This document shows positions 1 to 5,503 of a stretch of DNA of 5,503 nucleotides, piece after piece. The stretch is from IMG/VR virus record IMGVR_UViG_3300029478_000049, positions 1 through 5,503 of that record; one strand, given 5' to 3'. How positions within the stretch are numbered: the first letter of the stretch is position 1; each line of letters opens with the position of its first letter. Below the pieces are notes generated by a model that worked only from the letters and a program-made list of their open reading frames with translations, ran no database searches and was not told where the DNA came from. The stretch is from a virus. A program made the translations under genes and the position numbers.

Positions 1-77
1 AGACTGCTAAAATGTAGTTGTAAGGTACGCTTGCCCGCTTTCTCATTCTGTGGTATAATCAACACAAGGCAAGTTGT
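1..77. repeat. Terminal redundancy: 1-77 is identical to 5427-5503. The sequence is a circular genome of 5426 nt written with a 77-nt overlap.
   Basis: Direct comparison of the first and last 77 nt (agactgctaaaatgtagttgtaaggtacgc...caaggcaagttgt) shows an exact match. Confidence 0.95.
31..59 (+). promoter_or_regulatory. Candidate sigma70 promoter with an extended -10 element. TTGCCC at 31-36, a 17-nt spacer, TGg at 51-53 and TATAAT at 54-59.
   Basis: The -10 hexamer matches consensus perfectly and is preceded by the TGn extended -10 motif. The -35 is weak (TTG only). The element lies in the long non-coding region upstream of VP3 and is also present in the repeat copy at 5457-5485. Confidence 0.4.
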
Positions 78-96
78 AATACCACAACACATTAAA

Positions 97-133
97 GGCG
101 TTCAGCGTAATGTTGAGCGTCTTTTTTGTTTTT
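97..133 (+). terminator. Possible intrinsic terminator or attenuator. It has a 7-bp stem, 97-103 GGCGTTC pairing with 115-121 GAGCGTC, with two G.U wobble pairs in RNA. A T6-G-T5 run follows at 122-133.
   Basis: Stem pairing was checked base by base, and the stem is immediately followed by a U-rich tract. The stem is short and wobble-containing, so this is weak. Confidence 0.3.
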
Positions 134-135
134 AT

Positions 136-154
136 ATACCGGCTATGCCGGTAT
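136..154. other. GC-rich hairpin ATACCGGC-tat-GCCGGTAT, with an 8-bp stem and a 3-nt loop, flanked by AT-rich sequence.
   Basis: Perfect inverted repeat of 136-143 with 147-154. Possible ssDNA structural element, for example a priming or packaging signal. Confidence 0.4.
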
Positions 155-177
155 GATTGGATTTGCTGTTCGCCAGC

Positions 178-211
178 TGGAACAATCGCTTCACATCTTT
201 GTAACAATCGC
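178..211 (+). repeat. Two direct copies of TGNAACAATCGC, at 178-189 and 200-211, spaced 22 bp centre to centre. Candidate iterons or protein-binding sites.
   Basis: An exact 9-mer AACAATCGC is repeated with a conserved TG two nucleotides upstream. The spacing is about two helical turns. It is located in the non-coding region upstream of VP3. Confidence 0.4.
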
Positions 212-281
212 GGACGAGAATTGAGCCTTACGCAAAACTAACCTGCGCGCCTTGTTAGGTTAAGAAAGGAGATTTTTACGC

Positions 282-725
282 ATGGCTAAGTTTTATACGC
301 TTTACGATGAGCAACCGCCTAAACCTTATGTTGAGATTACACAGCCTTCGCTTGCTGACCAAACATTTGCCGAGGAATGCGATATTCATCATATTATAGC
401 CAACTTCAACACAACCGGCATTGTCGATTCTGTTGGCGCACATGACCCGGCTACTTTGCAGTATGGTGATACTACATTACTCCCGGATTATGAAACAGCC
501 TGCAACCTTGTTGCTAATGTTAATGCAGAGTTTGCAGACTTGCCTTCTAGCGTTCGTGCTGAATTTGGCAATGACCCACGAATGCTGCTTGATGCTCTAA
601 CATCTACTGACGCTAAAGTTGTATCTAGGCTTGAAGAGTTAGGTCTTAAACCTAAAGCTATTGTAGATACTCCGGTAGAACCTGTCACTCCGGTAGCAGG
701 AGAGAGTAATTCACAGCAAAAATAA
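282..725 (+). CDS. VP3-like internal scaffolding protein of gokushovirus type, 147 aa.
   Basis: ATG at 282 with AAGGAG at 266-271 (10-nt spacing). The size is about 150 aa. The protein contains ...QTFAEECDIHHII...TTG... and a C-terminal ...FADLPSSVRAEFGNDP... segment. I recall these as resembling conserved VP3 motifs of Chlamydia-phage-type microviruses (ECDINxI, LPxxxRxxFxNxP). This rests on remembered family features and was not searched. Confidence 0.65.
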   Translation: MAKFYTLYDEQPPKPYVEITQPSLADQTFAEECDIHHIIANFNTTGIVDSVGAHDPATLQYGDTTLLPDYETACNLVANVNAEFADLPSSVRAEFGNDPRMLLDALTSTDAKVVSRLEELGLKPKAIVDTPVEPVTPVAGESNSQQK

Positions 726-764
726 TTTATATGCTAATATTCACTTATGTAGAATAATAACCTT

Positions 765-812
765 GTCACCTTGACCAGTTACCTACTTGATAGTAACTGG
801 TCAAGGTGACAC
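765..812. other. Perfect 19-bp inverted repeat. The arms are TGTCACCTTGACCAGTTAC (765-783) and GTAACTGGTCAAGGTGACA (794-812), with a 10-nt loop CTACTTGATA (784-793). Candidate origin or structural signal in the VP3-VP1 intergenic region.
   Basis: Reverse complementarity was verified base by base, and the repeat breaks exactly at 764/813. The loop plus the start of the right arm reads ACTTGATAGTAAC. This resembles the phiX174 gpA origin core CAACTTG^ATATTAATAAC, where the nick falls between G and A. Confidence 0.6.
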
Positions 813-933
813 AAAATCAGAAAAACCTTCAAAAATAAGCCTTTTATTTATTTTTAATTCCCTTCTGATTTGATAACAAAAATGCCGTTCTCGTGCTTTT
901 TGGTCTTTTAATAAAATTAAGGAGATTTTAAAA

Positions 934-2610
934 ATGGCTCGTGATATTCGTGTTAATCAGTCGCATTTCGCGATGATTCCACAAGCTAATATTCGCCGCT
1001 CCGTGTTCGATAGAAGTCATGTTTATAAGACAACCTTTAATGAAGGCCAGCTTATTCCTTACTTTGTCGACGAAGTAATTCCAGGCGATACGTTCACTCT
1101 TAATCCCGTGGAGTTCTGTCGTTTGGCTACTCCGGTTGTTCCGTTTATGGATAACATTTATATTGAAAGTTTTTTCTTTTTCGTTCCGTCCCGTCTTGTC
1201 TATGATAAATGGGTGAATCTTTGCGGTGAGCAGGAAAATCCTGAAGATTCTACTGACTATTTAGTTCCTACTGTTTCTTTAACCGGCGATATGACAAACA
1301 AGCTCCCCGATTATATGGGTATTGCTTGCAGTAATGGCACTTTCAATAATATTTCTGTTAATTGTTTGCCGTTCCGCTCGTATTGGCTCATTTGGAATGA
1401 GTGGTTCCGCGATGAGAACCTGCAAAAGTCTGTTAAGGTTAGCAAAGGCGAAACTAACACTGTTCTTGATCCTATGGGACAATCTACCGCTAACCCTAAT
1501 TATGGTTTGCCGTCCGGTGTATCTAATTGGTATGACCCGGCTCCTCGTGGAAAAAGATATGACTATTTCACCGGTGCGCTGCCTTGGCCGCAGAAAGGTC
1601 CGGCTGTTGATTTGCCTTTAGGTACATCTGCTAATTTGTCTTTGGCTTCCGGAGCTACTATCAGTTTACCTAGTGCTTCCATGTATAATTCTTCTGACGG
1701 CAGGCAGCATAAAGCAACCGGTATTCTTACTAATGGTTCTCCTGCCGGTGGCATTTATACTTACGAAACTAATTCTACTTCATGGACTGACAAAGCTACT
1801 TCTAATGTGCCGGTTTCCGGTATTAATGGTTGGTCTGTTGATTTAACATCAGCTACCTCTATAACAATTAATTCGCTTCGTCAAGCGTTTATGCTCCAAA
1901 GATACTATGAAATTGATGCTCGTGGTGGTACTCGTTATACTGAAAAACTTCAAGCGCATTTTGGCGTAACTAATCCGGATGCACGGCTTCAACGTCCTGA
2001 GTTTCTCGGCTCGCATAGTAGCATGATGAATATTAATCCGGTTACTCAAACAAGCTCAACCGATTCTACCACTCCACAAGGTAATTTAGCTGCATACGGC
2101 CTTAACGCCCAGCGTTATCATGCCTTTACGAAATCCTTTAGTGAATTTGGTTATGTAATAGGTTTAATAAATGTGCGTGCTGACTTAACTTACCAGCAAG
2201 GTATTAATAAAATGTGGCTGCGTTCTGATGTACTCGACTTCTATTGGCCGTCCTTTGCTCATTTAGGAGAACAGGCTATTCAAAACATTGAAATTTATTG
2301 CCAAGGAAATGAAGATGATAAAAAGGTATTTGGCTATCAAGAACGCTATGCAGAATATCGTTATAAGCCGTCTTTGATTACCGGTCAATTCCGCTCAACC
2401 TATAAAGAACCTTTAGACATTTGGCATTTGTCACAGAAATTTGCTACGCTGCCTACGCTTTCGGATGAGTTTATTCAAGACCACCCGCCTATTAGTCGCG
2501 TAGTTGCTGTTTCGTCCTATCCTCATTTCTTGTTAGATGTCAAATTTAACTTGAAATGCATTCGTCCTATGCCTATGTATGGTATACCCGGCATGATGGG
2601 TCATTTCTAA
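934..2610 (+). CDS. Major capsid protein VP1, the F-protein family of Microviridae. 558 aa.
   Basis: AAGGAG at 919-924, 9 nt before the ATG. The N-terminus MARDIRVNQSHFAMIPQANIRRSVFDRSHVYKTTFNEGQLIPYFVDEVIPGDTF matches the highly conserved start of the microvirus F/VP1 jelly-roll capsid protein (...FDRSH..KTTF..G.LIP...DEVLPGDT...). The length is typical of gokushovirus VP1. Confidence 0.95.
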   Translation: MARDIRVNQSHFAMIPQANIRRSVFDRSHVYKTTFNEGQLIPYFVDEVIPGDTFTLNPVEFCRLATPVVPFMDNIYIESFFFFVPSRLVYDKWVNLCGEQENPEDSTDYLVPTVSLTGDMTNKLPDYMGIACSNGTFNNISVNCLPFRSYWLIWNEWFRDENLQKSVKVSKGETNTVLDPMGQSTANPNYGLPSGVSNWYDPAPRGKRYDYFTGALPWPQKGPAVDLPLGTSANLSLASGATISLPSASMYNSSDGRQHKATGILTNGSPAGGIYTYETNSTSWTDKATSNVPVSGINGWSVDLTSATSITINSLRQAFMLQRYYEIDARGGTRYTEKLQAHFGVTNPDARLQRPEFLGSHSSMMNINPVTQTSSTDSTTPQGNLAAYGLNAQRYHAFTKSFSEFGYVIGLINVRADLTYQQGINKMWLRSDVLDFYWPSFAHLGEQAIQNIEIYCQGNEDDKKVFGYQERYAEYRYKPSLITGQFRSTYKEPLDIWHLSQKFATLPTLSDEFIQDHPPISRVVAVSSYPHFLLDVKFNLKCIRPMPMYGIPGMMGHF

Positions 2611-2626
2611 AAAAGGAGTGATTTAG

Positions 2627-3427
2627 ATGGGTTCCTTTCTTGGCTCTGCTGCTGGAGCTTTTGCTGGTGGCATTTCGTCTATCATTGGCGGTGCTCTTTC
2701 TAACTCTGCTGCTCGCCATGCTGCAACGGTAGCTAATCAGCGTAATATTTATAACTATCAACATCGTTATCAATGGGCTATGGAAGATATGCAAAAAGCT
2801 GGTCTTAATCCTATGTTAGCTGCTACGCAAGGCATTGGTGGTTCTGTTAATGGTGCTTCTGCTCTCTCTGCTAATTACAATTTAGGTGAAGGTGTTACTG
2901 CTGGTATGTCGGCTTCTGCTGCTGGTAACTCCGCTAAGGCTGCTAATCGTCAAGCTCAGGTTGCCGAAAAGATGAGTGATGAACAGATTAAAAATTTGGC
3001 TGCTCAAACTATTCTAGCTGGCTCCAGTGCTAAAAAATATGATGCTGAAACCTATGGTATTTCTGTTGCCAATAAATTGGCTACTGATTCTTATAACGAC
3101 AATTTGGCTTTAGTCAAGCAGAATTTAGCCAATGCTCAGAAGCAAGGCGAATATATCGATGCTCAGAAAGCTAGTCAAATGTATATGATGAATGTGGTTA
3201 TGCCCGCTCAAGCTGCTATGATGTATGCTCAAGGTAATGCTGCTAACAGCTCTGCCGCTTATAATGCGCAGCTGTCCAATGTTGCAAAAGCTGATTACGA
3301 TTATAAAACTTCTCGTAATGCCGATTATAGAAATCTTGGTCTTTCAGATGATGGTTTGCCATGGAATACCATTGGCCGTGCTGCTAATCGCTTGTTTTCT
3401 AGCATTTCTAACTATTTTTCTAAATGA
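2627..3427 (+). CDS. VP2-like minor capsid / DNA pilot protein. 266 aa, Gly/Ala/Ser/Asn-rich.
   Basis: AAGGAG at 2613-2618 with 8-nt spacing. The gene lies immediately downstream of VP1, as in gokushoviruses. The composition is low-complexity, with a G/A-rich N-terminus and a coiled-coil-like middle, typical of VP2 / H-protein analogues. The call rests on position and composition rather than a specific motif. Confidence 0.7.
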   Translation: MGSFLGSAAGAFAGGISSIIGGALSNSAARHAATVANQRNIYNYQHRYQWAMEDMQKAGLNPMLAATQGIGGSVNGASALSANYNLGEGVTAGMSASAAGNSAKAANRQAQVAEKMSDEQIKNLAAQTILAGSSAKKYDAETYGISVANKLATDSYNDNLALVKQNLANAQKQGEYIDAQKASQMYMMNVVMPAQAAMMYAQGNAANSSAAYNAQLSNVAKADYDYKTSRNADYRNLGLSDDGLPWNTIGRAANRLFSSISNYFSK

Positions 3428-3438
3428 GGTGATTAATT

Positions 3439-3708
3439 ATGTCAAACAAAACTACTGCTATTTTGACTTTTCTCGTATCCACAGTTATTCCGTTCATCCA
3501 AGAGGTTGTTGATTTTATTGACATGTTTCGTACCGGCAAGTATAACCGTGAAGGCTCTGCAAGTCTTAAAGCTATCTCTTTGGCCATGCAGGATGATTTG
3601 GTTAACATGCAGAAAAGAGGTACTGACGATGTAAACGGGTTTCGCCACGCGGCAGCAGCTGCGCAAGAAGAGAAAAGTTACTCCCGCTTTTTGGGAAAAA
3701 ATAATTAA
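3439..3708 (+). CDS. Hypothetical 89-aa protein with a predicted N-terminal transmembrane helix (TTAILTFLVSTVIPFIQEVV) and a charged C-terminal tail.
   Basis: GAGGTG at 3426-3431 lies 7 nt before the ATG and overlaps the VP2 stop. The reading frame does not overlap its neighbours. Its hydrophobic N-terminus is unlike any structural microvirus protein. See findings for the lysis hypothesis. Confidence 0.6.
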   Translation: MSNKTTAILTFLVSTVIPFIQEVVDFIDMFRTGKYNREGSASLKAISLAMQDDLVNMQKRGTDDVNGFRHAAAAAQEEKSYSRFLGKNN

Positions 3709-3746
3709 CCTTTTAACCCTTGGTATTTATTTAAGGAGTAAATGTC

Positions 3747-3860
3747 ATGAAAAGAAGTAGAATTTCTCGCGGCAGTTCTCTTCGGAACTTTCGCAATCAT
3801 GCTGTTCCGCGGCTTAAAAATCTTAAATCTCGTAACATGCGCGGCGGTATCCGCATGTAA
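3747..3860 (+). CDS. Small highly basic 37-aa protein, MKRSRISRGSSLRNFRNHAVPRLKNLKSRNMRGGIRM. It is likely a DNA-binding / packaging protein, analogous to phiX174 J or to Chlamydia-phage ORF8.
   Basis: AAGGAG at 3733-3738 lies 8 nt upstream of the ATG at 3747, and the stop is TAA at 3858-3860. 12 of 37 residues are Arg/Lys. The ORF lies between the structural genes and rep, where gokushoviruses encode their small basic DNA-binding protein. It is below the 60-aa cutoff of the supplied ORF track. Confidence 0.55.
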   Translation: MKRSRISRGSSLRNFRNHAVPRLKNLKSRNMRGGIRM

Positions 3861-3877
3861 CAGAAAGTGTGTGTATT

Positions 3878-4822
3878 ATGACTTGCCTTAACCCGATGTT
3901 TGCTAAACGCTCTGCTGTGCCTAACGCTAACGGCAAGTATGAGCTATCAAATTTTGTTGCTTATCGTCAGTTGTTCGGTAAATCTCTTGAATATGCCAAG
4001 GCTGAATTAGCTAATAATTATGCTGTTGTCGTTCCGTGCGGTCAATGCTTAGGCTGCCGTTTGGATAAAGCCAATGACTGGGCCATTCGGTGCGTTCATG
4101 AGGCAAAACTGCATTTGCATAATTGTTTTATAACGCTAACCTATAACGATGATTGCCTTCCAGCTGACTGTTCGTTGCATCGTGATCATTTGCAGCTTTT
4201 TTTCAAGCGACTTCGTCGCTACCTTGATTATCATGATAATTCTAAGATACGTTTTCTGTGTTGCGGTGAGTATGGCGATCTTAATCGCAGGCCGCATTAT
4301 CATATTCTTTGCTTTGGTTGGTTTCCTGCTGATGTCCGGAAAGTTTCGGCGTTGACAGCTGGTTACAATCTCTTTCGTTCTCCCACTCTGGAGCGGCTTT
4401 GGCCGTATGGTTTTAATACTGTAGGTGCTATTACCTTTGAATCTGCCCGCTATGTCGCAAAATATAGTCTTAAAAAGCAGACCGGTAAAAATGCCTGCAT
4501 GTATGACGCTCTAGGTATATCTCCGGAGTTTGTCGGCAGCTCTCTTAAGCCAGGTATAGGAGCTGATTATTTTGGCCGTTATTCTGAGGATATTTTTAAA
4601 CTAGGCTTTGTTACAATTAATGGAGCTAAGTATAAAATACCTCGCTATTATCAAACTTTATTTGAGCGCAGCAATCCCGTTTGGTATAGTATATACAAGC
4701 AGCAAAGGGCCGAAAATGCTAAGGCTGCTGTTATTGATTGTAAAAGGCTGGAAGCCAAGGAGAAGATTTTAAAGCACCGGCAGGAACAATTTGAGCGTGA
4801 TTTTGATAATTTAGGTTTGTAA
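3878..4822 (+). CDS. Replication initiation protein VP4, a gpA-like rolling-circle endonuclease. It is 314 aa from the ATG at 3878, or 317 aa from an alternative in-frame GTG at 3869.
   Basis: The translation shows rolling-circle Rep motifs: CFITLTY (motif I), PHYHILCFG (the HxH metal-binding motif II) and ARYVAKYSLKK (the catalytic YxxKY motif III). The N-terminus MTCLNPM is typical of microvirus Rep proteins. No strong SD is present, so initiation may be coupled to the upstream small ORF, which ends at 3860. Confidence 0.9.
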   Translation: MTCLNPMFAKRSAVPNANGKYELSNFVAYRQLFGKSLEYAKAELANNYAVVVPCGQCLGCRLDKANDWAIRCVHEAKLHLHNCFITLTYNDDCLPADCSLHRDHLQLFFKRLRRYLDYHDNSKIRFLCCGEYGDLNRRPHYHILCFGWFPADVRKVSALTAGYNLFRSPTLERLWPYGFNTVGAITFESARYVAKYSLKKQTGKNACMYDALGISPEFVGSSLKPGIGADYFGRYSEDIFKLGFVTINGAKYKIPRYYQTLFERSNPVWYSIYKQQRAENAKAAVIDCKRLEAKEKILKHRQEQFERDFDNLGL

Positions 4823-4877
4823 AAGTTGTAAAAAGTTGCAAAAAGTTGTTGACAGTTGCTATTTCACATGATATAAT
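4821..4877 (+). promoter_or_regulatory. Strong sigma70 promoter: TTGACA (4849-4854), a 17-nt spacer, then TG-a-TATAAT (TG at 4869-4870, hexamer at 4872-4877). It is preceded by three 10-bp tandem A-tract repeats, AAAAGTTGYW, at 4821/4831/4841, giving an UP-element-like phased bend.
   Basis: Both hexamers match consensus exactly, the spacer length is optimal and an extended -10 TG is present. The A4-5 tracts repeat at exactly 10-bp periodicity, spanning about -30 to -60. The predicted transcription start is near 4884. The downstream gene has GAGGT at 4891-4895 and ATG at 4903. Confidence 0.75.
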
Positions 4878-4902
4878 ATATACAGAAAGTGAGGTAAGCA
4901 AT

Positions 4903-5163
4903 ATGTTAAAAGATTACTATTTTTCTTCTTTCATTGGTACTAAATGCACTCTTAAGCCTTCTACTATTAAAGCTGTTGAGGAAATTCTTTCTCGCCAAGC
5001 ATGTTTTCCTACCTATGGACGTTATCGCTCTTATTGCAAACGTGTTCAATCATTTGGCAAATGTTTCCTTTGGTGTGGTTTTTACTTTGAAGTTGCTGAA
5101 GGGTGCAGAAATAAGCTTTTGTGTATTTTAAAAGCTGATTCTCTAGATAATGAGGTGAATTAA
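4903..5163 (+). CDS. Hypothetical Cys-rich 86-aa protein with 7 Cys.
   Basis: ATG at 4903 with GAGGT 8 nt upstream, directly downstream of the consensus promoter. The 105-aa version in the ORF track starts at a TTG inside the promoter, so I place the start at 4903. There is no recognisable family. Either this ORF or the next may be the VP5 / protein-C analogue. Confidence 0.55.
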   Translation: MLKDYYFSSFIGTKCTLKPSTIKAVEEILSRQACFPTYGRYRSYCKRVQSFGKCFLWCGFYFEVAEGCRNKLLCILKADSLDNEVN

Positions 5164-5503
5164 TGAAACTTTATTGTATTTATGACCGCAAGGGTGAGCT
5201 GATGAACCCGCCTTTCGTTCAACAAAATAATGCTATGGCTATCCGTCAATTTCAAATTATGGTTAATCAGGCTTCTACTCCGGAGCGTTCCAATATTATC
5301 CATGATTATCATGAGGACTTCGTTCTGATGTATCTTGGCGAATTTAATGATAAAACGTGTGAATTTTCCCCACAAAATCCCACTTTGCTTTTGTCTACCG
5401 CTACGGAACTATTGACTCCCCCCCCCAGACTGCTAAAATGTAGTTGTAAGGTACGCTTGCCCGCTTTCTCATTCTGTGGTATAATCAACACAAGGCAAGT
5501 TGT
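5163..5503 (+). CDS. Hypothetical small protein, MKLYCIYDRKGELMNPPFVQQNNAMAIRQF.... As written, the frame runs through the C9 tract and across the circular junction to a TGA at window position 154-156, giving 139 aa. With C8 or C10 it would stop at 5434-5436 or 5441-5443, giving about 90 aa.
   Basis: ATG at 5163 overlaps the upstream stop (TAATG), with GAGGTG at 5152-5157. The first ~85 aa look like a genuine small phage protein. The segment after the poly-C is low-complexity and overlaps the promoter and terminator elements. The true C-terminus therefore depends on the C-tract length. Not in the ORF track, because it runs off the window end. Confidence 0.5.
   Translation, partial: MKLYCIYDRKGELMNPPFVQQNNAMAIRQFQIMVNQASTPERSNIIHDYHEDFVLMYLGEFNDKTCEFSPQNPTLLLSTATELLTPPPRLLKCSCKVRLPAFSFCGIINTRQV
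5418..5426. repeat. C9 homopolymer immediately upstream of the circular junction.
   Basis: Nine consecutive C read at 5418-5426. It sits at the contig break point and inside the last ORF. Confidence 0.9.
5427..5503. repeat. Second copy of the terminal redundancy. Together with 1-77 this is a circularisation signature of the assembly.
   Basis: Exact 77/77 identity with positions 1-77. Confidence 0.95.

What the first reader, a model, noticed from the sequence alone, without database searches (positions are those of the whole stretch)
765..812. Perfect 19-bp hairpin with a phiX174-like nick motif in its loop: candidate replication origin
This is the strongest secondary structure in the genome, with a 19-bp perfect stem and a 10-nt loop. 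It sits in the VP3-VP1 intergenic region. The loop and its 3' flank read cTACTTG/ATAGTAAC. This shares the octamer ACTTGATA and the ...TAAC tail with the phiX174/G4 gpA origin CAACTTG^ATATTAATAAC, where the nick is between G and A. Rolling-circle Rep proteins often nick in the loop of a hairpin. The (+) origin of gokushoviruses is poorly defined. Alternatively, the element could be the complementary-strand (-) origin or a packaging signal on the ssDNA.
Basis: partly seen in the sequence, partly recalled or inferred. Interest (0 to 1): 0.75.

Follow-up and report, generated by a model that had tools for sequence, protein, structure and literature searches.

The report
Conserved gokushovirus replication-origin hairpin
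The perfect 19-bp hairpin is real and belongs to an element found once in almost every gokushovirus genome; it carries the phiX174 nick-site heptamer ACTTGAT in its loop, so it is very probably where the phage replication protein cuts to start rolling-circle replication, a site not described for this group in the literature I could search.

Summary
Observation confirmed. The arms are 764-782 and 793-811, a perfect 19 bp stem. The loop is CTACTTGATA (783-792). It is the only large inverted repeat in a 5,426-nt circular gokushovirus genome, and it lies between VP3 and VP1.

About 170 gokushovirus genomes carry one such hairpin, including Chp2, phiMH2K and SpV4. The stems differ freely and covary, and the loop keeps C-T-[T/A]-G-[A/T]-T (mostly TACTTGAT). 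A second conserved box, TGAC(AC), lies 17-18 nt after the presumed nick G|A. No copy has a T-rich tail, so it is not an intrinsic terminator. The element sits in different intergenic regions, usually just after VP3.

VP4 carries the phiX A-protein catalytic motifs, including YVAKY..KK.

Best reading: this is the viral-strand origin, nicked by VP4 between G789 and A790, with the hairpin exposing the site as single-stranded DNA. Confidence is about 0.75, with no experimental evidence.

Caveats:
- Similarity to the phiX origin beyond the heptamer is not significant.
- About 5% of genomes carry the whole module inverted.

The searchable literature does not describe this element. I rate it a new variant of a known kind.

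The parts
764..782 (+). 5' arm of the hairpin (TGTCACCTTGACCAGTTAC). Its outer part, GTCACC, pairs with the GGTGAC box.
   Evidence: 19/19 complementary; compensatory changes in relatives.
783..792 (+). Loop CTACTTGATA carrying the conserved core TACTTGAT. The predicted VP4 nick lies between G789 and A790, by analogy with phiX174 ACTTG|AT.
   Evidence: The core is invariant in 15 close relatives. C-T-x-G-x-T is invariant in 81 aligned elements. phiX origin sequence and annotation are. The nick position itself is inferred, not shown.
793..811 (+). 3' arm of the hairpin (GTAACTGGTCAAGGTGACA). GTAACTG is also conserved as sequence in most gokushoviruses.
805..812 (+). GGTGACAC box, with TGAC at 807-810. 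GAC starts 18 nt after the predicted nick. Candidate Rep binding determinant.
   Evidence: TGACA is present in 79 of 85 non-redundant elements. Spacing from nick to GAC is 17 nt in 57 and 18 nt in 19. phiX has GAC at the same 17-nt spacing, but that similarity is not significant on its own.
813..836 (+). A-rich tail with A-tracts about 10 nt apart (AAAATCAGAAAAACCTTCAAAAA). Possibly bent or easily unwound DNA flanking the origin.
   Evidence: Read directly from the sequence. Similar A-rich tails follow the box in relatives. Not tested statistically.
3878..4822 (+). VP4, the rolling-circle Rep (HUH endonuclease with two tyrosines) and the presumed trans-acting partner of the element.
   Evidence: Pfam PF23343, E = 2.8e-23. 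Motifs FITLTY, RPHYHIL and ARYVAKYSLKK match phiX A FDTLTL, RLHFHAV and GFYVAKYVNKK. H140, H142, Y192, Y196 and K200 are invariant in 23 homologues.

Best explanation
The element at 764-816 is the viral-strand (double-strand) origin of rolling-circle replication of this gokushovirus.

Proposed mechanism:
1. In supercoiled replicative-form DNA the inverted repeat extrudes as a hairpin, so the loop TACTTG|ATA becomes single-stranded.
2. VP4, a phiX174 A-type HUH endonuclease with two catalytic tyrosines, is positioned by the stem and the GGTGACAC box. It cuts between G789 and A790 and becomes linked to the 5' end.
3. The 3'-OH primes leading-strand synthesis.
4. After one round the regenerated hairpin forms in the displaced strand. 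The second tyrosine cuts and the ends are joined, releasing a circular genome for packaging.

What is shown:
- The structure itself, its conservation and its covariation.
- The invariant loop core and the fixed-spacing box.
- One copy per genome.
- The Rep catalytic motifs.

What is inferred:
- That VP4 is the protein that recognises the element.
- The exact nick position.
- Extrusion of the hairpin.
- The role of the box.
For: 1. All 15 close relatives keep the 19-bp stem with paired double substitutions and an invariant TACTTGAT. Intermediate relatives (VP4 45-80% identical) rewrite the middle of the stem with compensation.
2. Of 80 distant gokushovirus genomes found through VP4 alone, 75 have a hairpin with CT[TA]G[AT]T in the loop on the gene strand. 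Two more have imperfect stems, one has the module inverted, and one keeps the stem with a different loop.
3. Chp2, phiMH2K and SpV4 have it too; in Chp2 it is the strongest hairpin of the genome.
4. Covariation: all 10 inner pairs show changes on both sides and 88% of cells are paired. The covariation score is 0.339 against 0.07-0.11 for slid controls, and 0 of 500 shuffles reach it.
5. The conserved heptamer ACTTGAT is the heptamer spanning the mapped phiX174 nick. It contains the CTTGATA present in the pC194 origin sequence (that pC194 is nicked at CTTG|ATA is my own knowledge).
6. VP4 shares motif 1, HUH and YVAKY..KK with phiX A.
7. A TGAC box lies at a fixed 17-18 nt from the presumed nick.
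8. The module keeps its integrity while moving between intergenic regions: VP3|VP4 or VP3|VP8, VP3|VP1, ORFx|VP8 in KT264821, and VP5|J-like in phiMH2K.
9. A covariance model finds one strong hit per gokushovirus genome. It finds none in phiX174 or in 8 non-gokushovirus microviruses.
10. The hosts of the cultured members span Chlamydia, Bdellovibrio and Spiroplasma. This favours a phage-encoded reader over a host priming factor (inference).
Against: - There is no experimental evidence of cleavage.
- A weight matrix built from the gokushovirus elements does not pick the phiX174 origin as its best site. The downstream part ranks 499 of 10,772 and the box 696 of 10,772. Homology beyond the heptamer is therefore unproven.
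- About 5% of genomes carry the entire module on the strand opposite to all genes. Under this model those phages would package the antisense strand, which is unknown for Microviridae.
- The element is linked to the 3' end of VP3 (median 20 nt after the stop codon) rather than to rep. The origin model does not explain this.
- One genome (L069) keeps the stem but has the loop TCCCAGTTCATCT.
- phiX A protein needs no hairpin.
Confidence: 0.75

Rival explanations
1. Complementary-strand (minus) origin. The hairpin on the packaged single strand would be the signal where host enzymes (RNA polymerase, primase or a PriA-type primosome) start conversion to the double-stranded form, as in G4 oric, the phiX174 n' site or plasmid sso elements.
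For: It is a stable hairpin on the strand that is normally packaged. Conserved hairpins in other small microviruses were interpreted this way (PMC9865509). The TGAC box is often itself paired, in the main stem or in a second small hairpin (24 of 76 against 4.4% in shuffles). That pairing suggests function in single-stranded DNA.
Against: The conserved sequence is the Rep nick heptamer, not a known primase or PriA signal. The same core is kept in phages of Chlamydia, Spiroplasma, Bdellovibrio and in gut and marine phages, whose priming machineries differ (inference). An inverted copy would put the complement on the packaged strand and lose a sequence-specific signal, yet complete circular genomes carry only the inverted copy. 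A dual role is not excluded.
Confidence: 0.1
2. RNA-level element: a transcription terminator or 3' stabiliser of the VP3 (late operon) messenger.
For: It lies on the coding strand a median of 20 nt after the VP3 stop codon in most genomes. The simple scan flags it as terminator-like, but only on the minus strand.
Against: None of 85 elements has a T-rich tail on the coding strand; the tails are A-rich. A terminator does not need an invariant, non-palindromic loop sequence or a fixed-spacing downstream box. The inverted copies keep the DNA motif rather than the RNA context. Rfam gives no match.
Confidence: 0.05
3. A double-stranded-DNA protein-binding palindrome (operator) or a capsid packaging signal unrelated to nicking.
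For: Palindromic arms can covary because two half-sites follow one dimeric protein. In phiX174 the origin is the only cis element needed for packaging (PMC13386984), so an origin role and a packaging role may coincide.
Against: Stem sequences and lengths (6-20 bp) differ almost completely between relatives that share the same proteins. The conserved parts are the asymmetric loop and a one-sided box. No sequence-specific DNA-binding regulator is recognisable among the eight ORFs.
Confidence: 0.05

Closest known systems
phiX174/G4 viral-strand origin (30-nt gpA recognition sequence, Bullavirinae)
   Same: Same virus family and a homologous two-tyrosine HUH Rep. Same heptamer ACTTGAT around the mapped nick G|A. 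GAC lies 17 nt downstream in both.
   Different: The phiX origin lies inside gene A, has an AT-rich spacer and no hairpin. Here the element is intergenic and the spacer is one arm of a covarying hairpin. Similarity outside the heptamer is not significant, and the covariance model does not hit phiX174.
pC194/pUB110-family plasmid double-strand origins
   Same: The nick-region sequence CTTGATA is present in the pC194 origin TTCTTATCTTGATAATAAGGGTAACTATTGCC (sequence listed in PMC7072734). That it is nicked at CTTG|ATA, and that its Rep is related to phiX A, is my own knowledge.
   Different: These are plasmid replicons of Gram-positive bacteria with a different Rep architecture. No comparable long perfect hairpin around the nick was examined here.
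Hairpin-loop origins of CRESS-DNA viruses (geminivirus, circovirus, nanovirus) and of pT181-type plasmids
   Same: Same logic: an inverted repeat exposes a conserved nick sequence in its loop, next to Rep-binding determinants, in an intergenic region.
   Different: Those Reps have one catalytic tyrosine and usually a fused helicase. The loop is a nonanucleotide such as TAATATT|AC, and binding is through iterated repeats. Here there is a single TGAC box and a phiX-type Rep.
Conserved hairpins of reekeekee- and roodoodoo-microviruses (Olo Ndela et al. 2022, PMC9865509)
   Same: Intergenic hairpins next to rep in Microviridae, with conserved loops and compensatory stem changes.
   Different: Different clades. 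Those authors tentatively linked the hairpins to negative-strand initiation and reported no phiX-like nick motif. I did not compare the sequences.

Membership tests
phiX174-type viral-strand origin | Nick-site core (C)AACTTG|ATA on the viral strand | tested here: met
   The window has TACTTGATA at 784-792. ACTTGAT is identical to phiX 4301-4307.
phiX174-type viral-strand origin | Conserved 30-nt sequence including the AT-rich spacer and right-hand binding part (ATTAATAACACTATAGACCAC) | tested here: not met
   The weight matrix of gokushovirus elements ranks the phiX origin register 499 of 10,772 (downstream part) and 696 of 10,772 (box). Only the GAC spacing is shared.
phiX174-type viral-strand origin | Located inside the rep (A) coding sequence | tested here: not met
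   Intergenic in the window (VP3|VP1) and in all relatives examined.
phiX174-type viral-strand origin | Cognate Rep with HUH motif and two tyrosines (YxxxY..K) | tested here: met
   RPHYHIL and ARYVAKYSLKK in VP4 against RLHFHAV and GFYVAKYVNKK in phiX A.
phiX174-type viral-strand origin | Cleaved by the Rep protein at the G|A bond | not testable with these tools
   Needs purified VP4 or mapping of replicative-form nicks.
Hairpin-loop rolling-circle origins (CRESS-DNA viruses, pT181) | Inverted repeat with a conserved nick sequence in the loop, supported by covariation | tested here: met
Hairpin-loop rolling-circle origins (CRESS-DNA viruses, pT181) | Iterated Rep-binding repeats (iterons) beside the stem | tested here: inconclusive
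   No repeats beside the hairpin. Instead there is one conserved TGAC(AC) box at fixed spacing.
Hairpin-loop rolling-circle origins (CRESS-DNA viruses, pT181) | Single-tyrosine Rep with fused SF3 helicase (CRESS type) | tested here: not met
   VP4 is 314 aa with a two-tyrosine motif. Only PF23343 is detected.
Intrinsic transcription terminator | G+C-rich stem followed by a U-tract on the transcribed strand | tested here: not met
   0 of 85 elements have a T-rich tail. The window tail is ACAAAATCAGAAAAA.
Single-strand (complementary-strand) origins: G4 oric, phiX n' site, plasmid sso | Hairpin on the packaged strand recognised by host priming enzymes | not testable with these tools
   The hairpin is present. 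No known host-signal sequence was compared. Conservation across phages of unrelated hosts argues against this role (inference).
Gokushovirus-wide origin-like module (defined here) | One copy per genome: stem of 6 bp or more, CT[TA]G[AT]T at the 3' side of the loop, TGAC 17-18 nt after the G | tested here: met
   The window scores 65.9 bits, E = 1.4e-15, with model R1, but it was part of the training alignment. Spacing is 18 nt.

The most novel reading that the evidence does not exclude
The hairpin, nick motif and TGAC box form a portable origin cassette that sets its own strand. Whichever strand carries ACTTGAT is the one nicked, displaced and packaged. On that reading, the roughly 5% of complete gokushovirus genomes that carry the cassette inverted relative to all genes (L092, L146, L168, L176, L183, L194, L198, L218) would be microviruses that package the antisense strand. 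The family is currently regarded as strictly positive-sense.
Probability: 0.3. Interest if true: 0.8.

Novelty: new variant of a known kind. Interest (0 to 1): 0.65.

Why it matters
Gokushoviruses are among the most abundant single-stranded DNA phages in gut, marine and freshwater viromes. The only microvirus origin defined by experiment is that of phiX174 and its close relatives.

A 50-60-nt element that can be found by a simple model in essentially every gokushovirus genome has several uses:
- It makes the origin question directly testable, with one oligonucleotide and one protein.
- It gives a natural zero point for annotating and comparing these circular genomes.
- It offers the cis element needed to build gokushovirus phagemids or vectors.
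- It shows how one Rep family can read the same nick heptamer either in an AT-rich stretch that melts (phiX174) or in a hairpin loop (gokushoviruses).

The inverted copies raise the question of which strand those phages package, and that question can be answered.

Tried and rejected
- **Octamer enrichment.** ACTTGATA with one mismatch is not enriched in the window (6 against 5.9 expected). I dropped this as evidence.
- **Extended homology to the phiX origin.** The weight-matrix scan of phiX174 did not recover its origin. I rejected the '...TAAC tail' and the box as proof of homology and kept only the heptamer and the spacing as leads.
- **Intrinsic terminator.** 0 of 85 T-rich tails. Rejected.
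- **Rfam.** Only sub-threshold chance matches, for example mir-582 at 22.8 bits against a gathering score of 84.
- **Solved structures.** No relative of VP4 at E <= 1.
- **Literature.** Ten full-text searches and five papers read found no description of a gokushovirus origin or of this hairpin. The original Chp2 and phiMH2K papers are not held, so an earlier mention for single phages cannot be excluded.
- **Host through prophages.** The genome scan gave a single 5.5-kb contig binned in a Clostridiales MAG. Uninformative.
- **Other microvirus lineages.** Eight non-gokushovirus microviruses have no such module.
- **The 15-mer scan of IMG/VR.** It also returned 20 chance hits on unrelated contigs without stems. 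I excluded these.

Full report
**What the window is.** The sequence is a circular gokushovirus genome of 5,426 nt, given with a 77-nt terminal redundancy (1-77 equals 5427-5503). All genes are on the + strand:
- VP3 scaffold, 282-725
- VP1 capsid, 934-2610
- VP2, 2627-3427
- an 89-aa ORF, 3439-3708
- a 37-aa arginine-rich protein, 3747-3860
- VP4 Rep, 3878-4822
- an 86-aa ORF, 4903-5163
- VP5, 5163-5444

Pfam assigns VP3, VP1, VP4 and VP5. The nearest GenBank records are faecal gokushoviruses about 70% identical in VP1.

**The observation.** The inverted repeat is exactly as described, one base to the left. The arms are 764-782 and 793-811, 19 of 19 complementary, with the 10-nt loop CTACTTGATA. 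Nothing comparable exists elsewhere in the genome. Folded as single-stranded DNA, 760-820 gives -21.1 kcal/mol, z = -8.5. The exact octamer ACTTGATA is unique in the window. With one mismatch allowed it is no more frequent than in shuffles, so the motif alone carries no weight. The phiX174 origin does read AACTTG|ATATTAATAAC, with the origin annotated at 4306.

**Conservation in close and intermediate relatives.**
- Fifteen IMG/VR genomes with VP4 85-97% identical all keep a 19-20 bp stem. Three of them carry double, compensating substitutions. The loop core TACTTGAT never changes, while the loop's first and last bases do.
- Genomes with VP4 45-80% identical, fetched by exact protein look-up, keep the outer GTCACC/GGTGAC pairs and the inner CCAGTTAC/GTAACTGG pairs. 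They rewrite the four to six pairs in between, always with compensation.
- The two nearest GenBank genomes have unrelated stems: CAGTGGGAACAGTA in KT264820 and GTCAGTCGTTCTATAT in KT264821. Both surround the same loop, CCTACTTGAT. In KT264821 the hairpin lies in a different intergenic region, upstream of the small basic protein and VP4.

**Conservation across the subfamily.** I collected 80 distant genomes (VP4 36-48% identical) through a VP4 alignment, with no reference to the hairpin.
- In most of them the longest perfect hairpin of the genome is ..CACAGTTAC-(N)TACTTGAT-GTAACTGTG...
- 75 of the 80 have a stem of 7 bp or more with CT[TA]G[AT]T in the loop on the gene strand.
- Two more (L046, L071) have the same sequence with an imperfect stem.
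- L069 has the stem with a different loop.
- L076 has nothing. Its VP3-VP1 interval spans the ends of the contig, so the region may simply be missing (my inference).
- L092 has the module inverted (see below).

The cultured type members have it too:
- Chp2, 2904-2941: 14-bp stem, loop TCTACTTGAT, the strongest hairpin in that genome.
- phiMH2K, 3296-3335: loop GGACCCTACTTGTTGTAA.
- SpV4, 512-544: loop ATTACTTGTTATA.

An exact 15-mer of the consensus retrieves at least 120 IMG/VR stretches. Of the 104 that were new, 84 are gokushovirus contigs with the hairpin. The other 20 are chance hits on other contigs, without a stem.

**Anatomy of the conserved module.** Among 85 non-redundant elements the consensus is TACTTGATGTAACTGTGCTAGGTGACACCAAA.
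- Invariant positions in an 81-sequence alignment are C, T, G and T of C-T-x-G-x-T.
- Perfect stems run from 6 to 20 bp (median 11). Loops run from 5 to 21 nt.
- The motif always sits at the 3' side of the loop.
- A second box, TGAC(AC), follows. GAC begins 17 nt (57 cases) or 18 nt (19 cases) after the G of the motif. In the window it is 18 nt, with the box GGTGACAC at 805-812.
- By eye, the three sequences scored as lacking the box (KT264821, phiMH2K, SpV4) have TGACG or TCACA at the same spacing.
- The box is often paired. It lies inside an extended main stem in the window's clade. In 24 of 76 other elements it lies in a second small hairpin, against 4.4% after shuffling.
- On the alignment, the ten inner pairs all show changes on both sides and 88% of cells are paired. 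The covariation score is 0.339 against 0.07-0.11 when partners are slid by 1-3 columns, and no shuffle out of 500 reaches it.
- A covariance model built on this alignment gives one strong hit per gokushovirus genome, including genomes not used to build it. It gives none in phiX174 or in eight non-gokushovirus microviruses.

**Position.** The hairpin starts a median of 20 nt after the VP3 stop codon and sometimes overlaps it. This holds whatever gene follows: VP8 or VP4 in the common order (54 genomes), VP1 in the window's arrangement (24 genomes). Exceptions are KT264821 (after the ORF that follows VP2) and phiMH2K (after VP5). The element is always intergenic.

**Why an origin.** The phage protein common to all these genomes that is expected to read a specific DNA sequence is VP4. 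VP4 aligns with the phiX174 A protein over motif 1 (FITLTY/FDTLTL), the HUH motif (RPHYHIL/RLHFHAV) and the two-tyrosine motif (ARYVAKYSLKK/GFYVAKYVNKK, Y343 and Y347 in phiX). These residues are invariant among 23 homologues. The heptamer conserved in the loops is the heptamer that spans the mapped phiX nick. HUH endonucleases cut single-stranded DNA (established knowledge), and a hairpin loop provides exactly that. In phiX174 an AT-rich spacer is thought to melt under supercoiling; here the corresponding stretch is one arm of an inverted repeat. The origin is also the only cis element phiX174 needs for packaging (PMC13386984), so this module may serve that role as well.

**What speaks against, or limits, this reading.**
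- Nothing here shows cleavage.
- A weight matrix built from the gokushovirus elements does not select the phiX174 origin. The part downstream of the heptamer ranks 499 of 10,772 and the box 696 of 10,772. Only the heptamer and the GAC spacing are shared.
- The linkage to the end of VP3 is unexplained.
- In L092 and in seven further contigs the whole module, box included, lies on the strand opposite to all genes, at the usual place after VP3. Five of these contigs have terminal repeats and so look like complete circles. They fall into at least four sequence types.

If the module is the nick site, an inverted copy still works and simply changes which strand is displaced. A complementary-strand origin or an RNA element would not survive inversion so easily. 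I take this as mild support for the origin model and as an open question about strand polarity in those phages.

**Rivals.**
- An intrinsic terminator is excluded: 0 of 85 elements have a T-rich tail.
- A complementary-strand origin remains possible as an added role, but it does not explain the Rep nick heptamer or the conservation across phages of unrelated hosts.
- A duplex operator does not fit stems that differ completely between relatives while the asymmetric loop stays fixed.

**Known or new.** Ten full-text searches and five papers read found no description of a gokushovirus origin or of this hairpin. The nearest item is a report of conserved hairpins in two other microvirus clades, tentatively linked to negative-strand initiation (PMC9865509). 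The original papers on Chp2 and phiMH2K are not held, so an earlier remark about a single phage cannot be ruled out. The mechanism belongs to a known kind, a rolling-circle origin with its nick site in a hairpin loop. The combination of a phiX-type Rep and nick heptamer with a hairpin, an intergenic position and a fixed-spacing TGAC box, conserved across a whole subfamily, is a new variant of that kind.

Noticed in passing
L092 2071-2098 and 6778-6808; also L146, L168, L176, L183, L194, L198, L218: The complete module (hairpin, TACTTGATGT loop, TGAC box) lies on the strand opposite to all genes, at the usual place after VP3. These are otherwise ordinary gokushovirus genomes, five of them with terminal repeats, and they fall into at least four sequence types. 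That is about 5% of genomes examined.
   Followed up: partly
window 1-77 and 5427-5503; 5418-5426: 77-nt terminal redundancy shows a 5,426-nt circle. A run of nine C lies directly at the junction, inside the last codons of VP5 (..TPPPQTAKM*). A homopolymer at the assembly junction could be error-prone.
   Followed up: no
window 31-155: Between VP5 and VP3 there is a promoter-like site (TTGCCC-17-TATAAT with TG, 31-59), followed by a terminator-like hairpin with a T-run (94-133) and a second perfect hairpin (135-155). The RNA fold of 60-160 has z = -6.1. This is a candidate short transcript or leader.
   Followed up: partly
window 4823-4877, 15-23, 71-79: AAGTTGYAA occurs exactly three times (71, 4823, 4833) and once more with one mismatch at 15, each copy next to a promoter-like site. 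This includes a 12-of-12 sigma-70 consensus promoter at 4849-4877, upstream of the ORF at 4903-5163. Enrichment is modest: 9 against 4.7 expected, reached by 5 of 200 shuffles. KT264820 and KT264821 have different repeats at the same place.
   Followed up: partly
L002 (KT264821) 2873-2917; L100 (phiMH2K) 3296-3335: The module sits in other intergenic regions: after the ORF that follows VP2 in KT264821, and after VP5 in phiMH2K. It has therefore moved relative to VP3 at least twice.
   Followed up: partly
L069 3221-3255: The consensus stem (GGCACAGTTAC/GTAACTGTGCC) is kept, but the loop is TCCCAGTTCATCT, without the CTTGAT core. The covariance model still scores it at 37.7 bits.
   Followed up: no
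L111 3119-3164: Besides the canonical module (3714-3746), this genome has a perfect 20-bp hairpin with loop GCTTGA between VP5 and VP3.
   Followed up: no
L222 (MK496700, Capybara microvirus Cap1_SP_92) 4771-4785: This non-gokushovirus microvirus has no hairpin module but has ACTTGATATTGTAAC inside its rep gene. That recalls the phiX174 placement of the origin within gene A.
   Followed up: no
L018, L023, L036, L059, L071 and others, just 3' of the main hairpin: The TGAC box forms the 5' arm of a second small hairpin (for example GAGTGAC-ACCA-GTCACTC) in 24 of 76 elements, against 4.4% in shuffled controls. In the window's clade the box is paired inside the long main stem instead.
   Followed up: partly

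What the first reader, a model, noticed from the sequence alone, without database searches (positions are those of the whole stretch)
3439..3708. Free-standing 89-aa membrane protein between VP2 and rep: candidate single-gene lysis protein
Gokushoviruses generally lack an identifiable E gene, and their lysis mechanism is largely unknown. This ORF has its own strong SD and a non-overlapping frame. Its N-terminal ~20-residue hydrophobic helix is followed by a charged tail. phiX174 E (91 aa, an MraY inhibitor) has the same architecture, but here the gene is not overprinted on another gene. It has no plausible virion-structural role.
Basis: inference. Interest (0 to 1): 0.65.

Follow-up and report, generated by a model that had tools for sequence, protein, structure and literature searches.

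The report
Conserved small membrane-helix protein of gut gokushoviruses
The 89-codon gene after the pilot-protein gene of this small gut phage is real and strongly conserved, and probably encodes a small membrane protein. It is a reasonable but unproven candidate for the unknown cell-bursting function of these phages.

Summary
ORF 3439-3708 (+) is a free-standing gene with a GAGGTG Shine-Dalgarno 7 nt upstream.

- **Where it occurs:** it belongs to a small family (PHROG 23638, "unknown function") seen only on roughly 4-6 kb gokushovirus-type contigs or short fragments, mostly from gut samples. In every genome inspected it lies directly after VP2 and before an Arg-rich VP8-like ORF and the rep gene.
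- **Selection:** the first ~27-33 residues (MSNKTTxILTFxVSxVxPFIQEVVDxI) are nearly invariant, with dN/dS 0.02-0.04 despite abundant synonymous change. They are 81% identical between clades whose capsid proteins are 54% identical. The middle is variable and a short C-terminal SRF[LF]G motif is conserved.
- **Membrane helix:** the hydrophobic core is only 15 residues (KD19 1.78, against 2.79 for phiX174 E) and the tail is net neutral. The architecture is therefore only loosely E-like, and there is no sequence or fold relation to E, holins or any Pfam family.
- **Other lysis candidates:** these genomes encode no endolysin, and the hydrophobic overprinted ORFs are explained by T-rich third codon positions.

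A late lysis or egress role is my best guess (~0.35). A VP2-associated virion or DNA-delivery role, or superinfection exclusion, remains open. Published six-gene gokushoviruses without this gene still lyse, so it cannot be the general answer.

The parts
3426..3431 (+). Shine-Dalgarno GAGGTG of ORF89. It overlaps the VP2 stop codon (3425-3427) and lies 7 nt upstream of the ATG.
   Evidence: Read from the sequence. The initiation region is unstructured.
3439..3708 (+). ORF89 coding sequence (89 aa plus stop), a member of PHROG 23638.
   Evidence: Purifying selection shown. Always open in relatives.
3439..3537 (+). Nearly invariant N-terminal module (residues 1-33): MSNKTTAILTFLVSTVIPFIQEVVDFIDMFRTG.
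   Evidence: Alignments. dN/dS 0.02-0.04. Residues 1-27 are 81% identical to the 79-aa clade, against 54% for VP1.
3451..3510 (+). Putative membrane helix (residues 5-24). The hydrophobic core is T6-I20, P18 is invariant, and T10/S14/Q21/E22/D25 are conserved polar residues.
   Evidence: KD19 1.78. AlphaFold2 helix 3-32 with pLDDT 73-83. Per-column conservation.
3547..3621 (+). Second predicted helix (residues 37-61), amphipathic, variable in sequence and length between clades.
   Evidence: helix 37-61, pLDDT 63-71. Variability shown.
3682..3696 (+). Conserved C-terminal motif S82-R-F-L-G86 ([W/Y]SRF[LF]G followed by basic residues across the family).
   Evidence: S82, R83 and F84 are invariant in A1. 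The motif is seen in distant members.
2627..3427 (+). VP2 DNA pilot protein gene, immediately upstream. In some relatives it overlaps the ORF start by 8 nt.
   Evidence: phrog_8693, E=7e-40. Synteny.
3747..3860 (+). 37-aa Arg-rich VP8/J-like ORF (12 K+R, C-terminus MRGGIRM) with an AAGGAG Shine-Dalgarno at 3733-3738.
   Evidence: phrog_10695, E=7.9e-5. Composition. Homologous ...MRGG[IF]R[LIM] ORFs sit before rep in other gokushoviruses.
3878..4822 (+). VP4 replication initiator (314 aa from ATG 3878; the ORF listing starts it at GTG 3869).
   Evidence: phrog_942, E=7.5e-107, and PF23343. Relatives have 314-aa gene calls.

Best explanation
ORF89 is a genuine accessory gene of one lineage of gut gokushoviruses. 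It encodes a small protein that most likely sits in the host cytoplasmic membrane.

**Shown**
- It is co-oriented with the structural genes VP3-VP1-VP2, and no terminator-like site was found between them.
- It has a strong, unstructured ribosome-binding site abutting the VP2 stop codon.
- Its selected core is the first ~27-33 residues, which are predicted to form one long helix.

**Inferred**
- It is made late and in proportion to VP2.
- The N-terminal helix (about residues 5-24) inserts into the cytoplasmic membrane.
- Every face of the helix is conserved, including polar T10, S14, P18, Q21, E22 and D25. It is therefore packed against protein rather than lipid, either in a homo-oligomer or in a groove of a conserved host membrane protein.
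- Accumulation of the protein then compromises the envelope and releases virions.

Two sub-mechanisms cannot be separated here. One is E- or LysM-like blockade of a conserved lipid-II-pathway membrane enzyme. The other is holin-like depolarisation that unleashes host autolysins, which would matter if the host is a Firmicute.
For: - **Real gene under strong purifying selection:**
- **N-terminal module is the constrained part:** dN/dS is 0.02-0.04 and the segment is 81% identical across clades with 54% VP1 and 39% VP4 identity. From my own knowledge, not tested here, this is the pattern of phiX174 E, where the N-terminal membrane domain carries the activity and the tail is replaceable.
- **Hydrophobic helix:** KD19 is 1.6-2.06 across the family, against 1.33 at most in the soluble proteins of this phage. 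AlphaFold2 predicts helix 3-32. P18 is invariant.
- **No alternative lysis gene:** no peptidase or endolysin in 86 related genomes. Overprinted hydrophobic ORFs are expected from 48-58% T at third codon positions (P 0.3-0.7).
- **Literature:** the gokushovirus lysis function is unassigned (PMC7062461, PMC3394797). Putative lysis peptidases of other microviruses are inserted between VP2 and VP4 (PMC3394797, PMC9239249).
- **Same slot elsewhere:** in other gokushoviruses the slot holds unrelated small Shine-Dalgarno-preceded hydrophobic ORFs, for example a 37-aa peptide with KD19 2.53 in OM869522.
Against: - No experiment and no homology to any lysis protein or holin.
- The hydrophobic core is only 15 residues and borderline for a transmembrane helix. 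No dedicated predictor was run.
- The strong, unoccluded ribosome-binding site predicts abundant synthesis. From my own knowledge, this is unlike the poorly translated E and MS2 L.
- The published six-gene gokushovirus set (VP4, VP5, VP3, VP1, VP2, VP8) lyses E. coli (PMC7062461). Only 20 phage-database records carry the family, against 2920 records that match this VP1.
- The gene lies between two virion-protein genes.
- The deep conservation is untypical of the fast-evolving Sgl proteins of ssRNA phages (my own knowledge).
Confidence: 0.35

Rival explanations
1. Virion-associated or DNA-delivery accessory of the pilot protein VP2. ORF89 would be made together with VP2, packaged or assembled with it, and would use its hydrophobic helix to help insert the DNA-translocating structure into the host membrane at entry. 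Alternatively it could chaperone VP2 during assembly.
For: - The gene always lies immediately after VP2: 11 nt after the VP2 stop codon here and overlapping it by 8 nt in OP971933 and KT264819.
- It is flanked on the other side by the packaged DNA-binding VP8-like protein.
- VP2-like pilot proteins share its outline of an N-terminal membrane helix followed by helical regions (PMC3394797).
- All-round conservation of the helix and the conserved C-terminal SRF[LF]G motif would fit fixed viral partners.
Against: - In KT264820 the gene is separated from VP2 by 120 nt, so coupling is not obligatory.
- Most gokushoviruses infect without it.
- VP2, the proposed partner, is far less conserved (42% identity between clades) than the ORF89 N-terminus (81%).
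- There is no proteomic evidence.
Confidence: 0.25
2. A non-lytic host-membrane modulator, such as a superinfection-exclusion protein or a phiX174 K-like accessory. It would sit in the infected cell's membrane and block entry of further phage DNA, or tune burst size, and would be dispensable for lysis.
For: - It is an accessory gene restricted to one lineage.
- It is small and probably membrane-anchored.
- The flank charges are +1 on the N side and -1 to -2 on the C side. This weakly favours an N-in/C-out topology that would expose the variable C-terminal part at the outer face of the membrane.
- The variable middle region evolves faster (dN/dS 0.2-0.3) and carries indels, as expected for a surface involved in phage-phage or phage-host conflict.
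Against: - dN/dS of 0.02-0.04 across divergent clades is unusually strict for a dispensable accessory.
- The ORF is intact in 81 of 81 family genomes examined.
- The topology inference rests on one or two charges.
Confidence: 0.15
3. Not a membrane protein. On this view it is a soluble helical-hairpin assembly or regulatory factor whose hydrophobic N-terminal helix is buried in a protein complex, for example with capsid or scaffold.
For: - The hydrophobic core is only 15 residues, with Q21, E22 and D25 directly following.
- Conservation shows no lipid-facing variable stripe (helical periodicity P=0.81).
- AlphaFold2 predicts two helices (3-32 and 37-61) in sequence, consistent with a hairpin.
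Against: - KD19 exceeds every soluble protein of the phage, across all family members.
- Substitutions within the core are hydrophobic-to-hydrophobic throughout.
- The AlphaFold2 confidence is modest (pLDDT 64, pTM 0.38) and no fold match supports a soluble domain.
Confidence: 0.12

Closest known systems
phiX174 protein E (single-gene lysis protein of Bullavirinae; MraY inhibitor)
   Same: - Similar size: 89 aa here, 91 aa for E.
- Encoded by a microvirus.
- N-terminal hydrophobic helix containing a proline (P18 here is invariant; Pro21 of E is essential, from my own knowledge).
- The selectively constrained part is the N-terminal helix, while the remainder is variable.
   Different: - No sequence or profile similarity.
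- The helix is far less hydrophobic: KD19 1.78 against 2.79.
- The tail is net neutral rather than strongly basic.
- It is a free-standing gene with a strong Shine-Dalgarno, not overprinted inside a scaffold gene.
- It has a conserved C-terminal SRF[LF]G motif.
- The target and any SlyD dependence are unknown.
Holins and pinholins of dsDNA phages (class III single-TMD type)
   Same: - Small protein with one predicted membrane helix rich in Thr and Ser.
- Charged hydrophilic C-terminal part.
- Late, probably abundant expression.
   Different: - No holin family match.
- No endolysin anywhere in the genome or its relatives.
- No conserved dual-start motif: the upstream in-frame ATG is blocked by a TGA in this clade.
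PHROG 23638 (unknown function)
   Same: Direct profile match, E=1.5e-14, covering residues 1-86. The same family appears as unannotated ORFs or 'hypothetical protein' in Human gut gokushovirus and Gokushovirus WZ-2015a records.
   Different: Nothing differs: this is the family it belongs to, and no function has been assigned to it.
Putative lysis accessory genes (M15 peptidases) of Alpavirinae and some gokushoviruses
   Same: In Alpavirinae several of these peptidases occupy the same genomic slot between VP2 and VP4 (PMC3394797). Lysis-associated accessory genes lie between VP1 and VP4 in other microvirus families (PMC9239249).
   Different: They are enzymes acquired from bacteria or dsDNA phages. 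ORF89 has no enzymatic domain and no cellular homologues.

Membership tests
phiX174 E / Microvirus lysis protein family | Sequence homology to protein E | tested here: not met
   No Pfam-A family matched at E<=1. No lysis or holin family matched at E<=10 for 18 members. That Pfam holds an E family (Microvir_lysis) is from my own knowledge.
phiX174 E / Microvirus lysis protein family | Strongly hydrophobic N-terminal transmembrane domain with a functionally essential proline | tested here: inconclusive
   P18 is invariant within an N-terminal hydrophobic helix. The core is only 15 residues and KD19 is 1.78 against 2.79 for E.
phiX174 E / Microvirus lysis protein family | Gene overprinted within the external scaffold gene D | tested here: not met
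   The ORF is free-standing between VP2 and the VP8-like ORF. Gokushoviruses have no D gene.
phiX174 E / Microvirus lysis protein family | Basic cytoplasmic C-terminal domain | tested here: not met
   ORF89 has 11 K+R and 10 D+E, and the region right after the helix is acidic (-1 to -2). E has 14 K+R and 3 D+E.
phiX174 E / Microvirus lysis protein family | Inhibits MraY; requires SlyD | not testable with these tools
   Needs expression and suppressor genetics.
Single-gene lysis proteins (functional class) | Expression alone causes host lysis without muralytic activity | not testable with these tools
   No enzymatic domain was found. The lysis phenotype is untested.
Holins | At least one transmembrane domain plus a charged C-terminus | tested here: inconclusive
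   One borderline hydrophobic helix, and a tail that is charged but net neutral.
Holins | Genetically paired with an endolysin | tested here: not met
   No unassigned ORF of 100 aa or more resembling an enzyme in 86 related genomes. Gene calls in relatives show only VP1-5, rep and small ORFs.
PHROG 23638 | Significant full-length match to the family profile | tested here: met
   E=1.5e-14, 55 bits, residues 1-86 aligned to profile positions 1-73 of 79.
Gokushovirus VP5 (PF20577 Phage_ORF5) | Profile match and position downstream of VP4 | tested here: not met
   VP5 is a different gene that starts at 5163 and runs across the window end. PF20577 hits that gene in relatives, not the 89-aa ORF. 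VP5 is annotated separately in relatives.

The most novel reading that the evidence does not exclude
ORF89 is the lysis effector of a gokushovirus lineage that infects Gram-positive gut Firmicutes. It would be a free-standing, non-overprinted single-gene lysis protein. Its deeply conserved, weakly hydrophobic helix would either dock into a conserved cell-wall-precursor membrane enzyme or depolarise the membrane to trigger host autolysins. This would be the first lysis mechanism defined for Gokushovirinae. To my knowledge it would also be the first 'protein antibiotic' from a phage of a monoderm host.
Probability: 0.2. Interest if true: 0.8.

Novelty: new variant of a known kind. Interest (0 to 1): 0.45.

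Why it matters
Gokushoviruses are among the most abundant ssDNA phages in gut and environmental viromes, and how they lyse their hosts is unknown (PMC7062461, PMC3394797).

- **A testable candidate.** This 89-aa protein is conserved, easy to synthesise, and has an unusually constrained 27-residue helix.
- **If it lyses cells.** The helix would point to a conserved and possibly druggable membrane target, as E did for MraY and LysM did for MurJ. That target might be in Firmicutes.
- **If it is instead a virion or entry factor.** It would add a component to the poorly understood gokushovirus DNA-delivery machinery.
- **Limit on the stakes.** The family is confined to one lineage, and gokushoviruses without it also lyse, so it cannot be the general solution.

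Tried and rejected
1. **Overprinted E-like genes as the true lysis gene.** Long hydrophobic ORFs lie inside VP1 (1322-1621), the VP2 3' end (3225-3512) and VP4 (4149-4355). All sit in the +1 shifted frame, whose second codon position is the host gene's T-rich third position (48-58% T). Synonymous-codon shuffles give equally long open runs (P 0.31-0.74). I rejected them as by-products.
2. **DNA- or RNA-level constraint behind the invariant N-terminus.** Rejected, because synonymous sites vary freely (dS 0.84 within the 89-aa clade).
3. **One conserved helix face and one lipid-facing variable face.** Not supported: the entropy periodicity at 100 degrees has P=0.81.
4. **Identity with VP5.** Rejected, because VP5 is elsewhere.
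5. **Fusion with VP2.** Rejected: the genes are in different frames and only overlap by 8 nt in some relatives.
6. **Fold and sequence searches.** Foldseek against PDB and BFVD gave nothing with E<=0.001, only generic helical hairpins. The PDB sequence profile gave only a Geobacter pilin at E=0.65, which I judged to be hydrophobic-helix noise. Pfam at E<=10 gave scattered noise.
7. **Cleavable signal peptide.** Unlikely by inspection (not run through a predictor): no small -3/-1 residues follow the hydrophobic region, and that region is far too conserved.
8. **Holin-like dual start.** The upstream in-frame ATG at 3424 is followed by an in-frame TGA in this clade.
9. **Prophage or host context.** The only genome-collection hit is a free 5.5 kb contig binned into a Clostridiales MAG.
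10. **Wimley-White octanol scale.** Uninformative, because capsid protein VP1 scored 'better' than ORF89.
11. **Remote homologues in the same slot.** None found in eight other gokushoviruses (hmmsearch --max).
12. **Antisense ORFs.** They are often open but not consistently (minimum 42 codons).

Full report
**Context**

The window is a complete circular gokushovirus genome. It has a 77-nt terminal overlap, so the unique sequence is 5426 nt, and its GC content is 40.8%. Profile searches give this gene map:

| Gene | Coordinates | Evidence |
|---|---|---|
| VP3 scaffold | 282-725 | PF09675 |
| VP1 capsid | 934-2610 | PF02305 |
| VP2 pilot | 2627-3427 | phrog_8693 |
| ORF in question | 3439-3708 | phrog_23638 |
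| Arg-rich VP8/J-like ORF (37 aa) | 3747-3860 | phrog_10695 |
| VP4 rep | 3878-4822 | phrog_942, PF23343 |
| Hypervariable small ORF | 4903-5163 | no family hit |
| VP5 | 5163, runs over the window end | PF20577 in relatives |

All of these genes except VP4 (and VP5, whose start I did not inspect) have AAGGAG-type Shine-Dalgarno sequences.

**Observation**

- A GAGGTG Shine-Dalgarno at 3426-3431 overlaps the VP2 stop codon and lies 7 nt before the ATG.
- The initiation region is unstructured.
- No terminator-like site separates the ORF from VP2 or from rep.

It is a real gene.
- A search of 5.8 billion protein clusters found 88 homologous clusters, all on contigs under 10 kb.
- IMG/VR holds 241 loci.
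- The identical protein is indexed in 37 blocks of the assembly collection, and 23 contigs carrying it were read.
- A filter-free profile search of 1.8 billion representatives found only 27 clusters, all small proteins.
- In the phage database only 20 records carry it, against 2920 records that match this VP1. All 20 are metagenomic gokushoviruses or unclassified Microviridae; those with a stated source come from human, monkey, pig, dog or mink feces or gut, and none has a cultured host.
- It is annotated there as nothing or as 'hypothetical protein'.
- PHROGs lists the family as phrog_23638, unknown function.

**Anatomy and selection**

There are two main clades: an 89-aa form in 5.4-5.8 kb genomes and a 79-aa form in roughly 5.0-5.1 kb genomes.
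- Across both clades and more distant members, the first ~27-33 residues are nearly invariant: MSNKTT[AM]ILTF[LI]VS[TV]V[IV]PFIQEVVD[FL]I. L9, F11, P18 and F19 are invariant, and K4 and D25 nearly so.
- The middle is variable and rich in indels.
- A short C-terminal motif, [W/Y]SRF[LF]G followed by basic residues, is conserved.

Codon analysis shows that this conservation acts on the protein.
- Invariant residues use up to five synonymous codons.
- Within clades, dN/dS is 0.02-0.04 for residues 1-33, with dS up to 0.84. It is 0.2-0.3 for the rest.
- Between the two clades, residues 1-27 are 81% identical. By comparison VP1 is 54%, VP2 42%, VP4 39%, VP3 38% and VP5 36% identical.
- Only the + frame is open in all 81 genomes. 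Antisense and shifted frames are not consistently open.

**Is it a membrane protein?**

- The hydrophobic core is 15 residues (T6-I20).
- The best 19-residue Kyte-Doolittle window scores 1.78, and 1.58-2.06 across the family.
- The soluble proteins of the same phage reach 1.33 at most, and phiX174 E reaches 2.79.
- AlphaFold2, with an 18-sequence alignment, predicts helices 3-32 and 37-61 and a disordered tail. Confidence is modest: pLDDT 64 overall and 73-83 over residues 1-30.
- Substitutions within the core are all hydrophobic-for-hydrophobic. However, conservation has no helical periodicity (P=0.81).

Every face of the helix is therefore constrained, including polar T10, S14, Q21, E22 and D25. 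I read this as a helix packed against protein, either in an oligomer or in a target groove, rather than a simple lipid anchor. A buried helix in a soluble complex is not excluded.

The flank charges are +1 on the N side and -1 to -2 on the C side. They hint weakly at an N-in/C-out topology, the reverse of E (E's topology is from my own knowledge). I could not run dedicated transmembrane predictors.

**Relation to known proteins**

I found none.
- No Pfam family matched, even at E<=10 for 18 members.
- The best PDB sequence match was a pilin at E=0.65.
- There were no significant Foldseek matches in PDB or BFVD.
- The resemblance to phiX174 E is limited to size, an N-terminal hydrophobic helix with a proline, and the concentration of constraint on that helix.
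- It differs from E in hydrophobicity, tail charge, gene arrangement and translation signals.

**Is there another lysis candidate?**

No peptidase or endolysin is present in this genome or in 85 related genomes.

Several long, very hydrophobic ORFs are overprinted in VP1, VP2 and VP4, and one of them runs into the start of ORF89.
- All lie in the frame whose second codon position is the host gene's third position.
- That position is 48-58% T in these genes.
- Shuffling synonymous codons produces equally long open runs (P 0.31-0.74).

They give no evidence for an E-like embedded gene.

**Context that bears on function**

- Gokushoviruses lack an identifiable lysis gene (PMC7062461, PMC3394797).
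- In other microviruses, putative lysis peptidases are inserted between VP2 and VP4, and lysis-associated accessory genes lie between VP1 and VP4 (PMC3394797, PMC9239249).
- I sampled eight other gokushoviruses with 40-52% VP1 identity. Their VP2-VP4 slot is variable:
  - Some have only the VP8-like ORF.
  - One has four further small Shine-Dalgarno-preceded ORFs.
  - OM869522 carries 26-aa and 37-aa hydrophobic peptides, the latter with KD19 2.53.
  - None of these ORFs is related to ORF89.
- Against a necessary lysis role: the enterobacterial gokushovirus EC6098 is described with six genes (VP4, VP5, VP3, VP1, VP2, VP8) and lyses E. coli (PMC7062461).
- The tight packing with VP2 cuts both ways. 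The ORF overlaps the VP2 stop codon by 8 nt in OP971933 and KT264819 but lies 120 nt away in KT264820. This fits either a VP2 partner or coupling of a lysis gene to late structural expression, as in MS2 L (my own knowledge).

**Host**

The host is unknown. Four clues point weakly to Firmicutes:
- Strong Shine-Dalgarno use and an extended -10 consensus promoter.
- A relative's whole genome binned into a Clostridiales MAG.
- Published CRISPR-based assignment of a gut microvirus clade that also contains the Bdellovibrio gokushovirus phiMH2K to Firmicutes (PMC8530359).
- Faecalibacterium-like peptidases in some gut gokushoviruses (PMC3394797).

If the host is a Firmicute, lysis without an endolysin would have to act through wall-synthesis inhibition or host autolysins. 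That is inference.

**Verdict**

The lysis interpretation is a legitimate but untested hypothesis, and two of its supporting arguments fail: 'same architecture as E' and 'no plausible virion role'.

| Explanation | Probability |
|---|---|
| Late membrane-acting lysis or egress effector | ~0.35 |
| VP2-associated virion or entry or assembly factor | ~0.25 |
| Other membrane modulator, such as superinfection exclusion | ~0.15 |
| Soluble assembly or regulatory factor | ~0.12 |
| Something else | remainder |

The family is catalogued but uncharacterised. If it is a lysis protein, it would be a new variant of the single-gene-lysis theme. I score interest as moderate (0.45): the candidate is well defined and cheap to test, but it is confined to one lineage and is not required for gokushovirus lysis in general.

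Noticed in passing
window 1-77 and 5427-5503: A 77-nt direct terminal repeat, which is the overlap of a circular assembly. The genome is 5426 nt, and VP5 (start 5163) runs across the window end, so the ORF listing does not report it.
   Followed up: yes
window 764-811 (within intergenic 726-933): A perfect 19-20 bp hairpin in the VP3-VP1 intergenic region. The whole region folds far better than shuffles as ssDNA (z=-8.3). It could be a complementary-strand priming site or origin, or a terminator or RNA-stability element.
   Followed up: partly
window 4849-4877; 94-124: A perfect TTGACA-17-TATAAT promoter with an extended -10 TG lies just after VP4. A 14-bp-stem terminator-like hairpin with a T-run lies just after the VP5 end. 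Together they suggest a discrete ORF86-VP5 transcription unit.
   Followed up: no
window 4903-5163: A Cys-rich 86-aa ORF with its own Shine-Dalgarno lies between VP4 and VP5. In many of the 89-aa-clade relatives inspected it begins MLKDY and then diverges completely; only 8 ORFs in the 86 genomes compared give a BLAST hit. It matches no PHROG or Pfam family. It looks like a hypervariable accessory gene.
   Followed up: partly
window 1322-1621, 3225-3512, 4149-4355: Long, very hydrophobic alternative-frame ORFs lie inside VP1, VP2 and VP4 and resemble overprinted membrane proteins. They are explained by 48-58% T at third codon positions (codon-shuffle P 0.3-0.7).
   Followed up: yes
L001 rel -213..+270 and L002 rel -252..+270 (relative to the ORF89 start): In two close relatives, a 1-nt spacing difference puts the hydrophobic alternative frame of the VP2 3' end in frame with ORF89, with no stop between them. 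This gives notional 160-173 aa ORFs. It is probably meaningless, but it shows how such a gene could acquire N-terminal extensions.
   Followed up: no
L090 (OM869522.1) 2393-2473 and 2655-2768; L087 (MG945721.1) 4838-4933: Other gokushoviruses carry unrelated small hydrophobic ORFs in the same VP2-VP4 slot. OM869522 has 26-aa and 37-aa ORFs, both preceded by a Shine-Dalgarno, the latter with KD19 2.53. MG945721 has a 31-aa ORF (KD19 1.82) with no obvious Shine-Dalgarno that overlaps the VP2 stop codon. The slot may be a general home for small membrane peptides.
   Followed up: partly
L083 (SFFE01000042.1): A complete 5.5 kb relative of this phage is deposited as a contig of a 'Clostridiales bacterium' MAG. 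This is either a binning artefact or a weak host clue.
   Followed up: no

What the first reader, a model, noticed from the sequence alone, without database searches (positions are those of the whole stretch)
3747..3860. Unannotated 37-aa Arg/Lys-rich ORF: J-like DNA-packaging protein missed by the ORF track
An SD-preceded mini-ORF with roughly one-third basic residues sits exactly where gokushoviruses (Chlamydia-phage ORF8) and phiX174 (J) encode their small DNA-binding protein. It is below typical ORF-calling cutoffs, so it is easily missed. Its stop lies 17 nt before the rep ATG (8 nt before the alternative GTG), suggesting translational coupling to rep.
Basis: partly seen in the sequence, partly recalled or inferred. 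Interest (0 to 1): 0.55.

Follow-up and report, generated by a model that had tools for sequence, protein, structure and literature searches.

The report
Gokushovirus VP8 small DNA-binding protein gene
The 37-codon arginine/lysine-rich reading frame just upstream of the replication gene is a real, conserved gene: this small phage's copy of VP8, the known internal DNA-binding protein of gokushoviruses, so the finding is correct but ordinary.

Summary
The ORF at 3747-3860 (+) exists exactly as described: 37 aa, 12 K/R, no D/E, AAGGAG 8 nt upstream, stop 17 nt before the Rep ATG. It is a real gene. It is intact in all 12 close relatives that cover the region, with pN/pS about 0.09-0.14 and 27 of 36 variable sites at codon position 3, and it is the only frame open in all 14 genomes. 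A peptide-pattern search found it on 31 microvirus-sized contigs. In 28 of 29 distinct IMG/VR genomes scored it ends no more than 27 nt before the Rep start, even where Rep is only 31-40% identical. It matches phrog_10695, as do Chlamydia phage Chp2 ORF8 and phiMH2K "putative DNA binding protein". It also matches PDB 8DES chain E, the VP8 resolved inside the gokushovirus phiEC6098 virion (E 2.5e-5; family profile 1.7e-12), including the ordered C-terminal anchor (SRNMRGGIRM vs ARSMRGGIRL). It is therefore a gokushovirus VP8/ORF8 orthologue. It resembles phiX174 J in function only: no sequence or profile similarity was found, and J sits elsewhere in its genome. "Unannotated" holds for most GenBank relatives, but JGI's pipeline called this exact gene. 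Translational coupling to Rep is plausible (Rep has almost no SD here) but unproven. Known kind, low novelty.

The parts
3733..3738 (+). Shine-Dalgarno box AAGGAG, 8 nt upstream of the VP8 ATG
   Evidence: Invariant in all 13 genomes of the clade while the 8-nt spacer varies. Predicted anti-SD duplex is -8.7 kcal/mol, against about -1 for the Rep ATG.
3747..3860 (+). VP8 (ORF8-type) gene: 37-aa basic internal DNA-binding protein, stop codon included
   Evidence: phrog_10695 E 7.9e-5 over the full length. PDB 8DES_E E 2.5e-5. pN/pS 0.09-0.14. Only frame open in 14/14 genomes.
3747..3830 (+). Residues 1-28: variable, strongly basic arm (9 of the 12 K/R), inferred to bind the ssDNA genome
   Evidence: Composition. 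The sequence varies across the family but stays basic. The role is inferred from SpV4/phiEC6098 VP8 and phiX174 J as described in PMC11281519.
3831..3857 (+). Residues 29-37, RNMRGGIRM: near-invariant C-terminal capsid anchor
   Evidence: R29, M31, R32, G33, G34, I35 and R36 are invariant in 20 diverse VP8 sequences including Chp2 ORF8. It corresponds to the ordered C-terminal segment of phiEC6098 VP8.
3861..3877 (+). 17-nt spacer between the VP8 stop and the Rep ATG; contains AGAAAG and an in-frame GTG (3869)
   Evidence: Length is 15-21 nt in the 14 close relatives scored and 14 nt in the more distant clade member L030. Anti-SD pairing is weak, -0.4 to -1.0 kcal/mol in most. There is no significant RNA structure (z +0.93).
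3878..4822 (+). Rep / VP4 replication initiator (downstream neighbour, possibly translationally linked)
   Evidence: Pfam PF23343 and phrog_942. The N-terminal M-x-C-x-x-P is conserved in distant Reps, which favours ATG 3878 over GTG 3869.
934..2610 (+). VP1 major capsid protein, the inferred docking partner of the VP8 C-terminus
   Evidence: Pfam Phage_F E 3.8e-171. The closest solved capsid is phiEC6098 8DES_A, E 4.5e-163. F80 aligns to the pocket residue Q86 (phiEC6098) / Y83 (SpV4).

Best explanation
The ORF is the VP8 (ORF8) gene of a gokushovirus-type microvirus. It encodes a 4.4-kDa, very basic peptide. Shown here: it is a real protein-coding gene under purifying selection. It belongs to the same sequence family as Chp2 ORF8, phiMH2K p10 and phiEC6098 VP8. 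It lies directly upstream of Rep in nearly all genomes examined across that family. Inferred from solved relatives: the peptide is made in large amounts from its strong SD. Its invariant C-terminus (RNMRGGIRM) docks in a hydrophobic pocket on the inner face of VP1, probably one copy per VP1. Its Arg/Lys-rich N-terminal arm binds and charge-neutralises the circular ssDNA as it is packaged, and it stays in the virion. This is the role protein J plays in phiX174. Speculative: ribosomes that terminate at the VP8 stop may reinitiate at the poorly SD-endowed Rep ATG 17 nt downstream, giving low Rep output tied to VP8 translation.
For: The ORF is intact at 37 aa in 12/12 close relatives that cover the region. 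pN/pS is 0.094 (0.14 with KT264821), 27/36 variable sites are at codon position 3, and the other two sense frames have pN/pS above 1. It is the only frame free of stops in 14/14 genomes. phrog_10695 is hit full-length by the window ORF (7.9e-5), by Chp2 ORF8 (5.8e-19) and by phiMH2K p10 (8e-8). PDB 8DES chain E, 'Putative DNA binding protein' (phiEC6098 VP8), matches at E 2.5e-5 for the single sequence and 1.7e-12 for the family profile. All 72 tblastn matches in GenBank phages are microvirus-type records. A scan for R[NAS]MRGGIR gave 31 loci, all on 4.1-5.8 kb contigs. In 28 of 29 distinct IMG/VR genomes scored, the Rep start follows within -1 to 27 nt; the exception is L047 at 92 nt. phiMH2K annotates its homologue as 'putative DNA binding protein ... 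similar to phiX174 J' with the order VP5, VP8, Rep. Chp2 ORF8 lies upstream of ORF4. The literature reports VP8 inside SpV4 and phiEC6098 capsids, with a buried C-terminus and the N-terminus ordered only with DNA (PMC11281519). It also reports VP8 as a conserved gokushoviral gene (PMC9239249 and PMC7062461). The window's VP1 is closest to the phiEC6098 capsid and has an aromatic residue at the pocket position. The SD is stronger for VP8 than for Rep in 27/31 genomes, with mean -7.6 against -2.7 kcal/mol.
Against: There is no direct evidence for this particular phage: no virion proteomics, structure or DNA-binding assay. The single-sequence E-values are modest (about 1e-5), because the peptide is short and compositionally biased. 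PHROGs labels the family 'unknown function', and Pfam has no model that matches. The window peptide has Leu at position 12, where all 12 close relatives have Arg. For the coupling step, no RBS-occluding structure is predicted. Some relatives carry a good Rep SD (L011 -6.8, L039 -7.9). Two genomes have long gaps: L047 at 92 nt, and Chp2 at 117 nt as annotated.
Confidence: 0.9

Rival explanations
1. The ORF is primarily a regulatory upstream ORF (leader peptide). Its translation controls Rep expression by termination-reinitiation, and the peptide itself has no structural role.
For: The gap to the Rep start is short in 28 of 29 distinct IMG/VR genomes scored (-1 to 27 nt; TAATG overlap in L042, 0 nt in L046). 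The Rep ATG in this clade has almost no SD, about -1 kcal/mol. No + strand promoter or terminator was found between the genes.
Against: A pure uORF would not need a conserved amino-acid sequence. Here pN/pS is about 0.1 and the C-terminal nine residues are nearly invariant across genomes whose Rep is only 31-40% identical. The homologue is physically present in the phiEC6098 virion structure (8DES_E) and in the SpV4 virion. A regulatory role could still exist in addition to the structural one.
Confidence: 0.05
2. It is a chance ORF in a non-coding spacer, or the sequence is conserved for a nucleic-acid function such as an origin, a packaging signal or an RNA structure.
For: Short ORFs are abundant, with 59 of at least 25 aa in the window. 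3.6% of shuffles of the gap give an ORF this long. A small palindrome, CATGCG..CGCATG, lies at the 3' end.
Against: Substitutions concentrate at synonymous sites. The frame is kept open in every relative while the other frames carry stops. No shuffle out of 5000 reproduced the composition. The peptide, not the DNA, is what is conserved in distant genomes. The local RNA fold is no better than shuffles, z +0.93.
Confidence: 0.01
3. It is a true evolutionary homologue (family member) of the phiX174-type J protein, not just a functional analogue.
For: The size (37 vs 38 aa), the K+R count (12 each) and the lack of acidic residues all match. Both end in G-G-x-x-hydrophobic (GGIRM vs GGQQF). PMC11281519 reports that the last four residues of VP8 and J proteins occupy the same buried site of the capsid. 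Both are encoded by Microviridae.
Against: There is no Pfam hit for any of 20 VP8 sequences, even at E<=10. J falls in phrog_2354/3780, not phrog_10695. The VP8 profile retrieves no J chains from the PDB at E<=10. hhalign probability is 0.2% with one aligned column. The genomic position differs, since J lies between D/E and F.
Confidence: 0.2

Closest known systems
VP8 of Enterogokushovirus phiEC6098 (PDB 8DES chain E, 39 aa, 'Putative DNA binding protein')
   Same: They align end to end (window residues 2-37 vs 4-39), E 2.5e-5. The C-terminal ten residues are 8/10 identical (SRNMRGGIRM vs ARSMRGGIRL). The gene order VP2 ... VP8 then VP4 around the circle is the same. The cognate VP1 is the closest solved capsid.
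   Different: The window peptide has 12 basic residues, against 16 reported for phiEC6098. It ends in Met rather than Leu. An 89-aa ORF sits between VP2 and VP8, where enterogokushoviruses have a non-coding region. VP1 has F80 where phiEC6098 has Q86.
Chlamydia phage Chp2 ORF8 and Bdellovibrio phage phiMH2K p10 (phrog_10695)
   Same: They share the PHROG family, the MRGGIR[LMF] C-terminus and the S11, F15 and N25 columns. All lie upstream of the Rep gene.
   Different: Identity is only 43-47%. Chp2 ORF8 is longer (44 aa, 19 K/R) and is annotated 117 nt before ORF4. Chp2 labels it 'nonstructural protein'.
SpV4 VP8 (resolved in the 2.5 A virion structure, PMC11281519)
   Same: It is a small basic peptide on the inner capsid surface with a buried C-terminal hydrophobic residue. 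There is a weak C-terminal profile match over 16 columns, N-x-x-P-x-x-x-RGG-x-R-hydrophobic.
   Different: The similarity is marginal (hhalign probability 18%). It is not retrieved by the VP8 profile from the PDB and is not in phrog_10695.
Protein J of phiX174 / G4 / alpha3 (Bullavirinae DNA-condensing core protein)
   Same: It works like J. It has the same size and charge, a basic DNA-binding part plus a C-terminal tether ending GGxx-hydrophobic, and the same buried capsid site for the last four residues according to PMC11281519.
   Different: It is not a demonstrable member of the J family. No sequence or profile similarity was found. It has a different genomic neighbourhood, since J lies between D/E and F. 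Gokushoviruses also lack the external scaffold D and spike G system in which J acts.

Membership tests
Gokushovirinae VP8 / ORF8 small DNA-binding protein (phrog_10695) | Significant full-length match to the family profile | tested here: met
   phrog_10695 E 7.9e-5, residues 1-37 on profile positions 2-39 of 39. Reference members Chp2 ORF8 (5.8e-19) and phiMH2K p10 (8e-8) hit the same profile.
Gokushovirinae VP8 / ORF8 small DNA-binding protein (phrog_10695) | Similarity to a VP8 experimentally located inside a virion | tested here: met
   8DES_E (phiEC6098 VP8): E 2.5e-5 for the single sequence and 1.7e-12 for the family profile.
Gokushovirinae VP8 / ORF8 small DNA-binding protein (phrog_10695) | About 32-48 aa, Arg/Lys-rich, essentially no acidic residues | tested here: met
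   37 aa, 12 K/R, 0 D/E, pI about 12.
Gokushovirinae VP8 / ORF8 small DNA-binding protein (phrog_10695) | Conserved C-terminal anchor R-x-M-R-G-G-I-R-[L/M/F] at the very C-terminus | tested here: met
   RNMRGGIRM followed by the stop. These columns are invariant in 20 diverse sequences.
Gokushovirinae VP8 / ORF8 small DNA-binding protein (phrog_10695) | Encoded on the same strand directly upstream of Rep (VP4) in a genome with gokushovirus VP1, VP2 and VP3 | tested here: met
   The window genes were identified. The same arrangement is found in phiMH2K, Chp2 and the distinct IMG/VR genomes.
Gokushovirinae VP8 / ORF8 small DNA-binding protein (phrog_10695) | Reading frame maintained under purifying selection | tested here: met
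   pN/pS 0.094-0.14 and 27/36 variable sites at position 3. The frame is open in 14/14 genomes.
Gokushovirinae VP8 / ORF8 small DNA-binding protein (phrog_10695) | Peptide present in virions and bound to ssDNA | not testable with these tools
   This is known only for relatives: phiEC6098 (8DES) and SpV4 (PMC11281519).
Bullavirinae protein J (phrog_2354 / phrog_3780) | Sequence or profile similarity to J | tested here: not met
   No Pfam family matches at E<=10 for 20 VP8 sequences. J hits phrog_2354/3780 only. hhalign probability is 0.2%. No J chain is retrieved from the PDB.
Bullavirinae protein J (phrog_2354 / phrog_3780) | Gene located between the D/E and F (coat) genes | tested here: not met
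   phiX174 J is at 848-964, between D/E and F. Here the ORF lies between an 89-aa ORF and Rep, on the far side of VP2 from VP1.
Bullavirinae protein J (phrog_2354 / phrog_3780) | Basic DNA-binding segment plus a C-terminal capsid tether ending in a hydrophobic residue | tested here: inconclusive
   The composition and the GGxx-hydrophobic ending are shared. This is too short a motif to establish homology. Structural equivalence of the last four residues rests on PMC11281519.

The most novel reading that the evidence does not exclude
The VP8 ORF may have a second, unrecognised job across Gokushovirinae. Because it almost always ends within about 0-27 nt of the Rep start, and in this clade Rep has essentially no SD of its own, Rep synthesis may depend on ribosomes terminating VP8 (termination-reinitiation). 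That would hard-wire a high-VP8 / low-Rep ratio and tie replication-initiator supply to packaging-protein synthesis.
Probability: 0.25. Interest if true: 0.4.

Novelty: new member of a known kind. Interest (0 to 1): 0.15.

Why it matters
The main value is for annotation quality. VP8 is one of the six core gokushovirus genes, yet it has no dedicated feature in about two thirds of the related GenBank records listed here, and PHROGs labels it 'unknown function'. Recognising it completes the gene map of this 5.5-kb genome and fixes the likely Rep start. It also gives a simple diagnostic, a basic ORF of about 37 aa ending MRGGIR[LMF] just upstream of Rep. It does not change what is understood about microvirus biology.

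Tried and rejected
I used tblastn, pattern scans and PDB/PHROG profiles instead.
- Lee et al. 2022 (PMC9645218), the primary phiEC6098 structure paper, is not held. Statements about its VP8 come second-hand from PMC11281519.
- Antisense coding was rejected. One antisense frame has lowish pN/pS (0.24), as expected from shared wobble positions, but it carries stops in 13/14 genomes. The frame that is open in the window has stops in 7/14 and pN/pS 1.3.
- The overlapping + strand ORF 3799-3891 (30 aa) was rejected, because that frame has pN/pS above 2.
- An attenuator or terminator, or an RBS-masking hairpin, between VP8 and Rep was rejected. No + strand terminator or promoter was found, and the fold is no better than shuffles. 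The predicted folds differ among relatives.
- I tested whether the 89-aa upstream ORF is VP5, and it is not detectably so. I also tested whether the 105-aa ORF after Rep resembles the 'VP5' of KT264821, and it shows no similarity.
- Structure prediction of a 37-aa disordered basic peptide on its own was judged uninformative and was not run.
- A representative-library search with a 37-aa biased query was judged unable to reach significance beyond close relatives and was not run.

Full report
**Observation.** The window is a 5.5-kb gokushovirus-type Microviridae genome with every gene on the + strand.
- VP3 scaffold, 282-725 (Pfam Chlamy_scaf).
- VP1, 934-2610 (Phage_F, E 3.8e-171).
- VP2 pilot protein, 2627-3427 (phrog_8693).
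- An 89-aa ORF, 3439-3708 (phrog_23638, function unknown).
- The mini-ORF, 3747-3860.
- Rep/VP4, ending at 4822 (PF23343, phrog_942).

The mini-ORF reads MKRSRISRGSSLRNFRNHAVPRLKNLKSRNMRGGIRM. It has 12 K/R in 37 residues, no acidic residue and a pI of about 12. AAGGAG lies 8 nt upstream of its ATG. Its TAA ends at 3860, which is 8 nt before an in-frame GTG and 17 nt before the Rep ATG at 3878. Every factual element of the finding is correct.

An ORF of this length is not remarkable by itself. There are 59 ORFs of at least 25 aa in the window, and 3.6% of shuffles of the 169-nt gap produce an ORF this long. None of 5000 shuffles reproduced the composition.

**Is it a gene?** I retrieved 15 close relatives through Rep (85-97% identity). 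All 12 whose DNA covers the region carry an intact 37-codon ORF.
- With KT264821 added, pairwise Nei-Gojobori counts give pS 0.46 and pN 0.064 (ratio 0.14). Within the close clade the ratio is 0.094.
- 27 of 36 variable sites are at third codon positions.
- The two other sense frames have ratios above 2.
- It is the only one of the six frames without stop codons in all 14 genomes.
- The AAGGAG box is invariant while the spacer behind it changes.

Conservation is at the protein level.

**What family?** The peptide hits phrog_10695 over its full length (E 7.9e-5). Chlamydia phage Chp2 ORF8 (5.8e-19) and phiMH2K p10 (8e-8) hit the same profile.
- tblastn against GenBank phages found 72 records, all microvirus-type. 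They include phiMH2K's 'putative DNA binding protein; similar to bacteriophage phiX174 J protein'.
- Against the PDB the only significant hit is 8DES chain E, 'Putative DNA binding protein', aligned 2-37 to 4-39 (E 2.5e-5).
- A profile of 20 diverse family members raises that hit to 1.7e-12.
- 8DES is the cryo-EM structure of gokushovirus phiEC6098.
- According to PMC11281519, only the C-terminal 10 residues of phiEC6098 VP8 are ordered. SpV4 VP8 lines the inner capsid surface, with its C-terminal residue buried in a hydrophobic pocket of VP1 and its N-terminus ordered only when DNA is present.
- The ordered phiEC6098 segment ARSMRGGIRL corresponds to SRNMRGGIRM here.
- In the 20-sequence alignment S11, F15, N25, R29 and M31-R36 are invariant.
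- The window's VP1 is closest to the phiEC6098 capsid (E 4.5e-163). It has Phe80 at the position of phiEC6098 Q86 / SpV4 Y83, a residue the SpV4 paper places next to the VP8 C-terminus.

**Context across the family.** A context-blind scan of IMG/VR for the peptide pattern R[NAS]MRGGIR returned 31 confirmed loci, all on 4.1-5.8 kb contigs.
- In the distant ones, VP1 is 42-55% identical and Rep 31-40%. The ORF always lies on the same strand upstream of Rep.
- Of 29 distinct IMG/VR genomes scored, 28 have the Rep start within -1 to 27 nt of the VP8 stop. That range includes a TAATG overlap in L042 and a 0-nt junction in L046. The exception is L047 at 92 nt.
- Chp2 has the same order, with an annotated gap of 117 nt.
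- The literature treats VP8 as one of six conserved gokushovirus genes and as the protein cluster that links the gokushoviral subfamilies (PMC7062461 and PMC9239249).

**Relation to phiX174 J.** The analogy is functional. The two peptides have the same size and the same K+R count, and both end in GGxx-hydrophobic. Published structures put the last four residues in the same capsid site. Membership in the J family is not supported.
- No Pfam model matches any of 20 VP8 sequences at E<=10.
- J belongs to phrog_2354/3780.
- The VP8 profile finds no J chain in the PDB.
- hhalign gives 0.2% probability.

Even SpV4 VP8 is only marginally alignable, over 16 C-terminal columns at 18% probability.

**'Unannotated'.** Of the 40 best GenBank matches, 21 have no feature under the match. 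Five more have only an overlapping Rep or pilot-protein feature. Twelve call it hypothetical, and only the two phiMH2K records name it. The closest relative, KT264821, omits it. However, JGI's pipeline called this exact 37-aa gene on contig Ga0495776_013424 of metagenome 3300045988, which is identical to the window over 5425 nt. So it is easily missed, but not universally missed.

**Translational coupling.**
- For it: the gap is short across the family. VP8's SD is stronger than Rep's in 27/31 genomes, with mean -7.6 against -2.7 kcal/mol. In this clade the Rep ATG has about -1 kcal/mol of anti-SD pairing. No + strand promoter or terminator intervenes.
- Against or neutral: the region folds no better than shuffles (z +0.93) and the predicted folds are not conserved. 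Some relatives have a decent Rep SD, and two genomes have long gaps.

I rate coupling as a reasonable but untested add-on, at about 0.25.

The Rep start itself is best placed at ATG 3878. The N-terminal M-x-C-x-x-P motif is conserved in distant Reps, and L011, L014 and L030 lack the in-frame GTG. The JGI call uses a later ATG, at window 3896.

**Verdict.** This is a real gene and a new member of the known gokushovirus VP8/ORF8 family. It most likely acts as the internal ssDNA-binding, charge-neutralising, capsid-tethered packaging protein. Novelty and interest are low.

Noticed in passing
window 3869-3900: There are three competing Rep starts. The mechanical ORF list uses GTG 3869. JGI's gene call corresponds to ATG 3896 (308 aa). 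The conserved N-terminal M-x-C-x-x-P motif of distant Reps, and the lack of the GTG in L011, L014 and L030, favour ATG 3878 (314 aa).
   Followed up: partly
window 3439-3708: An 89-aa ORF (phrog_23638, unknown function) fills the VP2-VP8 interval, which is a variable non-coding region in enterogokushoviruses. It is conserved in L030 (73%) and KT264821 (46%) and is unannotated in KT264821. It is not detectably related to phiMH2K VP5 (E 0.046).
   Followed up: partly
window 4846-5163: A 105-aa ORF (TTG start) sits directly after Rep, in the position where relatives annotate VP5. It has no Pfam or PHROG family and no similarity to the 'VP5' of KT264821. JGI also calls a further 87-aa gene after it.
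   Followed up: partly
window 3780-3782 (codon 12 of the mini-ORF): The window peptide has Leu12 (CTT) where all 12 close relatives have Arg. This loses one positive charge in the basic arm, and its significance is unknown.
   Followed up: no
L037 610-723, L038 2501-2614, L042 2224-2340: In some distant genomes the VP8 ORF appears to start at GTG (GTGAAACG.AAAA.., reading VKRK...). ATG-only ORF calling therefore truncates it to 32-33 aa or misses its RBS.
   Followed up: no
L001 3633-3650; also L035, L038, L044, L047, L048 just upstream of the Rep start: An A-rich run followed by GGCCC or GGGCC (consensus AAAAAGGCCC), about 9 nt before the Rep start codon, recurs in phiMH2K-like genomes. It may be an SD-like or regulatory box. 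It is absent from the window's clade, which has AGAAAG instead.
   Followed up: no
window 1-5503 vs L052: The window and JGI contig Ga0495776_013424 are identical over 5425 nt but differ at the ends. The window's last 78 nt are absent from the contig, and the contig's first 56 nt, including a poly-C run, are absent from the window. No terminal direct repeat was found, so circular closure is not shown.
   Followed up: partly
window 2431-2526 (- strand): A 31-aa basic antisense ORF inside VP1 (MRIGRNSNYATNRR...) recurs in relatives L004, L009 and L011. It is probably a by-product of VP1 conservation, since microviruses encode genes on one strand only.
   Followed up: no
window 1171-1173 (VP1 residue F80): VP1 has Phe at the position aligned to phiEC6098 Q86 / SpV4 Y83, next to the VP8 C-terminal pocket. 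In this respect the docking site resembles SpV4 more than phiEC6098.
   Followed up: partly

What the first reader, a model, noticed from the sequence alone, without database searches (positions are those of the whole stretch)
4821..4877. Textbook consensus sigma70 promoter with phased A-tract UP-like repeats directly after rep
TTGACA, a 17-nt spacer and TGaTATAAT is an essentially maximal-strength E. coli-type promoter. Three exact 10-bp-periodic A-tract repeats (AAAAGTTGYW) upstream would bend DNA or act as an UP element. Perfect consensus promoters are rare in nature. This implies very strong, probably early or constitutive, transcription of the downstream Cys-rich ORF and the following small ORF. 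It also hints at a host with a sigma70-type polymerase and SD usage, that is, not Bacteroidetes. Enterobacterales are a possibility.
Basis: seen in the sequence. Interest (0 to 1): 0.55.

Follow-up and report, generated by a model that had tools for sequence, protein, structure and literature searches.

The report
Strong early promoter of a gokushovirus
The sequence is a genuine, evolutionarily conserved, near-maximal bacterial promoter with helically phased A-tract repeats, sitting just after the replication gene of a small circular ssDNA gut phage; the promoter itself is an ordinary strong phage promoter, but it led to a more unusual neighbour, a candidate small RNA that pairs with the start of the replication gene.

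Summary
Observation confirmed. TTGACA(4849)-17 nt-TGaTATAAT(4877) is a 12/12 match. Three exact AAAAGTTG cores lie 10 bp apart, starting in the rep stop codon.

The window is a complete circular gokushovirus genome of 5426 nt.

Across 23 relatives (Rep 64-97% identical) the variation pattern is that of a promoter:
- The -10 hexamer is invariant.
- The -35 hexamer and TG are nearly invariant.
- The spacer is always 17 nt, but its sequence varies freely.
- The base at +1 (4884) is always A.

Upstream repeat units vary from 1 to 4 copies. One relative lost the unit that carries the -35 hexamer, and another lost the whole promoter.

The same grammar recurs in 31 promoters of a large low-GC phage that carries a homologue of the downstream gene: A-tracts at about -42, -53 and -62, then TRTGnTATAAT.

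I conclude it is a strong sigma70/sigmaA-type early promoter with UP-like A-tract units. It is not a replication origin. The host is more likely a low-GC Firmicute than an Enterobacterium.

The promoter is a new member of a known kind, of low to moderate interest. More interesting things were noticed nearby:
- a covarying candidate sRNA antisense to the rep start
- a poly-C tract inside a second promoter
- a hairpin whose loop matches the phiX174 nick site

The parts
4820..4822 (+). rep (VP4) stop codon TAA, overlapped by the first repeat unit
   Evidence: ORF 3869/3878-4822, Pfam REP_ORF2-G2P
4821..4830 (+). repeat unit 1, AAAAGTTGTA (A-tract at about -63..-60)
   Evidence: conserved in relatives
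4831..4840 (+). repeat unit 2, AAAAGTTGCA (A5 tract 4830-4834, about -54..-50)
   Evidence: A-tract position matches the large-phage promoter consensus
4841..4850 (+). repeat unit 3, AAAAGTTGTT (A5 tract 4840-4844, about -44..-40). It resembles a proximal UP subsite, and its last TT starts the -35 hexamer
4849..4854 (+). -35 hexamer TTGACA
   Evidence: TTGACA in 18 of 23 clade genomes
4855..4871 (+). 17-nt spacer. GTTGC (4855-4859) is conserved as the rest of degenerate unit 4; positions 4860-4868 vary freely; TG is at 4869-4870 (extended -10); 4871 is the variable 'n'
   Evidence: per-column diversity: GTTGC 0.04, rest of spacer 0.46, TG 0.05, n 0.50
4872..4877 (+). -10 hexamer TATAAT
   Evidence: invariant in 19 of 19 aligned relatives and in 22 of 23 clade genomes (L006 has the promoter deleted)
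4884..4884 (+). predicted transcription start (A, 7 nt after the -10 hexamer)
   Evidence: invariant A preceded by a variable discriminator; A is 0.74 at the same position in 31 large-phage promoters. Inferred, not mapped
4884..4902 (+). 5' UTR AGAAAGTGAGGTAAGCAAT with Shine-Dalgarno GAGGT
   Evidence: AGAAAGTGAGGT diversity 0.02; the same GAAAG(T/A)GAGGTA leader occurs in the large phage
4903..5163 (+). orfY, 86 aa, first gene of the transcription unit. It belongs to a fast-evolving accessory family with no known domain
5163..5426 (+). ORF5 (Phage_ORF5 / PHROG 'DNA binding protein'), second gene. Its 3' end depends on the length of the C-tract at 5418-5426
94..133 (+). first intrinsic terminator downstream of the unit (hairpin 94-124 plus a T-run)
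   Evidence: stem covaries, with G.U pairs, in relatives

Best explanation
This is the strongest promoter of a circular 5.4-kb gokushovirus (Microviridae). It is recognised by the host's primary-sigma (sigma70/sigmaA) RNA polymerase on the double-stranded replicative form.

**How it works (inferred contacts).** Sigma region 4 reads TTGACA. Region 3 reads the TG at -15/-14. Region 2 reads TATAAT. Transcription starts at A4884.

**Role of the repeats.** The AAAAGTTGYW units place A-tracts on one face of the helix at about -42, -52 and -62. That is where the alpha-subunit C-terminal domains dock, so I read the units as reiterated proximal-type UP subsites that raise polymerase recruitment. The unit is exactly one helical turn long. 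Slippage that adds or removes units (1-4 copies in relatives) therefore keeps the phase and may tune promoter strength.

**What it transcribes.** The promoter drives orfY, a fast-evolving accessory gene also found in the early region of a large low-GC phage. [quoted passage not shown] The transcript can run on to the terminator at 94-133.

**Shown versus inferred.** Shown: the sequence, its conservation footprint, the copy-number variation and the shared grammar with other phage promoters. Inferred: the transcription start, promoter strength, alpha-CTD contact and early timing.

**My probabilities.** Functional promoter about 0.9. Repeats act mainly as UP-like alpha-CTD sites about 0.6.
For: **Sequence**
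- It is the only 12/12 site with TG in the window. Shuffles give 0.09 sites with at most 1 mismatch.

**Conservation footprint, 19 aligned relatives.** Mean pairwise difference per column:

| Element | Difference |
|---|---|
| -10 hexamer | 0.00 |
| TG | 0.05 |
| -35 hexamer | 0.07 |
| Spacer 4860-4868 | 0.46 |
| 'n' before the -10 | 0.50 |
| Discriminator | 0.41 |

- The A at +1 is invariant.
- The spacer is 17 nt in every genome, including those with 64-72% Rep identity.
- It is the best-scoring promoter of the locus in most clade members.

**Natural variants**
- L012 lost exactly one 10-nt unit, the one carrying the -35 hexamer, but keeps TGTTATAAT. TGn can compensate for a missing -35 element (PMC2613000).
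- L003, L007 and L014 have 4 upstream units. L121, L122, L123 and L044 have 2. L045 has 1.

**Independent promoters with the same grammar.** In 31 non-redundant promoters of a large phage that carries an orfY homologue:
- A-tracts at -45..-40 (A frequency 0.61-0.84), at -55..-51 (0.55-0.81) and, more weakly, at -64..-60
- G at -36
- TRTG at -17..-14
- A at -6 and at +1

P1 matches these features, except that the window has C rather than T at -17. One of those promoters even carries AAAAAAGTCG-AAAAAAGTTA-AAAAAAGTTG directly before TTGACA.

**Literature**
- UP subsites are centred at -43 and -53 in B. subtilis (PMC4495994).
- T4 early promoters combine UP, -35, TGn and -10 elements (PMC2613000).
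Against: - No transcript data exist. The start site, the strength and the timing are all inferred.
- A home-made wedge-model curvature calculation ranks the array only in the top 3.6% of genome positions, and 155 of 500 shuffles are as curved. Intrinsic bending is therefore not demonstrated.
- The GTTG part of each unit is conserved, as is GTTGC at -29..-25. RNA polymerase makes no base-specific contact there, and the large-phage promoters show A/T/T instead. An A-tract/alpha-CTD model does not explain this.
- L006 lacks the promoter and most of orfY. The promoter is therefore dispensable, or that genome is defective.
- That the large phage shares the host is itself an inference.
Confidence: 0.8

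Rival explanations
1. The 10-bp AAAGTTG array is an operator for a sequence-specific DNA-binding protein. Candidates are ORF5, Rep or a host response regulator that binds direct repeats one helical turn apart. The array spans -63 to -25, and reaches -16 in the 64-72% relatives. A protein coating one face of the promoter would switch P1 on or off. P1 would then be a regulated promoter, not a constitutive one.
For: - GTTG is conserved in every unit, and GTTGC is conserved inside the spacer.
- In relatives with 64-72% Rep identity, two GTTG units fill the spacer: GTTGYTAWAAGTTGTGG.
- The large-phage promoters share the A-tracts but not the spacer GTTGC.
- ORF5, a gene of this same transcription unit, falls in a PHROG annotated 'DNA binding protein'. 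Autoregulation is therefore conceivable.
Against: - No binding protein has been identified.
- Unit number varies from 1 to 4 with no obvious compensation.
- Units born by slippage are identical at birth, so similarity among units may be history rather than selection.
- AAAAAGT(G/T)N immediately before the -35 hexamer is generic in the unrelated large-phage promoters.
Confidence: 0.2
2. The direct repeats are Rep-binding iterons, and TG/ATATAAT is the nick site of the rolling-circle (viral-strand) origin. This would parallel the bind and nic loci of pMV158-type plasmids, or phiX174 CAACTTG/ATATTAATAAC.
For: - The repeats lie immediately after rep.
- TGATATAATATA loosely resembles the phiX174 sequence TTGATATTAATA.
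- AAGTTG is the reverse complement of the phiX174 CAACTT.
Against: - The supposed nick position is the one variable base, the 'n' of TGn (A, G or T). L002 and L122 lack the TG.
- No direct repeats follow rep in 60 gokushoviruses with about 40% Rep identity. Repeats co-occur only with the promoter.
- L006 has an intact Rep but lacks the array.
- The region has no single-strand DNA structure (z = +0.95).
- A far better origin candidate exists at 764-811. It is a 19-bp hairpin that covaries with Watson-Crick pairs only. Its invariant loop TACTTGAT contains ACTTG/ATA, identical over 8 nt to the annotated phiX174 nick site and unique in the window.
Confidence: 0.03
3. Only the core promoter is functional. 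The upstream repeats are a neutral product of replication slippage in an A-rich stretch and contribute nothing measurable.
For: - Copy number drifts between 1 and 4 among relatives.
- A consensus -35/TGn/-10 core may already saturate polymerase binding.
- The predicted curvature is unremarkable.
Against: - At least one AAAGTTG unit abuts the -35 hexamer in every clade genome that keeps the hexamer. This holds down to 64% Rep identity, where neutral positions such as the spacer are scrambled.
- The same A-tract positions are enriched in 31 independent promoters.
Confidence: 0.15

Closest known systems
UP-element promoters (E. coli rrnB P1; B. subtilis sigmaA promoters with AT-rich blocks centred at -43 and -53)
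   Same: An A-rich element between -40 and -65 lies directly upstream of a -35 hexamer. The unit CAAAAAGTT at -45..-37 resembles the proximal-subsite consensus AAAAAARNR (the consensus is recalled from Estrem et al. 1999, from my own knowledge). The positions agree with PMC4495994 and PMC2613000.
   Different: There is no T-rich distal subsite. Instead the same proximal-like unit is reiterated 3 to 4 times at exactly 10-bp spacing. Each unit carries a conserved GTTG, and the array runs into the core promoter.
Phased A-tract promoters of Gram-positive bacteria and their phages (C. perfringens plc promoter with three phased A-tracts; SP82 Alu156; upstream periodicity in Helmann's 1995 B. subtilis compilation). 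Cited from my own knowledge, not read here.
   Same: Three A4-5 tracts in helical phase lie immediately upstream of the -35 hexamer. A TG-extended -10 is present. The host type appears to be low-GC.
   Different: Those cases have experimental evidence for bending or alpha-CTD binding. Here curvature was not supported by a crude model, and nothing has been measured.
Strong early promoters of lytic phages (T4 early, T5, T7 A1)
   Same: [quoted passage not shown] PMC2613000 says this of T4 early promoters. P1 drives small accessory genes. A large phage carrying an orfY homologue uses dozens of near-identical promoters.
   Different: It sits in a 5.4-kb ssDNA microvirus, where promoters have hardly been described. 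I found no report in the held library.
Repeat-length 'rheostat' promoters (H. pylori sabA T-tract, PMC4081817)
   Same: A repeat adjacent to the -35 hexamer varies in copy number among close relatives and could tune promoter output.
   Different: The unit here is a full helical turn of 10 bp, so slippage changes the number of sites rather than the phase. No within-population variation has been shown.

Membership tests
sigma70/sigmaA -35/-10 promoter | -35 and -10 hexamers close to TTGACA and TATAAT, separated by 17 +/- 1 bp | tested here: met
   12/12 match with a 17-nt spacer
sigma70/sigmaA -35/-10 promoter | Selection on the hexamers and on spacer length, but not on spacer sequence | tested here: met
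   Diversity: -10 hexamer 0.00, -35 hexamer 0.07, spacer 0.46. Spacer length is 17 in all 22 genomes that have the promoter
sigma70/sigmaA -35/-10 promoter | Transcription initiates about 7 nt downstream of the -10 hexamer | not testable with these tools
   An invariant A at 4884 is consistent, but no RNA data are available
Extended -10 / Gram-positive -16 region (TRTGnTATAAT) | TG at -15/-14, with T at -17 and R at -16 in the Gram-positive form | tested here: inconclusive
   TG is present in the window and in 20 of 22 relatives. The window has CATG, so -17 is C. The 64-72% relatives mostly have TGTG, which is the full TRTG (L122 lacks the TG). The TRTG definition is taken from PMC2613000
UP element | A/T-rich DNA at -40 to -60 that matches the subsite consensus | tested here: inconclusive
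   A-tracts lie at -44..-40, -54..-50 and -63..-60. The proximal-like match is 6 of 8 specified positions, offset by 1 nt. There is no match to the distal consensus. The same positions are enriched in 31 related-style promoters
UP element | Stimulation depends on the alpha-CTD | not testable with these tools
   Needs in vitro transcription with alpha-CTD-deleted RNA polymerase
Intrinsically bent phased A-tract DNA | At least 3 A-tracts in 10-11-bp phase, giving above-background curvature | tested here: inconclusive
   The phasing criterion is met. The wedge-model curvature is 23.8 degrees, in the top 3.6% of the genome, but 155 of 500 shuffles are as high. The model parameters were recalled from memory
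Rolling-circle origin with Rep iterons | Repeats accompany Rep across relatives and adjoin an invariant nick sequence or hairpin | tested here: not met
   There are no repeats after rep in 60 distant relatives. The candidate nick base is variable. The region has no structure. L006 lacks the array. An alternative origin hairpin lies at 764-811

The most novel reading that the evidence does not exclude
P1 is one arm of a three-promoter regulatory hub between rep and VP3, in which simple repeats act as evolvable dials.
- The 10-bp array sets P1 strength in whole-turn steps.
- A C9/C10 tract sets the spacer of the next promoter, P3, to 16 or 17 nt. The same tract sets the reading frame of ORF5.
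- The third promoter, P2, makes a ~65-nt RNA whose 5' end pairs with the rep start codon region.
- Transcripts that start at P1 or P3 carry an upstream 'anti-seed' that would mask that RNA.

The balance of the three promoters would then set the Rep level, and so the replication rate, of an ssDNA phage. This would be plasmid-like antisense copy control combined with contingency-locus behaviour. I found no report of either for Microviridae in the held library.
Probability: 0.15. Interest if true: 0.75.

Novelty: new member of a known kind. Interest (0 to 1): 0.35.

Why it matters
- Promoters of gokushoviruses are essentially uncharted, although these are among the most abundant ssDNA phages in guts. 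A conserved, near-maximal promoter immediately after rep gives a first anchor for their transcription map.
- It identifies the rep-VP3 interval as the regulatory centre of this lineage.
- Its grammar (phased A-tracts, TRTG, strong SD) is a host clue. It points to low-GC Firmicutes, where no microvirus has yet been cultured (my own knowledge). The same grammar links the microvirus to a large co-occurring phage through a shared promoter-plus-gene cassette.
- In practical terms it is a compact, natural, very strong promoter with a copy-number-tunable upstream module.
- The more consequential leads are the neighbouring features it exposed: a candidate anti-rep sRNA, a poly-C switch and an origin-like hairpin.

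Tried and rejected
- **Rfam.** An E-value scan of the whole window found nothing meaningful.
- **GenBank phages.** There is no close relative. The best Rep identity is 47% (KT264820), which also has TTGCAA-17-TGTTATAAT after rep, with different direct repeats.
- **E. coli host.** Only 7 of 5426 genomes gave partial hits, at about 65% identity to the capsid gene. Rejected.
- **Host from the genome collection.** I found only a free 5.5-kb contig binned in a Clostridiales MAG and a distant (40% Rep) prophage in Phascolarctobacterium faecium. That prophage has no promoter after rep.
- **Iteron/origin reading.** Rejected.
- **Curvature.** A home-made wedge model was inconclusive.
- **orfY function.**
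  - It has no Pfam or PHROG family.
  - The AlphaFold model has pLDDT 81 but no PDB fold match at E < 1.
  - A Zn-finger reading of the 'Cys-rich' ORF is rejected, because no cysteine is invariant.
- **Identity of the large phage.** No nucleotide match was found in GenBank phages. Its phosphoesterase is closest to uncultured human-faecal phages.
- **Literature.** The held library has no paper on gokushovirus promoters, origins or sRNAs.
Full report
**1. What the window is.** Bases 1-77 repeat exactly at 5427-5503, so the window is a circular genome of 5426 nt. All genes are on the + strand:

| Coordinates | Gene | Annotation |
|---|---|---|
| 282-725 | VP3 | scaffold (Chlamy_scaf) |
| 934-2610 | VP1 | capsid (Phage_F) |
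| 2627-3427 | VP2 | pilot protein |
| 3439-3708 | 89-aa ORF | PHROG of unknown function |
| 3747-3860 | 37-aa ORF | Arg-rich |
| 3878-4822 | Rep/VP4 | REP_ORF2-G2P |
| 4903-5163 | 'orfY', 86 aa | no known family |
| 5163 onward | ORF5 | Phage_ORF5; PHROG 'DNA binding protein' |

It is a gokushovirus with no close GenBank relative; the best Rep identity is 47%. IMG/VR, Logan, ENA and one MAG hold 22 further genomes with 64-97% Rep identity and the same gene order.

**2.
- TTGACA(4849-4854), a 17-nt spacer and TG(4869-4870)-a-TATAAT(4872-4877) form the only 12/12 site in the window.
- Shuffled sequence gives 0.09 sites even when one mismatch is allowed.
- AAAAGTTG occurs exactly three times, at 4821, 4831 and 4841. 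Tandem Repeats Finder reports a period-10 array.
- A fourth, degenerate unit (GACAGTTGCT) carries the -35 hexamer.
- Unit 1 overlaps the rep stop codon.

**3. It evolves like a promoter.** In an alignment of 19 relatives, mean pairwise difference per column was:

| Element | Difference |
|---|---|
| TATAAT | 0.00 |
| TG | 0.05 |
| TTGACA | 0.07 |
| Nine spacer positions 4860-4868 | 0.46 |
| 'n' of TGn | 0.50 |
| Discriminator | 0.41 |

- A4884, 7 nt after the -10 hexamer, is invariant. It opens a conserved leader, AGAAAGTGAGGT (0.02), that contains the Shine-Dalgarno sequence.
- Counting all 23 clade genomes:
  - TATAAT is present in 22.
  - TTGACA is present in 18. The variants are TTGATA, TTGCAA and TTTACT, plus two deletions.
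  - TG is present in 20 of 22.
  - The spacer is 17 nt in all 22.
- It is the top-scoring promoter of most of these genomes. About 60 gokushoviruses with roughly 40% Rep identity have nothing comparable after rep.
- KT264820 (47% Rep identity) has TTGCAA-17-TGTTATAAT at the same place, with a different 19-nt direct repeat.

**4. The repeats.**
- Upstream unit number is 1 in L045. It is 2 in L044, L121, L122 and L123. It is 2-3 in L042. It is 3 in the window and most close relatives. It is 4 in L003, L007 and L014.
- L012 has lost exactly one 10-nt unit, the one bearing the -35 hexamer. It retains TGTTATAAT, a configuration that TGn can support (PMC2613000).
- L006 has lost the whole promoter and most of orfY.
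- In the 64-72% relatives two further GTTG units fill the spacer (GTTGYTAWAAGTTGTGG). The entire promoter therefore looks as if it were built from a 10-bp unit, RAAAGTTGYN.
- With +1 at 4884, the A-tracts lie at -44..-40, -54..-50 and -63..-60.

**5. Independent support for an UP-like role.**
- orfY has homologues (47-60% identity) on 14-90-kb contigs. These contigs hold long same-strand arrays of small genes, including ArdA and phosphoesterases. That is the look of the early region of a large phage; its GC content is 34%.
- Sixteen kilobases of that region contain 9 perfect TTGACA-17-TATAAT sites and 12 with 11/12 matches, all on one strand. One lies directly upstream of the orfY homologue.
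- In 31 non-redundant promoters from these contigs:
  - A is enriched at -45..-40 (0.61-0.84).
  - A is enriched at -55..-51 (0.55-0.81), followed by TT.
  - A is enriched more weakly at -64..-60.
  - G at -36 has frequency 0.61.
  - TRTG occupies -17..-14.
  - A at -6 has frequency 0.81, and A at +1 has 0.74.
- P1 matches these, including the conserved A4878 and A4884. The exception is -17, where the window has C rather than T.
- One of the large-phage promoters has AAAAAAGTCG-AAAAAAGTTA-AAAAAAGTTG abutting TTGACA.
- AT-rich blocks centred at -43 and -53 are the UP subsites of B. subtilis (PMC4495994). TRTG is the Gram-positive form of the extended -10 (PMC2613000).
- I therefore read the units as reiterated, in-phase docking sites for the alpha-CTD.
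- The separate claim of intrinsic bending is not supported by my crude curvature model.

**6. Rivals.**
- **Rep iterons/origin.** I reject this reading for five reasons:
  - The would-be nick base is the variable 'n'.
  - Repeats after rep occur only where the promoter occurs.
  - L006 lacks them.
  - The region has no single-strand structure.
  - A much better origin candidate lies at 764-811. It is a 19-bp perfect hairpin, and four of its pairs covary using Watson-Crick pairs only. Its invariant loop TACTTGAT contains ACTTGATA, which is unique in the window. That 8-mer is identical to the annotated phiX174 nick site AACTTG/ATAT.
- **Operator for a DNA-binding protein.** This remains open at about 0.2. 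GTTG, and GTTGC at -29..-25, are conserved without an RNA-polymerase explanation.
- **Neutral slippage.** I rate this at about 0.15.

**7. Host.**
- Strong SD sequences, sigma70-type promoters, TRTG and low GC characterise the microvirus and its presumed co-hosted large phage.
- One relative (92% Rep identity) is binned with a Clostridiales MAG.
- A distant gokushovirus prophage sits in Phascolarctobacterium.
- The nearest relatives of the large phage's phosphoesterase are human-faecal phages.
- E. coli genomes hold nothing close.
- A gut Firmicute is the best guess, but it is unproven.

**8. What the promoter drives.**
- orfY is a fast-evolving family (MLKDY...F.TYGR.R.Y.KRVQS.GK.F.W...YEV). 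No cysteine is invariant.
- Its predicted fold is confident (pLDDT 81), but it has no PDB match.
- ORF5 follows orfY.
- There is no terminator between rep and P1, so read-through from rep is possible. That may explain how L006 survives without P1.

**9. Things found on the way.**
- **Two more conserved promoters downstream of ORF5.** P3 is TTGAC[ACT]-16/17-TA[AC]AAT at 5412-5439. P2 is TTGCC[CT]-17-TGnTATA[AC]T at 31-59.
- **A candidate sRNA.**
  - P2 is followed, from about position 66, by a ~65-nt unit that ends in a terminator (94-124 plus a T-run).
  - The terminator stem covaries with many G.U pairs. The unit's fold has z = -5.2.
  - Its single-stranded 5' end pairs with the rep translation start (3873-3889; AUG at 3878).
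  - Duplex energies are -25 to -39 kcal/mol in 19 genomes, and 0 of 300 shuffles reach the observed value in any of them. Cognate pairs beat non-cognate pairs across subclades.
  - The rep start is the best target site in the whole genome.
  - On a 15-sequence alignment 94.9% of cells pair, and 6 of 17 pairs show compensatory change. The covariation score is 0.249, against 0.098 for shuffles (0 of 500 as high) and at most 0.097 for slid controls.
- **A poly-C tract.**
  - P3's spacer contains a C-tract of 6-10 bases.
  - C10 gives a 17-nt spacer and a 93-aa ORF5 that ends QTAKM*, much like the DTAKM* end in tract-free L006.
  - C9, the state in this window, gives a 16-nt spacer and a 139-aa read-through.

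**10. Verdict.** The finding is a real, conserved, very strong promoter with UP-like phased repeats. That makes it a new member of a well-known kind, in a virus group where promoters are undescribed. Interest for the promoter itself is low to moderate. The neighbouring sRNA, poly-C tract and origin-like hairpin deserve their own follow-up.

Noticed in passing
window 31-133 (copy of 31-77 at 5457-5503), pairing with 3873-3889: Candidate trans-acting anti-rep sRNA.
- The conserved promoter P2 (TTGCCC-17-TGGTATAAT, 31-59) predicts a start at about 66 and an RNA of about 65 nt. The RNA ends at a covarying terminator (94-124 plus a T-run).
- The 5' end of the RNA (66-82) forms 17 bp, including 2 G.U pairs, with the rep start region (AUG at 3878).
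- Duplex energies are -25 to -39 kcal/mol in 19 genomes, and 0 of 300 shuffles reach the observed value.
- 6 of 17 pairs show compensatory change. The covariation score is 0.249 against 0.098 for shuffles (0 of 500 as high).
- The rep start is the best target in the genome.
- No Rfam family matches, and I found no microvirus sRNA in the held literature.
   Followed up: yes
window 5412-5439 (C-tract 5418-5426); relatives L001-L123: A third conserved promoter, P3 (TTGACT-C9AGACTGC-TAAAAT, with TG), overlaps the 3' end of ORF5.
- Its spacer holds a poly-C tract of 6-10 bases across relatives.
- The near-identical contigs L045 and L047 have C9, whereas L046 has C10.
- C10 gives a 17-nt spacer and a 93-aa ORF5 ending QTAKM*.
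- C9, as in this window, gives a 16-nt spacer and a 139-aa read-through across P3, P2 and the sRNA.
- Contig ends fall exactly at the tract.
- This could be phase variation, transcriptional slippage or a sequencing artefact.
   Followed up: partly
window 764-811 (loop 783-792): A 19-bp perfect hairpin lies in the VP3-VP1 intergenic region.
- It is conserved, with 4 compensatory pairs that use Watson-Crick pairs only.
- Its invariant loop TACTTGAT contains ACTTGATA. That 8-mer occurs once in the window and is identical to the annotated phiX174 viral-strand nick site AACTTG/ATAT.
- It is a candidate gokushovirus plus-strand origin presented in a hairpin loop.
- Alternatively it could be a minus-strand priming hairpin, as discussed for other microviruses in PMC9865509.
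   Followed up: partly
L124, L125, L126 (orfY homologue at L126 8001-8225): orfY homologues (47-60% identity) lie in the early-gene array of a large low-GC (34%) phage.
- Each small gene there has its own consensus promoter: 9 perfect and 12 with 11/12 matches in 16 kb.
- The upstream A-tract grammar and the GAAAGNGAGGTA leader are the same as at P1.
- This suggests either exchange of a promoter-plus-gene cassette between a dsDNA phage and a microvirus, or convergence on one host.
   Followed up: partly
window 14-35 versus 66-90: The sequence just upstream of P2 (GTAGTTGTAAGGTACGCTTGCC) is complementary to the sRNA seed, at -21.5 kcal/mol. It is the second-best target in the genome. Transcripts that start at P1 or P3 would mask the seed. 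The invariant TTGCC of the P2 -35 hexamer is part of this element.
   Followed up: partly
window 135-155: A second hairpin, ATACCGGC-TAT-GCCGGTAT, lies right after the terminator. Relatives show compensatory variants (TTCCGG/CCGGAA; TTTTGGC/GCCAAAA). Its function is unknown.
   Followed up: no
window 4855-4859; also 71-77 and 15-21: GTTGC inside the P1 spacer is conserved without an RNA-polymerase explanation. The motif AAGTTGT recurs in the sRNA seed and just after the P3 -10 hexamer. In L045 and L123 the sRNA 5' region (AAGTTGTGTATAAC) resembles P1 at -19..-7.
   Followed up: no
L006 1540-1645; L012 2026-2075: Two natural deletion variants exist. L006 lacks P1 and most of orfY. L012 lost one 10-nt unit, the one with the -35 hexamer. 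Both carry a stronger P3 (TTGACA-17-TGCTAAAAT) than the window does.
   Followed up: partly
L115 (Phascolarctobacterium faecium DSM 14760, NZ_QLTS01000001.1 87497-100393): A gokushovirus Rep homologue (40% identity) and an adjacent ORF5-like gene are integrated in a 797-kb contig of an isolate genome of the Negativicutes. There is no promoter between rep and ORF5 there.
   Followed up: no

What the first reader, a model, noticed from the sequence alone, without database searches (positions are those of the whole stretch)
5418..5426. C9 homopolymer at the contig junction controls the C-terminus of the last ORF
The ORF starting at 5163 reads through the C9 run only in the frame as written. It then continues 50 more codons across the junction, over the promoter-like and terminator-like elements. 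With C8 or C10 it terminates within 3-6 codons, at TAA 5434-5436 or TAG 5441-5443. There are two possibilities. One is that the tract length is an assembly or sequencing error at the point where the assembler broke the circle. The other is that it is a slippage-prone switch producing long and short isoforms. The annotation of this gene is uncertain until the tract length is verified.
Basis: seen in the sequence. Interest (0 to 1): 0.55.

Follow-up and report, generated by a model that had tools for sequence, protein, structure and literature searches.

The report
Variable poly-C tract in gut microvirus
The run of nine C's at the end of a small gene of this human-gut microvirus is a real allele of a tract that differs by one base between near-identical relatives. 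That one base changes both where the protein ends and the spacing of a conserved promoter-like element, and the long 139-residue reading is an unconserved by-product.

Summary
C9 (5418-5426) is the only homopolymer longer than 7 nt in a 5426-nt circular gokushovirus, and it sits directly before the 77-nt terminal repeat. C9 gives a 139-aa ORF5, C10 gives 93 aa and C8 gives 90 aa.

It is not an assembler or junction artefact. Three other assemblies, 100% identical over the 3.7-4.4 kb compared, carry C9 well inside their contigs.

Relatives show that the 10-nt state (the C10 frame) is the canonical 93-aa ending. About half of the distinct relatives are exactly 1 nt short, mostly with C9. C9 and C10 both occur among genomes that differ locally by 0.2-0.5%.

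The 51-residue read-through tail shows no coding constraint. It overlies conserved regulatory DNA: a promoter, a terminator and hairpins with compensatory changes.

This element keeps 17-nt spacing even in distant relatives, where ORF5 stops inside the spacer.

Best reading: a slippage-prone tract of the kind seen in bacterial phase variation, placed both at a gene's C-terminus and in a promoter spacer. In the window's own clade C9 looks inherited, not flickering. Function and within-population switching are untested.

The parts
5418..5426 (+). C9 homopolymer. It forms codons 86-88 (CCC CCC CCC = PPP) of ORF5 and at the same time the first 9 nt of the 16-nt spacer of promoter-like element P_a.
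5163..5417 (+). Conserved core of ORF5, residues 1-85 (Pfam Phage_ORF5, PHROG 1670 'DNA binding protein'). The domain is complete before the tract.
   Evidence: The Pfam match covers residues 3-80, which is profile positions 1-73 of 75. The PHROG match covers residues 1-84. The AlphaFold model is confident over the first 80 residues (10-residue block means 80-94), falls to 76 in block 81-90 and is below 50 from residue 92. Variable sites by codon position are 11/5/57.
5427..5503 (+). First part of the read-through tail in the C9 frame. It is also the copy of the 77-nt terminal repeat (identical to 1-77).
78..156 (+). Rest of the read-through tail, ending at TGA 154-156. It is translated intergenic DNA with no coding signature.
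   Evidence: Variable sites by codon position are 9/8/10, and synonymous to non-synonymous codon differences are 103:320. Tail lengths differ among relatives, giving products of 119-139 aa.
5426..5443 (+). Canonical ending in the -1 (C10) frame: CAG ACT GCT AAA ATG TAG = QTAKM*. This is the ending of all 93-aa relatives.
5434..5436 (+). TAA stop reached in the +1 (C8 or C11) frame, giving ...PPPDC*.
5412..5417 (+). -35-like hexamer TTGACT of P_a, formed by codons Leu84-Thr85.
   Evidence: Found by the promoter scan. TTGACN is present in 32 of 32 distinct relatives. The Leu84 codon is TTG in 32 of 32, while six other conserved Leu positions each use 4-6 different codons.
5434..5439 (+). -10-like hexamer TAAAAT of P_a, preceded by TGn. 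The spacer is 16 nt with C9 and would be 17 nt with C10.
   Evidence: In L024, L097 and L098 the hexamer is non-coding and still lies 17 nt from TTGACN.
5457..5485 (+). Second promoter-like element P_b: TTGCCC-17-TATAAT with TGn (identical to 31-59).
   Evidence: It is conserved in all relatives while its spacer sequence varies.
94..133 (+). Intrinsic-terminator-like hairpin followed by a T run, inside the read-through tail.
   Evidence: Five base pairs show compensatory changes across 28 sequences.
135..155 (+). Second hairpin, TATACCGGC-TAT-GCCGGTATG. The stop codon of the 139-aa reading lies in its 3' arm.
   Evidence: Compensatory variants ATTCCGGC/GCCGGAAT and TTTTGGC/GCCAAAA occur in relatives.
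1..77 (+). 77-nt terminal direct repeat, the assembler's overlap for a circular genome.

Best explanation
The window is a complete circular gokushovirus-type microvirus from the human gut. The C9 run is a genuine allele of a length-polymorphic, slippage-prone poly-C tract that sits in two overlapping features.

(a) It lies in the last codons of gene ORF5, after the folded domain is complete. Here a 10-nt state gives the canonical 93-aa protein ending in QTAKM*. The 9-nt state instead lets translation run 51 further codons into the downstream regulatory region.

(b) It is the spacer of a conserved sigma-70-type promoter-like element, TTGACT-spacer-TGnTAAAAT. C9 gives 16 nt and C10 gives the optimal 17 nt.

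In this genome and its clade, C9 is the inherited state. ORF5 is therefore most likely made as a 139-aa protein with an intact domain (residues 1-85) and an unconserved tail predicted to be disordered.

Shown: the tract, the frames, agreement between assemblies, the 1-nt polymorphism among relatives, the lack of coding constraint on the tail, and conservation of the promoter-like hexamers independent of coding.

Inferred: that slippage during replication creates the length changes; that P_a is an active promoter whose strength depends on the spacer; and that the tail is tolerated rather than useful.
For: Genome identity. The genome encodes an F-type capsid, a Chlamy_scaf scaffold protein, a Rep protein and Phage_ORF5. 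It is a 5426-nt circle.

C9 is not tied to the junction. L064, L065 and L066 are 100% identical to the window over 3.7-4.4 kb and carry C9 421-1245 nt from their contig ends.

Canonical frame. Every relative with an interrupted 10-nt tract ends ORF5 at 93 aa, in the frame the window would have with C10.

Polymorphism.
- Among 32 distinct relatives the spacer is 16 nt in 15, 17 nt in 15, 18 nt in 1 and 19 nt in 1.
- Off-frame states are strongly associated with C runs of 8 or more (Fisher p = 3e-5).
- L086 (C10) differs from L095, L036 and L089 (C9) by 0.2-0.5% locally. Contigs from the same ENA project are 5458 versus 5457 nt long.
- L021 (C9) and L030 (C10) differ locally by 2.6%.
- At least 9 length changes are needed on the local tree.

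Heritability. The window falls in a clade of six C9 genomes that are 5-10% apart. Genomes in the -1 frame with interrupted tracts also exist: L026 has C6TCC, and protein forms ending PPLR, LPPR and SPPR occur.

The tail is not coding. Variable sites by codon position are 9/8/10 in the tail against 11/5/57 in the core. Synonymous to non-synonymous codon differences are 103:320 against 1263:154. Tails end at different places. The same DNA is equally conserved in in-frame genomes and carries a promoter, a terminator with 5 covarying pairs, and hairpins. pLDDT is below 50 for residues 92-139, and the tail matches no PHROG family.

Promoter-like element P_a. It was found by the scan. TTGACN and TA[AC]AAT are present in 32 of 32 relatives. 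In L024, L097 and L098 the ORF5 stop lies inside the spacer, yet TAAAAT is still exactly 17 nt away. Leu84 is TTG in 32 of 32, while the other conserved Leu codons vary.
Against: No reads were available, so within-population heterogeneity and the true read-level support for C9 are not shown. L064 and L065 come from the same run, ERR1190633. L066 comes from sample SAMEA3708559, whose relation to that run I could not check. The window's source is unknown, so some or all of these assemblies may share one read set.

In the window's own clade only C9 was seen among the DNA loci. The nearest genome with C10 and the same flank (L043) is about 11% away locally. There is therefore no direct sign that this particular genome switches.

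P_a is a consensus match only, and its -35 and -10 hexamers are also codons in most relatives. One lineage has a 19-nt spacer (L023/L046), which fits a strict spacing constraint poorly.

Counts from the protein clusters are biased towards long forms, because the query was a long form.
Confidence: 0.6

Rival explanations
1. Sequencing or assembly artefact: the true genome has C10, ORF5 is the canonical 93 aa, and C9 is a systematic under-call at a homopolymer next to the contig break.
For: All off-frame relatives with the standard tract are exactly 1 nt short. Off-frame states go with long runs. Contig ends fall within about 20 nt of the tract in 4 of 26 circular contigs (p about 9e-5). One contig, L031, breaks inside the run with C9 at both ends. 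Illumina is known to make errors adjacent to homopolymers (PMC8002175).
Against: Four assemblies with different k values and different break points agree on C9 and on a 5426-nt circle. C9 is reproduced for many distinct strains across Logan, ENA and JGI data, for example in the 5 contigs shown of 20 that carry P0035, and in 8 contigs of the distant clade. C10 is called correctly in others (L030, L043, L086-L088). -1 alleles also occur in short runs (C6TCC in L026), where errors are implausible. The documented Illumina error is a substitution after the run, not a change of length.
Confidence: 0.07
2. Adaptive contingency locus (phase variation): C9<->C10 slippage is selected as a reversible switch. 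It would toggle promoter spacing and/or ORF5 termination versus translation across the downstream promoters and terminator.
For: The tract is kept at the orthologous site in deep lineages (ORF5 57% and 71% identical: L036, L039) despite using the rare CCC codon. The two states are about equally common in a sample taken without regard to tract state. Switches occur between genomes 99.5-99.8% identical. Both features it touches are classical targets of phase variation (PMC5320596).
Against: Many lineages have locked the tract by interruption, in both frames. The window's clade is uniformly C9 across 5-10% divergence. No within-sample heterogeneity, reversibility or phenotype has been shown. The tail is unconstrained.
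Confidence: 0.22
3. Recoding: the C9 genome makes the canonical 93-aa protein as well. This would happen through -1 ribosomal frameshifting on C CCC CCC, helped by a PPP stall, or through RNA polymerase adding one C, so that long and short isoforms come from a single genome.
For: The -1 frame restores exactly ...PPPQTAKM* in every C9 genome, including the distant ones (PPPHTDTI*, PPPETAKI*). C CCC CCC fits the X XXY YYZ pattern (read directly from the sequence). C9 is far more common than C8 or C11.
Against: Half of the relatives encode the product directly with interrupted, non-slippery tracts, so the slippery site is not conserved. No convincing stimulatory structure follows the site. The conserved -1-frame codons are equally explained by the TGnTAAAAT element, which persists where it is non-coding. 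+1-nt alleles (C10+A, 21 contigs) and +2-nt alleles, which a -1 shift cannot rescue, also persist.
Confidence: 0.08
4. The 139-aa protein is the real, selected product, and its C-terminal 51 residues are a functional domain.
For: The frame stays open for 26-51 codons in all -1 genomes, and long forms are seen on at least 164 contigs.
Against: There is no codon-position bias, and non-synonymous changes are in excess. Stop positions vary, giving products of 119-140 aa. The conserved blocks coincide with promoter hexamers and covarying hairpins, and they are just as conserved in genomes where this frame is not translated. The tail has low pLDDT and matches no family.
Confidence: 0.03

Closest known systems
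C-terminal phase variation by a homopolymeric tract near the 3' end of a gene (described in Helicobacter canadensis and Neisseria gonorrhoeae; PMC5320596)
   Same: [quoted passage not shown] The three frames give different C-termini, one of them a long run-on. Tract length differs between strains.
   Different: Here the host genome is a 5.4-kb ssDNA phage. The run-on goes into regulatory DNA, not into a neighbouring gene. High-frequency reversible switching has not been shown.
Transcriptional phase variation by a poly-C or poly-G tract between the -35 and -10 hexamers (Neisseria fetA poly-C, porA poly-G; PMC5320596)
   Same: A poly-C tract forms the promoter spacer, and 1-nt steps move the spacing between 16, 17 and 18 nt.
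   Different: Promoter activity and its dependence on tract length are untested here. The same tract is also coding sequence of the upstream gene.
Contingency loci in tailed phages T2 and T4 (Gomez, Barrick & Waters, bioRxiv 2025; PMC12633550)
   Same: Homopolymer repeats of 6 nt or more in phage genes, proposed to give reversible frameshifts through polymerase slippage.
   Different: That work covers dsDNA phages and shows phenotypes. Microviridae, ssDNA phages and promoter-located tracts are not mentioned.
Programmed -1 frameshifting and transcriptional slippage at homopolymeric runs (dnaX, IS elements; from my own knowledge)
   Same: A run of identical bases where a shift of one base gives an alternative, shorter C-terminus.
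   Different: The slippery run is not conserved among relatives, and no stimulator was found. It works like this only as a hypothesis.

Membership tests
Gokushovirus-type Microviridae genome | F-type major capsid, VP3 scaffold, Rep and ORF5 genes on a small circular genome | tested here: met
   PF02305 (E = 4e-171), PF09675, PF23343 and PF20577 all score above their curated cut-offs. The circle is 5426 nt with a 77-nt overlap.
Pfam Phage_ORF5 (PF20577) / PHROG 1670 | Score above the curated cut-off over the full profile | tested here: met
   71.4 bits against a cut-off of 27, covering profile positions 1-73 of 75 at residues 3-80. PHROG 1670 scores E = 2e-23 over residues 1-84.
Simple-sequence-repeat contingency locus (phase variation) | A homopolymer long enough to slip and more frequent than chance or codon usage predicts | tested here: met
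   One C9 found against 0.01 expected. CCC makes up 7 of 73 Pro codons elsewhere.
Simple-sequence-repeat contingency locus (phase variation) | Tract length differs between closely related strains | tested here: met
   C9 and C10 occur at 0.2-0.5% local divergence. At least 9 length changes are needed on the local tree.
Simple-sequence-repeat contingency locus (phase variation) | High-frequency, reversible length variation within one population | not testable with these tools
   This needs raw reads or clonal passage. Indirect hints only: L031 breaks inside the run, and contig ends cluster near the tract.
Simple-sequence-repeat contingency locus (phase variation) | The length change alters expression or product, with a phenotype | tested here: inconclusive
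   In silico, the frame and the spacer both change. No expression or phenotype data exist.
Promoter-spacer phase variation (fetA/porA type) | Tract located between the -35 and -10 hexamers of a promoter | tested here: met
   TTGACT-16-TAAAAT with TGn. The hexamers are conserved in 32 of 32 relatives and persist at 17 nt where they are non-coding. Leu84 is invariably TTG. This rests on consensus and conservation only.
Promoter-spacer phase variation (fetA/porA type) | Demonstrated promoter activity that depends on tract length | not testable with these tools
   Needs transcription-start mapping and reporter assays.
C-terminal phase variation | Repeat near the 3' end, with alternative frames giving different C-termini, seen in different strains | tested here: met
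   93-aa, 119-140-aa and 90-92-aa forms all occur in nature.
Programmed -1 ribosomal frameshift site | Slippery heptamer conserved among relatives, plus a stimulatory element | tested here: not met
   The heptamer C CCC CCC is present, but the tract is interrupted in about half of the relatives. No clear stimulator appears in the fold.
Assembly artefact at a contig junction | Tract length depends on the assembler or on the position of the break | tested here: not met
   Four assemblies with overlaps of 30, 55, 77 and 127 nt and different break points all give C9 and a 5426-nt circle.

The most novel reading that the evidence does not exclude
A true contingency locus in a 5.4-kb ssDNA microvirus. 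Replication slippage between C9 and C10 would reversibly reset the spacing (16 versus 17 nt) of a promoter that heads the structural-gene side of the genome. At the same time it would decide whether ribosomes on the ORF5 message stop before, or run through, the tandem promoters and the intrinsic terminator downstream. One base would thus give the phage population two expression programmes (bet-hedging).
Probability: 0.2. Interest if true: 0.7.

Novelty: new member of a known kind. Interest (0 to 1): 0.45.

Why it matters
Practical consequences come first. The 139-aa ORF5 annotation is not an error to be silently corrected; versions of it are already in public records, including the 139- and 140-aa 'DNA binding protein' entries DAU06817.1 and DAT72812.1. 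However, residues 89-139 should not be treated as protein sequence with a function, and protein clustering of these viruses is distorted by them. The 51-codon extension hides a conserved regulatory region with two promoter-like elements, a terminator and hairpins.

Biologically, hypermutable tracts have only just been proposed for tailed phages. A conserved, length-polymorphic poly-C tract in a minimal ssDNA phage would be a compact and testable case. It sits both in a promoter spacer and at a gene end, and both states are common in human-gut data sets. The genome is small enough to synthesise with C8-C11.

Tried and rejected
- GenBank phage records: no close relatives. The best hit covered 10% of the genome at 72% identity.
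This was solved through the identical protein P0039.
- More relatives of the distant clade in IMG/VR: none found.
- Host search in GTDB genomes: only a viral contig binned into a Clostridiales MAG, which is no evidence of host.
- Rfam: nothing near any gathering score.
- Literature on Microviridae or gokushoviruses combined with homopolymer, frameshift, slippage or promoter: nothing relevant.
- Explaining why this contig starts exactly after the tract: neither a pure C9/C10 bubble nor the known post-homopolymer substitution would place a graph vertex exactly at base 1. This is my reasoning from how de Bruijn graphs behave, so the exact coincidence stays unexplained.
- The tail as a real domain: rejected.
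- -1 frameshifting as the main explanation: rejected, because the slippery run is not conserved and the conserved -1-frame codons are explained by the TGnTAAAAT element.

Full report
**What the window is.** The first 77 bases repeat at the end, so this is a circular genome of 5426 nt. It encodes an F-type major capsid protein, a Chlamydia-phage-type scaffold protein, a rolling-circle Rep protein and a Phage_ORF5 protein, which together mark a gokushovirus-type microvirus. Identical and related contigs come from human-gut metagenomes.

- C9 at 5418-5426 is the only homopolymer longer than 7 nt.
- One such run is found against 0.01 expected by chance.
- It uses the rare Pro codon CCC three times in a row, although CCC is only 7 of 73 Pro codons elsewhere.
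- The terminal repeat begins at the very next base.
- On the circle, the ORF from 5163 is 139 aa with C9, 90 aa with C8 (TAA 5434-5436) and 93 aa with C10 (TAG 5441-5443).
- The conserved ORF5 domain ends before the tract. Pfam covers residues 3-80 and the PHROG match covers residues 1-84. The AlphaFold model is confident over the first 80 residues, dips to a block mean of 76 at 81-90 and is below pLDDT 50 from residue 92 onward.

**Is C9 an artefact of the junction? No.** The window's exact 139-aa product is on record as P0039. Three other contigs are 100% identical to the window over 3.7-4.4 kb:
- a Logan assembly of ERR1190633 (5456 nt);
- a MEGAHIT k127 assembly of the same run (5553 nt);
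- a scaffold from sample SAMEA3708559 (5481 nt).

All three carry C9 421-1245 nt from their contig ends. Each length equals 5426 plus the assembler's overlap of 30, 127 or 55 nt. The two ERR1190633 assemblies share a read set. I could not establish the read sources of the third contig or of the window, so this excludes an assembler effect but not a read-level effect.

A read-level effect is still unlikely. C9 recurs in many different strains from Logan, ENA and JGI data, while C10 is called in others. One-base-short alleles also occur in short runs such as C6TCC (L026) against C7TCC (L020). The documented Illumina homopolymer error is a substitution after the run, not a change of length (PMC8002175).

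**What relatives show about the frame.** I collected relatives using a DNA pattern from the ORF5 core, chosen without regard to the tract, and added contigs found through protein look-ups. This gave 32 distinct sequences.
- Every genome whose tract is an interrupted 10-nt pyrimidine stretch ends ORF5 at 93 aa with ...[DEQ]x[AV]K[MI]*. That is the frame the window would have with C10.
- All but one of the off-frame genomes are 1 nt short, or the equivalent. Thirteen distinct sequences have C9, including lineages whose ORF5 is only 71% and 57% identical (L039, L036). The others are C10 with a lost G (L044), CCT+C8 (L023/L046) and C6TCC (L026).
- One lineage is 1 nt long (C10+A, 91 aa, 21 contigs).
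- Off-frame states go with runs of 8 or more (Fisher p = 3e-5).

**How labile is the tract?**
- In the distant clade, L086-L088 (C10, 93 aa, contig 5458 nt) differ from L036-L038 and L089-L096 (C9, 121 aa, contig 5457 nt) by only 0.2-0.5% in the surrounding kilobase.
- L021 (C9) and L030 (C10) differ locally by 2.6%.
- A local neighbour-joining tree needs at least 9 length changes.
- By contrast, the window sits in a clade of six C9 genomes that are 5-10% apart.
- Genomes in the -1 frame with interrupted tracts also exist (PPLR, LPPR, SPPR and PLRR endings).

So the 9-nt state can be inherited for a long time. For this particular genome there is no direct sign of ongoing switching.

**The read-through tail is not a protein under selection.**
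- Among eleven -1 genomes, variable sites fall 11/5/57 on codon positions 1/2/3 in the ORF5 core but 9/8/10 in the tail.
- Synonymous to non-synonymous codon differences are 1263:154 in the core against 103:320 in the tail.
- Tails stop at different places, giving products of 119-140 aa.
- The same DNA is just as conserved in genomes where ORF5 stops at 93 aa.
- Its conserved blocks are regulatory. They include a TTGCC[CT]-17-TGnTATA[AC]T promoter-like element (5457-5485, identical to 31-59) whose spacer sequence varies freely. They also include an intrinsic-terminator-like hairpin (94-133) with five covarying pairs, and a second hairpin (135-155) with compensatory variants.

The promoter scan reports TTGACT (5412-5417), a 16-nt spacer made of C9+AGACTGC, and then TAAAAT (5434-5439) preceded by TGn.
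- Both hexamers are present in all 32 distinct relatives. The spacer is 16 nt in 15 of them, 17 nt in 15, 18 nt in one and 19 nt in one.
- In three distant relatives with an 88-aa ORF5 and no C tract (L024, L097, L098), the ORF5 stop codon lies inside the spacer. TAAAAT is therefore non-coding there, yet it is still exactly 17 nt from TTGAC[AG], while its flanks differ.
- The Leu84 codon, which supplies TTG, is TTG in 32 of 32 sequences. Six other conserved Leu positions each use 4-6 different codons.
- Observed lengths are contiguous (9, 10, 11 and 12 nt), not multiples of three. That pattern suits stepwise slippage within a tolerated spacing window better than a reading-frame constraint.

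The conserved 'AKM*' ending may therefore largely reflect the -10 hexamer. That this element is an active promoter remains an inference.

**Mechanism I commit to.** This is a slippage-prone poly-C tract of the same kind as bacterial phase-variable repeats. It falls into two of the classes defined for Neisseria: the poly-C tract between the -35 and -10 hexamers (as in fetA) and the repeat near the 3' end that changes the C-terminus (PMC5320596). In this genome the 9-nt allele is real and inherited. It gives a 16-nt spacer and an ORF5 with an intact domain plus a tolerated, unconserved tail. Whether the lability is exploited as bet-hedging, as recently proposed for T-even phages (PMC12633550; Microviridae are not mentioned there), is open. 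I put that at about 0.2.

Recoding by -1 frameshifting or transcriptional slippage would restore the canonical ending in every C9 genome. However, the slippery run is not conserved, no stimulator was found, and alleles that such a shift cannot rescue also persist.

**The junction coincidence.** Contig ends fall within about 20 nt of the tract in 4 of 26 circular contigs (p about 9e-5). L031 starts and ends with C9, meaning it broke inside the run. This suggests that assembly graphs often branch here, either because co-occurring strains share the surrounding conserved stretch or because reads differ in tract length. Even so, the other three assemblies of this very genome broke elsewhere. I could not derive a graph vertex starting exactly at base 1 from either a length bubble or the known post-homopolymer error. 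The exact coincidence is unexplained without reads.

**Verdict.** This is a new member of a known kind: repeat-mediated length polymorphism in a microvirus. It has a practical consequence for annotation and is a testable but unproven regulatory idea.

Noticed in passing
window 31-133 (31-77 is identical to 5457-5503): Promoter-like element P_b (TTGCCC-17-TATAAT) is followed after only about 35 nt by the terminator-like hairpin (94-133). It could therefore specify a very short RNA (roughly 60-70 nt), or act as a leader or attenuator ahead of the VP3 and VP1 genes.
   Followed up: partly
window 29-35 with 68-74, and 50-56 with 79-85: GCTTGCC and GGCAAGT are invariant in 28 sequences and could pair so as to bracket P_b. 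GTGGTAT and ATACCAC can pair so as to sequester the -10 hexamer, and relatives show compensatory variants (GTGATAT/ATATCAC). This may be a structure in the ssDNA or in the RNA.
   Followed up: partly
window 135-155: The hairpin TATACCGGC-TAT-GCCGGTATG is kept through compensatory changes (ATTCCGGC/GCCGGAAT and TTTTGGC/GCCAAAA) in relatives. Its function is unknown.
   Followed up: partly
window 4821-4877: Three tandem 10-nt repeats (AAAAGTTGTA, AAAAGTTGCA, AAAAGTTGTT) run into a perfect consensus promoter, TTGACA-17-TATAAT (4849-4877), upstream of the 86-aa ORF and ORF5. They could be an operator or iteron-like site.
   Followed up: no
window 764-811: A 20-bp inverted repeat lies between the VP3 and VP1 genes. 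The scan scores it as terminator-like on the - strand.
   Followed up: no
L031 (IMGVR_UViG_2700989228_000033), both ends: This contig of a related genome begins with C9 and ends with C9 and has no other terminal overlap. The assembler broke inside the tract, so the true length there is unknown.
   Followed up: partly
L086/L088 versus L089/L092 (ENA ERZ156105xx): SPAdes contigs of one strain from the same project are 5458 nt (C10, 93-aa ORF5) and 5457 nt (C9, 121-aa ORF5) long. If the samples are longitudinal, this would be a ready-made data set for testing switching.
   Followed up: partly
P0016 / L034: A gene caller read the canonical TAG stop as a sense codon and produced a 95-aa ORF5 (..TAKMQL). 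The DNA encodes the ordinary 93-aa form.
   Followed up: yes
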